NCBI GenBank assembly: GCA_013824165.1
Contig: PNNH01000100.1
Span: 26,917-90,916, forward strand
Direction: 5' to 3'
Origin: Methylibium sp.
GTDB lineage: Bacteria; Pseudomonadota; Gammaproteobacteria; Burkholderiales; Burkholderiaceae_C
DNA length: 64,000 nt
Part shown: piece after piece, positions 1 to 64,000 of the stretch
How positions within the stretch are numbered: position 1 is the stretch's first letter
Layout: the number at the start of each line of letters is the position of its first letter
Translations under genes and position numbers: made by a program
Notes under the pieces: model-generated
Database searches by the model: none
The model's input: the letters and a program-made list of their open reading frames with translations, nothing else
What the model was told of the DNA's origin: nothing

Positions 1-1034
1 TCGATCTTCTCAAGCTGGCTGGCGGCGCCGAACTCGGGCGTCATCACATACATCGGCACGTCAACATGCGGCACGATGGCCGCATCACCCTGGCCGATGC
101 CCGAGGTCTCGACGATCACCAGATCAAAGCCGGCCACCTTGGCCGCTGCGATCACATCGGGCAGGGCCTTGCTGATCTCGCTGCCGAAGTCGCGCGTGGC
201 CAGGCTGCGCATGAACACGCGGCTGCCTTGGCCCCAGGGCGAGATCGCGTTCATGCGAATCCGGTCGCCCAGCAGCGCGCCACCGCTTTTGCGGCGCGAG
301 GGGTCGATGGAGATCAGCGCCACGCGCTTGCTATCGCCCTGGTCCAGGCGCAGGCGGCGGATCAGTTCGTCGGTCAGGCTGGATTTGCCGGCGCCGCCGG
401 TGCCGGTGATGCCCAGCACGGGGGTCTTCAGGCCGGCCGCCTGCTCGCGCAGGGCCTGGACCAGGGCCGGGTCGGCCTTTTCATTCTCCAGCGCCGTGAT
501 CAGCTGGGCCAGCGCGCGCCAGGCGGCTTCATCGTGGCCCTGGATGGCGGACAGCGCCTTTGGCGCATGGGTGGCGAAATCCTGGTCGCACTTCATCACC
601 ATCTCGCCGATCATGCCGGCCAGGCCCATGCGCTGGCCGTCCTCGGGGCTGAAGATGCGCACGCCGTGGGCGGCCAGATCGCGGATCTCTGCAGGCACGA
701 TCACGCCGCCGCCGCCGCCGAAGACCTGCACCTTGTCGCCGCCGCGCGCCTTCAGCAGGTCGACCATGTACTTGAAGTATTCGACGTGGCCGCCTTGGTA
801 GGAGCTGATGGCGATGCCCTGGGCGTCCTCCTGCAGCGCGGCGGTGACGACTTCGTCCACGGAGCGGTTGTGGCCCAGGTGGATCACCTCGGCGCCCATG
901 CTCTGCAGGATGCGCCGCATGATGTTGATGGCCGCGTCATGCCCGTCAAACAGGCTGGCGGCCGTCACGAAGCGGACTTTGTGGGTGGGGCGGTACTCGG
1001 CCAGGGCTTTGTACTCGGCGGACAGATCGCTCAT
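1..1034 (-). CDS. icmF: Fused isobutyryl-CoA mutase IcmF, N-terminal part (B12-binding domain plus MeaB-like G-protein domain). The 3' end lies beyond the window start.
   Basis: My own translation of the minus strand from ATG 1034-1032 (SD GGAGGAG at 1043-1049) gives [59 protein letters not shown]. An in-frame P-loop [19 protein letters not shown] follows around 365-419. The ORF is absent from the track because it has no stop in the window. Confidence 0.85.
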
Positions 1035-1111
1035 CGTGTTGTCTCCTCCACGGCCTGGGCCGGGCTGCTCGTGGGCTGGCAGAAATGGGTGGATGGGATT
1101 CTAGGATGTGA

Positions 1112-1137
1112 TTGACGTTTACGTTAACGTTAATCAA
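1112..1137. promoter_or_regulatory. MerR/LiuR-type operator (three ACGT cores, overlapping palindromes) about 80-100 bp upstream of icmF
   Basis: The sequence is TTGACGTTTACGTTAACGTTAATCAA. Its reverse complement contains ACGTTAACGTAAACGTCA, which matches ACGTTAACGTTAACGTCA at 29990-30007 in the promoter of the MerR-family gene. A 15-nt core TTACGTTAACGTTAA is identical at 1119-1133 and 29988-30002. Confidence 0.6.
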
Positions 1138-1227
1138 ATTCGTGGCGGACTGTGCAACAGCGATCTGGCGCGGGCCTGACTGGCCGCCTGGCGAAAGCGG
1201 CGGCTCGGTCCGGTCCGGTCAGCCCCG

Positions 1228-1244
1228 CGGCACAACTATTGCAG
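1228..1244 (+). promoter_or_regulatory. Putative sigma54 (-24/-12) promoter of nasT
   Basis: cGGCAC-aacta-TTGCAg has its GG (1229-1230) and GC (1241-1242) elements 12 nt apart, as in TGGCAC-N5-TTGCA. It lies 30-60 nt upstream of the nasT start candidates. Confidence 0.55.
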
Positions 1245-1301
1245 CGCAGCAGCCATGGCTGTTCCGTCCGCTTCATGAATCCTGCTTCCGGCCCCTCCTG
1301 C

Positions 1302-1892
1302 ATGGCCCAGGGCCTGCGTGTGCTGTTGATCGACGACGGCGCTCACCGCGTCCAGCTGATCCGCGAGGAACTGACACGCCTGGGCTGCGATGTGGTCGGC
1401 GTGATCGAGCAGGCCACGCTGATCCACGACTGCGTGCTGAACTTGCAGCCGGATGTGGTGATCGTCGACAGCGAATCGCCGACGCGCGACACGGTGGAAA
1501 ACCTGGCCGCGCTCAACGAGCGCCTGCCGCGGCCGGTGGTGGTGTTCTCGGAAGACGCCAGCGACGACCCGATGCGGCAGGCCCTGAAAGCTGGCGTCAG
1601 TGCCTATGTGGTGGCCGGCCTGAGGCCCGAGCGCCTGGCGCCCGTGCTGCAGGTGGCGATCGCGCGCTTCGAGCAAGACCTGGCCCTGCGCCAGGAGCTC
1701 AGCCAGGCGCAGGCTCAGCTGAGCGCGCGCAAGAGCATCGAGCGCGCCAAGGGCATCCTGATGAGTGAGCAGGGCCTGGACGAGGATGCCGCCTACAAGC
1801 GCATGCGCCGCCTGGCGATGGACCGCGGCCTGCCGCTGGCCGAGGTAGCCGAGCGCATCATCGATGCCCACGCGCTCTTGCGCCCGACTTGA
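1302..1892 (+). CDS. nasT: ANTAR-domain response regulator NasT (REC + ANTAR), nitrate-assimilation antiterminator
   Basis: The REC domain reads RVLLIDDGAHRVQLIREEL...PDVVIVDSESP. The C-terminal ANTAR region reads RKSIERAKGILMSEQGLDEDAAYKRMRRLAMDRGLPLAEVAERII. Start is chosen at ATG 1302 (MAQGLRVLLIDD); ATG 1275 is an in-frame alternative. The track ORF start at 1152 is probably too far upstream. Confidence 0.85.
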   Translation: MAQGLRVLLIDDGAHRVQLIREELTRLGCDVVGVIEQATLIHDCVLNLQPDVVIVDSESPTRDTVENLAALNERLPRPVVVFSEDASDDPMRQALKAGVSAYVVAGLRPERLAPVLQVAIARFEQDLALRQELSQAQAQLSARKSIERAKGILMSEQGLDEDAAYKRMRRLAMDRGLPLAEVAERIIDAHALLRPT

Positions 1893-1978
1893 GGCCGAAC
1901 GCACCACGCTGGCACATGGCAGGTGGCATAGCGCCATCAAACAGTGCATGGTGAATGCACTGCGCCCGGCAAACTGGC

Positions 1979-1996
1979 CTGGCACGGCTCCTGCTA
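1979..1996 (+). promoter_or_regulatory. Putative sigma54 (-24/-12) promoter of the nrtA-nirBD-nasA operon
   Basis: cTGGCACG-gctc-CTGCTa has GG at 1981-1982 and GC at 1993-1994, 12 nt apart. The predicted start near 2005 would place the hairpin 2007-2030 and the terminator 2049-2120 in the leader. Confidence 0.55.
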
Positions 1997-2048
1997 TGTC
2001 TTGGCTGAGGCCTGCAACGGCGTAGGCCTCGCTCTCGACAAGGTTCTA

Positions 2049-2120
2049 GGACAAAGGCGTCCGATCAGCGCTGCCCCATGGGCGGTGCAGATCGCGACGC
2101 CTTTGTCCTTTTTGTTTTTC
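2049..2120 (+). terminator. Intrinsic terminator inside the nrtA leader (likely target of NasT antitermination)
   Basis: The left arm GGACAAAGGCGTCCGATC (2049-2066) pairs with GATCGcGACGCCTTTGTCC (2090-2108) with one bulge. TTTTTGTTTTT follows at 2109-2119. It lies 20 nt upstream of the nrtA SD/ATG. Confidence 0.8.
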
Positions 2121-2140
2121 TGACCCGGAGGAATCGATCC

Positions 2141-3397
2141 ATGTCTGCTGTCAACGCTGCGAAGAAGGAAGGTGGTCCCATGAGTGAAGAGCGTCGCAAG
2201 CTCTTGGTCGGTGGTGCGGCTGCGGCCGTGACAGGCCTGGCGCCTGGCGCCTGGGCCGCCGGCTCGGACAAGCCCGAGAAGGAAGAAGTGAAGATCGGCT
2301 TCATCCCGCTGACCGACTGCGCCAGCGTGGTGATGGCCTCGGTACTGGGCTTCGACAAGAAGTACGGCATCAAGATCATTCCCACCAAGGAAGCCTCCTG
2401 GGCCGGTGTGCGCGACAAGCTCGTCAACGGCGAGCTCGACATGGCTCATGTGCTGTACGGCCTGATTTACGGCGTGCACCAAGGTGTCAGCGGCCCCAAG
2501 AAGGACATGGCCGTGCTGATGAACCTGAACCACAACGGCCAGGCCATCACCTTGTCGAAGAAGCTGGCCGATAAGGGCGCGGTGGACGGTGCCTCGCTGG
2601 CCAAGCTGATGGCCACCGAGAAGCGCGAATACACCTTTGCGCAGACCTTCCCCACGGGCACGCATGCGATGTGGCTGTACTACTGGCTGGCCGCCTCGGG
2701 CGTCAATCCGCTCAAGGATGCCAAAGTCATCACCGTGCCGCCGCCGCAGATGGTGGCGAATATGCGCGTCGGCAATATGGACGGCTACTGCGTCGGCGAG
2801 CCCTGGAACCACCGCGCCATCATGGACGGCATCGGCATCACCGCCGCCACCACACAGGACATCTGGAAGGACCATCCGGAGAAGGTGCTGGGCACCACGG
2901 GTGACTTCGTGAAGAAGTATCCGAACACCGCGCGCGCCGTGATCATGGCCGTGCTGGAGGCCAGCCGCTGGATCGACGCGGGCCTGCAGAACAAGCTGAA
3001 GATGGCCGAGACCATTGCCGACAAGAGCTATGTGAACACCGGCGTCGACGCGATCAACCAGCGCATCCTGGGCCGCTACCAGAACGGCCTGGGCAAGACC
3101 TGGGATGACCCCAACCATATGAAATTCTTCAACGACGGGCTGGTGAACTTTCCTTTCCTGTCCGACGGCATGTGGTTCCTCACCCAGCACAAGCGCTGGG
3201 GCCTGATCAAGGAGCACCCGGACTACCTGGGTGTGGCCAAGCAGATCAACCAGATCGAGCTCTACAAGCAGGCCGCCAGCGCGCTCAAGGTCAATGTGCC
3301 CAAAGACCCGATGCGCAGCAGCAAGTTCATCGACGGCGTGGTCTGGGATGGCAAGGATCCCGCCAAGTACGCCGACTCCTTCAAGGTCCGGGCCTGA
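2141..3397 (+). CDS. nrtA: Nitrate/nitrite ABC transporter periplasmic substrate-binding protein (NrtA/NasF type) with Tat signal peptide
   Basis: ATG 2141 is preceded by GGAGGA. A twin-arginine signal reads EERRKLLVGGAAAAVTGLAPGAWA. The NrtA-like body includes IGFIPLTDCASVVMA and GYCVGEPWN. Confidence 0.9.
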   Translation: MSAVNAAKKEGGPMSEERRKLLVGGAAAAVTGLAPGAWAAGSDKPEKEEVKIGFIPLTDCASVVMASVLGFDKKYGIKIIPTKEASWAGVRDKLVNGELDMAHVLYGLIYGVHQGVSGPKKDMAVLMNLNHNGQAITLSKKLADKGAVDGASLAKLMATEKREYTFAQTFPTGTHAMWLYYWLAASGVNPLKDAKVITVPPPQMVANMRVGNMDGYCVGEPWNHRAIMDGIGITAATTQDIWKDHPEKVLGTTGDFVKKYPNTARAVIMAVLEASRWIDAGLQNKLKMAETIADKSYVNTGVDAINQRILGRYQNGLGKTWDDPNHMKFFNDGLVNFPFLSDGMWFLTQHKRWGLIKEHPDYLGVAKQINQIELYKQAASALKVNVPKDPMRSSKFIDGVVWDGKDPAKYADSFKVRA

Positions 3398-3418
3398 GTG
3401 CCGCAGCAGGAGCCCAGC

Positions 3419-4309
3419 ATGGTCAGTGCAGTCTTTCATTCCCCGCGCGAGGCGCTGGATGCGGCCACTGAGGCGGCCGCGACGATAACGGCAAAAGTGC
3501 CAGCCCCAAGGGCGAGCGCGCCGGCAGTGTCGCGCATCGATTGGCGCGCAGTCTGGATGCGCGTGCTGCCGCCGGTGCTGGGGCTGGCCCTGCTGGTGGC
3601 GGTGTGGGCCGTGCTGACGCAAAAAGGCGGCAGCTTTCCCACGCCGTCAGCCACCTTCGATGCCGCCGTCAAGCTGTTCTCCGATCCCTTCTACAGCAAG
3701 GGTCCGAACGACCAGGGCATAGGCTGGAACATCCTGTTCTCGCTGCAGCGCGTGGCGCTGGGCTTTGGTCTGGCCGCGGCGGTGGGCATTCCACTGGGCT
3801 TCATCATCGGCCGCTTCGAGTTCGCCAATCGCATGGTGTCGCCGCTGATCAGCCTTCTCAAGCCGGTCTCGCCGCTGGCCTGGCTGCCGATCGGACTGCT
3901 GGTCTTCAAGAGCGCCAACCCGGCCGCGATCTGGACCATCTTCATCTGCTCGATCTGGCCCATGGTGGTCAACACCGCGGTGGGCGTCCAGCGCGTGCCG
4001 CAGGACTACCTGAACGTGGCGCGCGTGCTCAAGCTCAGCGAGTGGAAGGTCATCACCAAGATCCTCTTCCCCGCGGTGCTGCCCTACATGCTGACCGGCG
4101 TGCGCCTGTCGGTGGGCACGGCCTGGCTGGTGATCGTGGCGGCCGAGATGCTGACCGGCGGCGTGGGCATCGGCTTCTGGGTCTGGGACGAGTGGAACAA
4201 CCTCAATGTGGCCCACATCATCATCGCGATCTTCGTGATCGGCATCGTGGGGCTGCTGCTGGAGTGGCTGCTGATAAGCATCGCCAAGCGCTTCTCTTTC
4301 GAGGACTGA
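3419..4309 (+). CDS. nrtB: Nitrate ABC transporter permease
   Basis: This is a multi-TM BPD-type permease (WLPIGLLVF, AAEMLTGGVGIGFWVWDEW). ATG 3419 has AGGAG 8 nt upstream. GTG 3398 is the longest alternative start. Confidence 0.88.
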   Translation: MVSAVFHSPREALDAATEAAATITAKVPAPRASAPAVSRIDWRAVWMRVLPPVLGLALLVAVWAVLTQKGGSFPTPSATFDAAVKLFSDPFYSKGPNDQGIGWNILFSLQRVALGFGLAAAVGIPLGFIIGRFEFANRMVSPLISLLKPVSPLAWLPIGLLVFKSANPAAIWTIFICSIWPMVVNTAVGVQRVPQDYLNVARVLKLSEWKVITKILFPAVLPYMLTGVRLSVGTAWLVIVAAEMLTGGVGIGFWVWDEWNNLNVAHIIIAIFVIGIVGLLLEWLLISIAKRFSFED

Positions 4310-4313
4310 GACC

Positions 4314-5114
4314 ATGAGCAAAGCATTCATCGCCGTGCAGGCCGCCGAGATGGTATTCAGCACCCGCAAAGGCAGCTTCCATGCGCTGCGCGACATCAAT
4401 CTGGATGTGCAGCGCGGCGAGTTCATCACGCTGATCGGCCACTCGGGCTGCGGCAAGAGCACGCTGCTGAACCTGATTGCCGGCCTGCTCCAGCCCACGA
4501 GCGGAGTGCTGCTGTGCGACAACCGCGAGATCAGCGAGCCCGGCCCGGAGCGCGCCGTGGTGTTCCAGAACCACTCGCTGCTGCCCTGGCTGAGCTGCGC
4601 CGAGAACATCTACCTTGGCGTCGAATCGGTGTTCGGCGGCCGCGAACTCAAGCGCCAGCTGCACGAGCGCACAGCCGCCGCGCTGGAGCTGGTGGGCATG
4701 GGGCATGCTGCCAACAAGCGACCGCATGAAATCTCCGGCGGCATGAAGCAGCGCATCGGCATCGCCCGCGCGCTGGCCATGGAACCGAAGGTGCTGCTGA
4801 TGGACGAACCCTTCGGGGCACTGGATGCGCTCACCCGCGCCAAGCTGCAGGACGAGCTGCTGAAAATCGTCGCACGTACGCAGAGTACCGTGGTGATGGT
4901 CACGCACGATGTGGACGAGGCGGTGCTGCTGTCCGACCGCATCGTGATGATGACCAATGGGCCTGCCGCCGCCATCGGCGAGATCCACGCAGTGGACCTG
5001 CCGCGACCGCGTGATCGCGTGGTGCTGGCCGAAGACCCGCGCTATATCGCCGCGCGCAAGGCAGTAATCGACTTCCTCTATACCCGCCATGCCCATGTGG
5101 AGGCCGCCGCATGA
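4314..5114 (+). CDS. Nitrate/nitrite ABC transporter ATP-binding protein (single ABC domain, NrtD/NasD type)
   Basis: Walker A is GHSGCGKSTLL, the signature is ISGGMKQRIGIARAL and Walker B is LLMDEPFGALD. Confidence 0.9.
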   Translation: MSKAFIAVQAAEMVFSTRKGSFHALRDINLDVQRGEFITLIGHSGCGKSTLLNLIAGLLQPTSGVLLCDNREISEPGPERAVVFQNHSLLPWLSCAENIYLGVESVFGGRELKRQLHERTAAALELVGMGHAANKRPHEISGGMKQRIGIARALAMEPKVLLMDEPFGALDALTRAKLQDELLKIVARTQSTVVMVTHDVDEAVLLSDRIVMMTNGPAAAIGEIHAVDLPRPRDRVVLAEDPRYIAARKAVIDFLYTRHAHVEAAA

Positions 5115-7558
5115 ATGCCCCGCTCAGGAGAATGAAGCTGGTGCTGGTGGGGAACGGCATGGCCGGCGTGCGCACGCTGGAAGAGCTGTTGAAGATTGCG
5201 CCGGAGCTTTACGACATCACGGTCTTCGGCGCCGAGCCGCATCCCAACTACAACCGCATCCTGCTCAGCCCGGTGCTGGCTGGCGAGCAGACCCTGGACG
5301 AGATCATCCTCAACCCGCTGGACTGGTATGTCGACCACGGCATCACGCTGCATCTCGGCAAGAAGGTCGCGACCATCGACCGGGTGCGCCGCTGCGTGAT
5401 CGCCGACGACGGCACGGAAGCGCCTTATGACCGCCTGCTGATCGCTACTGGCTCCGACCCCTTCATCCTGCCAGTACCGGGCAAGGACCTGCAAGGCGTG
5501 ATCGCCTACCGCGACATCGCCGACACGCAGGCCATGATCGATGCGGCGCAGAAGTACCAGCACGCCGTCGTCATCGGCGGCGGCCTGCTGGGCCTTGAAG
5601 CCGCCAACGGCCTGATGCTGCGCGGCATGCAGGTGACCGTGGTGCATATCGGCGACTGGCTGATGGAGCGCCAGCTCGACGACCAGGCCGGCGCGCTGCT
5701 TCGTCATTCGCTGGAGCAGCGCGGCCTGAAGTTCCGCCTTGGCGCCCACACGCAGGCGCTGATCCCCGACAAAGACGGCAGGGTGATGGCCGTGCAGTTC
5801 AAGGACGGCTCCGAGATCCCCGCCGACCTGGTGGTGATGGCCGCCGGCATCCGCCCCAACACCGCGCTGGCCGAGCGCGCGGGCCTGCACTGCCAGCGTG
5901 GCATCGTCGTCACCGACACGCTCCAGACCGTCACCGACCCGCGCATCTATGCGGTGGGCGAATGCGCGGCGCACCGCGGCATCGCCTACGGGCTGGTGGC
6001 GCCGCTGTTCGAGCAGGGCAAGGTCTGCGCTACGCACCTGGCCGAGTTCGGCATCGGCCGCTACCTGGGCAGCCAGACCAGCACCAAGCTCAAGGTCACC
6101 GGCATCGACCTCTTCTCGGCCGGCGATTTCATGGGCGGCGAGGGATGCGAAGAGATCGTGATGAGCGACCCCTTCGCCGGCGTCTACAAGAAACTGGTGA
6201 TCAAGAACGACCAGTTGGTCGGCGCCTGCCTGTACGGCGACACGGTGGATGGCAGCTGGTATTTCAAGCTGCTGCGCGAGGGCCGCAAGGTGGCCGACAT
6301 CCGCGACAAGCTGATGTTCGGCGAAAGCAATATCGGCGATGTCGGCCATCAGGGCCACAACAAGGCCGCGGCCATGGCGGACAGCGACGAGGTCTGCGGT
6401 TGCAACGGCGTCACCAAGGGCACCATCTGCAAGGCGATCAAGGACAAGGGCCTGTTCACGCTGGAGGAGGTGCGCAAGCACACCAAGGCCAGCGCCAGCT
6501 GCGGGTCCTGCACCGGCCTGGTCGAGCAGCTCTTGATGTTCACCGCCGGCGGCGACTACTCGGCCACGCCCAAGAAAAAGGCGATCTGCGGCTGCACCGA
6601 GCTGAGCCACCAGGACGTGCGTGAGGCCATCTTCGATCACCACCTCACGTCGCTGGATGCGCTCTACAAGGCCCTGGACTGGAAGAGCCCGAACGGCTGC
6701 GCGACCTGCCGCCCGGCGCTGAACTACTACCTGATTTCTTCCTGGCCCAAGGAGGCACAGGACGATCCGCAAAGCCGCGCGATCAACGAGCGCGCGCACG
6801 CCAACATCCAGAAGGACGGCACGTACAGCGTGATCCCGCGCATGTGGGGCGGCGAGACCACGGCTGACGAGCTGCGCCGCATCGCCAACGCGGTGGACAA
6901 GTACAAGATCCCCACCGTCAAGGTTACCGGCGGTCAGCGCATCGACCTGCTGGGCGTGAAGAAAGAGGACCTGCCGGCCGTGTGGAAGGACATCGGCATG
7001 CCCAGCGGGCATGCCTATGCCAAGGCTCTGCGGACCGTGAAGACCTGCGTGGGCAGCGAGTGGTGCCGCATGGGCACACAGGACAGCACGCAGATGGGCA
7101 AGGACCTGGAGCGCGCGATGTGGCGCATGTATGCGCCGCACAAGGTCAAGTTCGCCGTTTCCGGCTGCCCCCGCAACTGCGCCGAAGCAGGCATCAAGGA
7201 CGTGGGCATCATCGGCGTCGACTCGGGCTGGGAGATGTATATCGCCGGCAATGGCGGCATCAAGACCGAGGTGGCGCAGTTCCTCGTCAAGCTCAGGACG
7301 CCCGAGGAGGTGATGGAGTACACCGGCGCCTTCATGCAGCTCTACCGCAAGGAAGGCTGGTACCTGGAGCGCACGGTGCACTACGTCTCGCGCGTGGGCA
7401 TGGACTACGTCAAGAAGAAGATCCTCGACGACGCCGAGGGCCGCAGCGCACTGTGGGCCGAGCTGCAGTACGCGCTGGAGGGCGAGCCCGACCCCTGGTT
7501 CGAATTCGCCAAGGCCAAGGTCGATGTCCGTCAGTTCGAAGCCCTCCAGGGAGCTTGA
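5111..7558 (+). CDS. nirB: Assimilatory nitrite reductase [NAD(P)H] large subunit
   Basis: The protein is 815 aa. It has an FAD/NAD fold (KLVLVGNGMAGVR), BFD-like Cys motifs (CGCNGVTKG, CGSCTG) and a sirohaem/4Fe-4S region (TCVGSEWCR...SGCPRNC). The start overlaps the upstream stop (ATGA). ATG 5135 is an alternative start. Confidence 0.92.
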   Translation: MNAPLRRMKLVLVGNGMAGVRTLEELLKIAPELYDITVFGAEPHPNYNRILLSPVLAGEQTLDEIILNPLDWYVDHGITLHLGKKVATIDRVRRCVIADDGTEAPYDRLLIATGSDPFILPVPGKDLQGVIAYRDIADTQAMIDAAQKYQHAVVIGGGLLGLEAANGLMLRGMQVTVVHIGDWLMERQLDDQAGALLRHSLEQRGLKFRLGAHTQALIPDKDGRVMAVQFKDGSEIPADLVVMAAGIRPNTALAERAGLHCQRGIVVTDTLQTVTDPRIYAVGECAAHRGIAYGLVAPLFEQGKVCATHLAEFGIGRYLGSQTSTKLKVTGIDLFSAGDFMGGEGCEEIVMSDPFAGVYKKLVIKNDQLVGACLYGDTVDGSWYFKLLREGRKVADIRDKLMFGESNIGDVGHQGHNKAAAMADSDEVCGCNGVTKGTICKAIKDKGLFTLEEVRKHTKASASCGSCTGLVEQLLMFTAGGDYSATPKKKAICGCTELSHQDVREAIFDHHLTSLDALYKALDWKSPNGCATCRPALNYYLISSWPKEAQDDPQSRAINERAHANIQKDGTYSVIPRMWGGETTADELRRIANAVDKYKIPTVKVTGGQRIDLLGVKKEDLPAVWKDIGMPSGHAYAKALRTVKTCVGSEWCRMGTQDSTQMGKDLERAMWRMYAPHKVKFAVSGCPRNCAEAGIKDVGIIGVDSGWEMYIAGNGGIKTEVAQFLVKLRTPEEVMEYTGAFMQLYRKEGWYLERTVHYVSRVGMDYVKKKILDDAEGRSALWAELQYALEGEPDPWFEFAKAKVDVRQFEALQGA

Positions 7559-7559
7559 G

Positions 7560-7943
7560 ATGAGTGAGTGGAAGACGATTTGCGCGGTTGAGGACATTCC
7601 GCTACTTGGCGCGCGCCGCGTGCAGCGCGCCAAGGGGCCGCAGGTGGCGCTGTTCCGCACCACGGCCGACGAGGTGTTCGCGCTGCTGGACCGCTGCCCG
7701 CACAAGGCTGGCCCCTTGAGCCAAGGCATCGTGTTCGGCGCGGCTGTGGCCTGCCCGCTGCACAACTGGACCATCGAGCTGTCTACCGGCTGCGCGCGTG
7801 AGCCGGACGAGGGCAGCACGCCGCGCTTCTCGGTGCGCGTCGAGCAGGGTCAGGTCATGCTGAACTTGCAGGAGCTGGAGTCGATCGCGATCGACCTGGA
7901 GCCCGTCAAGGCCGGTCCCTGCAACCGGGCCAAGGCCTGCTGA
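7560..7943 (+). CDS. nirD: Nitrite reductase small subunit (Rieske-like)
   Basis: The protein starts MSEWKTICAVEDIP and contains CPHKAGPLSQG and CPLHNW. ATG 7560 lies 2 nt after the nirB stop. Confidence 0.9.
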   Translation: MSEWKTICAVEDIPLLGARRVQRAKGPQVALFRTTADEVFALLDRCPHKAGPLSQGIVFGAAVACPLHNWTIELSTGCAREPDEGSTPRFSVRVEQGQVMLNLQELESIAIDLEPVKAGPCNRAKAC

Positions 7944-7956
7944 CGAGAAGCCGCCC

Positions 7957-10794
7957 ATGCAGGAAACACGCTCCACCTGCCCCTACTGCGGCGTCGGCTG
8001 TGGCGTCATCATCGAGAGCGATGGCGCGCAGATCACCGGCGTGCGCGGCGACCCCGAGCACCCGGCCAATTTCGGCCGGCTCTGCAGCAAGGGCGCCACG
8101 CTGCACCTGACGGCCAGCCCGGCGGTGCTGCAGAGCCAGCGCCTGCTGCAGCCGCTGCAGCGGCTGGATCGTGGCGCTGCGGCCCTGCAGGCGCTGGACT
8201 GGGATTCGGTCAGCCAGCAGGTGGCGGACAAGCTGGCGACAGTGCGCGCCGAACATGGGCCGGATGCGATCGGCTTCTACATCTCGGGCCAACTGCTGAC
8301 CGAGGATTACCACGCATTCAACAAGCTGGCGCGCGCTGTGGTCGGCACGAACAACATCGACAGCAACTCGCGCCTGTGCATGAGCGCAGCGGTGAGCGGC
8401 TACAAGCAGACGCTGGGATCAGACGCGCCGCCTTGCAGTTATGAAGACATCGAGCAGGCTGACTGCCTGTTCATCGCCGGCGCCAATCCGGCCTGGGCGC
8501 ACCCGATCCTGTTCCGCCGCATCGAAGCCGCGCGACAGGCGCGGCCGCAGGGCCAGAAAGTCATCGTCGTCGACCCGCGCCGCACCGAGAGCGCCGAGCT
8601 GGCCGATCTGCATCTGCAGATATTGCCGGGCACGGATATCGCGCTGTTCAACGGCATGCTTCACGCTTGTGTGTGGGAAGGCTGGCTGGATGCGGACTTC
8701 ATTGCCGAACACACCGAGGGCTTCTCCGAACTCAAGGCCCTGGTGCGTGCCAGCACACCGAGCCAGGCCGCCAAGACCTGCGGCATCCGTGAAGAAGACC
8801 TGCTGACGGCGGCGCGCTGGTTTGCCCGCTCGCCGTCCACGCTCTCGCTCTATTGCATGGGTCTGAACCAGAGCAGCCGCGGCACGGCCAAGAACACCGC
8901 GCTGATCAATCTGCACCTAGCCACCGGCCAGATCGGCCGCGCCGGCGCCGGCCCTTTCTCGCTGACCGGCCAGCCCAACGCGATGGGCGGGCGCGAAGCC
9001 GGCGGCATGGCCACGCTGCTGCCCGGCCACCGCGACCCGGCCCATGCCGAGGACCGCGCAGAGATCGCGCGCTTGTGGGGCGTGGACGCGCTGCCCGCTA
9101 CGCCGGGCAAAACCGCTGTGGAGCTGTTCGAAGCCGCCGCGCGCGGCGAGATCAAGGCGCTGTGGATCGCCTGCACCAACCCCGCGCAATCGATGCCTGA
9201 CCAGGCGCTGGTGCGCGCGGCGCTCGCTGCTTGCGAGTTCGTCGTGCTGCAGGAAGCCTTTGCCGGCACCGCCACGGCGGCCTTTGCCGACCTGCTGCTG
9301 CCGGCCGCCACTTGGGGCGAGAAGGAGGGCACGGTGACCAACAGCGAGCGCCGCATCAGCCGCGTTCGCGCTGCCGTCCGGCCGCCCGGCCAGGCGCGCG
9401 AGGACTGGCAGATCGTCAGCGATGTCGCGCGCCGGCTGGAGCTTCAGTTGCGCCCTGGCCAGCCCTCGCTGTTTGCCTTCGAGACGCCCGAGCAGCTGTG
9501 GCTGGAGCATCGCGAGGCCACGCGCGGCCGCGACCTGGACATCACCGGCCTGAGCTACGCGAAGCTGGAGCAGCAGCCGCAGCAATGGCCCTGCCCGGAG
9601 GGCCAACTGAAGGGCGCCAAGCGCCTCTACGAAGACGGCCGCTTCGCCACCGCCAATGGACGAGCCCGCTTCGTCGCCAAGTCGCACGGTCCGGCCGCCG
9701 AGGGCACCGATGCGCGCCATCCGCTGGTGCTCTCCACCGGGCGCTTGCGTGATCAATGGCATGGCATGAGCCGCAGTGGCGCGGTGCCGCGCTTGTTCGA
9801 GGCGGAACCGCAGCCAGCGCTGCGCATGAATCCGCAGGACCTGCTGCGCCGCCATCTGAAGGATGGTGCCCTTGTGCGCGTGCGCTCGCGCCGCGGTGAG
9901 CTGATCGTGCCGCTGCGGGCTGACGACAGCGTGGGCCGCGCCCAGGCCTGGCTGCCCATGCACTGGGGCCCCGAGTTCCTTAGCGGCCGCGACACGCAAG
10001 GCCGCGCGCTGAGCGGTGTCAATGTGCTGACCCAGCCGCGCTTTTGCCCCGATGCGCGCCAGCCCGAGCTGAAATACGCCGCCGTGATGGTGGAACCGGT
10101 GGCGCTGCCCTGGCGCGTCAGCGCCGCCGCCTGGCTGCCGGCCGGCCAGGGCGCCGCGCTGCGGGCTCGCCTGCAGGCGCTGATGGCTGAGTTTGATTTT
10201 GCGCAGTGCCTGCCGGTGACGGGCACAGGCGTCTTCGTCGGCAATGAGGGCTGGATGCTGGAGGCGGCCTGCGCGCAGCGGCCCTCGGCCGAGCTGCAGC
10301 AACGTCTCGCAGCCGCGCTCGATCTGGCCGGTGTGGCCCGGGCCGGTGACGCACCGGTTCTGCGTTATGCGGACAGCCAGCGTGGCCGCTGCCGCCTGCT
10401 GCGCCTGGTGGGCGAGGGCGAGCAGGCGCGCCTGCAGGCCCTGCTGCGCATCGGTGAAGGCGAGGAGGGCGCCTGGCTGGCCCAACTCTGGCGCAGCGCC
10501 GCGCCGGCCGCACCTTACGGCCGCTGGCTGCTCAACGCCGAGGCACCGGCCAGCGAGATGGCGCAGCGGCTGCAGCAGCCGGCCAGTCCGCAGGTCTGCA
10601 ACTGTTTCGATGTGCGCGAGGACCGCGTCCGCGCCTGCCTGTCGCGTCAGACCGGCAGCGCAGCCGAGCGCCTGGCCGCGCTGCAGGGCGAGCTGCGCTG
10701 CGGCACGCAATGCGGCTCATGCCTGCCAACGCTGCGCCGCCTGGTCGCCCTGCAGGCTCCGGCTCCGATGATTCCCGAGGAGGTCACACCATGA
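7957..10794 (+). CDS. nasA: Assimilatory nitrate reductase catalytic subunit (molybdopterin) with long C-terminal extension ending in a BFD-like [2Fe-2S] motif
   Basis: The N-terminal 4Fe-4S motif is CPYCGVGCGV, followed by a MopB fold throughout. The C-terminus carries CNCFDV...CGTQCGSC. Confidence 0.9.
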   Translation: MQETRSTCPYCGVGCGVIIESDGAQITGVRGDPEHPANFGRLCSKGATLHLTASPAVLQSQRLLQPLQRLDRGAAALQALDWDSVSQQVADKLATVRAEHGPDAIGFYISGQLLTEDYHAFNKLARAVVGTNNIDSNSRLCMSAAVSGYKQTLGSDAPPCSYEDIEQADCLFIAGANPAWAHPILFRRIEAARQARPQGQKVIVVDPRRTESAELADLHLQILPGTDIALFNGMLHACVWEGWLDADFIAEHTEGFSELKALVRASTPSQAAKTCGIREEDLLTAARWFARSPSTLSLYCMGLNQSSRGTAKNTALINLHLATGQIGRAGAGPFSLTGQPNAMGGREAGGMATLLPGHRDPAHAEDRAEIARLWGVDALPATPGKTAVELFEAAARGEIKALWIACTNPAQSMPDQALVRAALAACEFVVLQEAFAGTATAAFADLLLPAATWGEKEGTVTNSERRISRVRAAVRPPGQAREDWQIVSDVARRLELQLRPGQPSLFAFETPEQLWLEHREATRGRDLDITGLSYAKLEQQPQQWPCPEGQLKGAKRLYEDGRFATANGRARFVAKSHGPAAEGTDARHPLVLSTGRLRDQWHGMSRSGAVPRLFEAEPQPALRMNPQDLLRRHLKDGALVRVRSRRGELIVPLRADDSVGRAQAWLPMHWGPEFLSGRDTQGRALSGVNVLTQPRFCPDARQPELKYAAVMVEPVALPWRVSAAAWLPAGQGAALRARLQALMAEFDFAQCLPVTGTGVFVGNEGWMLEAACAQRPSAELQQRLAAALDLAGVARAGDAPVLRYADSQRGRCRLLRLVGEGEQARLQALLRIGEGEEGAWLAQLWRSAAPAAPYGRWLLNAEAPASEMAQRLQQPASPQVCNCFDVREDRVRACLSRQTGSAAERLAALQGELRCGTQCGSCLPTLRRLVALQAPAPMIPEEVTP

Positions 10795-11579
10795 ACGCGA
10801 ACAAGATCGGCAGCCCCATGGTCAGTCTGGTCGGTGCCGGCCCCGGCGACCCCGAGCTGCTGACGCTCAAGGCGCTCAAGCGCCTGCAGGCCGCCGAGGT
10901 GGTGCTGGTTGATGATCTGGTCGATGCGCGCGTGCTGGCCTTACTGAAGCCGCAGACCCGAGTGCTGAAAGTCGGCAAGCGTGGCGGCTGTGTCTCCACT
11001 GAACAGCGCTTCATCCACGAGCTGATGATCCGCGAGGCGCGCTCCGGCGCGCGCGTGGTGCGGCTCAAGGGCGGCGATCCTTTTGTGTTCGGTCGCGGCG
11101 GCGAGGAAGTGACGGCGCTGCGCGCGGCCGGCATCGAGGTGGAGGTGGTGTCGGGTCTGACCGCCGGCATCGCCGCGCCGGCCAGCGTGGGCATCCCGGT
11201 CACCGACCGTCGCCATGCGCCGGGCGTGGCCTTCGTCACCGGCCACCGCCAGAGCGGCGAGGACAGCCCCGACTGGCAGGCGCTGGCGCGCAGCGGCCTG
11301 ACCCTGGTGGTCTATATGGGCTTGTCGACGGCCGAAGGCCTGGTGGCCGAGTTGCTGGCCGGCGGCCTGGCCGCCGAAACGCCGGCAGCGGTGATTGCGG
11401 CCGCGCACACCGAGCGTCAGCGCCAGGCCATCACCACACTGGGCGAGCTGGCGCAGACGCTGGCGCGTGAGCAGATCCGCAGCCCGGCCATCCTGGTGAT
11501 CGGCCAGGTGGTGCGCGAGGCGCTGCCCGGCCTGGTCTTGCAGGCAAGGCAGCAGCAGTTGTGCCTCAGCTCAGCCTGA
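10791..11579 (+). CDS. cobA: Uroporphyrinogen-III C-methyltransferase (SUMT domain only, no CysG dehydrogenase/chelatase domain)
   Basis: The protein contains [18 protein letters not shown] and [20 protein letters not shown] 10791 overlaps the nasA stop (ATGA), with SD GAGGAGG at 10777-10783. Confidence 0.88.
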
Positions 11580-13104
11580 AGCCGGCCACCACCTCGGACA
11601 GGCGCATCGCCTGATCCTTCAGTGATTCGGCCGCCGCAGCGCTCTCCTCGACCAGTGCGGCGTTCTGCTGCGTCATGCGGTCGAGCTCGGTCACCGAGCT
11701 GTTGACCGAGCCGATGCCCTGGCTCTGCTCCACGGTGCTGGCCGAGATCTCGGCAATGATGTCGGTCACCCGCTTCACGCTGGCGACGATCTCGTCCATC
11801 GTGCTGCCGGCGTCCTGCACCAGGCGGCTGCCGGTTTCGACCTTGTCGACGCTGGCGCCGATCAGTCCCTTAATCTCGCGCGCCGCTTCGGCGCTGCGCT
11901 GGGCCAGCGAGCGCACTTCGGCCGCCACCACGGCAAAACCGCGGCCCTGTTCGCCGGCGCGGGCCGCTTCGACGGCGGCGTTCAGAGCCAGGATATTGGT
12001 CTGGAAGGCGATGCCGTCGATCACGCCGATGATGTCACCGATCTTCTTTGAGCTGGCATTGATCTCGTCCATGGTGCTGACCACCTGGCCCACCACCGTG
12101 CCGCCGCGTTGCGCCACCTGCGCTGCGCTGCTGGCGAGCTGATTGGCTGTGGCGGCGCTATCGGCGCTCTGCCGCACGGTGCCGGTGAGTTGGCTCATTG
12201 CGCCAGCCGCCTGCTGCAGATTGCTGGCCGTCTGCTCGGTACGTTGGCTGAGGTCCAGATTGCCGGTGGCGATCTCGGCGCTGGCGGTCTGGATGCTGTC
12301 GGCACTCTGGCGTACCTCACCGACGACGCGGTTCAAGGCACCGCGCATGCTGGCCAAGGCGCGCTGCACGTCACCGATCTCGTCCTTGCGCTCGGTGTCG
12401 ATGCGGCCGCTGAGGTCGCCCTGGCCGATGCGCTCGGCTTCGTCCACCAGGGACTTGAGCGGGCGCGAGATCGAGCGCGACAGCGACCAGGTGCTGGCTG
12501 CCATGCCGGCAACCAGCAGCAGGAACACGGTGGCACTGGCCCACACGGTGCGCATGCGCTCGACCGCGGCCTGGGCGCGGGCCGCGTCGGCGCGTTGCTC
12601 CTCCAGCGCCACGAAATCCTGCTGTGCGGCCAGGTAGGTCGCGACGGCCGGCAGCATCTTGCCTTTCAGGGCTGCAGTCGCCTGGTCCGCCGCACCGTCG
12701 GCCTTGAGCTTGCTGACCTCGTTGCGGGCAGCGATATAGGCCTTGCGCGTGTCGGCAATGCGCGCCATCACGGCCTTTTCCTCGTCCGAGGTGGCCAGCG
12801 CCTCCAGCTCCTTCTGCAGTTCAGAGATGGCAGCCGTGGTGGCGGCGATCTCGGGCTTGAGGGCTTCGGCCACACCCGGGTCGTTGCTGACCGCGCTGGA
12901 CACGGCTCGCGCGGCATTGGTTTCGGTCATGCCTCGCCAGCGCAGCGCCAGCGTCAGTTTGCGCTGCTGGCTGCTCTGGCTCACATTGGCTTCGTCAATC
13001 AGCTTGCTGGTCCGTAGCGCCGAGATTGACGTCATGGTGCCGGACGCCAGCGCCAGCACGATGATGGGGATCCACAGCTTTTGGGCGATAGAGAGGGAAT
13101 TCAT
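11566..13104 (-). CDS. Methyl-accepting chemotaxis protein (four-helix-bundle sensor, HAMP, MA domain)
   Basis: It has two TM segments flanking a helical periplasmic domain. The signalling hairpin is conserved: [40 protein letters not shown]. Confidence 0.9.
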
Positions 13105-13280
13105 GGGCTATCGGTCTCCGTACTTCTTGTCGGCCTTTGCGGCTCGTGTGGGGTGATAGCTCCTCCTTTTTCCAACATCGGCCGCGCCGGCTGAAGCTTT
13201 AGCGACTTCTTGCGTCAGGCCCCCTGCAGGCCTCTGGTAGGCTGGCGGCCGCACCCAACAGCGACCCGCGGACCCCAGCG

Positions 13281-14051
13281 ATGAGTTTTCTTGCGATCGA
13301 TATCGGCAACACCCGACTCAAGTGGGGTCTGTATGCCTCGCCCCAACCGGGCGCGGCCTTGCTGGCCCATGGTGCGGTGTTCCTGGAGAACATCGATCAG
13401 CTGGCCGAGACCGACTGGCGCCATCTGCCGCAGGCGCCGGCCAGCATGCTGGGCTGCAATGTGGCGGGCGATGCGGTGCGGCGTCGCGTCGAAGAGCAGC
13501 TGGAGCTGTGGGATGTGGAGCCGCGCTGGGTGGTGTCTGGCGCGCAGGCGGGCGGCGTCACCAATGGCTACGACCACCCCAGCCGGCTGGGCACCGACCG
13601 CTTTGTCGCGCTGATCGGCGCACGTTCGCATGTTCTGGCCTTGGGCGGCGAGCGGGCCTGCCTGGTGGTGATGATCGGCACGGCGGTGACGGTCGACGCG
13701 CTGGATGCGCAAGGGCATTTCTTGGGTGGCCTCATCCTGCCGGGCCACGGCATCATGCTGCGCGCGCTGGAAGGCGGCACGGCCGGCCTGCGTGTGCCGA
13801 CCGGCGAGGTGCGCGAATTCCCCACCAACACCTCGGACGCGCTGACCAGCGGTGGCAACTACGCCATCACCGGCGCGATCGAGCGCATGCATCGCCATTT
13901 GGCCCGGCGCGCTGGTCACGATCCGCTGACGCTGATGACGGGCGGTGCCGGCTGGAAGGTGGCGCCGGCACTCGACATTCCGCATGAGCTGATCGATCGC
14001 CTGATCTTCGACGGCCTGCTGGCGCTGCAGTCGCACCGGTTGGCGCTCTAG
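13281..14051 (+). CDS. coaX: Type III pantothenate kinase
   Basis: The N-terminus is [18 protein letters not shown]. The ASKHA fold continues with [11 protein letters not shown] and GTAVTVDA. Confidence 0.88.
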
Positions 14052-14830
14052 TCGCGGCGCGCCTGCGCATCGCGCAAGGCGGCCACCTCCTCGCGCAGTT
14101 CACGCAGCTCGGCATGCATGGCGCGCAGGATGTCGGCCTCCAGCTCGCGTTCCGAGCTTTCCACCCAGAAGGCCGCAATCGCGGCCGTCACCAGCGACAG
14201 CACGGCATAACCCAGCAACACGACGAAGACCGAGAAGATCTTCGATGCCGGCGTGCTGGGCACGATGTCGCCATAGCCCACGGTGGCCGCCGTCGTGAAC
14301 GCCAGCCACATGCCGTCGCCCAGGCTGTGCACCCGAGGCTCCAGAGCCCAGAAGCCGACGCCGCAGAAGCCCAGCACGGTCACCGCCGTCAGCAGCAGAT
14401 AGGCCATGCCGCCTCGCGTCACCCAGGCCTTGAGCGTCCACACCATGCGCATCAGCGCCAGCAAGGCGACCACCAGACGCCCGGCCAGCGCGGCATTCGA
14501 GGCGGTGCTGGGCGGCAGCAGTGCGGCAATCACCAGGCCGATGATCAGCGTGATGTCCAGCAGATTGGCGCGCAGGTATAGGCCGGGCTGCTTGCAGCGC
14601 CCTGCCACCTGCCACAACGCCGCTGTCAGCACCCCGGCGGCGCCCGCATAGATGGCGATCGCCAGCGGCGTGGGCAGGTCTTCAAGCAGTTCGATGTAGA
14701 AGGCCGGAATCGTGCACAGCAGCGCCAGCAGCACCGGCCCGCGCCACAGGCGTGCGATGCGGTTGGCCGACGGGTTGAGCATGCTGGGCTGCGTCAGGCC
14801 CCAGCTGCGGCTGCGTGAAAACTCGCTCAT
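14048..14830 (-). CDS. Six-TM potassium channel (Kv-like ion transport protein)
   Basis: The K+ selectivity filter is [13 protein letters not shown]. An S4-like segment reads [17 protein letters not shown], and the tail is coiled. ATG 14830 is preferred over the adjacent GTG 14833. Confidence 0.85.
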
Positions 14831-14898
14831 CACTTGAGCCTATGCGCAGCAAGGCGCGCGCGGCTTGATGCTCATCAAGCCGCGCGCCAAGCGCCAGC

Positions 14899-16209
14899 TC
14901 AGAGGATGAAGCGCGACAGGTCTTCGTTGCGCGCCAGCTCGCCCAGCCTGGCGTCGACCGCGGCCGCGTCGATCGTCACGGTCTGGCCGGCCTGCTTGTG
15001 GGCGTCGAAGCTCAGCTCCTCCAGCAGGCGCTCCATCACGGTGGACAGGCGCCTCGCGCCGATGTTCTCGGTGCGCTCGTTGACCTCGAAGGCAATCTGC
15101 GCCAGCCGGCGTATTCCATCGGCGCTGATCTGCAGATCGACGCCTTCGGTGGCCAGCAAGGCCTGGTACTGCTTGACCAGGCTGGCATGGGTGCTGCTGA
15201 GGATGGCCTCGAAGTCCTCCACAGACAGCGAGCCGAGTTCCACGCGGATCGGGAAGCGGCCCTGCAGCTCGGGGATCAGGTCGCTGGGCTTGCTGAGGTG
15301 GAAGGCGCCCGAGGCGATGAAGAGCATGTGGTCGGTCTTGACCATGCCGTACTTGGTGTTCACCGTCGTGCCTTCGACCAGCGGCAGCAGATCGCGCTGC
15401 ACTCCTTGTCGCGAGACATCGGCGCCACCATGCTCGGCACGGCTGGCCACCTTGTCGATCTCGTCGATGAAGACGATGCCGTTTTCCTGCGCATTGGCCA
15501 GGGCCGCGGCCTTGATCTCGTCCTCATTGAGCAGCTTGGCGGCTTCCTCCTCGACCAACTGCTTCATCGCCTCGCCGATCTTGAGCTTGCGCGTCTTGCG
15601 CTTGCCGCCACCCAGCTGCGAGAACATGCCTTTGAGCTGCTCGGCCATTTCTTCCATGCCGGGGCCGCCCATGGGCGTGAGGATCTCCATGCTCGGCTTG
15701 GCGTCAAGCAGGTCAATCTCGATCTCCTTGTCATCCATCGTGCCTTCGCGCAGGCGCTTTCGCATCAACTGGCGGGTGTTGTTCTCGGCGTCGCTGCCGG
15801 GCACCAGGATGTCGAGCACGCGCTCCTCGGCGGCGTCCTCGGCGCGGGTGCGCTGGCGGCGCATCTGCACTTCGCGCTCCTGCTTGATCGCCATGTCGAC
15901 CAGGTCGCGGACGATGGAGTCCACATCCTTGCCGACATAGCCGACCTCGGTGAACTTGGTGGCTTCCACCTTGATGAAGGGCGCATCGGCCAGCTTGGCC
16001 AGGCGGCGCGCGATCTCGGTCTTGCCGACGCCGGTGGGGCCGATCATCAGGATGTTCTTGGGCGTGATCTCGCCGCGCAGTTTTTCATCGACCTGCTGGC
16101 GGCGCCAACGGTTGCGCATCGCGATCGCGACGGCGCGCTTGGCGGCGTCCTGGCCGACGATGTGGCGGTCCAGTTCGGAGACGATTTCCTGGGGGGTCAT
16201 GCTGCTCAT
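14899..16209 (-). CDS. hslU: ATP-dependent protease ATPase subunit HslU
   Basis: The protein starts [37 protein letters not shown] and has the P-loop [15 protein letters not shown]. Start is ATG 16209. The track ORF extension to 16428 is not HslU-like. Confidence 0.95.
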
Positions 16210-16291
16210 TGGAGCCCCTCGTTTGGTGAATACATGGCTCGATTCCCTGAAGGGACGGCCACTTGCTTGGGGCGGCCAGACTCTGCGTGGC

Positions 16292-16849
16292 TCATTCCAG
16301 CACCTCGATGGTGTGGTTGCCGTTGGTATAGATGCAGATCTCGCCGGCGATAACCAGCGACTGCTTGACGATTTCGGCGGCGGACAGCTCGCTGTGGTTG
16401 AGCAGCGCCTTGGCCGCGGCCTGCGCATAGGCGCCGCCCGAGCCGATCGCGACGATGCCCTGCTCGGGCTCCAGCACGTCGCCGTTGCCGGTGATGATCA
16501 GCGAGGCCGTGCGGTCGGCCACCGCCAGCATCGCTTCCAGGCGGCGCAGCACGCGGTCGGTGCGCCAGTCGCGCGTCAGCTCGACGGCGGCGCGCACCAG
16601 ATGGCCCTGGTGCTTTTCCAGCTTGGCCTCGAAGCGCTCGAACAGCGTGAAGGCGTCGGCCGTGGCGCCGGCAAAGCCGGCCAGCACCTGGTCGCGGTGC
16701 AGCTTGCGCACCTTGCGCGCGCTCGACTTGACGACGATATGGCCCAGGGTCACCTGGCCGTCGCCGCCGATCGCGACCTGATTGCCACGCCGCACGCTGA
16801 CGATGGTCGTGCCGTGGAAGCTGGGGGGATTGTTGTGGGATGAGTCCAT
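16292..16849 (-). CDS. hslV: ATP-dependent protease subunit HslV
   Basis: The protein starts [36 protein letters not shown] and ends ...[19 protein letters not shown] lies 5 nt upstream of ATG 16849. Confidence 0.93.
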
Positions 16850-16950
16850 GGGGGCTCCAGATAGGGGCGCCATCGGCGAATGCAACGGGTGCAGATGAAG
16901 CGGAGCCCGCGCTTCCGGCTTGGCCGGACTGGGCTCGCCAAAGCGTGGCC

Positions 16951-18765
16951 TCAGTTCGTCCGAACTTTGACCTTGGCGTGCTCGTTGATGCCCATCGCGC
17001 CGAAGAACAGCGCCACCAGTCGGTGCGCGTCGAGGAAGGTGACGGCGCGGTTCTCGCCGCGGCGCTGCAGCACCCAGTTCAGCAGATCGCCGGCGGCCAT
17101 GAAGTCCAGGCGGATCAGCTTCGGGCAGGAGATCTCGATCTGGCTCGCGGCACCGAGCTCGGCAGTCATCAGCTGCAGGGTTTCGCTGATGTCGCCGCTG
17201 AGCTGGCCGGAGAGTTCCAACTGCACGCGGGCGCTGAGCTGGGTCTGTTCGGTGATGGTCGATTCGAGGAAGCTGGTCGTCGGCTCGGCCGACACGGTCG
17301 ACAGCGGGCCCGTGGTCGACAGGCTGGCGCCGCTGACGCGCACCCGGCAAGCGGCACGCTCCCACGACGGCGGTGACACCTCGTAGGTGACGCAGTAGTC
17401 GATGGCCGCCTCGTCGAACTGGTCCGGCCGGTTCACCAGGCGCAGCGCTTCCAGGCGCAGCATCCAGTACACCGGGTCGACGTCGCGCATGCCGACAGGC
17501 GCCAGTTCCTTGAGCTGCTGCAGGAACTGATCGCCGGAGAGCCAGCGCAGGTCCACCTGCTGCTTCGCCCACTGGCGGAACAGGTCACGCAACTTGGCGC
17601 AGGCCTCGGTGTCGAGCTGGCGCAGTGCCGCCCAGTCCAGCACCCAGGGCATCGGCAGGTTCAGGCAGCGCGCCGCCAGCTGGGAAACCGCCTCGGCTTC
17701 CAGATACTCTGGGGCGGCCCAGCACACGCCGCCGGCCTGCCCCATCGGACGGCGCTCCTTCATGGCTGCTTCGGCCACCAGCTTGGGCAGCGAGAACCAT
17801 TGCGGAGAAGACAGGCCGAACTGCTGTGCATAGTCCAGCGCCAGCGCCTCGAACTTGGCCTGCTGCGCCGTGGCGCGGTAGAGGTCGAACAGCACCAGCC
17901 AGGTTTCGGCATGGGCATGGCGCGGGCCGCCGGCCGCGACCAGCGCCGCCAGCACCTGTTCGCAATAGGCGTAGTCGGCGTTGGCGAAGGCGATCACTGC
18001 CTCGTCCAGCTCCGGGTCGTGCACCAGCTCGTTGACTTCCAGCGCGGGCTGGACCGAGACATTGAAGCTCAGTCCGGCGCCCGGTGCAGGTGCAGCGGCC
18101 GGGGGCGGTGCCGACTTGGGTTCGGCCGCAGGCGGGCTGGGCAGGTCCAGCATTGGAAAGTCCAGCGCCGGTAGCACGCTGGGGCGCGCATCCGACAGCG
18201 GAGGCAGGCCGGCGCCCATCACGGCGGACGCCGCCGCGCCATGCTCGGGGCGTGCGGGCCGCGTTGGCGGCGGCGGTGGGGCAGAAGGGGGCAGGTCGGC
18301 GGCATCGGCCGCCAGCGTGGAGGCGAAATGCACCGGCCGCGTGCTGGTCTCGAAGAAGCCCGGCGGATGACTGCTGGGCTGCTGCTGCATCTGCGTGGGC
18401 GCAAAGCCCTCGCCGACCATCTGCTGCTCGATCTGGTCGATCTTGGCTTTGACGCCCAGATCGATCTTGGAGTTGAGGTCGCTGCCGCGCTCGATCTCGT
18501 CCAGGCGCGAACTGCTGCTGCCCAGGGCCGCCAGCTGCTCCGGGCTCAGACCTTCGCGCCGGATGCGGCGCAGCATGTCGAGCTCGCGCTTGCGCACGAA
18601 GTCGTTGCGGCGCTTGCGTTCGACCATCGCACGCAGCTCCGCCTTGGCCTGGTCACCCTCGGGGTCGTCCTGGCGCGAGTTGATCTCGGCCCAGTCGGTC
18701 GTCGGATTGGCGACGAAGCGCGCGACCTTGCGGAAGAAACTTTCGTTGTCCTTGGGGTCTGACAT
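16951..18765 (-). CDS. Conserved hypothetical 604-aa protein: basic/helical N-terminus, Pro/Ala-rich linker, two tandem helical + STAS-like modules
   Basis: The frame is long and clean, with GGAG before ATG 18765. The C-terminal 90 aa look like a STAS/anti-sigma-antagonist fold ([10 protein letters not shown]...[15 protein letters not shown]...[14 protein letters not shown]). See findings for the internal repeat. Confidence 0.7.
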
Positions 18766-18809
18766 GCGCTCCGTACTCTTGCGTGATGGGGCCGCGGCGG
18801 CTCAGCGGC

Positions 18810-19520
18810 TCAATCGCCGAACATCTTCTGCTTGAGCTCGCGCCGTTGCTGGGCTTCCAGCGACAGCGTGGCGGTCGGGCGGGCGATCAGCCGGCCCAGG
18901 CCAATGGGCTCGCCGGTTTCATCGCAGTAGCCGTACTCGCCGGTATCCAGGCGGGACAGCGACTGCATGATCTTCTTCAGCAGCTTGCGTTCACGGTCGC
19001 GCGTGCGCAGCTCCAGTGCATGCTCTTCCTCGATGGTGGCGCGATCGGCCGGATCAGGAACGATGGAGGTGTCTTCGCGCAGATGCTCGGTGGTTTCGCC
19101 GGCATTCGAGAGCACGCCGTCCTTCAGCTCGGTGAGCTTGGCGCGGAAGAACTCGATCTGCTTGTCGTTCATGTACTCCGACTCAGGCATGGCCAGCACT
19201 TCGGCATCGCTCAGGTCTTTGCCCGCCTTGGTCTTCCAGGCGTTGGCGAGTTTGGGGTCGGCTTTCACAGGGGTGCGGGGGCTTTCGATCTCGGGAGTAC
19301 TCATTTGTCGCGTTGGCGGCTTCGGGGGCGCAAATCGGTCAGCAAACCGGCTGCTGCCTTGGATAGGGGTTGCCGCCTCTAGGGTGGCCACGGATGACGG
19401 TTCGTGCACTTCGGCCTTGGGCTTGGGCGCTGCTTTGCCGGCCTTGGATGCCGGCCGCCCCTCGGCTGAGGCCTTGGGCGCCTGCGTCAGGGGGTTCTTT
19501 GGGGCCGGGGTCTTGCTCAC
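18810..19520 (-). CDS. dksA: DksA-family RNA polymerase-binding factor lacking the Cys4 zinc finger, with a Lys/Ala/Pro-rich N-terminal extension
   Basis: The DksA core reads MNDKQIEFFRAKLTELK...DRATIEEEHALELRTRDRERKLLKKI...GYCDETGEPIGLGRLIARPTATLSLEAQ. GTG 19520 is preceded by GAGGAG. ATG 19304 would give a canonical-length protein but has no SD. Confidence 0.85.
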   Translation of the reverse strand: MSKTPAPKNPLTQAPKASAEGRPASKAGKAAPKPKAEVHEPSSVATLEAATPIQGSSRFADRFAPPKPPTRQMSTPEIESPRTPVKADPKLANAWKTKAGKDLSDAEVLAMPESEYMNDKQIEFFRAKLTELKDGVLSNAGETTEHLREDTSIVPDPADRATIEEEHALELRTRDRERKLLKKIMQSLSRLDTGEYGYCDETGEPIGLGRLIARPTATLSLEAQQRRELKQKMFGD

Positions 19521-19661
19521 GTGTCGTCTCCTCGCTCAGGCTTCATGCCTGCGTTGCTCGGCTGGAATGCTGGGCATCCAGTGTGCGTGCGATACCGTCG
19601 GTTTTCGGGCGGGCGGATTGTAGCCACGCCATCCTGCATCTCTGCTGACGGACCGTTTCAA

Positions 19662-20717
19662 TCAAACGAGGCAGCCTTCCATGCCTTGTAGCAGGATGTC
19701 CTTGGGCAGATCAATGCCGATGAAAACCATTTTGCTCGTTCTTTTTTCGCCCGGCATCCATTTCGGGCCCAGATCTGAGCCCATCAGCTGGTGCACGCCC
19801 TGGAAGATCACCTTTTTATCGGTGCCCTTCATGTTCAGCACGCCCTTGTAGCGCAGCATCTTGGGGCCGTAGACCTGCACGATGGCGCCCAGGAAGTCTT
19901 CCAGCTTGGCCGGGTTGAAGGCGCGGTCAGAGCGGAACACGAAGGACTTCACGTCGTCATCGTGATGGTGATGGTGCGGGTGATCGCAATGCTCGCCATG
20001 CTCATGGTCGTGATCATGGTGGTGATCGTGACCGTGATCGTGATCGTGAGCGTCGTCCTTCAGAAAGTCGGGGTCGATCTCCAGCTTTGCATTCAGATTG
20101 AAGCCGCGCAGATCGAACACCTGGGCTAGCGCCACTTCGCCGAAATGGGCGGTCTGCACCGGCGCGCGCGGGTTCATGTGCTTGATGCGGTGGATCAGGG
20201 CCTCGACCGCGGCGGGCTCAACCAGATCGGCCTTGCTGATGAAGATCTGGTCGGCGAAGCCGATCTGGCGGCGCACTTCCTGGCGCGTGTCCAGCTGCTG
20301 CTCGGCATGCTTGGCATCGACCAGGGTCAGGATGGAGTCCAGCAGGTAGCTCTCGGCGATCTCGTCGTCCATGAAGAAGGTCTGCGCCACCGGGCCGGGG
20401 TCGGCCAGGCCGGTAGTCTCGATGATGACGCGGTCGAAATCGAGCTCGCCCTTGCGCCGCTTGGCGGCGAGATCGGACAGCGTGGTGCGCAGGTCTTCGC
20501 GGATGGTGCAGCAGACGCAGCCGTTGCTCATCTGGATGATCTGCTCGGTGGTCTCGGCCACCAGGATGTCGTTGTCGATGTTCTCTTCGCCGAACTCGTT
20601 CTCGATCACCGCGATCTTCTGGCCGTGGCTCTCCTGCAGCACGCGCTTGAGCAGGGTGGTCTTGCCTGAGCCCAGGAAGCCGGTGAGGATGGTGGCGGGA
20701 ATGAGACCTTGTGACAT
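19662..20717 (-). CDS. COG0523-family metallochaperone GTPase (CobW/ZigA/YeiR-like) with His-rich insert
   Basis: It has the P-loop GFLGSGKTTLL, the CxCC metal motif NGCVCCT and a His-rich stretch HDHDHGHDHHHDHDHEHGEHCDHPHHHHH. Start is ATG 20717; ATG 20756 is an alternative. Confidence 0.9.
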   Translation of the reverse strand: MSQGLIPATILTGFLGSGKTTLLKRVLQESHGQKIAVIENEFGEENIDNDILVAETTEQIIQMSNGCVCCTIREDLRTTLSDLAAKRRKGELDFDRVIIETTGLADPGPVAQTFFMDDEIAESYLLDSILTLVDAKHAEQQLDTRQEVRRQIGFADQIFISKADLVEPAAVEALIHRIKHMNPRAPVQTAHFGEVALAQVFDLRGFNLNAKLEIDPDFLKDDAHDHDHGHDHHHDHDHEHGEHCDHPHHHHHDDDVKSFVFRSDRAFNPAKLEDFLGAIVQVYGPKMLRYKGVLNMKGTDKKVIFQGVHQLMGSDLGPKWMPGEKRTSKMVFIGIDLPKDILLQGMEGCLV

Positions 20718-20838
20718 GGTGTGATGCTCGAGAGACAGTGGCAGACCGGCCGCCATATTGGGGCGGCTGACTGTGGTGCAAGCGCTGGGCGATGTCAATC
20801 GGTTATTCTGTGCGTTCCTCAACTGCGACACGAAGCCT

Positions 20839-21717
20839 GTGTCTGAACCTCAGCCTAGTCGCCCCTCCAAGGGAGGGGGCTCGAAAAGTGCCGCGAATCG
20901 CGGGCTGCTCGACCGCATGTTGGAATTCCTCCATCCCGGACCGGACTCCACCCGCGAACTGATTGAAACCCTGGCCGAGGCAGAAGCGCGCGAGCTGATC
21001 GCGCCCGAGTCGCGCCTGATGCTCGAAGGTGTGCTTCACATGGCCGAGCTCAGTGCCGGCGATGTGATGGTGGCCGCGCCGCGCATGGACTTGCTCGACA
21101 TCGAGGCCCCTTACGAAGAACTGCTGGGCCTGGTTATCGACACCGGGCACTCGCGCTTCCCGGTCTTCGAGGGCGGACGTGACAACATCATAGGCATCCT
21201 GCTGGCCAAGGATCTGTTGAAGATCCAGCGGGCGCCGGAATTGAATTTGCGCGCCTTGCTCCGCCCGGCCGTCTTCGTGCCGGAGAGCAAGGGCCTGAAC
21301 GAGTTGCTGCGCGACTTCCGCTCCAACCGCAACCATCTGGCGATCGTGATCGACGAGTTCGGCAACACCGCCGGCCTGATCACCATCGAGGACGTGCTGG
21401 AGGAGATCGTCGGCGAGATCGAGGACGAGTTCGACGACAAGGACGGCGAGTCCAGCATCTACACCCTGGCCGATGGCAGCCAGCGCGTCGCGGGTGATAC
21501 CGCCATTGCTGCTGTCAACCAGGCCTTCACGGTGCAGCTGCCGGAGCAAGACTTCGACACCATCGGCGGCCTGGTGGCGCATGAGCATGGCCGCGTGCCG
21601 CGCCGCGGCGAGGCGGTCGAGGTGGGCGGGCTGAAGTTTGCGGTGATGCTGACGCGCGGCGGCGCCGTGCGCTGGTTCAAGGTCACCCGCGCGCCTGTCG
21701 CGCAAGACAAGAGCTGA
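20839..21717 (+). CDS. corC: CorC/HlyC-family Mg/Co efflux-associated protein (CBS pair + CorC_HlyC domain)
   Basis: The protein contains LMLEGVLHMAELSAGDVMVAAPRM, FPVFEGGRDNIIGILLAKDLL and NHLAIVIDEFGNTAGLITIEDVLEEIVGEIEDEFD. The start is uncertain; GTG 20839 was chosen and the track ORF begins at TTG 20758. Confidence 0.85.
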   Translation: MSEPQPSRPSKGGGSKSAANRGLLDRMLEFLHPGPDSTRELIETLAEAEARELIAPESRLMLEGVLHMAELSAGDVMVAAPRMDLLDIEAPYEELLGLVIDTGHSRFPVFEGGRDNIIGILLAKDLLKIQRAPELNLRALLRPAVFVPESKGLNELLRDFRSNRNHLAIVIDEFGNTAGLITIEDVLEEIVGEIEDEFDDKDGESSIYTLADGSQRVAGDTAIAAVNQAFTVQLPEQDFDTIGGLVAHEHGRVPRRGEAVEVGGLKFAVMLTRGGAVRWFKVTRAPVAQDKS

Positions 21718-23186
21718 TGCGTCGGCGCTTCCTGCTGGCAGCGCTGGCTGCCGGGGTGCTGCATACCGCATCCTTCGCCCCCTTTGACGCCTGGTGGCTG
21801 CAGCTGATGGCGCTGGCCTGGCTGGCGCATCTGAGCTGGGGCGCCAGCCCGCGCCGTGCCGCCGCCATCGGCGGCATGTTCGGGCTGGGCTGGATGGTCT
21901 CCGGCCTGTGGTGGCTGCACATCAGCATGCACCAGTACGGCCATCTGCCCTGGCTGCTGGCGGCTGCCGCCGTGCTGCTGCTGGCGGCCTTCCTGGCCGG
22001 CTACTACGCGCTGGCACTGGCGCTGGCGTCCTGGTTGCGCGGCCGTGGCGGGCCTTGGCATGCACTGACCTGGGCCAGCTGCTGGCTGCTGGCCGAGCTG
22101 GCGCGCGCCACGCTGTTCAGCGGTTTCCCGTGGATTGCCAGCGGCTATGCGCACACCAGCGGCCTGCTGCAGCCCTGGGCTCCCTGGGTCGGCGTCTATG
22201 GCATCACGGCACTGGCCGCCGCCGCTGCCGCTGCCTTCGCGGCGCTGTCGCGGCAGCACTGGCAGCCTGCCGCCGTTGTGATGGGGCTGCTGCTGGTAGG
22301 GCAATTGCTGCCGCAGGACTTCACGCGCAGTAGCGGCAGCCTGCGGGTCTCGCTGTTGCAGCCCAATGTGCCGCAGGACCAGAAGTTCGACCGCGAGCGC
22401 ATCGCCGCCAATATGGAGTTGCTGGCGCGCCAGATCGAAGCGGCCCGCGGCCAGTTGGTGGTGACGCCGGAATCGGTGGTGCCCCTGCCGCTGTCCTATC
22501 TGCCGCGCGAGTATCTGGAGCGCCTGATGCGTGCGGCGCAGCGGCGACCGGTGCTGCTGGGCGTCTTCCTGGGCGATGAGCAGAAGGGCTATGTCAATTC
22601 GCTGCTGGCGCTGGCGCCCGGCGCCAAGACCCCTTACGCCTACGGCAAGCGTCACCTGCTGCCCTTCGGCGAGTTCATCCCGCCGGGCTTCCACTGGTTT
22701 GTCAGCGCTATGCGCATCCCCATGGACGATCAGGCCCGTGGCGACCACCAGCATCCCTTCAGCGTCGCCGGTCAGCGCCTGCGGCCGCTGATCTGCTACG
22801 AGGATTTGTTCGGCGAAGACTTCGTCGACAGCGTGCAGGACAGTGAGAGCGCGGCCACCGTGCTGATCAATGTCAGCAACCTGGCCTGGTTCGGCACGCT
22901 GATGGTGCAGGACCAGCATCTGCAGTTCTCGCAGATGCGGGCGCTGGAGTTCCAGCGCCCCTTCATCCGTGCCACCAATACCGGTGCGACCGCGGTGCTG
23001 GACCACAAGGGCAAGGTCGTCGCACGCCTGCCTGCTGCGCGCACCGCGCTGCTGGAGGCCAGCGTCGAGGGCCGCAGCGGCAGCACGCCCTATGCGCGCT
23101 GGCTGGCGCGCCTGGGCCTGTGGCCCTTGGGCGTGCTGGCTGCGGTCTGCCTGCTGGCCGCCTGGCTGCGCCGCCGCGCCTCGTAG
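21717..23186 (+). CDS. lnt: Apolipoprotein N-acyltransferase
   Basis: It has an N-terminal polytopic region and a CN-hydrolase domain (LVVTPES, ICYEDLF, INVSNLAWFG). It sits in the corC-lnt context typical of proteobacteria. Confidence 0.9.
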   Translation: MRRRFLLAALAAGVLHTASFAPFDAWWLQLMALAWLAHLSWGASPRRAAAIGGMFGLGWMVSGLWWLHISMHQYGHLPWLLAAAAVLLLAAFLAGYYALALALASWLRGRGGPWHALTWASCWLLAELARATLFSGFPWIASGYAHTSGLLQPWAPWVGVYGITALAAAAAAAFAALSRQHWQPAAVVMGLLLVGQLLPQDFTRSSGSLRVSLLQPNVPQDQKFDRERIAANMELLARQIEAARGQLVVTPESVVPLPLSYLPREYLERLMRAAQRRPVLLGVFLGDEQKGYVNSLLALAPGAKTPYAYGKRHLLPFGEFIPPGFHWFVSAMRIPMDDQARGDHQHPFSVAGQRLRPLICYEDLFGEDFVDSVQDSESAATVLINVSNLAWFGTLMVQDQHLQFSQMRALEFQRPFIRATNTGATAVLDHKGKVVARLPAARTALLEASVEGRSGSTPYARWLARLGLWPLGVLAAVCLLAAWLRRRAS

Positions 23187-23225
23187 AATCGGGCCCTTGT
23201 GCCCCTCACCGACAGACACGCATCC

Positions 23226-24155
23226 ATGCTGAGCTTCCAGCAAATCATTCTGACCCTGCAGGACTACTGGTCCAAGCAGGGCTGCGCCCTGCTGCAACCC
23301 TATGACATGGAGGTCGGCGCCGGCACCAGCCATACCGCGACCTTTCTGCGCGCGCTCGGCCCCGAGCCCTGGAAGGCTGCCTATGTGCAGCCCAGCCGCC
23401 GCCCCAAGGACGGCCGCTATGGCGACAACCCCAACCGCCTGCAGCACTACTACCAGTTTCAGGTGGTGCTCAAGCCCGCGCCGGCCAACATCCTGGAGCT
23501 CTATCTGGGTTCCCTGGAAGCGCTGGGCTTCGATCTGAAGAAGAACGATGTGCGCTTCGTCGAGGACGACTGGGAGAACCCCACGCTCGGCTGCTGGGGT
23601 TTGGGCTGGGAAGTCTGGCTCAACGGCATGGAAGTGACGCAGTTCACCTACTTCCAGCAGGTGGGCGGCATCGACTGCAAGCCCATCACCGGCGAGATCA
23701 CCTATGGCCTTGAGCGCCTGGCCATGTATCTGCAGGGCAAGGAATCGGTCTATGACCTGGAGTACACGCCAGGGCTGAGCTATGGCGATGTGTTCCACCA
23801 GAACGAGGTGGAACAGTCGACCTACAACTTCGAGCACAGCGATGTGGACTTCCTGCTCACGGCATTCGCCGCGCACGAGCGCAAGTCCAAGGAACTGATG
23901 GACGTGCAGCTGGCGCTGCCGGCGTACGAGCAACTGCTCAAGGCCGGCCACACCTTCAACCTGCTGGACGCCCGCGGCGCGATCAGCGTGACCGAGCGCG
24001 CTGCCTATATCGGCCGCATCCGCAATCTGGCACGCGCCGTGGCGCAGAGCTATCTCGACAGCCGTGCGCGCCTGGGCTTCCCGATGGCGCCCAAGGCCTG
24101 GGCTGACGAAGTGGTTGCCCAGATCGCAAAGAAGAACGAGAAGAAGGCCGCCTGA
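23226..24155 (+). CDS. glyQ: Glycine--tRNA ligase alpha subunit
   Basis: The protein starts [49 protein letters not shown]. Confidence 0.97.
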
Positions 24156-24158
24156 GTC

Positions 24159-26270
24159 ATGACTAGCGCATCGAACAAGAACCTGCTGCTTGAACTGTTC
24201 GTCGAAGAACTGCCACCCAAGGCGCTGAAGAAGCTGGGCGAGGCCTTTGCCGCGGTGCTGGCCGACAGCCTGAAGGCGCAGGGCTTGGCGGCTGCGGATG
24301 CCGTGGCCACGCCTTTCGCATCGCCGCGCCGCTTGGCCATGCACCTGACTGATGTGGCGCCGAAGGCGGCGGACCGCTCGGTGCAGCAGAAGCTGATGCC
24401 GGTGGCGGTGGCGCTGGATGCCAGCGGCAACGCCACACCCGCGCTGCTGAAGAAGCTGGCTGGCGTCGGCGCCGATGCATCTGTCGTGCCGCAGCTCAAG
24501 AAGCTTCCTGATGGCAAGGCCGAGGCCTTGTTCCTGGACATGGTGGTGCCCGGTGTGGCGCTGGCCGAGGGCCTGCAAAAGGCGCTGGACGAGGCGCTGG
24601 CCAAGCTGCCCATCCCCAAGGTCATGACCTACCAGCTGGCCGATGGCTGGAGCGATGTGAAGTTCGTGCGCCCAGCACACAGCCTGCTGGCGCTGCATGG
24701 TGCCGATGTGGTGCAGGTCTATGCGCTGGGCCTGAACGCCGGCCGCGAGACGCGCGGCCATCGTTTCGAGGCGGCGGTCGAGCGCCTGCAGATCGAGTCG
24801 GCCGATAGCTATGCCCAGCAACTGGCCGAGCAGGGCGCTGTGATCGCCAGCTTCACCGAGCGGCGCGCCGAGTTGCTGCGCCAGCTGCAGGCCGCAGCTG
24901 CCAAGGAGGGCCTGACGCCGATCGAGGACGAAGCCCTGCTGGATGAGGTGACGGCCCTGGTCGAGCGCCCCAATGTGCTGACCTGCCAGTTCGAGACCGA
25001 GTTCCTCACCGTGCCGCAGGAATGCCTGATCCTGACGATGAAGGCCAACCAGAAGTACTTCCCGCTGCTGGACGGCGAAGGCCGTCTGACGCACAAGTTC
25101 CTGGTGGTCTCCAACATCAAGCCGGCTGACGCCAGTGCGGTGATCGGCGGCAACGAGCGGGTGGTGCGCCCGCGCCTGTCGGACGCCAAGTTCTTCTTCG
25201 ACCAGGACCGCAAGAAGAGCCTGGCCGACCGGGTGCCAGGTCTTGCCAAGGTGGTCTATCACGGCAAGCTGGGCACGCAAGGCGAGCGTGTCGACCGGGT
25301 GCGCGCGATTGCCAAGGCCATCGCCGAGATGCTGGGCGGCGGCGCGCTGAGCGCGCAGGTCGATCAGGCGGCGCATCTGGCCAAGGCCGATCTGCTGACC
25401 GATATGGTGGGCGAGTTCCCCGAGCTGCAAGGCATCATGGGCGGCTACTACGCGCGCCATGACGGCCTCGCCGAGGCAGTGGCCTTCGCGATCGAGGACC
25501 ACTACAAGCCGCGCTTTGCCGGCGATGAGCTGCCACGCAATGAGGTGGGACTGATCGTCGCGCTGGCCGACAAGCTGGAAACCCTGGTGGGCCTGTTCGG
25601 CATCGGCCAGCTGCCCACCGGCGACAAGGACCCGTTCGCGCTGCGTCGTCATGCGCTGGGCGTGGTGCGCATGCTGTCCGAACGGGCGGGCTCGCTGGGC
25701 CTGGACGCTTTGATCCAGGCGGCAGTGCCGGCCTTTGGTAGCCAGATCCAGGACCCGACCGCCGCATTGGCCGAGTTCATCTTCGACCGCCTCGCCGGCG
25801 CTCTGCGCGAGCAGGGCTACAGCGCCAAGGAAGTCGATGCCGTGCTGGCGCTGCGCCCGCAGCGCTTGGCCGATGTGGGCCAGCGCCTGGCTGCGGTACG
25901 CACTTTCGCCGCGCTGCCCGAGGCCGAATCGCTGGCTGCGGCCAACAAGCGCATAGCCAACATCCTGAAGAAGGTCGAGACCCCGGTCGAGGCACGCATC
26001 GATGCGGCGCTGCTGACCGAGGCGGCCGAGCAGCATCTGGCCACCGCGCTGAAGAATGTGCAGCCCATCGCCGACAGCCTGTTCCATGCCGGCCAGTACG
26101 AAGCCTCGCTGCGCGAGCTGGCGATGCTGAAAGGCCCGGTGGATGCCTTCTTCGACGGTGTGATGGTGAATGCCGAAGACCCGGCGCTGCGCGCCAACCG
26201 CCTGGGCCTGCTGAAGACCCTGCATGAGGCGATGAACCGCGTGGCCGACCTCTCGCGTCTGGCGAGCTGA
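24159..26270 (+). CDS. glyS: Glycine--tRNA ligase beta subunit
   Basis: The protein is 703 aa and contains LLLELFVEELPPKAL and FPELQGIMGGYYA. It lies directly after glyQ. Confidence 0.95.
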   Translation: MTSASNKNLLLELFVEELPPKALKKLGEAFAAVLADSLKAQGLAAADAVATPFASPRRLAMHLTDVAPKAADRSVQQKLMPVAVALDASGNATPALLKKLAGVGADASVVPQLKKLPDGKAEALFLDMVVPGVALAEGLQKALDEALAKLPIPKVMTYQLADGWSDVKFVRPAHSLLALHGADVVQVYALGLNAGRETRGHRFEAAVERLQIESADSYAQQLAEQGAVIASFTERRAELLRQLQAAAAKEGLTPIEDEALLDEVTALVERPNVLTCQFETEFLTVPQECLILTMKANQKYFPLLDGEGRLTHKFLVVSNIKPADASAVIGGNERVVRPRLSDAKFFFDQDRKKSLADRVPGLAKVVYHGKLGTQGERVDRVRAIAKAIAEMLGGGALSAQVDQAAHLAKADLLTDMVGEFPELQGIMGGYYARHDGLAEAVAFAIEDHYKPRFAGDELPRNEVGLIVALADKLETLVGLFGIGQLPTGDKDPFALRRHALGVVRMLSERAGSLGLDALIQAAVPAFGSQIQDPTAALAEFIFDRLAGALREQGYSAKEVDAVLALRPQRLADVGQRLAAVRTFAALPEAESLAAANKRIANILKKVETPVEARIDAALLTEAAEQHLATALKNVQPIADSLFHAGQYEASLRELAMLKGPVDAFFDGVMVNAEDPALRANRLGLLKTLHEAMNRVADLSRLAS

Positions 26271-26323
26271 AGCAAGCAGACTGAACAAGGACAGCGACGA
26301 TGCGCTCCGAACACGGCCACAGC

Positions 26324-26947
26324 ATGAAACTCGTCATCCTGGGCCGTGACGGGACCATCAACCGCTACCGCGACGACCATGTGAAGTCGGTCGAAGAGCT
26401 GCAGCCCTTGCCGGGTGCGCTGGAAGCCGTGGCGCGCCTGAATCATGCGGGCTGGCACACGGTGATGGCCACCAACCAGCCCGGCATCGGCCGCGGCCTG
26501 CTGGACATGGCCTCGCTGAACGCGGTGCATATGCGGCTGAACCAGCTGCTGGCCGAGAAGGGCGGGCGCCTGGATGCGGCCTTCTTCTGCCCGCATACGC
26601 CGGAAGAGTCCTGCAATTGCCGCAAGCCTTTGCCTGGCCTGCTGATCCAGATTGGCGAGCGCTTTGGCGTGGCCCTGTCCCAGGTGCATATGGTCGGCGC
26701 CTCGCTGCGCGATCTGCAGACGGCCCAGGCGGCGGGCTGCCATCCGCACCTGGTGCTGAGCGACCGGCTCGGCTCGATGAGCGAAGAGCAGTTGAGCGCC
26801 ATGCTGGCGCAGGTGCCCGGCGCCCGCGTGCATGCCAGTCTGGCGGCCTTCGCTGAGGACCTGATCCAACAGGAGCGCCGCGCCAGGGCCACGGCGCGTG
26901 GCGAAGTGCTGACGCCCGACACAAGTGCCGGAGATCTGGACGAATGA
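26324..26947 (+). CDS. gmhB: GmhB-like HAD-IIIA protein (D,D-heptose 1,7-bisphosphate phosphatase homologue) with both catalytic Asp positions substituted
   Basis: Overall similarity to GmhB is clear (ATNQPGIGRG, Zn motif CPHTPEESCNCRKPLPG). Motif I reads LGRDGT instead of LDRDGT, and motif IV reads VGASLRD instead of VGDSLRD. The gene sits in the conserved glyQS-gmhB-plsC context. Confidence 0.8.
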   Translation: MKLVILGRDGTINRYRDDHVKSVEELQPLPGALEAVARLNHAGWHTVMATNQPGIGRGLLDMASLNAVHMRLNQLLAEKGGRLDAAFFCPHTPEESCNCRKPLPGLLIQIGERFGVALSQVHMVGASLRDLQTAQAAGCHPHLVLSDRLGSMSEEQLSAMLAQVPGARVHASLAAFAEDLIQQERRARATARGEVLTPDTSAGDLDE

Positions 26948-27738
26948 TGATGTTGCTCGTGTCGGCGCTGCGCTCGCTGATCTTCGTGCTGTGGATGACC
27001 TTGACCGTCATTCCCTGGGCGCTCGGTGTGCTGCTGATCTCCGTGTTCGCCCGCGGCGATACCGTTTACTGGGCCTGTGTCGGCTGGCTGCGCCTAGCGA
27101 TTGCCGGGGCGCGCGTTATTTGCGGCGTCAGCTATCGCGTGCATGGCATGGACAACCTGCCCACCGCCCAGGACAAGACCTCGGCCGTGGTGCTGCTGGC
27201 CAAGCACCAGAGCACTTTCGAGACCTTTGCCTTGCCCACCATCATGAGCCACCCGATGGCCTATGTGTTCAAGCGCGAGCTGCTCTACGTGCCCTTCTTC
27301 GGCTGGGCCATGGCGCGCATGGACATGATCCACATCGACCGCAGCCGCCGCTCCGAGGCCTGGGCCAAGGTGGCTGCGCAAGGCAAGCGACTGGCCGAGA
27401 TGGGCCACTGGGTGATCATGTTCCCGGAAGGCACGCGCATCGCGCGCGGTGAGAAGGGTGAATACAAGACCGGCGGCACCCGGCTGGCGATTGCAACCGG
27501 CACGCCGGTTGTGCCGATCGCCGTCAACTCGGCGCGCTGCTGGCCGCGCAAGAGCTTCCTGCTGCGCCCGGGCGTGGTCGATATCTCGATCGGAGCGCCT
27601 ATCGCTTCGGTGGACCGCAAGCCGGGCGAGCTGATGGAAGAGGTGGAGGCCTGGATCGAGGCCGAGATGCGCCGCATCGATCCTGAGGCTTATGGGGAGC
27701 AGCGCTGCCCGTCCCTGGCCGAGACCGCCAGCGCCTGA
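26944..27738 (+). CDS. plsC: 1-acyl-sn-glycerol-3-phosphate acyltransferase
   Basis: It has an N-terminal TM segment, the acyltransferase motif AKHQSTFETF, and FPEGTR. The start overlaps the gmhB stop. Confidence 0.88.
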   Translation: MMMLLVSALRSLIFVLWMTLTVIPWALGVLLISVFARGDTVYWACVGWLRLAIAGARVICGVSYRVHGMDNLPTAQDKTSAVVLLAKHQSTFETFALPTIMSHPMAYVFKRELLYVPFFGWAMARMDMIHIDRSRRSEAWAKVAAQGKRLAEMGHWVIMFPEGTRIARGEKGEYKTGGTRLAIATGTPVVPIAVNSARCWPRKSFLLRPGVVDISIGAPIASVDRKPGELMEEVEAWIEAEMRRIDPEAYGEQRCPSLAETASA

Positions 27739-27755
27739 TCGACGCCTCCTCGGCC

Positions 27756-28601
27756 ATGTTCAAGCATCTGACCAGCCTGCTGCACAACGTGCAGCTGTCG
27801 CTGTTTGATGCCGAGACCAGCCCGCCTGCCGCAGAAACGCCGCTCGTGCCGGGCCCGAGTGCCCGGCCGCAGCCGAGCGCGACGCTGCGCGAGTTGTCGC
27901 TGGCGGGCCAGCCTGTCCCGTATGAACTGCGGCGCGCGCGCCGACGCAGCATCGGTTTCAGCGTCAGTGCCGAAGGCCTGCGGGTCAGTGCGCCGCGCTG
28001 GGTGACGCTGGGCGAGATCGAGCGGGTGCTGCACAGCAAGTCCGGCTGGATCTTGCGCAAGCTGGCCGAGCAGCGCGAGCGCGCGCAACGTCTGCATGCG
28101 GCCCGCATCGCCTGGGCCGATGGCTGCAGCCTGCCTTATCTCGGGGCACCGCTGACGGTGCGGCTGGACCCATCGCTGAAGGGCCGGCCGCTGCTGCATG
28201 ACGAGCCTCGGCATTTGCGCCTGGCGCTGCCGCAGGACGCCGGCGCCGAGCAGATGCGCGACGCGGTGCAGGGCTGGTTGCAGCGTGAGGCGCGCAGCCT
28301 GTTCGAGCAGCGCTGCCAGCATTTCGCTGCGGCGCTGGATGTGCGCTACACACGGCTGTCGCTGAGTTCGGCGCAGACCCGCTGGGGCAGCGCCAGCGCC
28401 AGCGGCGCCATCCGGCTGAACTGGCGCCTGATCCACTTCACGCCGCCAGTGATCGACTATGTGGTGGCGCATGAGCTGGCGCATCTGCGCGAGATGAATC
28501 ACAGCGAGCGCTTCTGGGCCGTGGTGGCCTCGGTCGTGCCCGACTACGAACAGGCACGCCGTCGGCTGCGCGACGAGGTGCTGCCGCGCTTTGAGCCCTG
28601 A
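27756..28601 (+). CDS. YgjP-like (DUF45/SprT-like) zinc metallohydrolase
   Basis: The C-terminal motif is YVVAHELAHLREMNHSERFW. The length is typical and an SRRRSIGF segment is present. Confidence 0.8.
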   Translation: MFKHLTSLLHNVQLSLFDAETSPPAAETPLVPGPSARPQPSATLRELSLAGQPVPYELRRARRRSIGFSVSAEGLRVSAPRWVTLGEIERVLHSKSGWILRKLAEQRERAQRLHAARIAWADGCSLPYLGAPLTVRLDPSLKGRPLLHDEPRHLRLALPQDAGAEQMRDAVQGWLQREARSLFEQRCQHFAAALDVRYTRLSLSSAQTRWGSASASGAIRLNWRLIHFTPPVIDYVVAHELAHLREMNHSERFWAVVASVVPDYEQARRRLRDEVLPRFEP

Positions 28602-28800
28602 GCACGGCGCCAGGCCACGCGGCCTGTACTTACCCGCCCCCCTTCAGGGGGGCTTGTGAAGAAATGCAAAGGGCGCGGACACTCCAGCCACTGTCATCAC
28701 GACGCATCCCGGCCGACCCACAAGTCATAGAACTACGGCCTTCGGCGCGCTAGTGGTCCCTCTGGGTTGACCGCCGCTGTCGAGACAGCGATGCATTCAG

Positions 28801-28850
28801 GGAAAACGAAGCCCGCCGCCGTTAGCGTTCTCGCTGACGGCGGCGGCCCC
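28801..28850 (-). terminator. Intrinsic terminator downstream of the MBL-fold hydrolase gene
   Basis: On the minus strand, GGCCGCCGCCGT-cagcgagaacgcta-ACGGCGGCGGGC is followed by TTCGTTTTCC. Confidence 0.65.
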
Positions 28851-28870
28851 TTCAACAGGGCCGGCCCGGC

Positions 28871-29977
28871 TCATGTCCTGAATCGATACACCCCGTCGTC
28901 GCCGCACTCGCGTTGCAAACGCCCTTGCAGCCACAGCGCGTTCAGATGGGCCACGGCTTCGCCCATCGCGAAGGTGGTCTGGTGCAGATCCAGCTTGCGC
29001 TTGAACATCATCTCCAGCAACTCGGCCGCATGGCAGGGCTTGGCCTGGCAGGCCGCCATCACCTCGGCCAGGCGATCCTGATGGTGCTCCAGCAATTGGT
29101 CGACGCGCGCGGGCAGGCCGCGGAAGGGGCGACCATGCGAGGGCAGCACCAGGGTCTCGGGCGCCAGCTCCAGCAGCCGCCGGGTCGATGCGAGATACAG
29201 GCTCAGCGGATCGGCTTCCGGCTCGACATCGACCACCGACACATTGGTGGAGATGCGCGGCAGCAGCATGTCGCCGGAGATCAGCGCCGGCAGGGCTTGG
29301 CCGCTGCTGCTGCTGTTGCTGTTGCCGCCGAAGTCCTCGCAATACAGGCTGATGTGCTCGGGCGCATGGCCGTAGCCGGCGATGCAGCGCCAGCTGCGGC
29401 CGCCGATCTGCAAGACCTGACCCTCCATCAGCCGCCGATAGGCCGAGGGCACGGCCGGCACCATGCTGGGGTAATAGCTGGAGCGCGCGCGGATCTTGGC
29501 GAGCGAGTCTTCGTCTGTCAGCCCGTGGCTGGCGAAGAAGGCCGCAGCGGCTTCGCCGCCCATGCCCACCGTCGAGCCACTAGCCACACGGGCCAGGTTG
29601 TAGTCGGAGCAGCTCATCCATAGCCGAACCTGCCAGCGCTCAGTCAGCCAATGCGCCAGCCCCATATGGTCGGGGTGGAAGTGCGTGACGATCACGCGCA
29701 GCACCGGCAGGCCGTCGAGGTGCTTCTCGAACACCTGCTCCCACAGCGCCTTGGTGGTGTCGGTGCAGATGCCGCAGTCGACGATGCTCCAGCCCTGGAC
29801 CTGGCCGTCTGGGCTGTCGATCTCGTCGCGCAGCAGCCAGAGGTTGATGTGGTCCAGCGCGAAGGGCAGCCCCATGCGCACCCATCGCAGCCCGGGCGCC
29901 ACCTCCAGCACGCCGCCGGGTTCGGGCAGGGCCTCGCCCATCGGGTAGCTCAGTTCGGATTCGCGCGGATTGGCCAT
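28871..29977 (-). CDS. MBL-fold metallo-hydrolase
   Basis: It has the HxHxDH motif (VTHFHPDHMGLAHWL) and later His/Asp ligands (GYGHAPEH, ISGDMLLP). It is divergent from the MerR-family gene. Confidence 0.85.
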   Translation of the reverse strand: MANPRESELSYPMGEALPEPGGVLEVAPGLRWVRMGLPFALDHINLWLLRDEIDSPDGQVQGWSIVDCGICTDTTKALWEQVFEKHLDGLPVLRVIVTHFHPDHMGLAHWLTERWQVRLWMSCSDYNLARVASGSTVGMGGEAAAAFFASHGLTDEDSLAKIRARSSYYPSMVPAVPSAYRRLMEGQVLQIGGRSWRCIAGYGHAPEHISLYCEDFGGNSNSSSSGQALPALISGDMLLPRISTNVSVVDVEPEADPLSLYLASTRRLLELAPETLVLPSHGRPFRGLPARVDQLLEHHQDRLAEVMAACQAKPCHAAELLEMMFKRKLDLHQTTFAMGEAVAHLNALWLQGRLQRECGDDGVYRFRT

Positions 29978-29985
29978 GGCTTTAG

Positions 29986-30008
29986 ACTTACGTTAACGTT
30001 AACGTCAT
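29986..30008. promoter_or_regulatory. MerR/LiuR-type operator in the 49-bp MBL/liuR intergenic region, sitting in a 19-bp promoter spacer
   Basis: ACTTACGTTAACGTTAACGTCAT lies between a -35-like TAGACT (29983-29988) and a -10-like TATTAG (30008-30013). It has the same core as 1112-1137. Confidence 0.6.
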
Positions 30009-30026
30009 ATTAGCCCCAGTCCATCC

Positions 30027-30464
30027 ATGAGCGCCGCCACCCACGCGACACCCGCAGCCGAGGGCGCAGGTCGCCTGTTCACAATCACCGAACTGGCCGC
30101 CGAGTTCGACATCACGCCGCGCGCGATCCGTTTCTACGAGGACATGGGCCTGCTGGAGCCGGCACGTTCCGGCCGCAACCGCGTCTATACGCACCGCGAC
30201 CGCACCCGACTCAAGCTGACACTGCGCGGCAAGCGCCTGGGCTTGTCCTTGCAAGAGGTCAAGCAGCTGGTCGATATGTACGACTCCGAATCGGACGCGG
30301 TGCCGCAGCTCAAGGCCTTTCTCGAAGTGCTGCGCCAGCACCGCCGGCAGCTGCAGCAGCAGCTTGACGACATCGAGGTCACGCTGGCCGAGATTGCGCA
30401 GCATGAAGAGCGCTGCGAGAACCTGATCAGCGAGGCCCTGACGGGCAATCCCGCCAAGGTGTGA
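30027..30464 (+). CDS. liuR: MerR-family transcriptional regulator, LiuR-like
   Basis: The N-terminal wHTH reads FTITELAAEFDITPRAIRFYEDMGLLEPARSGRNRVYTHRDRTRLKLTLRGKRLGLSLQEVKQLVDMYD, followed by a coiled-coil dimerisation helix. The symbol rests on my recollection of LiuR sequences and is not verified. Confidence 0.75.
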   Translation: MSAATHATPAAEGAGRLFTITELAAEFDITPRAIRFYEDMGLLEPARSGRNRVYTHRDRTRLKLTLRGKRLGLSLQEVKQLVDMYDSESDAVPQLKAFLEVLRQHRRQLQQQLDDIEVTLAEIAQHEERCENLISEALTGNPAKV

Positions 30465-30544
30465 TGTTGGTCTGACGCGAGACGCGCAACTATCGCATCA
30501 CTCGGCGCCTAAACTGCCTGCACAACAGCAAGGGGGAGTGCCGC

Positions 30545-31759
30545 GTGACAGAGATCTCGGCGCGGGGAGCCGCGAGCCGATTGCAGCGCGAGCTGGAGGA
30601 AGGTGCACTCAAGACGGAGTTGTTCGGCACAGCGCCTGCTGCCGAGGCTGATGCGCCGGCTGTGCCTGCGCCTGAGACCTATCTCGCCCACCTGGAGTTC
30701 ACCGGCCGCGGCGCCGAGTATTTCCGCATCTGGGTGGTCAATCTGCTGCTGACCCTGCTGACGCTGGGCGTCTACTCCGCCTGGGCCAAGGTGCGCAAGG
30801 CGCGCTGGTTCGCCCGCCACACCCGGCTGATGGGCGATGCCTTCGACTACCACGGCGACCCCTTGCGCATCTTGCTGGGGCGGGTGCTGGGCCTCGCGCT
30901 GCTGCTGGGCTACAGCTATGCCTTTCTGTGGTCCACCACCGCGGGTCTGCTGATGTTCGGCCTGCTGTATGCGGCCGGGCCGCTGCTGTTTGCCAGCGCG
31001 CAGCGTTTCAGGCTGGGCAACACCAGTTGGCGCGGCCTGCGCTTTGGCTTCGATGCGCCCTGGCAGGCGGTCTACAAGGTCTGCCTGCCGCTGCTGATTC
31101 TCTGGACCGTCAGCACCCTGGTGATCGAGTTGGAGCTGGGCAACGCGGCGATGTGGGCCAGCCTGGCTCTGACCGCGCTGGGCCTGCCCTGGGCGCATGC
31201 GCGCCTGAAGCAGCTGCAGCACGCGCATGCCCGCTACGGCGACCAGACCTTCAGCTTTGCGCCTGCGCAGGCCCAGTTCTACGGCCTGTATGCCGCCGCC
31301 TTCGGTCTGCTGCTGCTGGGCGGCTTGCTGGCTGGGCTGATCGTCGGCCTGATTGCCTTCGTGGGTGGTGCGCAATGGGCCAAAGGTGCCGTGTCGCAGG
31401 TGCTGACGGGATTTGGGGTGATGCTGATTCTCTGGCTCGTCATCTGGCCCTACTTTGCCGCACGCACCCAGCGCATCGTCTGGGGCCACACCCGGCTGGG
31501 CGATATCGACTTCGCTGGCGAGATGCAGGCCGGCCCACTGTGGAGGCTGGCGCTCAAGCAGACCCTGCTGGTGCTGCTGACGGCGGGCCTGTCCTGGCCC
31601 TTTGCCGCGGTGGCGCTGGCGCGCTACCGCGTGCAGGCCATCGCGCTGCGCGCTAGCCAGCCACTTGAGGGCGTGGTGATCGTCGCCGCTGCCGCTTCTG
31701 ACAAAGGCGCAGCCGGTGATGCCAGCGCCGATCTGTTCGGACTGGATCTGGGATGGTGA
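30545..31759 (+). CDS. DUF898 (YjgN-family) polytopic membrane protein
   Basis: GTG 30545 is preceded by GGGGGAG. The protein has the FTGRGAEYFRIWVVNLLLTLLTLGVYSAWAKVRKARWF motif and a repeated half (FAGEMQAGPLWRLALKQTLLVLLTAGLSWPFAAV). Confidence 0.8.
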   Translation: MTEISARGAASRLQRELEEGALKTELFGTAPAAEADAPAVPAPETYLAHLEFTGRGAEYFRIWVVNLLLTLLTLGVYSAWAKVRKARWFARHTRLMGDAFDYHGDPLRILLGRVLGLALLLGYSYAFLWSTTAGLLMFGLLYAAGPLLFASAQRFRLGNTSWRGLRFGFDAPWQAVYKVCLPLLILWTVSTLVIELELGNAAMWASLALTALGLPWAHARLKQLQHAHARYGDQTFSFAPAQAQFYGLYAAAFGLLLLGGLLAGLIVGLIAFVGGAQWAKGAVSQVLTGFGVMLILWLVIWPYFAARTQRIVWGHTRLGDIDFAGEMQAGPLWRLALKQTLLVLLTAGLSWPFAAVALARYRVQAIALRASQPLEGVVIVAAAASDKGAAGDASADLFGLDLGW

Positions 31760-32811
31760 GCCTCGCGATGACGAACAAGCCGATGACGCTGACAGCGCTG
31801 CCCGCCACCTGGTTTGATGGCCGCAGCAGCCGCCGACATGCGGTGCAGCTGCTGGTCGAGGCGCAGACCCTGGTGATGCAGCCGCTCGATTCCGGCATGG
31901 CCGTGCAGCACCATGCGTTGGCAGACCTGCGCCTGAGCGAAGCCTGGCCGGACAGCGCCTGGCCGCTGGATCTGCCCGATGGCGGCCGCCTGTGGCTTGA
32001 CGCAACGACGGCCGCGGCGCTGGCTCCAAAGCTGCCACAACGGCGGGCTGGGCTGGCACAACGGCTCAGTGCCTCCTGGGCTGGCGCGATGGCCTGTCTG
32101 GTCTGCCTGCTCGCGCTGCTGGTCTGGTTTGATCGTCAGGGGGCCGGCCTGGCGGCTGAAGGCCTGCTGGGCCTGATGCCGCGCTCGGTGGACCACAAGG
32201 TGGGCGAGCTGGTCGAGGCCAAGTACGGGCAATTTGGCTTTGTTGCCTCGACCCTTCCCATGGAGCGGCAACGCCGCCTGCGCGCCCGCTTTGCCGAGGC
32301 TGCCGAACAGGCCGCGCCCGGCGTGGCGGTGAAGCTGGACTTCTTGCGGGAGAGCAAGAAGGAGGCCGGCTTCAACGCCTTTGCCCTGCCGCATGGCGGT
32401 ATCGTGGTGTTCGATGGCTTGGCGCAAAGCCTCAGCGACGATGAGTTGATGGCGGTGCTCGGCCATGAGCTGGGCCATGTGGTGCACCGGCATGGCATGC
32501 AAAACGTGTTGCGCAGCTTCGGCCTCTTCTCGGTGGCTGGTGTGGTGCTGAGCGACTTTTCAACCGTGGCCGCAACGATTGCCGCCACCTTGCAGGGCAT
32601 GCGCTACGGCCGTGATGCCGAGCGCGAGGCCGACGCCTATGCGCGCCGCTTCATCGCCCAGCAGAGCCTGCCGCCGCAGACGCTGGCGGCGGTCTGGCTG
32701 AAGTTCAAGGCCGAGGAGCGCCGGCTGGGTGTGAGCGGGATTCCGGACTGGCTGTCCACCCACCCGGGCACTGACGAACGTCTGGCCACCGAGCAGGCCG
32801 GCCAACGCTGA
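31753..32811 (+). CDS. M48-family zinc metallopeptidase with N-terminal cytoplasmic domain and TM anchor
   Basis: It has HELGHVVHRH and a downstream READAY motif. The start overlaps the DUF898 stop (ATGGTGA at 31753-31759). Confidence 0.85.
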   Translation: MVSLAMTNKPMTLTALPATWFDGRSSRRHAVQLLVEAQTLVMQPLDSGMAVQHHALADLRLSEAWPDSAWPLDLPDGGRLWLDATTAAALAPKLPQRRAGLAQRLSASWAGAMACLVCLLALLVWFDRQGAGLAAEGLLGLMPRSVDHKVGELVEAKYGQFGFVASTLPMERQRRLRARFAEAAEQAAPGVAVKLDFLRESKKEAGFNAFALPHGGIVVFDGLAQSLSDDELMAVLGHELGHVVHRHGMQNVLRSFGLFSVAGVVLSDFSTVAATIAATLQGMRYGRDAEREADAYARRFIAQQSLPPQTLAAVWLKFKAEERRLGVSGIPDWLSTHPGTDERLATEQAGQR

Positions 32812-32830
32812 GCGCACGCCCCGTCGAGCC

Positions 32831-33502
32831 TCAGTTCTTTGCGCCCAGCACCTGCTGCAGGAAGGCGCTGAGGTCGTCGATTTCCTGCTCGCAGACCTCA
32901 TGTCCCATCGGATAGTCCTGCCATTGCAGCCCGTATCCCAGGCGCAGCAGCTCGGCGCGGGCGGCCTCGGCGCGCGCCGGCGCCACGATCTGGTCGTTGC
33001 GGCCATGCGCCAGAAAGATCGGGGTGTGCTGGTTGGCGGCATGGCGCTCGGCCTCGGTCAGCGCCAGCAGCGGCAGATAGCCTGACAGCCCCACCAGCGC
33101 GCCCAAGCGCTGCGGCAGCCGCAGCCCCGTCAGCAGCGTCATCGCGCAGCCCTGCGAGAAGCCCATCAGCACGATGCGCTCGGCTGGAATTCCGCGTTCG
33201 ATCTCGCGCGCGATCAGCGCCTCAATGGCCTGCTGCGAAGCCCGCAGCCCGGCTTCATCCTCTTCGCGGCCCAGGTTGGTGTGGCGGATATCGAACCAGG
33301 CGCGCATCGCATGGCCGCCGTTGAGGGTCACCGGCATGACCGGCGCGCTGGGCAGCACGCAGCGCAGCCCACCCAGCGCCGCCAGATCCAGCGCTTGGCA
33401 GACCGGCACGAAATCGTGGCCGTCGGCGCCCAGGCCATGAAGGACGATGAGACTGGCGCGCGGCTCGGCCTCGGTCTGCAGTTCGATGAGTTCGAGTTCC
33501 AT
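32831..33502 (-). CDS. Alpha/beta-fold carboxylesterase / phospholipase (YpfH/Est-like)
   Basis: It contains LIVLHGLGADGHDF, the nucleophile elbow GFSQGCAM, and a catalytic His near the C-terminus (YPMGHEV). Confidence 0.85.
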   Translation of the reverse strand: MELELIELQTEAEPRASLIVLHGLGADGHDFVPVCQALDLAALGGLRCVLPSAPVMPVTLNGGHAMRAWFDIRHTNLGREEDEAGLRASQQAIEALIAREIERGIPAERIVLMGFSQGCAMTLLTGLRLPQRLGALVGLSGYLPLLALTEAERHAANQHTPIFLAHGRNDQIVAPARAEAARAELLRLGYGLQWQDYPMGHEVCEQEIDDLSAFLQQVLGAKN

Positions 33503-33564
33503 GGAGCGGATGCTAGCTAGACTTTGGCGCTTCTGCCGGAGCGTCCGGCAAAGGGAGTCAGTTC

Positions 33565-34659
33565 TTGAGCAAGCCCGTCACTCTGGACGACCTGCGCCGC
33601 CATGCGGTGGCGCGCAGCCTGTTCACGCCGACCACGCTGCCGCAGGCGATCCGGCGCCTGGGCTTTGTGCAGGCCGACCCGATCCGCGCGCCGGCGCGGG
33701 CACAGGACCTGACGCTGCGGTTGCGCGTCCAAGACTACCGTGCCGGCGATCTCGAACAACGCTATCCGCGTCTGCGGGTGGATGAGGACTATTTGGTCAA
33801 TTACGGATTTCTGCCGCGTGAACATCTGGCGCTGATGCATCCGCGCGGCGCCCGCCGAGACTGGGATGCCGCAACCCGCCAGCGTGCGGCTGCAGTGCTG
33901 GACTTTGTGCGTGAGCGTGGCGAGGCCGGTCCGCGCGAGGTGCAGGCCAGCTTCGACCATGGCTGCACGCGCAATGCCTGGGGCGGCAGCTCGAACGCTG
34001 TCACCCATCTGCTGGACGGTATGCACTACCGAGGCCTCTTGCGCGTGGCGCGGCGCGTCAACGGCCTGCGCGTCTACGCGCCGGTGCGCCATGAGCCTGA
34101 CGAGCGCAGTGATGCGCAGAAGACCGATGCGCTGATCGATCTGGTGCTGGCCAAATATGCGCCGCTGCCGGCGCGCAGCCTGGGTCAGCTGTGCAGCCAC
34201 TTGGCCTATGGCGCACCGCATCTGCGTGCCGAGATGAAGCGGGCACAGCAGCGCGCCCGCGAACGCCTGCCGCAGGTCGAGCTCGATGGCCTGCGCTGGT
34301 TCTGGCCGCCCGGCGAGAACCCGGCGGCCAAGCGCTGGCAGTTTGATGAGCAGCTTCGCCTGCTGGCGCCCTTCGACCCTATCGTCTGGGACCGGCTGCG
34401 CTTCGAGCAGCTGTGGGGTTGGGCCTACCGCTTCGAGGCCTACACGCCTGCGCCCAAGCGCAAGCTGGGCTATTACGCGCTGCCGTTGCTATGGCGCGGC
34501 CAGGTGCTGGGCTGGGGCAATCTGTCGGTTGCAGACGGGCGGCTGCAGGCCAAGCTGGGCTATGTGGCCGGGCGGCCACCGCGTGAGGCGGGCTTTGCCG
34601 CGGCACTGGAGGCTGAGGTGGCGCGGATCGGCGACTTTCTATGTCTGAGGTCCGACTGA
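33565..34659 (+). CDS. YcaQ/AlkZ-like winged-helix DNA glycosylase family protein
   Basis: The protein contains LGFVQADPIRAPARAQDLTLRLRV, YRFEAYTPAPKRKLGYYALPLLW and GWGNL. TTG start 33565 has an AGGGAG SD. Confidence 0.75.
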   Translation: MSKPVTLDDLRRHAVARSLFTPTTLPQAIRRLGFVQADPIRAPARAQDLTLRLRVQDYRAGDLEQRYPRLRVDEDYLVNYGFLPREHLALMHPRGARRDWDAATRQRAAAVLDFVRERGEAGPREVQASFDHGCTRNAWGGSSNAVTHLLDGMHYRGLLRVARRVNGLRVYAPVRHEPDERSDAQKTDALIDLVLAKYAPLPARSLGQLCSHLAYGAPHLRAEMKRAQQRARERLPQVELDGLRWFWPPGENPAAKRWQFDEQLRLLAPFDPIVWDRLRFEQLWGWAYRFEAYTPAPKRKLGYYALPLLWRGQVLGWGNLSVADGRLQAKLGYVAGRPPREAGFAAALEAEVARIGDFLCLRSD

Positions 34660-34664
34660 AGCGG

Positions 34665-35012
34665 CTAGAGCACGATATGCAGCCCATGCAGAGCGCGGGC
34701 GCGCTGGCATTTGTCATCGCCGACCTGCAGCTCTCGGCAGGGCGGCGGGCGATCGGCATAGACGCTGCAGGCGATCGGGCCGCCGATCTCCCCCTGCAGC
34801 GCCACGCAACGCGGCGCGGGGCTGTTGCTGCCTCGCATGCAGCTGAGATGGGGTGTCAGCTGCTCGGTGAGCGACGGTGGCAGTCCTGGTGCTTCTGCCC
34901 AGTAGAACGAGACCCTGAAGGAGGCGCAGCAGGCGCCGCAGCTTAGGCAAGGGTTGGGTGACTCTGTGGCGGAAGACTGGTGTGCCGGGGACGTAGCGCT
35001 CATCGTTTGCAT
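34665..35012 (-). CDS. YkgJ-family Cys-cluster (Fe-S/Zn) protein
   Basis: It has CLSCGACCASFRVSF and later C...C motifs. Only the last ~115 codons of the 396-aa track ORF look genuine. Start is ATG 35012 or 35003. Confidence 0.7.
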   Translation of the reverse strand: MQTMSATSPAHQSSATESPNPCLSCGACCASFRVSFYWAEAPGLPPSLTEQLTPHLSCMRGSNSPAPRCVALQGEIGGPIACSVYADRPPPCRELQVGDDKCQRARALHGLHIVL

Positions 35013-35231
35013 CAGGCCAGGCGACAAGTTGTGTCTTTCGTGCGCGCGAGGGCGCGGCCGGGATGACATTGTGCCGAACGTGATCCAGCACAGGAGTGCT
35101 GCCGGCGCGCCGCCGGGACCGGGCTGCAGCGCAGCGGTAAGACGGGTGAGCACTTGTATCGGAGCGAACCATGGCGTCGCCACCCGCCCCACAATCGCGG
35201 GCCCTAACCCAGGCCGACAGCGGCCTCCGCC

Positions 35232-35816
35232 ATGCGCCCGTTTCTGCATCACCCATCCAGTCGACTTCCAGGCCTGATGCTCTGCACCGCCTTGCTCTTG
35301 CAGGGCTGCGGTGGCGGCGGTGGCGCTGATCAGCAATCCGATGCAGCGCCTGCGCCCAGCCCAAGCCCGGCGCAGGCGCCTGTTGCAGACTGTGGCCTGC
35401 CCGACTTTCAGCCCACGCTGCTGAGGCTGGTCAATGAGCACCGTGCGCGGGGGGCGGTCTGCGGTGCGCAAAGCCTGCCGGCGGCTCCCGTGCTGCGCTG
35501 GAACACTGCGCTGGCGAACGCAGCGCAGCGTCATTCGCAGGACATGGCGGATCGAGGCTTCTTCGATCATCAGGGCTCGGATGGCAGCCACGCGGGCCAG
35601 CGCATCACTGCCAGCGGCTATGCCTGGTCCACCTGGGGCGAGAACATCGCAACCGGCCAGCGCAGCGCCGACGCGCTGATCCGGGCCTGGATGCAGAGCG
35701 AGGGGCACTGTCGCAATATCATGGCGCCGCGCTACCAGGAGATGGGCTTGTCCTGCGTGACGCCCGCCAATTCGCCAAGCGGGGCCTTGTGGACACAGGT
35801 GCTGGCTGCGCCGTAG
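35232..35816 (+). CDS. CAP/SCP (PR-1-like) domain lipoprotein
   Basis: It has a lipobox LLLQGC, then LVNEHRARGAVCG...LANAAQRHSQDMADRGFFDHQGSDGS...GENIATG...WMQSEGHCRNIM. Confidence 0.8.
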   Translation: MRPFLHHPSSRLPGLMLCTALLLQGCGGGGGADQQSDAAPAPSPSPAQAPVADCGLPDFQPTLLRLVNEHRARGAVCGAQSLPAAPVLRWNTALANAAQRHSQDMADRGFFDHQGSDGSHAGQRITASGYAWSTWGENIATGQRSADALIRAWMQSEGHCRNIMAPRYQEMGLSCVTPANSPSGALWTQVLAAP

Positions 35817-36005
35817 AAGCAGGGCAGCCAGACTGCGCAGTCGCCAGAGGTGCATCGGACAGATCGCACACCTGGCACACAGAATGGGCCCCGGCCTGGG
35901 CGCAGGCTTGCGGCTGCAGCGCCGCGAGCACGTCGCCGATTGCCACCCCCGGTGCGCCGGCCCTCGCTTTTGGCGTGCTCGGAGGGCGAGCGGTCCCCTG
36001 TCGCA

Positions 36006-37202
36006 TCACGCAGCAGAGCCCCAAGGGGCAGGCCCTTGCCTGAGCTGTCGTGCCCGGCGCTTGCGCCACCACAGATAGACGCCGCTGGCGCTCAGACCGG
36101 CCACGGCCAGCCCCAGCAGAAGTAACAGCAGCTGGTAGGGGCGCCCCCCCACCGTGCCCAGATGCAGATTGATCAGCCAGCTGGAAACCGTATCGCCGGC
36201 TGCCGCGCCACGCGGCAGGAACAGGCCCAGGGGCGCACCACTGCGCGCGTCCAGCCAGAGCCGGGTGGCCCCGCGCCGCTGGTTCAGATCCCGGTCTGTG
36301 AGCAGGCGCAGTTGGTAGAGGTCTGTGCCGGGGCGGCGGCTCAACTCCACTTCCTGTTCGATGCGAAAGCCCCGGTCCCGGGCCGCGTCGGCGGCGTGTT
36401 GGCGCGCCAGGGCCAAGGCCGCAGCCCAGCCCAGCTCGGGCGAGTCGGCAGCACTGCTCGGACGCTGGGGCCCGGGCTGGTGCGCGAACAGGCGCTGCAT
36501 CAAGGGGCTGTAGGCCGCGTCCAGATTGAAGGACACCGAGGACCAGGCCAGCACGAAGAGCAGAGCCCAGGGCCACAGTCCGCCGGCCCGGTGGAAATCG
36601 AAGAGTCGCTTGTGCCAGCCGGCTTCGCGCCAGCGCAGGCGCCAGGCCGGCGCCCAGCGCACCAGGCGGCGCGGCCCGCGCGGAGGCAGGGTCAGCCAGG
36701 CGCCCACCAGGCAGTCCAGCGACCAAAGCATGGCCACCATGCCCAGAGCCAGCTTGCCCCATTCGCCTAGAGCCAGCGACTCATGCAGCCGGTAGACAAA
36801 GGGCATGAGTCCGGCGCGCCAGCCTTGGTCGAAATGACCCCAATGGCGCGCTCCCAGGATCTCGCCGTTCCAGGGATCGACGAAGACTTCGTCCATCGCC
36901 AGATGCGCGACGCCGGGCCGGGGCGCCAGCCAGAAGCGCTGGGCCTCGCCCGGCCGAACCTGCAGGGGCAGCCAGGGCAGCTGCGCCTCGGGATGAGCCT
37001 GCAGGACCCGCTCGCGCAGCAGCAGGGGATCCAGCGGTGCCTGGGTGGCTGGGCGCAGGGGCACGCGGAGCCACTGCGGGTTCAGGGCCGCATCGATCTC
37101 CTGCTGGAACACCAGCAGGCTGCCACTGAGGCCGGCCAGCAGCAGGAAGCCTGCCGTGCTCAGGCCCAGCCAGCGGTGCAAGCGCAGCAGCCAGGCGCGC
37201 AT
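36006..37202 (-). CDS. PepSY-associated TM-helix protein (PiuB-like iron-regulated membrane protein)
   Basis: The protein starts MRAWLLRLHRWLGLSTAGFLLLAGLSGSLLVFQQEID and also contains FHRAGGLWPW and LHLGTVGGRPYQ. The ATG overlaps the receptor stop (TGATG). Confidence 0.85.
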   Translation of the reverse strand: MRAWLLRLHRWLGLSTAGFLLLAGLSGSLLVFQQEIDAALNPQWLRVPLRPATQAPLDPLLLRERVLQAHPEAQLPWLPLQVRPGEAQRFWLAPRPGVAHLAMDEVFVDPWNGEILGARHWGHFDQGWRAGLMPFVYRLHESLALGEWGKLALGMVAMLWSLDCLVGAWLTLPPRGPRRLVRWAPAWRLRWREAGWHKRLFDFHRAGGLWPWALLFVLAWSSVSFNLDAAYSPLMQRLFAHQPGPQRPSSAADSPELGWAAALALARQHAADAARDRGFRIEQEVELSRRPGTDLYQLRLLTDRDLNQRRGATRLWLDARSGAPLGLFLPRGAAAGDTVSSWLINLHLGTVGGRPYQLLLLLLGLAVAGLSASGVYLWWRKRRARQLRQGPAPWGSAA

Positions 37203-39595
37203 CAGAACTGTCGCGTCAGGTTCAGGCGCACATCGCGGCCGTAGCCGAGCACGCAGAAGTCCTTGCCGCCCGGCATCAGATTGCACTGGGTGAGGTAGTG
37301 CTTGTCGGCCAGATTGCTGATGTTCAGCGCGGCGCGCCAGGTCTGCCGCTCGCCCCAGCGGTAGCTCAGCATCGCGTCGGCCAGGGTGTAGCCCTCGTTG
37401 CGCAGCTGGCTGCCATCCGCCTGGCGCACATCGCCGGGCGCGCTGGAGATATGGCGCAGGCCCAGGCCCAGCTGCCAGTCCCCCAGGGTGTAGCGGCTCC
37501 ACAGGGCCATGCTGTGGCGCGGGGTGGCGGGCGGCTGCGCGCCCTGCTCTCCGGGCAGCTGGCTCTGCAGCACCTTGGCGTCCAGCCAAGTGTATTGGGC
37601 CTGGACCGAGAGCTGGCGCGCCAGCTCGCCGCTGAGCTCCAGCTCCAGGCCGCGGCTGCGTACCTCGCCGGTCTGCACTTCCAGGCGCGGATTGCTCCTG
37701 TCGGGCGTGCGAACATTGCGCTTGCGCAGCTCGAAGAGCGAGGCGGTGGCGCGCCAGCGGGCGTCCGCGGGCTGGTAGCGCGTTCCGGCTTCCCACTGGC
37801 GGCCGGTCTCGGGCTGGAATTCCTGGCCCAGGGCATCCTTGGCAGTGGTGGTGCTCATGACCGGCTGGAAGCTGCTGGAGATGCTCAAAAAAGGCGACCA
37901 GCCTCTGGGCGAGAGATGCACCAGACCCAGGCGGCCGCTGAAGGCCGTGTCGTCGCGGCGGTGCTCGCTGCGCTTGAAGGAATCGCTCGCGCTCAGGCGC
38001 GCGTCGTAACTTGTGTTGGTCCGGGCCTGGTCCCAGCGGCCGCCCAGACTGGCGACCCAGTGCTCGCCGAGCTTGATCTGGTCTTGTGCATACAGGCCTA
38101 TCTGGCTGACGCGCGCCACGGTGCGGTCGGCCAGGTAGTTGTCCAGCCAGTTGATGGCGGTGTAGACGGGGGCGACCAGGTCCAGCGGGTCCACTCCCTT
38201 GTTCAGCGAGTGGATGCGCAGGTCCAGGGTCGAGCGGTAGTAGTCCAGGCCCAGGGCCAGTTTGTGCGAGAGCTCACCGGTCCTGAGCTCGGCCTCCAGC
38301 CGGGTATCCAAGTTCAGAGAGTGCTCCTTGTCCGGGCGGTACATGGCCAGGCGGCGGATGCTGCGGCCGTCGGCCTGCAGGCCGCGGTTGCGCATGTCGC
38401 GGCGCTCGTTCTGGGCGTCCATGAAGCGCAGGTTCTGCACCAGCTTGAGGGTGGGGCTGAGCTGGTGCTCCAGCGCGTAGCCTATGGCGTTGCTGCGCTT
38501 GTCCTGGCGGCCATCGGGGCCGCTCACATTCAGGTCCTCGCGCGCCGGGCCGGCCGGAGTCTGACGGAAGTAGGGGATGACATAGCCGGTGCTGCCGCTC
38601 TGGTGCTGGGCCATCAGGGTGAGGCTGGTGCTGCCCCTGGTCCAGCTCAAGGCCGGGGCCAGGTAGAGTCGCTCATCCGGCAGCCCGGACCACTGGGTAT
38701 CGGCATCGCGCGCGAGCGCGGTGAAGCGCCACAGCAGGCCCTGTTCCGGCGCGCCCAGCACCCCGCCCACGTCCAGAGTCAGCTCGCGGCGCTGGTGGCT
38801 GCCCAGCTCCACGCCCAGCTCCTGGGTCAGCTGTGCCTGTGGGCGCTTGGTGATGGCGTTGAGCACCCCGCCCGGCGCGGCCTGGCCGTAGGTCACGGAA
38901 GCCGGGCCGCGCAGCAGCTCCAGTCGCTCCAGCCCGTAGGGCTCCAGGTTGGACATGAAACCGTTGTGGATGAAGCGCAGGCCGTCCCGGTAGGTACCAG
39001 CCCCGGTGAGCCAGAAGCCGCGCAGCGCCATATCGTCGTCGGTGATGGTGTAGTCGGCCGGGCGCACGCCAGGGGCATAGCGCACCGCCTCGGCGATTGA
39101 GCTGACCGCCTGGTCGCGCAGCAGCTCGGCCCCCAGCACCGAGATGGCCTGGGGTGTTTCCTGGATGCTCAGGGCCAGCTTGCCGGCCGAGGCGCTGGTG
39201 CCGGCCAGATAGCCCGCCAGCGGTGCACTGGGATCGGCCGCCACGCGTGCCCGCACCAGAGGCAGGGTTGGCTCGGCGGTGGCGCTGCTCAGCACCAGGG
39301 TTCGGCCCTCGATACGGCCGTTCAGGCCGCTGCCGGTCAGCAGGCGTGCCAGGGCCGCCTCGGCTTCCAGCCAACCGCGCAGTGCGGGGGCTTGGCGACC
39401 CTGCAGCAGGGCCGGGTCGGCCAGCAGCTGCAGACCGGCCTGGCGCGCCAGGCTGTGAAGGCTCTGGTCAAGGGCCTGTGCGGGCAGGCTCAGATCCAGG
39501 GCCTGGGCACAGGCCAGCTGGGTGCACAGGGCTGCGGCTGCAGCCACGAGCAGGCGACGGCCCGCGGGACGGGCGAGGTAGGGGGAAAGGGTCAT
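37202..39595 (-). CDS. TonB-dependent siderophore receptor/transducer with N-terminal STN signalling domain
   Basis: It has a signal peptide, an STN domain (LDLSLPAQALDQSLHSLARQAGLQLLADPALLQGRQAPALRGWLEAEAALARLLTGSGL), plug and barrel regions, and a terminal ...LNLTRQF. Start is ATG 39595. Confidence 0.9.
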   Translation of the reverse strand: MTLSPYLARPAGRRLLVAAAAALCTQLACAQALDLSLPAQALDQSLHSLARQAGLQLLADPALLQGRQAPALRGWLEAEAALARLLTGSGLNGRIEGRTLVLSSATAEPTLPLVRARVAADPSAPLAGYLAGTSASAGKLALSIQETPQAISVLGAELLRDQAVSSIAEAVRYAPGVRPADYTITDDDMALRGFWLTGAGTYRDGLRFIHNGFMSNLEPYGLERLELLRGPASVTYGQAAPGGVLNAITKRPQAQLTQELGVELGSHQRRELTLDVGGVLGAPEQGLLWRFTALARDADTQWSGLPDERLYLAPALSWTRGSTSLTLMAQHQSGSTGYVIPYFRQTPAGPAREDLNVSGPDGRQDKRSNAIGYALEHQLSPTLKLVQNLRFMDAQNERRDMRNRGLQADGRSIRRLAMYRPDKEHSLNLDTRLEAELRTGELSHKLALGLDYYRSTLDLRIHSLNKGVDPLDLVAPVYTAINWLDNYLADRTVARVSQIGLYAQDQIKLGEHWVASLGGRWDQARTNTSYDARLSASDSFKRSEHRRDDTAFSGRLGLVHLSPRGWSPFLSISSSFQPVMSTTTAKDALGQEFQPETGRQWEAGTRYQPADARWRATASLFELRKRNVRTPDRSNPRLEVQTGEVRSRGLELELSGELARQLSVQAQYTWLDAKVLQSQLPGEQGAQPPATPRHSMALWSRYTLGDWQLGLGLRHISSAPGDVRQADGSQLRNEGYTLADAMLSYRWGERQTWRAALNISNLADKHYLTQCNLMPGGKDFCVLGYGRDVRLNLTRQF

Positions 39596-39694
39596 CTGAG
39601 TAACTCCGAAAACAAGAGGCGTCGTGAACAGAAACGACGCAGATGCGCCCATCCCTCATGTTTTTGACTTGACGCGACGAAGTGCGTGACGGCT

Positions 39695-40996
39695 TCAGTC
39701 CTCCCGCAGCGCCAGATGCCAGCCTCCATCGGGGCGCGTGCGCCACAGCAGGCCGTGGCTGGTCGGCAGCAGACGCAGCCACTCTTGCAGATGCGGCAGA
39801 TGCACCCTGGCGCTGACGCGCTGGCGACCCGCCTCGGGCGACCAGGACAGGGGGCGTGCCAGATATCGGCTCAGGCGCCCCAGCACCTCGTCCAGCGGGC
39901 GGGCCTGGAATTCGAGCCAGCCCTTGCGCCAGGGCGCCACAGTGCGGACCGCTTCGCTAGGACCGGCTTGGCCGGGCGACTGGCGGTCTCGCAGGCGAAG
40001 CTGCTCGCCGCCGCGCAGCTCGCGGTGATCACCGTTGACCTGGCTCAGGCGCACCCGGCCATGCTCCACCGCCACCCGCAGGTCCACGCCCTCCAGCCCG
40101 AGCTCAAAGGCCGTACCCAGCACACGCACGCTGTAGGCCCCGGCCTGGATGATGAAGGGGCGCTGCGCGTCGGGCTGGACCGAGAGGTAGACGTTGCCGC
40201 GCACCAGGCGGGCCTGGCGCAGCCCGGCGTGCCAGCGCCAGTGCAGCTCGCTGTCGGCATCCAGGCGAAGCTCGCTGCCATCGGGCAGGCGCTGGTCCAG
40301 GAACTGGGCCCTTTGCGTGAACAGGTGGTGCTCGGCCAGTGCGGGGCCGACCGCGGCCAGCAGCTCGCTGTCTGAGCGCTCGGCCCGCCACTGCCGCCAG
40401 CCCAGGCCGCCGGCCAGCAACAGGGCGCTTCCGCCCAGCAAGCCCGAGAGGGCCTGGCGTCGGCGTCTCGGCGTACGGGGCTCGCCGCGCCAGTGCAAGA
40501 GGGCCCCATGGACCGCATCCATGGCTTGGCTCATATCGCGTTCCACGGTCTTGACTGAGACGCCATGCCGGCGCGCCAGCTCCTCCTGGGCCAGCCCATC
40601 CAGCCGGTGGGCCAGCAGGATCTCGCGGCAGCGCGCCGGCAGGCCATCCAGGGCACGCTCCACCGCGCCGACTGCCTGGCGCAGAGACAGGGAGCGCTCC
40701 AGATCTGGACGGGGATCCGGGACGTCCGCTGGCTCTTCGGTCTCGCTGCCGAGGCCGTAGCGGGATCCGCGCTGCCGGCGTCGCAGATGGTCCAAGGCCA
40801 GATGATGGGCCACAGCGTAGAGATAGGCGCGCTGCTGCTCCGGCACGCTGCCGGGCAGTTCGGGCGCGGCCTCGGCCACGCGCAGCCAGGTCTCGTGGGC
40901 CAGCTCGCGAGCGGTTTCGGTGCAGCCGACCCGTCGGGTCAGGAAACGCAGTAGGTTCTGATAGCTTTGCTCAAAGCCCAGCAGCAGAGCACTCAT
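39695..40996 (-). CDS. Hybrid ECF sigma factor (FecI-like) fused to a TM segment and a FecR-like periplasmic domain
   Basis: This is one uninterrupted frame. The order is sigma region 2 (ARELAHETWLRV), region 4 (LAQEELARRHGVSVKTVERDMSQAM), a TM segment (ALSGLLGGSALLLAGGLGW), a FecR domain (RLVRGNVYLSVQPD...FIIQAGAYSVRVLGTAFEL) and a C-terminal signalling domain (RPLDEVLGRLSRY). Confidence 0.8.
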   Translation of the reverse strand: MSALLLGFEQSYQNLLRFLTRRVGCTETARELAHETWLRVAEAAPELPGSVPEQQRAYLYAVAHHLALDHLRRRQRGSRYGLGSETEEPADVPDPRPDLERSLSLRQAVGAVERALDGLPARCREILLAHRLDGLAQEELARRHGVSVKTVERDMSQAMDAVHGALLHWRGEPRTPRRRRQALSGLLGGSALLLAGGLGWRQWRAERSDSELLAAVGPALAEHHLFTQRAQFLDQRLPDGSELRLDADSELHWRWHAGLRQARLVRGNVYLSVQPDAQRPFIIQAGAYSVRVLGTAFELGLEGVDLRVAVEHGRVRLSQVNGDHRELRGGEQLRLRDRQSPGQAGPSEAVRTVAPWRKGWLEFQARPLDEVLGRLSRYLARPLSWSPEAGRQRVSARVHLPHLQEWLRLLPTSHGLLWRTRPDGGWHLALRED

Positions 40997-41076
40997 GGCA
41001 GGGCTTGCCGTGGCAAGCGGCCTCCGACACAGGGCGCACGCGAGGGATTGGACACAGGATGCGGACCGATTCAATT

Positions 41077-41096
41077 GAGAATGATTCGCATTATAG
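41077..41096. promoter_or_regulatory. Fur box upstream of the sigma-FecR gene
   Basis: The minus strand reads cTATAATGCGAATCATTCTC. It matches GATAATGATAATCATTATC at about 15 of 19 positions. It lies about 80-100 bp upstream of ATG 40996 in an unusually AT-rich patch. Confidence 0.7.
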
Positions 41097-41414
41097 TTAT
41101 TGCGCCGGATTTTGCCGAGCCGGGGAGCCCCAAGGCATGCGCGCGCTGGGGCGAACGGCTGCGCTCTCGACAGGCTCCAGCGCCGGGTCTCCCCAGGAGG
41201 TGGGCTAAGGCGGGTGATGGGTGCAGACGATGCGGGTTGCGGAGCGGACGATCTCGCGCTGCAGCGCCAAGCCGCGCGCCGTGCCCGGTCCCGGTCCCGG
41301 TCATGCGCGCATGCGCAGCTGCCGCTGTCCCTGGCGGTTCGGCAGCGCGTGAAACGGCCCGGTGGCCCCGACCGCGCTCGCCGCCGGGTGCCTGGGGCGT
41401 TGCGGTCGCCGGCT

Positions 41415-43127
41415 TCAGTCCAACCCGGCTGCTAGCACTTCCTGCCGTCCCTGCGCAAAGGCCTGCGCATGCTGTTGCCAAATGGTGGGCCCTTCCGACA
41501 GGGCGCGGACTACGCAGCTCGCGCTGGCGCCCCGGGCGGCGGCGCCATGCGTGCGGGCTGGGCTCAACAGGCCGCCTATTGCCACCACCGGTACGCCGGC
41601 CATCGCCACCCAGTGGCGCAGCTGGCCCAGGCCCTGCGGCAGCCAAGGCATGTCCTTTGTGCTGGTGGGCCAGATCGGCCCGCAGGCGATGTAGTGCGGT
41701 GACAGGCCGCGGGCGCGGGCCAATTCCCACAGGCTGTGGCTGGAAAGCCCGAGCTTCAGGCCTGGCGTGCCGAGAATGTGCGCGCGCTCATCGGTCGTGA
41801 GCCCAGCCCAGTCTTCCTGGCCCAGATGCAGGGCCCTGGCATCTTGGTCCAGCGCGAGGCGCCAGTGGTCGTTGATCCAGATCTGGCAGCCGCTGCTGGT
41901 CGGGACGGCGCTCACCGCCGCGGCAATGAGCCGCCGGAGATCCACACCCGCCCCGGCCTTGATGCGCAGCTGCAGGTGGGCAAAGAGCCCGGTAGCGGCC
42001 AAGGCGGCCAGCTGCGCGGGATCGCTGCTGATGCCGTAAAGCCCCGGTTTGAAACGCGGCACGTTGTCAGGCGGCAGGGTGCCCTGCAGGACGCGCTGCC
42101 AGCGCGCCAGCGTGACGGTGCTGGGCGAGAGCTCGTCATCAAAGCCCATCACCGGCATGCTCTGCGCCTGTTCGATGAAACGCGCATCCGCGCGCACCGG
42201 CCCGGCGCCCGCGCCGGCCGCATGGCCCTCGTGCATGGCTTGCCAGACCAGGCGCTTGGCCAGCAGCAGCGCGTCGGGCATGGCAAAGCCGCGCGCCAGC
42301 GCGGCGGCGGCAGCGCTGGCAAAGCTGCAGCCGGTGCCATGGTTGTGCGGTGTGGACAGCCGCGGCAGGGCGAGCCAGCCTTGCACCGGCGTGTTGGGCA
42401 GGGCACGTGCCTGCACCCAATCCAGGGCCAGGGCCTCGGTACCGGCTGCGAGCCTGAGGTCGTCGCCTCCGGTGATGCAGACCTGCAGGCGCTGCGGGCC
42501 GAAGTGCTGCACCAGTGCGGCGGCAAGCTCAGGTGTGCTGGGCGCGTGCGCATCGTCCGGGCTTAAGCCCAGCAGGATCAATGCTTCGCGCCGATTGGGT
42601 GTAAGCAGATCGCAACGCGGAAGCAGCGTGCTGCGGTAGGCCTGCAGCAATGCCTCATCGCAGAACGCCGCGCCGCCAGCGCTGGCGCCCAGCACCGGGT
42701 CGACTACCAGCATGACGCTGCCATGGCGCGCGCGCAGCGCGTCGATGCAGTCGGCCACCGCCTGCACCGCGGCGACGCTGGCCAGCAAGCCGGTCTTCAA
42801 CACCCGTGGCAGCAGGTCGCCGACGAGCGCGTCGAGCTGGGCCCGAATCTGCTCGCTCGGCAGCGCGAACACCGCCTGCACGCCGCGCGAGTTCTGTGCG
42901 GTGACCGCCGCCACGACCGGGCACAGATGAACCCCAAGCGCGGCGGCGGCGCGGGTGTCGGCGCTCAGCCCGGCGCCACCGCCGCCGTCGGTGCCGGCGA
43001 TGCTCCAGACGATGGGCGGGGTCGGGTCTTGCGTCCAGTCGGGCAGCGATTCCAGCTCGGGATCGACGGTCTCGGCCCAGGGCGAGGGCAGGCTGGGATG
43101 CGGCCTCAGCATGTGCGGGTCCCTCAT
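41415..43127 (-). CDS. thiDE: Bifunctional hydroxymethylpyrimidine/phosphomethylpyrimidine kinase (ThiD) fused to thiamine-phosphate synthase (ThiE)
   Basis: The ThiD part reads IAGTDGGGGAGLSADTRA...VLKTGLL...HGTGCSFASA. The ThiE part reads GLYGIS...LQLRIK...GPIWPTSTK...VAIGG. ATG 43127 overlaps the thiG stop (ATGA). Confidence 0.88.
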   Translation of the reverse strand: MRDPHMLRPHPSLPSPWAETVDPELESLPDWTQDPTPPIVWSIAGTDGGGGAGLSADTRAAAALGVHLCPVVAAVTAQNSRGVQAVFALPSEQIRAQLDALVGDLLPRVLKTGLLASVAAVQAVADCIDALRARHGSVMLVVDPVLGASAGGAAFCDEALLQAYRSTLLPRCDLLTPNRREALILLGLSPDDAHAPSTPELAAALVQHFGPQRLQVCITGGDDLRLAAGTEALALDWVQARALPNTPVQGWLALPRLSTPHNHGTGCSFASAAAAALARGFAMPDALLLAKRLVWQAMHEGHAAGAGAGPVRADARFIEQAQSMPVMGFDDELSPSTVTLARWQRVLQGTLPPDNVPRFKPGLYGISSDPAQLAALAATGLFAHLQLRIKAGAGVDLRRLIAAAVSAVPTSSGCQIWINDHWRLALDQDARALHLGQEDWAGLTTDERAHILGTPGLKLGLSSHSLWELARARGLSPHYIACGPIWPTSTKDMPWLPQGLGQLRHWVAMAGVPVVAIGGLLSPARTHGAAARGASASCVVRALSEGPTIWQQHAQAFAQGRQEVLAAGLD

Positions 43128-43930
43128 GGCTGGCCGAGTAGAAAGGGATGGCCGCCAACCGGCGTGCTGGCCACCGCGAAATCCTGCGGCGCCATCAGCC
43201 CGGCTCGCCAGGCGGCGCGGCCGGCCTGTACCGCTGCGCAGAAGGCACCGGCCATCGTTACCGGATCGCGGGCCTGCGCCACGGCCGAGTTCAAGAGCAC
43301 CGCGTCGAAGCCCAGCTCCATCGCCTGTGCCGCATGCGAAGGCGCGCCGAGGCCGGCGTCGACCACCAGCACCGCCTCCGGCAGACGCTCGCGCAGCGTG
43401 CGCAGGCCGTGCAGATGCAGCAGTCCCTGGCCCGAGCCGATCGGCGCACCCCAGGGCATCAGCAGTGCGCAACCGGCATCATCCAGCAGGCGGCGGCACA
43501 GTACCAGGTCCTCGGTGCAGTAGGGGAACACGGTGAAGCCCTCGCGCACCAGCTGGCCGGCGGCATTCAGCAGCTCGAAGGGATCGGGCTGCAGCGTGTG
43601 CTCGTCGCCGACCACCTCGAGCTTGATCCAGTGTGTGCCGTAGAGCTCGCGCGCCATCTGCGCCAGCTGGATCGCCTCGCGCGCCGTGCGGCAGCCGGCG
43701 GTATTGGGCAGCAGGTGTGCGCCCTGGGCCTGGGCCACTGCCAGGGCCTGGGCGACGAAGCCGTTGTCGCCGCCTTGTGCCAGCGTGCGCTTGAGGCCGA
43801 CGGTGATCAGTTGCGTGCCGGAGGCGCGTATCGATTCTGTCAGCACCTGCGGACTGGGGTAGCCGGCGCTTCCGAGGAAGAAGCGGCTGGCGAGGGCCAC
43901 GCCGTCGATGATCAATGGGTCCTGTCTCAT
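43124..43930 (-). CDS. thiG: Thiazole synthase
   Basis: The protein contains LPNTAGC, IKLEVVGD and PWGAPIGSGQGL. Confidence 0.93.
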   Translation of the reverse strand: MRQDPLIIDGVALASRFFLGSAGYPSPQVLTESIRASGTQLITVGLKRTLAQGGDNGFVAQALAVAQAQGAHLLPNTAGCRTAREAIQLAQMARELYGTHWIKLEVVGDEHTLQPDPFELLNAAGQLVREGFTVFPYCTEDLVLCRRLLDDAGCALLMPWGAPIGSGQGLLHLHGLRTLRERLPEAVLVVDAGLGAPSHAAQAMELGFDAVLLNSAVAQARDPVTMAGAFCAAVQAGRAAWRAGLMAPQDFAVASTPVGGHPFLLGQP

Positions 43931-43934
43931 ACGC

Positions 43935-44153
43935 TCAGCCTCCGACGATGGGTTTGAACAGCAGCACTTGATCGCCGTCGCTCAAGAGGGTCGCTGCTCT
44001 AGCGTCGCGCGCAACGAACTGCCCGTTCAGCGCGGTGGCCACGCTCTCGGGTGCGCACTGCAGCAGCGCAAGAAAATGGGCCAGGCTGCTGCCGGTCGGT
44101 AGGGAATGCGCCTGGTCTTCGAGGTGAATGGTGAGGGTGGTGGATGTGCTCAT
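43935..44153 (-). CDS. thiS: Sulfur-carrier protein ThiS
   Basis: The protein is 72 aa and ends in ...LLFKPIVGG. The start overlaps the thiO stop. Confidence 0.85.
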   Translation of the reverse strand: MSTSTTLTIHLEDQAHSLPTGSSLAHFLALLQCAPESVATALNGQFVARDARAATLLSDGDQVLLFKPIVGG

Positions 44154-45187
44154 GGGGTTTCCAGGCTGGCCAGTTCGCTGGCGCTCAGCAGCTGCTGCAC
44201 CAGCGCAGGGGCGAGCAGCCAGCCGTGGCGGTACAGGCCGTTCAGGCGCAGCAGGCCGGGCTCGGCCTGCGCGTGGGGCAGGTTGTCGGGCAGGGCGGGG
44301 CGCAGATTGCGGTCCAGCCGGGTGATGCGGGCTTCCGAGAGTTGCGGCAGCACGCTATGCGCAGCGGCCATCAGCTCGACGGCGCTTTGCAGGCTGACGG
44401 GGCTGCGGTCTTCGCTCTCGATCTCGCTGGCGCCCACCAACAGCTCATGCGCGCTGCGCGGCACCAGGTAGACACGGTGGCGCGGATGCAGCAGGCGCAG
44501 CGGCCGCTGCAGGCCGTGGCCGGGCAGCGTCAGGGCGACGATCTCGCCGCGTACGCCGCGCAGCGGCAGGGTCGGCCTTGCGCCCAAGCCGCGGGTGTCG
44601 ATGGCCCAGTCCGCCGTGAGGCGCTGGCCGTCGGCCAGCGTCAGTAGGCCGGGCTGCACATCAAGCACCGGCTGCCGCCAGTGCCACTGCACCCCTGCGG
44701 CAGCGGCGTGCAGCGCGGCCATGGCCTGCACCGGATGGATCAGCCCCTCGCCGGGCAGCAGCCAGCCGCTCAGTCCGGGCGCCAGCGCGGGTTCCAGCGC
44801 GCGCAGGTCGGCGGCGTCCAGCGCCTGCGCGCCGGGCATGCGTGCCAGCGCACGCGCAGCCGCACCGCGGTCGCCGCCATGGGCCAGCAGCAGGCTGCCA
44901 CCCCGCTGCAACGCGGGCCGGCTTGTATCGGGCAGCGCCGCGACGATGCCTGGCCACAGCGCCAGCGATTGCCAACCCAGCGCCGCCAGCCCGGCGCCGC
45001 CGGCTTCCTGTTCTGCTAGTGGGCTGAGCATGCCGGCAGCGGTGAAGGCCGCGGCGCCCTGGCCGTCGAACAGCGGCTCGGGGCCGTGGCCGACGTCGAA
45101 CACCGACACCTGATGGCCGGCGCCTGCCAGCGACCAGGCGAACAGGCGACCGGCCAGGCCGGCGCCCGCAATCGCGATATGCGCCAT
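44150..45187 (-). CDS. thiO: Glycine oxidase (FAD-dependent) ThiO
   Basis: The dinucleotide fold reads MAHIAIAGAGLAGRL. Position in the thi operon supports the call. ATG 45187 is preceded by GGAGCAGG. Confidence 0.85.
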   Translation of the reverse strand: MAHIAIAGAGLAGRLFAWSLAGAGHQVSVFDVGHGPEPLFDGQGAAAFTAAGMLSPLAEQEAGGAGLAALGWQSLALWPGIVAALPDTSRPALQRGGSLLLAHGGDRGAAARALARMPGAQALDAADLRALEPALAPGLSGWLLPGEGLIHPVQAMAALHAAAAGVQWHWRQPVLDVQPGLLTLADGQRLTADWAIDTRGLGARPTLPLRGVRGEIVALTLPGHGLQRPLRLLHPRHRVYLVPRSAHELLVGASEIESEDRSPVSLQSAVELMAAAHSVLPQLSEARITRLDRNLRPALPDNLPHAQAEPGLLRLNGLYRHGWLLAPALVQQLLSASELASLETP

Positions 45188-45198
45188 GGGCCTGCTCC

Positions 45199-47420
<2,222 letters not shown>

Positions 47421-47472
47421 CAGTATAGGGGGCTTGAGCGAGCGGATGCGGGCTGCGCGTCCATGAAAGAAT

Positions 47473-49230
47473 GTGTCGAACACTCAAGGTCGGCCGTCCC
47501 CGATACGCTCACAATCCAGCATGGTTGTCGTGACTGATCCGCAGCAATCTCTGACCGCGGCGCAAGCGGCGCTGGCGCAGGCTTTGCGCTGTCATGAGGT
47601 GTCGGATCACCAGGCTGGCCAGGCAGCAGCGCAGCAGGCGCTGGACCTTGCGCAGCAGGCCCAGGCGCCCGAGTTGCAAGCCCAGGCGGGCGCCGTGCTG
47701 GCCCTGCATCTGCATCGCAATGGCGAAGTTGAAGCTGCCTTGGCCCAGGGGCAGCAGGCGCTGAATCTCATGCCCGAGCACGGCGATGGCGGCCTGCGAG
47801 CCCGCTTGCTCAGCACCTTGGCGCTGTCCTGCGATCAACTGGAGCTGCCCGTTGATGCGCTGGACTACGCCCTGGCCGCGCTGGACTGTGCGCGTTCTGC
47901 GGGCGAGGTTGGTCCGGTGTGCATGGCTATGTGCCGGGTGGCAACCGCCTATGTGCGCATGGCTAATCCTGCACGTGCCGACACCTTTGCGCAGCAAGCC
48001 TTGGAGCTGGCCCGCCTGCACCGTGATGAGGAGCAGATGTTCCGTGCGCTTAACACTCTGGTCGACAGCAAGCTGGAGCAAGGGGATGCGCTGGCACAGA
48101 ACGGTGAGCAGGAGCCTGCTCGCCAGTGCTTTGTTCAGGCCCTGGCCTTGGCGGATGAGGCGCTGACTTTGGGGGGGCGTTCAGGTGAGCTCTATCGCGC
48201 CAATGTCGGGCGCATCAATCACGCGGTGGTGTTGCTCAAGCTGGGCCGAGCCGAACAGGCGCTGGCTGGATTTGATCAGGCCTTGGCCGTCGCGCAGGCT
48301 CATGGTTTTGAGCTGATGACGTCGGCCCTGTTCGACATGCGGGCACAAGCCTTGATGCAGCTGAATCGCCTGCCTGAAGCTATCGAGCTGATGGAGCAAG
48401 CCCTGACCCTCATCGACGTGAACGAGGACCCGGGCGCCTTCGAGCAGCTGCACGAACACCTCTATGAAGCGCACAAGCTCCAGGGCGATCTGGCCCAGGC
48501 GCTGCTGCATCATGAGCGTCTGCGCGAGTTGGAGCGGCAGCGCTTTAGCCAGCGTGAGAGCACCCACCTGCGCGTCCTGTTGACCAAGGCCGAGTTGGAG
48601 CGCTCACGGCTGACCGCCGAGCGGGCCGAGATGGAGGCACAGATCCAGCGGCTGCGTGCCTTCGAGCTGCAAGTGGAGCGCGACGCACTGGCCGCGCAGG
48701 CCCACGAGTTGGGCCGCCATGCGGCCGAAGACGCGCTGACCGGCCTGCCCAATCGCCGCGCCATGGATTTGCAGCTGGCCACGCTGTTTGCGCTGGACGA
48801 AGATCAGGCCAGCGCCGCGCCCTGGTCTTTGGCCGTCCTGGACCTGGATTACTTCAAGCACATCAATGACCGCTTTGGTCACGCCGTGGGTGACGATGTC
48901 CTGCGCGCGGTCGGTTCCCTCCTCAGCCACGGACTGCGCCCACCCGATGTGGTGGGACGCATGGGCGGCGAAGAGTTCCTGATCCTGCTGCGCAACACGC
49001 CACTGGAGCAGGCCCTGCCGGTGTGCGAACGCCTGCGCCAGCTGATCGAATCACACGATTGGGCTGCCCTGGCGCCGGAGGTCGGCGGCCTGAAGTTGCG
49101 GGTGACCGCCAGCCTGGGCGTGTGCCGCGTGATGCCCGGTGAAGACATGCGCAGCGCCTTGGAGCGTGCTGACAACGCGATGTACCGGGCCAAGCAGTCG
49201 GGGCGCAACCGGGTGGTGGCCCAGGCGTGA
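47473..49230 (+). CDS. Diguanylate cyclase: TPR-like repeats, coiled coil, GGDEF domain with I-site
   Basis: The protein contains LTGLPNRRAM, DLDYFKHINDRFGH and RPPDVVGRMGGEEFLILL (RxxD five residues before GGEEF). The start is uncertain: GTG 47473 or ATG 47521. Confidence 0.88.
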   Translation: MSNTQGRPSPIRSQSSMVVVTDPQQSLTAAQAALAQALRCHEVSDHQAGQAAAQQALDLAQQAQAPELQAQAGAVLALHLHRNGEVEAALAQGQQALNLMPEHGDGGLRARLLSTLALSCDQLELPVDALDYALAALDCARSAGEVGPVCMAMCRVATAYVRMANPARADTFAQQALELARLHRDEEQMFRALNTLVDSKLEQGDALAQNGEQEPARQCFVQALALADEALTLGGRSGELYRANVGRINHAVVLLKLGRAEQALAGFDQALAVAQAHGFELMTSALFDMRAQALMQLNRLPEAIELMEQALTLIDVNEDPGAFEQLHEHLYEAHKLQGDLAQALLHHERLRELERQRFSQRESTHLRVLLTKAELERSRLTAERAEMEAQIQRLRAFELQVERDALAAQAHELGRHAAEDALTGLPNRRAMDLQLATLFALDEDQASAAPWSLAVLDLDYFKHINDRFGHAVGDDVLRAVGSLLSHGLRPPDVVGRMGGEEFLILLRNTPLEQALPVCERLRQLIESHDWAALAPEVGGLKLRVTASLGVCRVMPGEDMRSALERADNAMYRAKQSGRNRVVAQA

Positions 49231-49299
49231 TGCTGAGGGCTTGAAGGCGCAGGCGGCCGCAGCCGCTACCCCTTTTCGCGAAACCGCTGGGTCAACGGG

Positions 49300-50238
49300 C
49301 TAACTGACAGGGTGGCTGGCGACCGGAGCGCTGGCCAGCGCTGCGGCCAGTGCCTCGATGAACAGCCGTGTGCGCAGCGGCATCAGCCGGCGCTCCGGAA
49401 ACACGGCCCAGCAGGCGGCTGGCGCGAGGCACCATTCGGGAAGCACGCGCAGCAGCTCACCGCGCTCCACATAAGGACGGGCGAACAGATCGCCGACGGC
49501 GGTCACACCCACACCGGCGCAGGCCAGGCGCAGCAAGGTCTCGGGCGAGTTGACCAGCGTGCGCCGCGCCGGCATGCCTTGCCAGCGCTGTTGCGCGTCG
49601 CCGTCACCTCGGCTCAGGCTCCAGGCCATGGGCTCGCCGGAGCGTGAAAGGATCATCAAGGCGTGAAGCTTCAGCAGGTCGGCCGCCTGGGCCGGCTGCC
49701 CCTGAGCCTGCAGATAGGCGGGGGCCGCGTACAGACCACTGGTGAAGGTGGCCAGTCGCCGCGCAGCCAGCTGGCTGTCCTCGGGGAGATCGCCCATGCG
49801 GATCGCGAGGTCGAAGCCCTCGGCGATCAGGTCGACGCGGCGCGGTGACAGATCCAGCTCCAGTGCCACTTCCGGGTAGGCCGTCACAAAGGCCGCCATG
49901 GCCGGCGCCAGCAGCTGGTTGGCCAGGTCGCCGGGCATCGAGACGCGCAGCCGCCCGGTGGGTCTCTGCCGGCGGTGCTGGGCCAGGGCCAGCGCGTTGT
50001 CCACCTCGGTAGCCAGGGCGCGCGCATGTTCCAGCATGCCCTGGCCGAACTCGGTCAGCGCCAGGCTTCGGGTGCTGCGATGCAGCAGCTTTTCGCCCAG
50101 GCGCTGCTCCAGCGCGGCGATGCGGCGCGAGACGGTGGACTTGGGCCAGTGCACGCGCTCCGCGGCGCGGCTGAAGCTGCCCGCCTCCACCACACGGGCG
50201 AACAGCAAGAGATCGTCGGCATCCGGGTTCATGGCCAC
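49300..50238 (-). CDS. LysR-family transcriptional regulator
   Basis: The HTH reads [35 protein letters not shown] and is followed by a LysR substrate domain. The gene is divergent from azoR-pirin. Confidence 0.9.
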
Positions 50239-50352
50239 GATTGTGCTGCTGATGGAACAGTGAAGTCCAATTTTAGGGCTTCTGTTGAGGAATGCAGCTC
50301 AATACAGTGTGCCTATCGGCCCAGCGCCGCCCCAACCGACAGGAGCAAGACC

Positions 50353-51000
50353 ATGAGCACCACGACCCGCCAGATTCTGCAGATCAACGCCAGCAGCCGC
50401 CGTGTCCAGGACGGCCAGGGCTCCTACTCCAGCCGGCTGGCCAGCGAGCTGGCGCAGGCGCTGCTGCAGCGCCAGTCCGGCGCCACGCTGAGCGTGCGTG
50501 AGTTGGGGCTGAACCCGCATCCGGCGCTGGATGAAGCCGCACTGGGCGCCCTGTTCACGCCGGCCGAGAAGCGCAGTGCCGAGCAGGCGGCCCGCGTCGC
50601 CGCCGACAACGCGCTGATCGACGAGCTGCAGGCCAGCGATGTGATCGTGATCGCCACGCCGATGATCAACTTCGGCGTGCCCAGCCAGCTGAAGAACTGG
50701 ATCGACGCGGTGGCCCGCGCCGGCAGTACCTTCCGCTATACCGCCACCGGCCCGGAAGGCCTGGTCAAGGGCAAGCAGGTCTATGTGGTCATCGCCTCAG
50801 GCGGCGTGCACCGCGGCCAATCCACCGACGGCATCACGCCCTATCTGCGCACGGTGCTGGGCTTCCTGGGCATGACGGCGGTCGAGTTCATTTATGCCGA
50901 AGGCCTGGCCATGGGGCCTGAGGCCGAAGCCGCCGGCGTCGCCAGCGCCCGCCAGCAGATTGCCGCGCTGGTCGGCGAGGCAGCAGCGCTCGCCCAATAA
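50353..51000 (+). CDS. azoR: FMN-dependent NADH-azoreductase
   Basis: The protein starts [22 protein letters not shown] and contains [33 protein letters not shown] lies before ATG 50353. Confidence 0.88.
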
Positions 51001-51051
51001 TCCCGGCTTCGCCTTCACCACTCCCTCTTTCGTCCCCGACCGGAGCACGCT

Positions 51052-51942
51052 ATGAGCCTTGCCACCCCGCACGACAGCCTCGCCACGACCCAGCCGGTGC
51101 TGCGACCGCGCGCGGTTGAACGCCTGGTGTCCGGCCAGGCCACCAGCGATGGCGCGGGCGTCAAGCTGACGCGCGTGCTGACGAATGATCTGCAGCGCCG
51201 GCTCGATCCCTTCCTGATGCTGGATGCTTTCGGCTCGGACAAGGCTGACGATTACATCGCCGGCTTTCCCGACCATCCGCACCGCGGCTTCGAGACGGTC
51301 ACCTACATGCTTGAAGGCCGTATGCGCCACCGCGACTCGGCCGGCAACGAAGGCCTGCTGGGCAATGGCGGCGTGCAGTGGATGACCGCCGGCCGTGGCG
51401 TGATCCACAGCGAGCTGCCCGAGCAGGAAGACGGCCGCATGGAAGGCTTCCAGTTGTGGCTGAACCTGCCGGCCAAGGACAAGCTGTGTCCGCCCTGGTA
51501 TCGCGACATTCCGAGCGCGCAGATTCCCGAGTTCGAGCGCCAGGGCGTCACCGTGCGCGTGATCGCCGGCAGCAGCCACGGCGTGGCCGGCGCGATGCAG
51601 CGCGAGGCCACTGCGCCGTTGTATCTGGACCTGCATCTGGCCCCTGGCGCGCAGTTCGAGCAGGTGCTGCCGGAAGGCCACAACGCCTTTGTCTATGTGT
51701 ATCGCGGCAGCCTGAAGCTTGAAGGCGGCTGCACCGTGCCGCAGCAGCGCATGGCGATCTTCGCCAACACGCCGGGCAGCGACGGCGTACGCCTGCAGGC
51801 CGGTGAGGCGCCGACGCGGGCCATCCTGATCGCCGGCCGGCCGCTGAAGGAACCGATCGCGCAGTACGGCCCCTTCGTGATGAACACCCGCGAAGAGTTG
51901 ATGCAGGCGGTGCACGATTTCCAAAACGGGCAGCTGGCCTGA
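51052..51942 (+). CDS. Pirin-family protein
   Basis: The protein contains FPDHPHRGFETVTYMLEG, QWMTAGRGVIHSE and GPFVMNTREEL. Confidence 0.92.
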   Translation: MSLATPHDSLATTQPVLRPRAVERLVSGQATSDGAGVKLTRVLTNDLQRRLDPFLMLDAFGSDKADDYIAGFPDHPHRGFETVTYMLEGRMRHRDSAGNEGLLGNGGVQWMTAGRGVIHSELPEQEDGRMEGFQLWLNLPAKDKLCPPWYRDIPSAQIPEFERQGVTVRVIAGSSHGVAGAMQREATAPLYLDLHLAPGAQFEQVLPEGHNAFVYVYRGSLKLEGGCTVPQQRMAIFANTPGSDGVRLQAGEAPTRAILIAGRPLKEPIAQYGPFVMNTREELMQAVHDFQNGQLA

Positions 51943-52042
51943 GTCTGACCTGCGTCAAGCCAGCTTGGTTTGCGTCACTCGTGCATGGGATACCGCCACT
52001 TTTCGCTTGATGAGGCGCGTGGGCTGGCCTTAGCCTGCAGGC

Positions 52043-54001
52043 ATGACCACGCCACGCAGCTATCCGCACGACACCATTCCCGCCGCGCTGGACGCGCTGA
52101 GCGAGCGCCCCGCCGCCTTGCGGCCGGCGCCTGTGGCTGTCGATCTTGATGGCGTCTGGAACGCCCTGCGCAGCCAGCCCGAGCAACATGCGCCACATCT
52201 CGGCGATGCACTGATCGAAGCGGGCCTGCTGGGCGCAGCGCAGCTGCAAACCGCCTTGCGGCGCCAGGCCGCAATGGGCCAACATGTGCCGATCGGTGAA
52301 CTGCTAGTGCAGCTCGGCCTGATCAGCCCGGCCCAGCTTCGCATGACCCTGGCCGCCTGGCTGGGCGTGCCCACCGTCGACCTGGCCCATGCCCGGCCCG
52401 AGCCGCAGGCGCTGGACCGCGTGCCGCGCGCGCTGGCGCAGCGCGAATCTGTGCTGCCGCTGATGGTGCGCGAGGACATGCTGGTGGTGGTGGTCTCCGA
52501 CCCCTGGGATCAGCGCCTGCTGGACGTGCTGCGCTTCGTCACCGAGCTGCGCATACGCCCGGTGCTGGCCGCGCCGGGTACCTTGACGCCGGCGATTGCC
52601 CAGGCCTACCAGATCAAGCTGGATGCCCAGGGCGGCAGCCCCGCGCCGAGCAGCGGTCCGGGCCTGCCGATGCAGGCACAGAGCATTCGCGAGCTGGCCC
52701 AGGAACTGGGCGAGGGCGATGCCGCCAGTGCCGAGGCGGATGCCGGCGCTGTCTCGGAGTCCGACAACGCGCTGGTGCGCCTGGTCAATCGCCTGATCGC
52801 GGATGCGGTCGAGCTGCGCGCTTCCGACATCCACATCGAGACCTTCGAGGCGCCCAAGCCGGTGCGTGTGCGCATGCGCGTCGATGGCGATCTGGTGCGC
52901 TATCTGGAACTGCCGGCGCGCGTGCGCTTTGCCGTGGTGGCGCGGCTGAAGATCATGGCCGATCTCGACATCTCCGAGCACCGTCGGCCGCAGGACGGCA
53001 AGATCGACTTCAGCCGCTTCGGTGGCGCGCCGCTGGAGCTGCGCATGGTCACCGTGCCGACCAGCGGCGGGCTGGAGGACGTGGTGCTGCGCCTGCTGGG
53101 CGGCATGCGGCCGCTGCCGCTGGATGGCATCGGTCTGTCGGACGCCAATCTGGAGGGTTTGCGCCGCATGATGGCCAAGCCCTATGGCCTGCTGCTGATC
53201 TGCGGCCCGACCGGTTGCGGCAAGACCACCACGCTGCACTCGGTGATGCGCGAGTTGAACGAGGACAAGCGCAAGATCTGGACTGCCGAGGACCCGATCG
53301 AGATCACGCAGGATGGTCTGCGCCAGGTGCAGATGAATCCGCGCATCGGCTGGACTTTCGCGGCAGCGATGCGCACCTTTCTGCGCGCCGATCCGGATGT
53401 CATCATGATCGGCGAGATGCGCGACGAGGAGACCGCACGCATCGCGGTAGAGGCCTCGCTGACCGGCCATCTGGTGATGTCCACGCTGCACACCAACTCG
53501 GCGCCCGAGAGCGTCACGCGCCTGCTCGAAATCGGGCTGGACCCCTTCATGTTCTCGGACTCCTTGCTGGCCGTGCTGGCGCAGCGCTTGGTGCGGCGCC
53601 TGTGCCTGGACTGCCGCGTGCCCGAGCCGCTGGACGAGCGCGCCACGCGTTCGCTGCTGCGCCTGTATCTGCAGTCGGGCAGCGGCGCCTCCGATCACAG
53701 CGAGGAGACGCTGTTGGCGAACTGGCATCAGCATTGCGCGGTCGATGGCCAGTTACGCCAGTACCGCCGCAATGGCTGCGATGCCTGCGGCGGCACGGGC
53801 TACAAGGGCCGCCTGGGCATCCACGAACTGGTGATCGCCGATGAGGCGCTGCGCGAGCTGATCCGGCGCCGCGCGCCAGCCAGCGAGATGTTCGTCGCCG
53901 CGCAGCGTAGTGGCATGAGCACGCTGCGCCAGGACGGCATCGCCAAGCTGCTGGCGGGCCTGACCGATCTGACCGAGGTGCTGGCGGCGACCGGGCAGTA
54001 A
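52043..54001 (+). CDS. GspE/PilB/MshE-family secretion ATPase with N-terminal tandem MshEN-like motifs; no partner secretion or pilus genes nearby
   Basis: It has Walker A GPTGCGKTTT, an Asp box, Walker B (VIMIGEMRD), a His box (LVMSTLHTN) and a tetracysteine motif (CLDC...CDAC). The N-terminus carries HLGDALIEAGLLGAAQLQTALRRQ and PIGELLVQLGLISPAQLRMTLAAW. Confidence 0.88.
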   Translation: MTTPRSYPHDTIPAALDALSERPAALRPAPVAVDLDGVWNALRSQPEQHAPHLGDALIEAGLLGAAQLQTALRRQAAMGQHVPIGELLVQLGLISPAQLRMTLAAWLGVPTVDLAHARPEPQALDRVPRALAQRESVLPLMVREDMLVVVVSDPWDQRLLDVLRFVTELRIRPVLAAPGTLTPAIAQAYQIKLDAQGGSPAPSSGPGLPMQAQSIRELAQELGEGDAASAEADAGAVSESDNALVRLVNRLIADAVELRASDIHIETFEAPKPVRVRMRVDGDLVRYLELPARVRFAVVARLKIMADLDISEHRRPQDGKIDFSRFGGAPLELRMVTVPTSGGLEDVVLRLLGGMRPLPLDGIGLSDANLEGLRRMMAKPYGLLLICGPTGCGKTTTLHSVMRELNEDKRKIWTAEDPIEITQDGLRQVQMNPRIGWTFAAAMRTFLRADPDVIMIGEMRDEETARIAVEASLTGHLVMSTLHTNSAPESVTRLLEIGLDPFMFSDSLLAVLAQRLVRRLCLDCRVPEPLDERATRSLLRLYLQSGSGASDHSEETLLANWHQHCAVDGQLRQYRRNGCDACGGTGYKGRLGIHELVIADEALRELIRRRAPASEMFVAAQRSGMSTLRQDGIAKLLAGLTDLTEVLAATGQ

Positions 54002-54114
54002 AGCCAGCATCCACGCTGATCCGACAGGTGGACTGTGCCACGTGGCCTACTGCCATGACGGTGTCTGCAGAGCCTGGGCAGACTGCGGAGCCCCCCACTG
54101 CGAAAGGCTGTTCC

Positions 54115-54621
54115 ATGTTTGCTGCTGTCAGCGCTCCGAGCGACTTTGATTTCATCATCGGGAACTGGACGGTTCAGCATCGCCGCTTGAGGCGACGCCT
54201 GGCCGGGTGCGCTGAATGGGACGAGTTTCAAGGCGGCAGCTGCACGCGCAAGGTGCTGGGCGGCTTCGGCAACCTCGAAGACAACCTGCTGGCGCTTCCT
54301 GAGGGTGCCTACCGCGCGCTGGCGCTGCGCTCGTACGACACAGCCAGCCGGCAGTGGGCCATCTGGTGGCTCGACGGCCGCAGCCCGCATGCGCTGGATG
54401 TGCCTGTCGTCGGAGGTTTCGTCGACGGGGTCGGTCGCTTCTATGCCGATGACTGCTTGAACGGTCAGGCGATCCGGGTGCGCTTTTTGTGGATGCAGCC
54501 CGCCCCGGCGAGGCCGCGCTGGGAGCAGGCTTTCTCTGCCGATGGCGGCAAGAGCTGGGAAACCAACTGGATCATGGATTTCAGCGCCCTGCCGGCTGAA
54601 GCCCGCGGTTCTGCAAGCTGA
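54115..54621 (+). CDS. Conserved hypothetical protein (beta-rich, lipocalin-like family seen widely in actinobacteria and proteobacteria)
   Basis: The protein reads FDFIIGNWTVQHRRL...WDEFQGG...VLGGFGNLED...WAIWWLDGRSP...VVGGFVDGVGRFYADD...IRVRFLW...WEQAFSADGGKSWETNWIMDF. Start ATG 54115 is preceded by AAGG. Confidence 0.65.
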   Translation: MFAAVSAPSDFDFIIGNWTVQHRRLRRRLAGCAEWDEFQGGSCTRKVLGGFGNLEDNLLALPEGAYRALALRSYDTASRQWAIWWLDGRSPHALDVPVVGGFVDGVGRFYADDCLNGQAIRVRFLWMQPAPARPRWEQAFSADGGKSWETNWIMDFSALPAEARGSAS

Positions 54622-54639
54622 GTTCACGGCGACCGCCGT

Positions 54640-55056
54640 TCACTGAGTCCTTGCTAAGGCGGTGTCCGCGAGCCCGTCGAGTATGGGGCAGTCCGGGCGC
54701 TCGTCGCCGCGGCAGCAACTGACCAGCTGTTCCAGCGCCAGCTTCATCGCCTGCATCTCGGCCAGGCGGCGCTCAAGGTCGGCGATATGCGATTTGGCGA
54801 TGCGCTTGACCTCGCTGCTGGCGCGGCGCCGGTCTTGCCAAAGCGCCAGCAGCTCGGAGATCTCGGCTATCGAGAAGCCCAGGTCGCGGGCGCGCCGGAT
54901 GAAGCGTAGCGTGTGCACATCGCTATCCGAATAGAGCCGGTAGCCGGCTTCGGTGCGCGCTACCTTGGGCAGCAGGCCCAGCGATTCGTAATGCCGCAGC
55001 ATCTTGGCGGATACGCCCGAGCGTGCGGCGGCGTCGCCGATGGTGATGTGGCTCAT
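54640..55056 (-). CDS. cueR: Cu(I)-responsive MerR-family regulator CueR
   Basis: The protein starts [29 protein letters not shown]. The C-terminal metal loop is [12 protein letters not shown]. The start overlaps the copA stop (ATGA). Confidence 0.88.
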
Positions 55057-57434
55057 GGCTTTGCCTTCGCGGTCCAGCGCTTGAGCAGCAACGCATTGCT
55101 GACCACCGACACGCTGGAGAAAGCCATCGCTGCACCAGCAATCACCGGGTTCAGATAGCCGAGCGCGGCCAGCGGAATGCCAACAACGTTGTATGCAAAG
55201 GCCCAGAACAGGTTCTGCCGGATCTTGGCCAGCGTGCGCCGCGACAGCTCGATGGCTTGCGCCACCAGCGCCGGGTCACCTCGCATCAAGGTGATGCCGG
55301 CCGCATGCATGGCCACATCGGTGCCGGTGGACATGGCCAGCCCCACATCGGCTGCAGCCAGTGCGGGCGCATCGTTGATGCCGTCGCCGACCATGGCCAC
55401 GCGCTGCGTGCCTCCGGCCTTGAGCTCGCTGATGATGCGGGCCTTGTCCTCGGGCAGCACCTCGGCGCGCACCTCGTCGAGGCCGAGTGCCCGGCCCACC
55501 GCCTCGGCGCTGCCGCGGTTGTCGCCGCTGAGCATCACGGTGCGCAGGCCCAGGGCCTTGAGGGCCTGGATGGCGGCGGCCGCAGTGGGCTTGAGCGGGT
55601 CGCCAAAAGCCAGCAGGCCCAGTAGGCGCGGAGCAGGCGTCAGCGTGGCCAGCCAGGACACGGTGCGGCCCTCAAGCTGCAACTGGCTGGCGTTGGCCTG
55701 CAGGGCCGCGCAGTCCACGCTCAGCTCCTGCATCAGGCGCGAGCTGCCCAGGCGCAGCTTCGCGCCGTCGACGCTGGCGGCCACGCCGCGTCCGGCGATG
55801 GCACGCAAGGCGCTGGCGGCCGGCACCTCGAGCCCGCGTGTGCTGGCCGCCGCGCCGACTGCGCGCGCCAGCGGGTGCTCGCTGCCTGCCTGCAAGGCCG
55901 CAGCCAGCGCCAGCACCTGGGGCTCGTCCTCGCCGGGCGCGGCCTGCAGGGCCACCAGCTCCGGCTTGCCGGCGGTCAGCGTGCCGGTCTTGTCAAAGGC
56001 CACGATGCTCAGATGCGCGGCCAGCTCCAGCGCCTGCGCGTCCTTGATCAGCATGCCGTGCCGCGCGGCCACGCCGGTGCCGGCCATGATGGCGGTGGGC
56101 GTGGCCAGGCCCAGCGCGCAGGGGCACGCGATCACCAGCACCGCCACCGCGTTCAGCAGCGCCTGCTCCCAGTTGCCGTTCGCCAGGCCCCAGCCCAGCA
56201 GCGTGACCGCGGCGATGCCCGCCACCACTGGCACGAAGACGGCGCTGACCTGATCGACCAGGCGCTGGATCGGTGCTTTGCCGGCCTGGGCCGACTCGAC
56301 CAGGCGCACGATGCGCGACAGCGTCGACTCCGCGCCCAGCGCCGTGACGCGCAGCTGCATCAGCCCCTCGCCATTGACGGCGCCGCCTACCACCTTGTCG
56401 CCGACATGCTTGGCCACAGGCAGGCTCTCGCCGGTGATGAGCGATTCGTCCACCTGGCTGTCGCCTTCAATCAGCTCGCCATCCACCGGGATGCGCTCGC
56501 CCGGGCGCACCAGCACCGTGTCGCCCAGCACCAGCTGGGCCAGCGGCAGCTCCAGCTCCTGCCCGTCACGGCGCACCCGCGCGGTTTCCGGTCGCAGTGC
56601 CTTGAGCGCGCGGATCGCTTCGGTGGTCTGGCGCTTGGCGCGCGCCTCCAGCCATTTACCCAGCAGCACCAGTGTGATGACGACCGCGGCCGATTCGAAA
56701 TACAGCGCATGCGCATGGCTGCCGTGCCGCAGCAGCTGATACAGGCTCAGGCCGAAGGCGGCGCTGGTGCCCAGCGCCACCAGCAGGTCCATATTGCCGG
56801 CGCCGGCGCGCAGCGCGGCCCAGCCGGCCTTGTAGAAGCGCGCGCCCAGCCAGAACTGCACCGGTAGCGTCAGGGCCAACTGCCACCAGCCATCGATCAT
56901 CCAGTGGCGGCCGACCAGCAGGCCCAGCATGGGCAGCACCATTGGCGCCGACAGCCCGGCGGCAATCAGCACCGGCCAGCCGCTGTGCTGCCAATCCGGC
57001 TTGGCGCGCGGCGCGTCACCGGCCAGGCTGGCCTGGTAGCCGGCGCGCGTTACGGCCGCAATCAAGGTCGCTGGCTCCACGTCCGCCAGAGCGTCGACGC
57101 TGGCACTCTCGGTGGCCAGATTGACCGCAGCCTTCAAAACGCCGGGCACTTTCAGCAAGGCCTTCTCGACCCGGCCGACGCAGGAGGCGCAGGTCATGCC
57201 GCTGATCTGGAGCGTCAGCTGCTGCTCTCGCAGGCTGTAGCCGGCCTTGACGACCGCCTCGCGCAGGGCCGGCATGCCGGTCTTGGCATCGGTCTGCACG
57301 CGGGCGGTCTCTGTGGCCAGATTGACCTCGGCCTGCTGCACGCCGACCACGTTCTTCAGGGCCTTTTCGACCCGGCCGACGCAGGAGGCGCAAGTCATGC
57401 CTGCAATGGGCAGGTTCCATGTGAGGGTGTTCAT
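55053..57434 (-). CDS. copA: Copper-translocating P1B-type ATPase with two N-terminal HMA domains
   Basis: It has two [15 protein letters not shown] motifs, a [10 protein letters not shown] motif, DKTGTLT and GDGINDAP. Confidence 0.95.
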
Positions 57435-57440
57435 GGCGGC

Positions 57441-57472
57441 AGTCTGAAGCTTTCCATGATGGTAAGGTCAAG
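57441..57472 (-). promoter_or_regulatory. MerR(CueR)-type promoter/operator of copA-cueR
   Basis: The minus strand reads cTTGACC-TTACCATCATGGAAAGCTT-CAGACT. It has a 19-nt spacer containing the dyad CTTACCA-N3-TGGAAAG. The -10 element ends 6 nt before the copA ATG. Confidence 0.7.
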
Positions 57473-57495
57473 CCCGCCTGTCACCTGAGCTGTCA

Positions 57496-57527
57496 CTTGA
57501 CCTTGCCATGGTGGCAAGCTTCAGACT
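57496..57527 (+). promoter_or_regulatory. MerR(CueR)-type promoter/operator of copZ
   Basis: The plus strand reads cTTGACC-TTGCCATGGTGGCAAGCTT-CAGACT. It carries the perfect dyad CTTGCCA-N3-TGGCAAG in a 19-nt spacer. It is the mirror image of 57441-57472. Confidence 0.7.
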
Positions 57528-57561
57528 CTGGGCTCTTTTCGTTACTTGTGCGAGTACCGCC

Positions 57562-57765
57562 ATGCATGAATTTCATCTTCCCGACATGAGCTGCGGCCAC
57601 TGCGTCGGCGCCATCACCCAGGCCGTCAAGGCGGCGGACGCGCAGGCCGAGCTTGATTTCAAGCTGGCCCAGCATGAGGTCAGCATCCGCAGCCAGCTGG
57701 GCCGCGAGCAGCTCAGTGAAGTGCTGAGCGAGGCGGGCTATCCACCGGCCGCAGCGGCGGCCTGA
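57562..57765 (+). CDS. copZ: Heavy-metal-associated (CopZ-like) copper chaperone
   Basis: The protein starts MHEFHLPDMSCGHCVGAITQAVK (MxCxxC). ATG 57562 is downstream of the predicted promoter. The track start at 57508 lies inside the operator. Confidence 0.8.
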   Translation: MHEFHLPDMSCGHCVGAITQAVKAADAQAELDFKLAQHEVSIRSQLGREQLSEVLSEAGYPPAAAAA

Positions 57766-57772
57766 GGAGGCT

Positions 57773-59473
57773 TCACTCCAGTGCTGATGAAACCTGGCTG
57801 ATTGGCGCCGTGCGCGGAAGCCGCAGCGTGAACGCCGCGCCGCCCTGGGCGGACGCGCCGGCTTCGATGCTGCCGCCCAGCAGGCCCTTGACCAGGCTGA
57901 AGCAGATGTGCAGGCCCAGGCCTGAGCCGCCCTGGCCCAGGCGCGTGGTGAAGAAGGGGTCGAAGATGCGCAGCAGGTTCTCGGGCGGAATGCCGCTGCC
58001 GTCGTCACTGACGCACATCAGCAGATGCTCAGGGCCGTCCGGCCTTGCGCTCACCGTGATGTGACCCTGGCTGTGCCCCTCGAAGGCGTGCAGCAGCGCG
58101 TTGTTGATCAGATTGATCAAGACCTGGCCCAGCGGCCCAGGGAAGCTGTCCAGCTGCAGCGGCTCCGGGATGTCGACGACGACCTCATGCGAGCTTCGGC
58201 GCAAGGCGGGACTCAGCGTCAACAGCACCTCGTCGACGCCGGTGCGCAGATCGAAGCTGCGGCGCTGGTAGCTCGACTGGTCCACCGCCAGTTGCTTGAA
58301 GCCATTGATCAGCTCGACCGCCCGGCTCAAGTTGCTCATCAGCATGCGCGAAATCTCGGCCACCGTCTGGGCGTAATGCTCTAGCGTCGACCGCGTCAGC
58401 TTCTGCGTGCGTTTCAGATCGAATTCGGCCGACAGCTGCTCCAGCGTGCTGCTGGTCAGCAAGGCATTGCCGATCGGCGTATTGAGCTCGTGCGCCACGC
58501 CTGCCACCAGGGCGCCCAGCGATGACAGGCGCTGCGTGCGCACCAGCTCGTCCTGTGCGCGCTGCACCACCTCCAGCGCGTCGGCCAGTTCGCGGGTGCG
58601 CAGCGCCACGCGCTCTTCCAGCGTCGCATTCAGTTCCCTGAGCGCCTGTTCTGCGCGCCGGTGCTCGGTGATGTCGCGGGCCACCCAGATGCTCAGATGG
58701 CGGCTGGACGACTGCCATTGCCGCGCCGAAACCTCGAAATTCAGGATCGAGCCGTCAGCGCGCCGCATGTCCAGCTGCTCGCCATCCACCTGGCCGTTCT
58801 GGCCGAAGCGCCGGCCCATCGCCGCCACCGCATTCATGTCGACCCACAGGTTCAGGTCGCGCGAGGTCTTGCCGATCACCTGCTGCTTGGTGTAGCCCAT
58901 CTTGGATGCCCAGGCGCGATTGATGTCGATGAACTCGCCGGTCTTGGCATCGCTGATCAGCAGCGTCTCAGGCACCACATCGAACAGCTGCAGCGCCACG
59001 GCCTCGCTGTCGCGCAAGGTCTGCTCCAGTTCGCGCTGGGCCTGGATGTCCTGCATGGACAGCACGGCCCAGTCGCGCCGGCGGCTGAGCACGCGGCGGG
59101 CGCAAATCCGGAACCAGCGCTGCTCGCTATCGCCTACCCGCAGCTGGGCGTCCAGCGCGGTTTCCGAGCCGGCAGAGGTCAGCGCGGCGATCAGGCGCGC
59201 CCGGTCCTGCGGGTCGATCCACAGGTTCAGTTCTTGCCCATTGCGCCCGACAGCCTGCCCGGCGCTCAGACCGAACTGCTGGTACCACTGTGGGTTGGCA
59301 TCGACCAGGCGGTAGCCTTGCAGCGGATCCACCAGGGCCATCGCAACCGGAGAGGCGTCAAAGACCCAGGCCATGTGCTCGCGGGCGCCGCGGCGGCGCA
59401 GGCAAAGCCAGAGCGCCGCGGCGACAAGCGAGGCAGCCGCGGCGATCAGCGCCAACAAGGTCGACAAGGTCAT
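57773..59473 (-). CDS. Membrane-anchored PAS/PAS sensor histidine kinase (no periplasmic domain)
   Basis: It has a single N-terminal TM segment (LLALIAAAASLVAAALWLCL), two PAS-like regions, an H-box (LVAGVAHELNTPIGN) and N/G boxes (LINLINNALLHAF, DDGSGIP, GGSGLGLHI). Confidence 0.9.
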   Translation of the reverse strand: MTLSTLLALIAAAASLVAAALWLCLRRRGAREHMAWVFDASPVAMALVDPLQGYRLVDANPQWYQQFGLSAGQAVGRNGQELNLWIDPQDRARLIAALTSAGSETALDAQLRVGDSEQRWFRICARRVLSRRRDWAVLSMQDIQAQRELEQTLRDSEAVALQLFDVVPETLLISDAKTGEFIDINRAWASKMGYTKQQVIGKTSRDLNLWVDMNAVAAMGRRFGQNGQVDGEQLDMRRADGSILNFEVSARQWQSSSRHLSIWVARDITEHRRAEQALRELNATLEERVALRTRELADALEVVQRAQDELVRTQRLSSLGALVAGVAHELNTPIGNALLTSSTLEQLSAEFDLKRTQKLTRSTLEHYAQTVAEISRMLMSNLSRAVELINGFKQLAVDQSSYQRRSFDLRTGVDEVLLTLSPALRRSSHEVVVDIPEPLQLDSFPGPLGQVLINLINNALLHAFEGHSQGHITVSARPDGPEHLLMCVSDDGSGIPPENLLRIFDPFFTTRLGQGGSGLGLHICFSLVKGLLGGSIEAGASAQGGAAFTLRLPRTAPISQVSSALE

Positions 59474-59559
59474 GGATCAGGTGTGGGTCGGGTGCCGCTG
59501 CAATTTAGCAGATGCCTGCCCGCCCGGCCTGATCCGGAAGCAGGCGGCTGCCGCGCTAT

Positions 59560-60747
59560 TCAGCCTTTGCCGGGAGGCTTGGGCGCCGCCTTGCCCTTGA
59601 CGGGTGCGGGCTCCGGCTTGACCGGTCGCGGAGGCGGGGCCGGCTTGGCTGTGACCTTGATGATGAAGTTGGCTTCGCGGTCGGCGGTCGGCGGGTGCGT
59701 GCGTGCATAGCCTTGCTCGTTGCCACCGCTGGCCGCCATGCTGTCGCGGAACTCATTCCAGGCCAGCGTCGGGTTCTGTCCGGCCGCCTTCAGCCAGTGG
59801 GCGGCGCAGGCATCGGCCTCAAGCTCCTGCTCGCTGGAGAAGTTCAGCTGCAACTCGCGCGCGAAGCTGATCAGCTGCGGCACCACGGTGATCGTGAACC
59901 AGCCGTCGCGGATCGGGTCGAAGCTGGCTCCGCGCTGCGCCCGCTGCAGCAACTTCTTGGCCAGCTCCCAGCCATCGCGGCTGGACAGCAGCTCGAACTG
60001 CATGCGCTTGACCGCATGGCGCTTGTAGACATGCGCCAGCTCATGCGCCAGCAGCAGATCGGCGCCGGCCGGCCGCTCGGACATGGTCTGCAACATATTG
60101 CGCGAGACCTGAATCAGGCCGCCGAACTTGGCGAAGGCGCCATCCGCTAGCTCTGGATTCATGCGCAGCTTGGCCTCGGCCGGGAAGTCGGTGGTCAGCG
60201 CGCGGAACTTGTCGAGCTGCGCCTGCACTTCCTTGAAGGCGTCTTGCTCGACCGGGGTCAGCGCGTCATCGCCGCGAGGGCTGACTAGATCGAAGGCGCT
60301 GCCCAGCTTGCTTTCCAGCTCAACCGGCAGCCAGACCGTGGTTTGCGCGACATAACGCAGCATCTCGCGGTCTTCGGGGCTGAGGTTGTCGTACTTGAAG
60401 TCCGAGGCCAGCAGGCGCTCCAGCCGCAGTGTGGCTTCGCTGCCGCCGTATTCGATCAGTTTCTCGGCGATGTTGAACTTCTCCTGCGGCCGCTTGCACT
60501 GGCGGTCGGGTGCCAGTTCGCTCTCGATCTTGGCCTTGCGCGCTGCGGCCTCGGGCGATTTCGAGTTGGCGGTCGCCAGCGTGTTGAGCGGCGCGCTGGC
60601 TGCCGCCTCAGCGGGCTTGGGCGGCAGGCCGGCTGCGGTCGGCGCCAGATTCTTCAGCAGTTCCAGGAACTGGGCCTGCGCGGGCAGGGCCAGCAACAGG
60701 CCGGCAGCCAGCAGGGCAGCGGCGCGGCGGGTCGGGGTGGGCTTCAT
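59560..60747 (-). CDS. Secreted M48-family zinc metalloprotease with Lys/Pro-rich C-terminal tail
   Basis: It has a signal peptide (AAGLLLALPAQAQ), HELAHVYKRH and a downstream EQELEAD. The tail reads KPAPPPRPVKPEPAPVKGKAAPKPPGKG. The start overlaps the upstream stop (ATGA at 60744-60747). Confidence 0.85.
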   Translation of the reverse strand: MKPTPTRRAAALLAAGLLLALPAQAQFLELLKNLAPTAAGLPPKPAEAAASAPLNTLATANSKSPEAAARKAKIESELAPDRQCKRPQEKFNIAEKLIEYGGSEATLRLERLLASDFKYDNLSPEDREMLRYVAQTTVWLPVELESKLGSAFDLVSPRGDDALTPVEQDAFKEVQAQLDKFRALTTDFPAEAKLRMNPELADGAFAKFGGLIQVSRNMLQTMSERPAGADLLLAHELAHVYKRHAVKRMQFELLSSRDGWELAKKLLQRAQRGASFDPIRDGWFTITVVPQLISFARELQLNFSSEQELEADACAAHWLKAAGQNPTLAWNEFRDSMAASGGNEQGYARTHPPTADREANFIIKVTAKPAPPPRPVKPEPAPVKGKAAPKPPGKG

Positions 60748-61586
60748 GGTGCGCGAGTCCTCAGTTCGGATTGCAGGGCGTCCCAGAACAGCTGGTTCTC
60801 GGCCAGCGTGTCATACCAGGCGAGCGCCTCGTCCATGCCCTGCTGCTGGACGCGCTGCTGCGCGCGCTGGCGCAGGCGTTGGACCATTGCGGATGACAGC
60901 AGCGAGAACTCGCCGCTGGCCAGCGCGCGGCCGTCGCCATCGAGCAGCCGGTACTGGTACAGGCCGCCGGGCTGCAACGTGCCGCCGCCCAGCACGGCGC
61001 GGCCCTCCTCGAAGCGCAGGCTCAGCTCGGCGCGGTAGCCCGGCAAGGGCGTGCCACGGGCGAGGCGCAGATGCAGGCTGGCGTTGAGATCGGCCTGGGT
61101 CAGTAGCATCAGCTGCTCGGCGTCGTTGGGCAGCACCGAGCCACAGGGCAGGCCCAGCTCGCAGGGCTTGCCTTCGCCGGCCGGGCGGCTCTCGCGGTTG
61201 TCGATGCCATGGCCGCCCACCGCCGCCTGCTTGGCCGCCATCGCCGTCTGCAGGCAGGCAGCGCTGAGCACCGAGCAGGGTTGGTCGGGCGGGTATTTGC
61301 TGAACAGCTCGGCCAAGCTGCGCCCGGACTCCTGCGGCGGTGGCGCGAACCAGCGGTTCTTGTGCATGTAGCGCAGCTCCACCGCCCCGGCGCTGACTTG
61401 CAGCTTCTCGCATTGGCGGGCCAGCAGCCACTGGCTGGGCCTGAGGGGCTCGTTTGCCGCCGGTGTCACCGCGCAGCCGGCCTGCTGGCAGGACAGCTTG
61501 CAGTCGACCGCCTGTGCGGCGCCAGAAGCCCACAGGCCCGACAGCAACAGGATCAGTGTGGGCAGGCGCGGGATCAGTCGTGTCAT
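60744..61586 (-). CDS. Secreted hypothetical protein, 8 Cys in the N-terminal half, Cys-free C-terminal half
   Basis: It has a signal peptide (LILLLSGLWASGAAQA) and a GAGGAG SD before ATG 61586. I recognise no family. Confidence 0.65.
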   Translation of the reverse strand: MTRLIPRLPTLILLLSGLWASGAAQAVDCKLSCQQAGCAVTPAANEPLRPSQWLLARQCEKLQVSAGAVELRYMHKNRWFAPPPQESGRSLAELFSKYPPDQPCSVLSAACLQTAMAAKQAAVGGHGIDNRESRPAGEGKPCELGLPCGSVLPNDAEQLMLLTQADLNASLHLRLARGTPLPGYRAELSLRFEEGRAVLGGGTLQPGGLYQYRLLDGDGRALASGEFSLLSSAMVQRLRQRAQQRVQQQGMDEALAWYDTLAENQLFWDALQSELRTRAP

Positions 61587-61604
61587 GCAGGCTCCTCGTC
61601 AATC

Positions 61605-63272
61605 TCAGTGGCTGGAATTGATCGCCAGCGCCACCACGCCGGCCAGCATCAGCGCCCAGTAGCCGAACAGGCGCAGGCGCGCATCAAGCGCTGAATCAAG
61701 TGGTGCTGCGGCCTGCAGGAAGACACGGGCCAGCAGACTGCGACGAGGCCCCGGCGAGTGGCGGTCGTGCTGCGCGCCGCTCGACCAGCCCTCCAGGAAG
61801 GCGTGCAGGCCCATGCCCAGCACCACATACATCGGGTTGAACCACAGCGGCTGCGCGGACCGGCTCATCAGCCAGCTGGCCAGCACCACGCCGAGCCAGC
61901 TGAACAGCAGCGCCAGCGCCACGCTGCTGGCGGCCAGCAGCAGCCGGGTCAGTCCCGGCAGGTGGTGGTGCAGGGCGCCAAGCAGATAGACATGGATCAT
62001 GCAGGCCAGCAGCACGAAGCCCGCGCCTAGCACCAGGTCGGCCAGTGCGCCCTGCCAGCTGGCTTCCTTTAGCGGCTGCTGCAGGCTCAGGGTCTGCAGC
62101 GCATGCAATGTGGCACCGCCCACCGGCCGCGCCAAGGCGCCGGGCGTGGCGAAGCGGTCGTTGCCAGCGCCGCCGTCGACACTGAGCATCAGGATTGGGG
62201 CTTGCAGGCGGTGCTCGCGCAGCTGCGCCTGCAGCTGCTCTGTCCAGCGGCCCTCGCCGTCCCAGCTCAGCGGCGTGAAGCGCAGCGCTTCGCTGTACAG
62301 CAGCGGCCAATTGAAATACGCCCGCTCATAGCGCGCTTCGAGCTGGTGCACGGCATAGCCGGGCGCGTCGGCCGGGTTCATGCGGTCTTCGGCCAGTTGG
62401 CTCGGGCCGGCCTTGGCCTCGGCGCACAGGTGCGTCAGGCTGCGCTGCACGTCGGGCTGCAGCTTCCCGGGCGTTGCGGCGAGATGGGCTAGCAAGCCCA
62501 GCGTAGGGAAGAGCGGGGAAAGACCACCAGCCTGCTTGGCCTGGGTCAGGTAGTACAGCGGGCCTTCATGCTCGCGCTGCATCAGGCGCGAGGAGGCGAA
62601 GTACAGGCCGTGCGGTTGGGCGGGAGTGTCGCTGCCGGCCACGCTGCCATCAGCAAGGCTGCAGCCGGCGGCCATCATGAATGTGTTGCGAGCCAGACGC
62701 TCTTCGTCCGTGCCGCGGTCCAGTGCGATGACCACAACCGCGACGTGCTGGCGCAGTGCTTTCAGGGCGCCGAGCATCGCGGGAAGTGCGCTGGCATCGT
62801 CCTTGGTCAGCGGGGCAAGATCCACGTCGATGGCTAGCACCCGGGGCTTGGCACCCGCAGCGATGCAGCGCTCGCCGTCGCCGAGGCATTGCGCCAGCTG
62901 CTGCAGCAGCTCGGCCATCGCCCGGCGGTCGATCGGCCGCACACCGTCCAGGCGGCGTATCGTGGCGGCATCCACATTGCCGGCCTCCAGGGCCAGCATC
63001 CTCAGATCGGCGCCGATCTCCAGCTGCTGCACCGCCAGCAGGTCGCGCGTGGCGGCGGGGCGCTCCTCTGTTGACTCGTGCTGCAGCAGGCGGCTGACGA
63101 CGGCGCTGGTGAAGCGGTGGTCGAAGCTCGCCAGCACATCCAGGTGCATCGCATGCAGCAGCTGCGTGACAGCGGTCAGCACCAGTGCCATGCGCAGCCC
63201 GCGCAGAAGCAGCTCCAGAAAACCCGGCTCGGCGCCGTGCGTTGGCGCCGTGTTGGCGGAAATCGCGGACAT
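61605..63272 (-). CDS. CHASE2-like extracytoplasmic sensor membrane protein without any output domain
   Basis: The order is an N-terminal TM segment, about 330 aa of periplasmic region (PRVLAIDVDLAPL, HVAVVVIALDRGTDEE), then 3-4 C-terminal TM helices, after which the protein ends. ATG 63272 is preceded by GGGAGGG. The track start at 63383 is probably too long. Confidence 0.7.
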   Translation of the reverse strand: MSAISANTAPTHGAEPGFLELLLRGLRMALVLTAVTQLLHAMHLDVLASFDHRFTSAVVSRLLQHESTEERPAATRDLLAVQQLEIGADLRMLALEAGNVDAATIRRLDGVRPIDRRAMAELLQQLAQCLGDGERCIAAGAKPRVLAIDVDLAPLTKDDASALPAMLGALKALRQHVAVVVIALDRGTDEERLARNTFMMAAGCSLADGSVAGSDTPAQPHGLYFASSRLMQREHEGPLYYLTQAKQAGGLSPLFPTLGLLAHLAATPGKLQPDVQRSLTHLCAEAKAGPSQLAEDRMNPADAPGYAVHQLEARYERAYFNWPLLYSEALRFTPLSWDGEGRWTEQLQAQLREHRLQAPILMLSVDGGAGNDRFATPGALARPVGGATLHALQTLSLQQPLKEASWQGALADLVLGAGFVLLACMIHVYLLGALHHHLPGLTRLLLAASSVALALLFSWLGVVLASWLMSRSAQPLWFNPMYVVLGMGLHAFLEGWSSGAQHDRHSPGPRRSLLARVFLQAAAPLDSALDARLRLFGYWALMLAGVVALAINSSH

Positions 63273-63444
63273 GGCCCTCCCTGCAGGCGCTCGTTCATCG
63301 GTCCTTGGCGCAAGCATGAAGCAAGCGGGGGTTCCGGGCATCAGGTCTTCCCGCAGGGGCGGACTCCCAAAGTTAGGGGGCACGACCCTGGTGCTGTGCC
63401 GGAACGGGACGTCAAGAGAGGGTCACAAATGAGCCGCGTGACGA

Positions 63445-63488
63445 CCAAAAAAAGGAAAAGGCCCCGGCCGTGCAACACGACCAGGGCC
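63445..63488 (-). terminator. Intrinsic terminator after the iorB-like gene
   Basis: On the minus strand, GGCCCTGG-13 nt loop-CCGGGGCC is followed by TTTTCCTTTTTTTGG. Confidence 0.7.
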
Positions 63489-63513
63489 CGCAGGCGGAGC
63501 GTTCTGCACCGGG

Positions 63514-64000
63514 TCAGGCGGTTTTCTTCAGCCCCGCCGCGTCTATCGGCAGCGTGCGAACCCGCACGCCGGTCGCGGCGAAGAGGGCATTGCAGACCGC
63601 CGGTGCGATCGGCGGGGTGCCGGGCTCGCCGATGCCGCCGGGTGCTTCCTGGCTGGCGATGATCTCCACCTCCACCTTGGGCATCTCGTTGATGCGCAGC
63701 ACCGGGTAGTCGTGGAAGTTGCCCTGCTCGACGCGGCCGTCCTTATGGCTGATGCGCCCATACAGGGCCGCCGTCAGGCCGTAGACGATGCCGCCTTCGA
63801 TCTGGCGGGCGATGGTCAGCGGGTTGACCGTCTGGCCGCAGTCAACTGCTGCGACCACCTTGTGCACGCGCGGCGTGCCGTCGGCGGCCACCGAGACCTC
63901 GGCCACTTCGGCGACGATGCTGCCGAAGCTCTCGGCCAGTGCGATGCCATGGTGACGCCCCTTGGGCAGCGGCTTGCCCCAGCCGGCCTTGGCCGCGGCG
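63514..64000 (-). CDS. Molybdopterin-binding subunit of an aldehyde oxidase/xanthine dehydrogenase-family enzyme (IorB-like), C-terminal part. The 5' end lies beyond the window end.
   Basis: The protein contains [37 protein letters not shown] and [32 protein letters not shown]. The frame continues open to position 64000. Confidence 0.8.

Follow-up and report, generated by a model that had tools for sequence, protein, structure and literature searches.

Through what does a CHASE2-like membrane protein act when it carries no output domain of its own? CHASE2, an extracytoplasmic sensor domain, is common in bacteria, and CHASE2 proteins are typically, though not by strict definition, fused to a cytoplasmic output (kinase, cyclase, GGDEF/EAL or Ser/Thr kinase). 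To our knowledge, little has been established about CHASE2 ligands or the CHASE2 mechanism. According to Pfam, as quoted in PMC5192318, the recognition target of CHASE2 is not known. The question is raised by four consecutive minus-strand genes in a stretch of 64,000 nucleotides from Methylibium sp. (contig PNNH01000100.1; hereafter the window). In the sequence-only reading that preceded this analysis, the last of the four, a histidine kinase gene, was taken to supply the detached output. The four open reading frames were verified where that reading had located them; the features considered below are as follows.

63459 to 63489, minus strand: terminator-like hairpin with a T-run (14-bp stem, 10 GC pairs, TTTTCCTTTTT tail).
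63273 to 63458, minus strand: promoter and 5' leader region of the first three genes (TTGACG -35-like hexamer and, ahead of the G1 ATG, the conserved Shine-Dalgarno sequence CAGGGAGG).
61605 to 63272, minus strand: G1, membrane protein assigned by remote homology to the CHASE2 family, 555 aa (ORF, homology, AF2 model).
60744 to 61586, minus strand: G2, secreted 8-Cys protein, 280 aa (ORF, signal peptide, homologue alignment).
59560 to 60747, minus strand: G3, secreted M48 zinc metalloprotease, 395 aa (Pfam, motifs).
59474 to 59559, minus strand: G3-kinase spacer, 86 nt (terminator scan, folding).
57773 to 59473, minus strand: PAS-PAS-HisKA-HATPase_c histidine kinase, 566 aa (Pfam domains, synteny).
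61340 to 63570, minus strand: recombination block, as seen against the Roseateles MAG L007 (identity and dS profiles).

The hairpin at 63459-63489, which corresponds to the terminator reported earlier ahead of the four genes, closes off the aldehyde-oxidase (MoCoBD) gene upstream; it was the sole strong terminator-like hairpin found and is the 5' boundary of the transcription unit of the trio G1-G2-G3. Because the motif CAGGGAGG-N3-ATG at 63272 is conserved in three related contigs (L007, L016 and L001), this ATG, and not the GTG found upstream at 63383, is likely the start of G1. G1 and G2 are separated by 18 nt carrying a GAGGAG Shine-Dalgarno sequence, and the stop of G2 overlaps the start of G3 as ATGA (60744-60747); both had been read correctly before, as had the G3-kinase gap, in which the scan found no terminator-like site and no T-run terminator. 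This spacer can be folded into a stable structure (MFE -43.4 kcal/mol, z -2.27), the 8-bp closing helix of which (GGAUCAGG/CCUGAUCC) stops 2 nt short of the kinase AUG. The spacer shows no clear Shine-Dalgarno sequence for the kinase start, and the Rfam scan of 57000-64000 gave nothing relevant.

Membership of CHASE2 (PF05226) is set by the Pfam gathering score of 26.3 bits, which G1 does not reach; it gave no match to Pfam CHASE2 even at E<=10, and among its close relatives only 2 of 17 matched (best E 4.5e-5). Scanning G1 and G2 directly with Pfam, NCBIfam and PADLOC returned nothing useful, Foldseek of the G1 model against the PDB found no match (best E 0.085), and no signal was seen when the G1 family was compared by hhalign with one canonical CHASE2 kinase. 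A single canonical kinase sequence was insufficient, and the link was obtained with a profile of stand-alone homologues, most of them Pfam-CHASE2-positive: against these, hhalign aligned the G1 family at its full length (probability 100%, E 2.3e-43, 476 columns). Because the family aligns in this way with proteins that mostly pass the Pfam threshold, G1 was assigned to the CHASE2 family, as a divergent member, remotely homologous and with no direct Pfam match, of a stand-alone subfamily without cytoplasmic output. In the wider G1 family, Pfam CHASE2 was matched by 12 of 82 members, and any further Pfam domain, output domains included, by 0 of 82; nine of ten low-ranking members score 25.8-55.1 bits on CHASE2 (cut-off 26.3), and CHASE2-positive G1 proteins occur in the trio loci L015, L036, L041 and L042. 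The order of motifs, compared by eye, is also kept between G1 and CHASE2 (RP.DR corresponding to WP.RR; (A/F)IDxD; G..D..TP....G...HA). The sequence-only reading had called G1 CHASE2-like without an output and had named a missing CHASE2 match for the 555-aa protein as evidence against this; the direct Pfam match is indeed absent, but the profile-profile homology is present, and the description holds through the intermediates. A frameshift or lost output domain in G1 was considered and rejected, because the output-less architecture is conserved across the family, whose listed members, when full length, have 460-730 aa.

In the AF2 model of G1 (pLDDT 80), a helix (residues 18-42) is followed by an alpha/beta region of about 360 aa (45-405) and four C-terminal helices (406-437, 439-469, 481-497 and 528-554). 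The predicted topology fits the CHASE2 layout of a TM helix, an extracytoplasmic domain of ~300 aa and several TM helices, and agrees with the single TM segment, periplasmic region and C-terminal helix bundle described from the sequence before. The C-terminal helices bear a conserved W-x-N-P...G...H...E motif. Polar residues conserved in the membrane helices of G1 suggest a role for the membrane part beyond anchoring. The CHASE2 core residues are conserved across the 82 diverse family members; an acidic/His cluster among them (D149, D151, D372 and H390, with R116 in RP.DR) is, judged from conservation, likely a candidate ligand or metal site.

In G2, a signal peptide is followed by an N-terminal 8-Cys domain, an Ig/FN3-like beta-sandwich and, at the C terminus, a segment of three helices. 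The 8 Cys are invariant across 21 homologues, and many further positions of the N-domain are invariant as well. No Pfam or NCBIfam model matches G2, which had been noted as a secreted protein of no recognised family, and Foldseek gave generic Ig/FN3 matches only, to the C-terminal half. A cryptic FecR domain (PF04773) was tried for G2 and rejected (no Pfam match; hhalign against the FecR alignment, probability 0.4%). G3 was recognised correctly at the outset as a signal-peptide-bearing M48 protease with HELAH...E: it matches Pfam Peptidase_M48 (E 4.6e-17, 62.9 bits against a cut-off of 20.3), carries the catalytic motifs AHELAHVYKRH and, downstream, QELEADAC, and belongs to a family in which H235, E236, H239 and E308/E310 are invariant. 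It also has a family-specific conserved N-terminal domain of ~130 aa (PDRQC.RPQEKF...), an invariant Cys of which is paired with one in the catalytic domain, and a Pro/Lys-rich tail. None of the equivalog cut-offs was passed (BepA, NF052400, 26.9 against 570 bits; LoiP, 18.1 against 365; HtpX, 15.2 against 245), and no TPR match was found in the Pfam scan. The nearest solved relatives are the soluble M48 peptidase 3c37 and BepA. The G3 of L015 has a lipoprotein-like signal peptide (LSGC), as read from its sequence, and one G3 homologue gave a weak sub-threshold M56 match. G2 is a new protein family and G3 a distinct M48 subfamily.

The trio was found in about 30 independent contigs with a GC content of 0.22 to 0.73, its genes overlapping or nearly overlapping. 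When metagenomes were scanned with G3 as the seed, G1 lay upstream in all 17 loci with at least 2.5 kb of upstream sequence and the G2 HMM matched in 16 of these; in the 17th (L041), the place of G2 is taken by an ORF for a secreted protein that contains Cys. Generic M48 loci contained G1 or G2 in 0 of 45 cases, and in the HMM scan G2 was homologous in all the trios scanned. The G3 subfamily adjoins G1 and G2 wherever upstream sequence suffices, and G1-G2-G3 is a conserved, translationally packed unit, in which G1 always precedes a secreted Cys-rich protein and an M48 protease with the family-specific N-terminal domain. The operon is widespread and previously undescribed; no publication connecting CHASE2 with M48 was found in the literature searched, in keeping with the earlier remark that the composition matches no described system. 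Flank clustering of 29 trio loci revealed no recurrent fourth gene beyond within-clade synteny. A locus search with a 7-sequence alignment found a single genome, a Roseateles MAG, a homologue search with the 82-sequence profile recovered the known close family only, and tblastn of G3 against plasmids gave no match. With the PADLOC anti-phage models only two matches were obtained (E 0.019, ~12 bits each). For the trio genes and their domains, dN/dS was 0.12-0.72 in all four pairwise comparisons; judged by these values and the invariant catalytic motifs of G3, the three genes are functional, and they are under purifying selection. G1 is the fastest-evolving of the three genes and G3 the most conserved of the three proteins.

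Between the window and L007, the block at 61340-63570, which takes in the promoter region, G1 in full and the Cys-rich domain of G2 (its first ~95 codons), has a nucleotide identity of 57-73%, against 93-97% on both flanks, and a dS of 0.73-0.89, against 0.14-0.18 outside. G1 and the G2 N-terminal domain have thus been exchanged between near-identical strains as a diverged allelic cassette, in a single recombination event. Such joint exchange suggests that the two interact.

By its HATPase_c domain (85 bits) and phospho-acceptor His box (AHELNTP), the gene at 57773-59473 encodes a histidine kinase; its HisKA score of 19.8 bits is below the cut-off of 26.9. Among the profile searches that had been proposed, those for Peptidase_M48 in G3 and HATPase_c in the kinase were positive, whereas CHASE2 in G1 was not matched directly and HisKA stayed under its threshold. 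The kinase is anchored by one N-terminal TM helix and has no periplasmic domain; with two cytoplasmic PAS domains, however, it is not sensor-less, as it had been called before.

The sequence-only reading made G1 the detached sensor of this kinase, in contact with it through the membrane, with G2 and G3 as a ligand and its processing enzyme. The four genes on one strand, the terminator-free 86-nt gap, the single-helix anchor and the presence of the kinase behind G3 in the Roseateles MAG L007 are all in its favour. However, the kinase was found only in the window, L004-6 and L007, and is missing from L016, L001/2, L017/18, L019 and all distant trio loci; the synteny test named beforehand therefore fails for the kinase gene. 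No kinase lies between G3 and copZ in the sister contigs L016, L001/L002 and L019, and in L016 and L001/2 copZ, copA and cueR follow G3 directly. Because G3 abuts copZ in sister contigs, the split sensor-kinase hypothesis is not supported. Nor did the flanks of the 29 trio loci contain a recurrent kinase or regulator; about 3 of 29 have any kinase, roughly the chance level by a rough estimate. The PAS domains that the kinase owns also count against a detached sensor, as does the empty phmmer search for a receiver domain in the 64-kb window, which is a weak test, made with a single REC query, and which agrees with the earlier statement that no response regulator lies nearby. On synteny this reading appears already largely refuted, and we regard it as very improbable. 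The adjacent histidine kinase is a recent, lineage-specific neighbour of the trio; its insertion, between G3 and copZ, took place in one Roseateles-like lineage, where it may be co-transcribed with the trio. A general copper link, considered for the adjacency of copZ, copA and cueR, was rejected, this adjacency being confined to the Roseateles-like clade. What stands of the original interpretation is the CHASE2 protein without output and the G1-G2-G3 unit; the kinase as detached output does not.

Another kinase might instead receive the signal. The source contig encodes, just upstream of the window, a FecR-domain protein and a CHASE2-HisKA-HATPase-REC hybrid kinase, a pair of the operon type described in PMC5192318, to which the trio could be an accessory input, for example by processing or presenting a ligand. 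The pair, Fer2/MoCoBD and the trio are linked in L004, in L001/2 and, rearranged, in L017/18; because the trio stays near the pair after rearrangement, it may be linked to a real signalling pathway in Roseateles-like lineages. As a general account this has a slim chance, since the linkage is limited to one clade, flank clustering showed no such pair beside distant trio loci (including L003, L008, L009, L011, L015 and L024-L048), and a two-gene aldehyde oxidase and a terminator separate the two units. A protease system for envelope quality control or housekeeping, comparable to BepA, LoiP or YcaL, is also unlikely, though less so; in it, G1 would be a mere membrane anchor or adaptor that senses no ligand. 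The closest solved structures, the strong conservation of G3 and the lipoprotein-like signal of L015 point this way, but G3 is without BepA's TPR domain and far from the BepA equivalog score, the retention of CHASE2 core residues in 82 diverse members argues against a passive anchor, and allelic exchange of G1 with the G2 N-domain better fits specific recognition. That exchange, within an otherwise near-identical background, could also mark a polymorphic recognition or conflict locus, in which the Cys-rich N-domain of G2 is an effector or ligand, G1 a receptor or immunity protein and G3 a maturation protease, and the fast evolution of G1 and the secreted, disulfide-rich nature of G2 would suit such a role. 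Against it stand the single replacement event seen, dN/dS below 1 throughout, the want of any PADLOC match of note or detected toxin-like domain, and the many invariant positions of the G2 N-domain, its 8 Cys included, unlike typical polymorphic toxin tips; we consider it quite improbable.

On balance we think it probable, if only just, that G1-G2-G3 is a self-contained, conserved extracytoplasmic module with periplasmic assembly and a proteolytic output, and that the kinase lies outside it. In this module, the three proteins would form an assembly on the periplasmic side of the inner membrane, where G1 would bind G2 through the disulfide-rich N-terminal domain of the latter; such binding is proposed because the two were exchanged together as one cassette. 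The CHASE2 protein would have periplasmic proteolysis by G3 as its output, in place of a kinase or nucleotide cyclase reaction. The substrate of G3 would be either G2 or something that G1-G2 presents, and the D149/D151/D372/H390/R116 cluster, as a ligand or metal site, may gate the protease activity. Counting against this reading are the missing direct CHASE2 match and PDB neighbour of G1, the single event behind the cassette, the linkage of the trio to the hybrid kinase pair in Roseateles-like lineages and the conserved polar residues of the G1 membrane helices. A bolder generalisation, possible but doubtful, is that a whole branch of CHASE2 proteins signals outside the cytoplasm, with CHASE2 controlling a dedicated M48 protease via a co-evolving disulfide-rich partner and with G1 and the G2 N-domain as exchangeable specificity alleles.

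A CHASE2 subfamily that is output-less and shares its operon with a dedicated protease and a secreted protein implies that CHASE2 can act via periplasmic protein partners, and it offers G2 and G3 as two candidate direct interactors that are biochemically testable. The kinase adjacency, read as a split two-component system, was an attractive inference that is corrected here. If the bolder generalisation holds, bacteria with GC contents between 22% and 73% would share a sensor-protease device of a new type, which would be a tractable entry point to the binding targets of CHASE2.

In concept, the trio resembles BlaR1/MecR1 (M56, M48-related), in which an extracytoplasmic sensor is coupled to a gluzincin protease and not to a kinase. 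BlaR1 joins sensor and protease in a single polypeptide, whose protease part is turned to the cytoplasm and cleaves a repressor; in the trio, G3 is a separate secreted protease and no repressor is encoded. With the CHASE2 receptors (S. meliloti CyaD1/CyaD2/CyaK, the Burkholderia BiofilmReg kinase), G1 shares, by homology via Pfam-positive intermediates, an N-terminal TM segment, a periplasmic alpha/beta region of ~300-360 aa, the same order of core motifs and a multi-helix membrane segment after it. The G1 family differs in having no kinase, cyclase or GGDEF output (0 of 82 scanned), in four C-terminal helices with W-x-N-P...H...E, not seen on reading the canonical CHASE2 kinase of L004, and in its partners, a Cys-rich secreted protein and an M48 protease in place of a FecR-domain protein. 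The FecR and CHASE2 kinase operons (BiofilmReg, PMC5192318) likewise encode a secreted accessory protein beside a CHASE2 membrane protein, but G2 is unlike FecR by hhalign, and the trio has no kinase or response regulator. G3 shares with BepA, LoiP and YcaL of E. coli and with Geobacter 3c37 the HExxH...E zinc site, the secreted or lipoprotein location and the M48 Pfam family; it is set apart from them by the lack of TPR, by scores far under the NCBIfam equivalog cut-offs, by its own N-terminal domain and by obligate synteny with G1 and G2.

Four minus-strand open reading frames (ORFs) were found exactly where the sequence-only reading had placed them, and these are listed here together with the copper genes beyond them and the single strong terminator-like hairpin given by the consensus scan.

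63459-63489: strong terminator-like hairpin, after the upstream gene
61605-63272, minus strand: G1, CHASE2-type membrane protein (by remote homology), 555 aa
60744-61586, minus strand: G2, secreted protein with eight cysteines, 280 aa
59560-60747, minus strand: G3, M48 protease, 395 aa
57773-59473, minus strand: histidine kinase, 566 aa
57508-57765, plus strand: copZ-like HMA protein, copper-homeostasis cluster (54640-57765)
55053-57434, minus strand: copA P-type ATPase, same cluster
54640-55056, minus strand: cueR, same cluster

The junctions were likewise as described: 18 nt with a GAGGAG motif between G1 and G2, an ATGA overlap of the G2 stop and the G3 start, and an 86-nt gap between G3 and the kinase, in which the consensus scan gave no terminator-like hairpin. 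An upstream GTG at 63383 is a possible alternative start for G1; the ATG at 63272, with the Shine-Dalgarno sequence CAGGGAGG, is kept in three related contigs.

All contigs with a G1 homologue (59%, 47%, 35% identity and lower) encode G1, G2 and G3 in the same order (hereafter, the trio), with junctions that overlap or nearly overlap, and the trio was also present in relatives found by profile search alone. The first trio gene of locus L015 was annotated as CHASE2 by Pfam, and the hidden Markov model (HMM) of G2 recognised the middle gene in every trio from the G1-homologue contigs. In the reverse test, metagenomes were scanned with the G3 alignment and all ORFs were scored by the G1, G2 and G3 HMMs; among the 17 G3-seeded loci having at least 2.5 kb of upstream sequence, G1 was present in all 17 and G2 was detected by its HMM in 16. 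In the lone exception, contig L041 (22.5% GC), the place of G2 is taken by an ORF for a secreted Cys-containing protein, and the G1 of this contig exceeds the Pfam CHASE2 cut-off (26.3 bits). Neither G1 nor G2 was found at the 45 loci matching the generic M48 catalytic core only. The compact trio of L041 (3786-6759; also in L040), made up of proteins of 408 aa (CHASE2), 236 aa (secreted) and 339 aa (M48, with an overlapping start), places the cassette far outside Burkholderiales, and the GC content of the trio loci (0.22-0.73) indicates that it is taxonomically widespread. The trio was shown to be a unit of three genes that is conserved and under selection; it encodes a CHASE2 membrane protein lacking an output, a secreted protein rich in disulfides and a dedicated M48 protease that is secreted as well.

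The assignment of G1 to CHASE2 held by remote homology and not by direct match, as G1 hit nothing in Pfam even at E<=10. An exhaustive profile search collected 248 cluster representatives of the G1 family at E<=0.001 (full-length proteins, among 150 of the 248 listed, were 460-730 aa). Of 82 representatives scanned, 12 matched Pfam CHASE2 and none carried an output domain, in agreement with the earlier description of G1 as output-less; nine of ten low-ranking members scored 25.8-55.1 bits on CHASE2. When a profile of 19 such CHASE2-scoring proteins was aligned with the G1 family (hhalign), 476 columns including the membrane helices were aligned (probability 100%, E 2.3e-43). Reading of the sequences gave the motif order RP.DR, (A/F)IDxD and G..D..TP....G...HA in G1, and the canonical CHASE2 kinase of L004, a metagenome contig, has WPYRR, FDIVF and the C-terminal motif in the same order, which supports the view that G1 is, by remote homology, a CHASE2 protein.

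The AlphaFold2 (AF2) model of G1 (pLDDT 80, pTM 0.82) predicts TM1 followed by an alpha/beta domain of roughly 360 aa, with four helices at the C-terminus; the model had no neighbour in the PDB. Across the 82 sequences, P113, D149, D372 and G386 were invariant and R116, D151, C204, C283, H390, D412, G416 and G486 nearly so, a pattern that would fit a putative site for a ligand or metal, together with a disulfide. The membrane region (residues 406-555; nt 61605-62057) carries the family-conserved D412, G416, W477-x-N479-P480, G486, H490, E494 and D530, which suggests a functional membrane-embedded site; a W-x-N-P-type membrane motif was not seen on reading the canonical CHASE2 kinase of L004.

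G2, earlier described as a protein of unrecognised family, matched no Pfam or NCBIfam family. Its own family is small (21 word-indexed matches), with the eight cysteines invariant. The AF2 model (pLDDT 87.8) divides into an N-terminal Cys-rich beta/alpha region, for which no PDB match was obtained, an Ig/FN3-like sandwich and a C-terminal three-helix segment. G2 was also compared with FecR, and homology to it was rejected. G3, described as a signal-peptide M48 protease, proved to be one: it matched the Pfam M48 peptidase family (62.9 bits, E 4.6e-17), and AHELAHVYKRH, with the HELAH motif, and QELEADAC were invariant. Besides its signal peptide, G3 carries an N-terminal domain specific to its family and a tail rich in Pro and Lys. 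The solved structures closest to it are those of the soluble M48 peptidase 3c37 and BepA, and it scored well under the equivalog cut-offs of BepA, LoiP and HtpX.

Among the three proteins, G3 was the most conserved and G1 the least. The window shares about 99% identity with the JGI metagenome contig L004, and its closest named relative is the Roseateles MAG L007 (Roseateles; family Sphaerotilaceae, order Burkholderiales). Compared with L007, the MoCoBD aldehyde-oxidase gene preceding the trio showed 95-96% nucleotide identity, and from about 63570 to 61340 (L007, 3200-5400) the identity was 57-73%; this block spans the promoter and the whole of G1 and reaches ~95 codons into G2, the rest of which was 93-97% identical. 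Synonymous divergence was 0.73-0.89 within the block and 0.14-0.18 outside, and dN/dS was below 1 everywhere. High dS inside the block and low dS outside point to a cassette having been replaced by an allele of deep divergence, and not to local positive selection. That G1 and the Cys-rich N-domain of G2 were exchanged together is indirect evidence for a joint function of the two parts.

In the kinase, a single TM helix at the N-terminus is accompanied by two PAS domains, a weak HisKA match and a strong HATPase_c match; the protein was earlier called sensor-less, which is right as to a periplasmic sensor and wrong in view of the PAS domains. Its gene comes after G3 in the window, L004-6 and L007 only. 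In L016 (G1 59% identical), L001/L002 and L019, G3 is directly followed by copZ and copA, with cueR where the contig extends that far, that is, in the order of the window minus the kinase. The neighbours of distant trios are unrelated, and clustering of the flanking ORFs of 29 loci showed no fourth gene that recurs, apart from synteny within clades. A search with a single REC domain gave no receiver domain in the window, matching the earlier remark on response regulators. From the missing receiver, the missing recurrent fourth gene and the absence of the kinase from sister loci, the kinase is, on comparative grounds, specific to this lineage and was inserted between G3 and copZ. Four-gene synteny in related genomes, on whose failure the sequence-only reading had agreed to be rejected, broke down at the kinase. 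The kinase may be co-transcribed with the trio in this strain. The spacer (59474-59559) lacks a terminator and can form a stable structure (-43.4 kcal/mol, z -2.27) whose 8-bp helix (GGAUCAGG/CCUGAUCC) stops 2 nt short of the kinase AUG, with no evident Shine-Dalgarno sequence; the fold and the missing Shine-Dalgarno sequence might reflect control of kinase translation or a low level of kinase expression.

Several further features of the surroundings were observed. In L017, which lacks copA and cueR, a small HMA gene still adjoins G3. Rfam 'mir-4776' matches in the divergent promoter region between copA and copZ (57440-57528), one on each strand at 34 and 29.6 bits versus a 97-bit cut-off, are spurious and most likely reflect an inverted repeat, possibly a MerR-type CueR operator. 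Upstream of the cueR region, 52043-54001 encodes a 652-aa protein resembling, from its translation, GspE/PilB-type secretion ATPases (annotated T2SSE in the corresponding region of the source contig), which appears unrelated to the trio. In L043 (677-5204), MerR-family and MoCoBD genes come after a distant G3-like M48 gene, an order recalling the cueR/aldehyde-oxidase surroundings of Roseateles-like trios; this could be chance or a functional link. In L003 (146-3360), a TIR_2-domain protein and then a FecR/TPR protein lie ~6.5 kb upstream of a distant trio, possibly a conflict-system neighbourhood (single occurrence).

On the mechanism we would propose, G1, G2 and G3 would come together at the inner membrane, on its periplasmic side, the N-domain of G2 would be bound by G1, and the output would be proteolysis by G3, either of G2 or of a substrate presented by G1-G2. 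Four other explanations were weighed. The least likely is that G1 is the detached sensor of the adjacent kinase, as the sequence-only reading had it, since the kinase is absent from sister and distant trio loci. The trio might instead be accessory to a nearby FecR/CHASE2 kinase: just past window position 64000, L004 (2582-7034) encodes a FecR-domain protein (555 aa) and a CHASE2-HisKA-HATPase-REC hybrid kinase (913 aa), both lying upstream of the aldehyde oxidase genes (Fer2/MoCoBD) in the source contig. Such FecR plus CHASE2-kinase operons are of a described type (PMC5192318), and the block is linked to the trio in L001/2 and the rearranged L017/18 and not in distant loci. The trio might also serve passive BepA-like quality control, in view of the relatives of G3, or be a polymorphic recognition locus, in view of the exchanged block.

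CHASE2 is known from kinases, cyclases, GGDEF proteins, Ser/Thr kinases and caspase-like protease fusions. No paper linking CHASE2 with M48 was found in a full-text literature search, and, judged from 30 listed of the 68 papers that mention CHASE2, no trio-type cassette is described in that literature. G2 represents a new protein family and G3 a distinct subfamily of M48, and the genomic pattern is robust and offers a handle on the unexplained CHASE2 domain. Set beside the known contexts, the trio would represent a branch of CHASE2 with a trans-acting periplasmic protease partner, its function and mechanism being those we infer.
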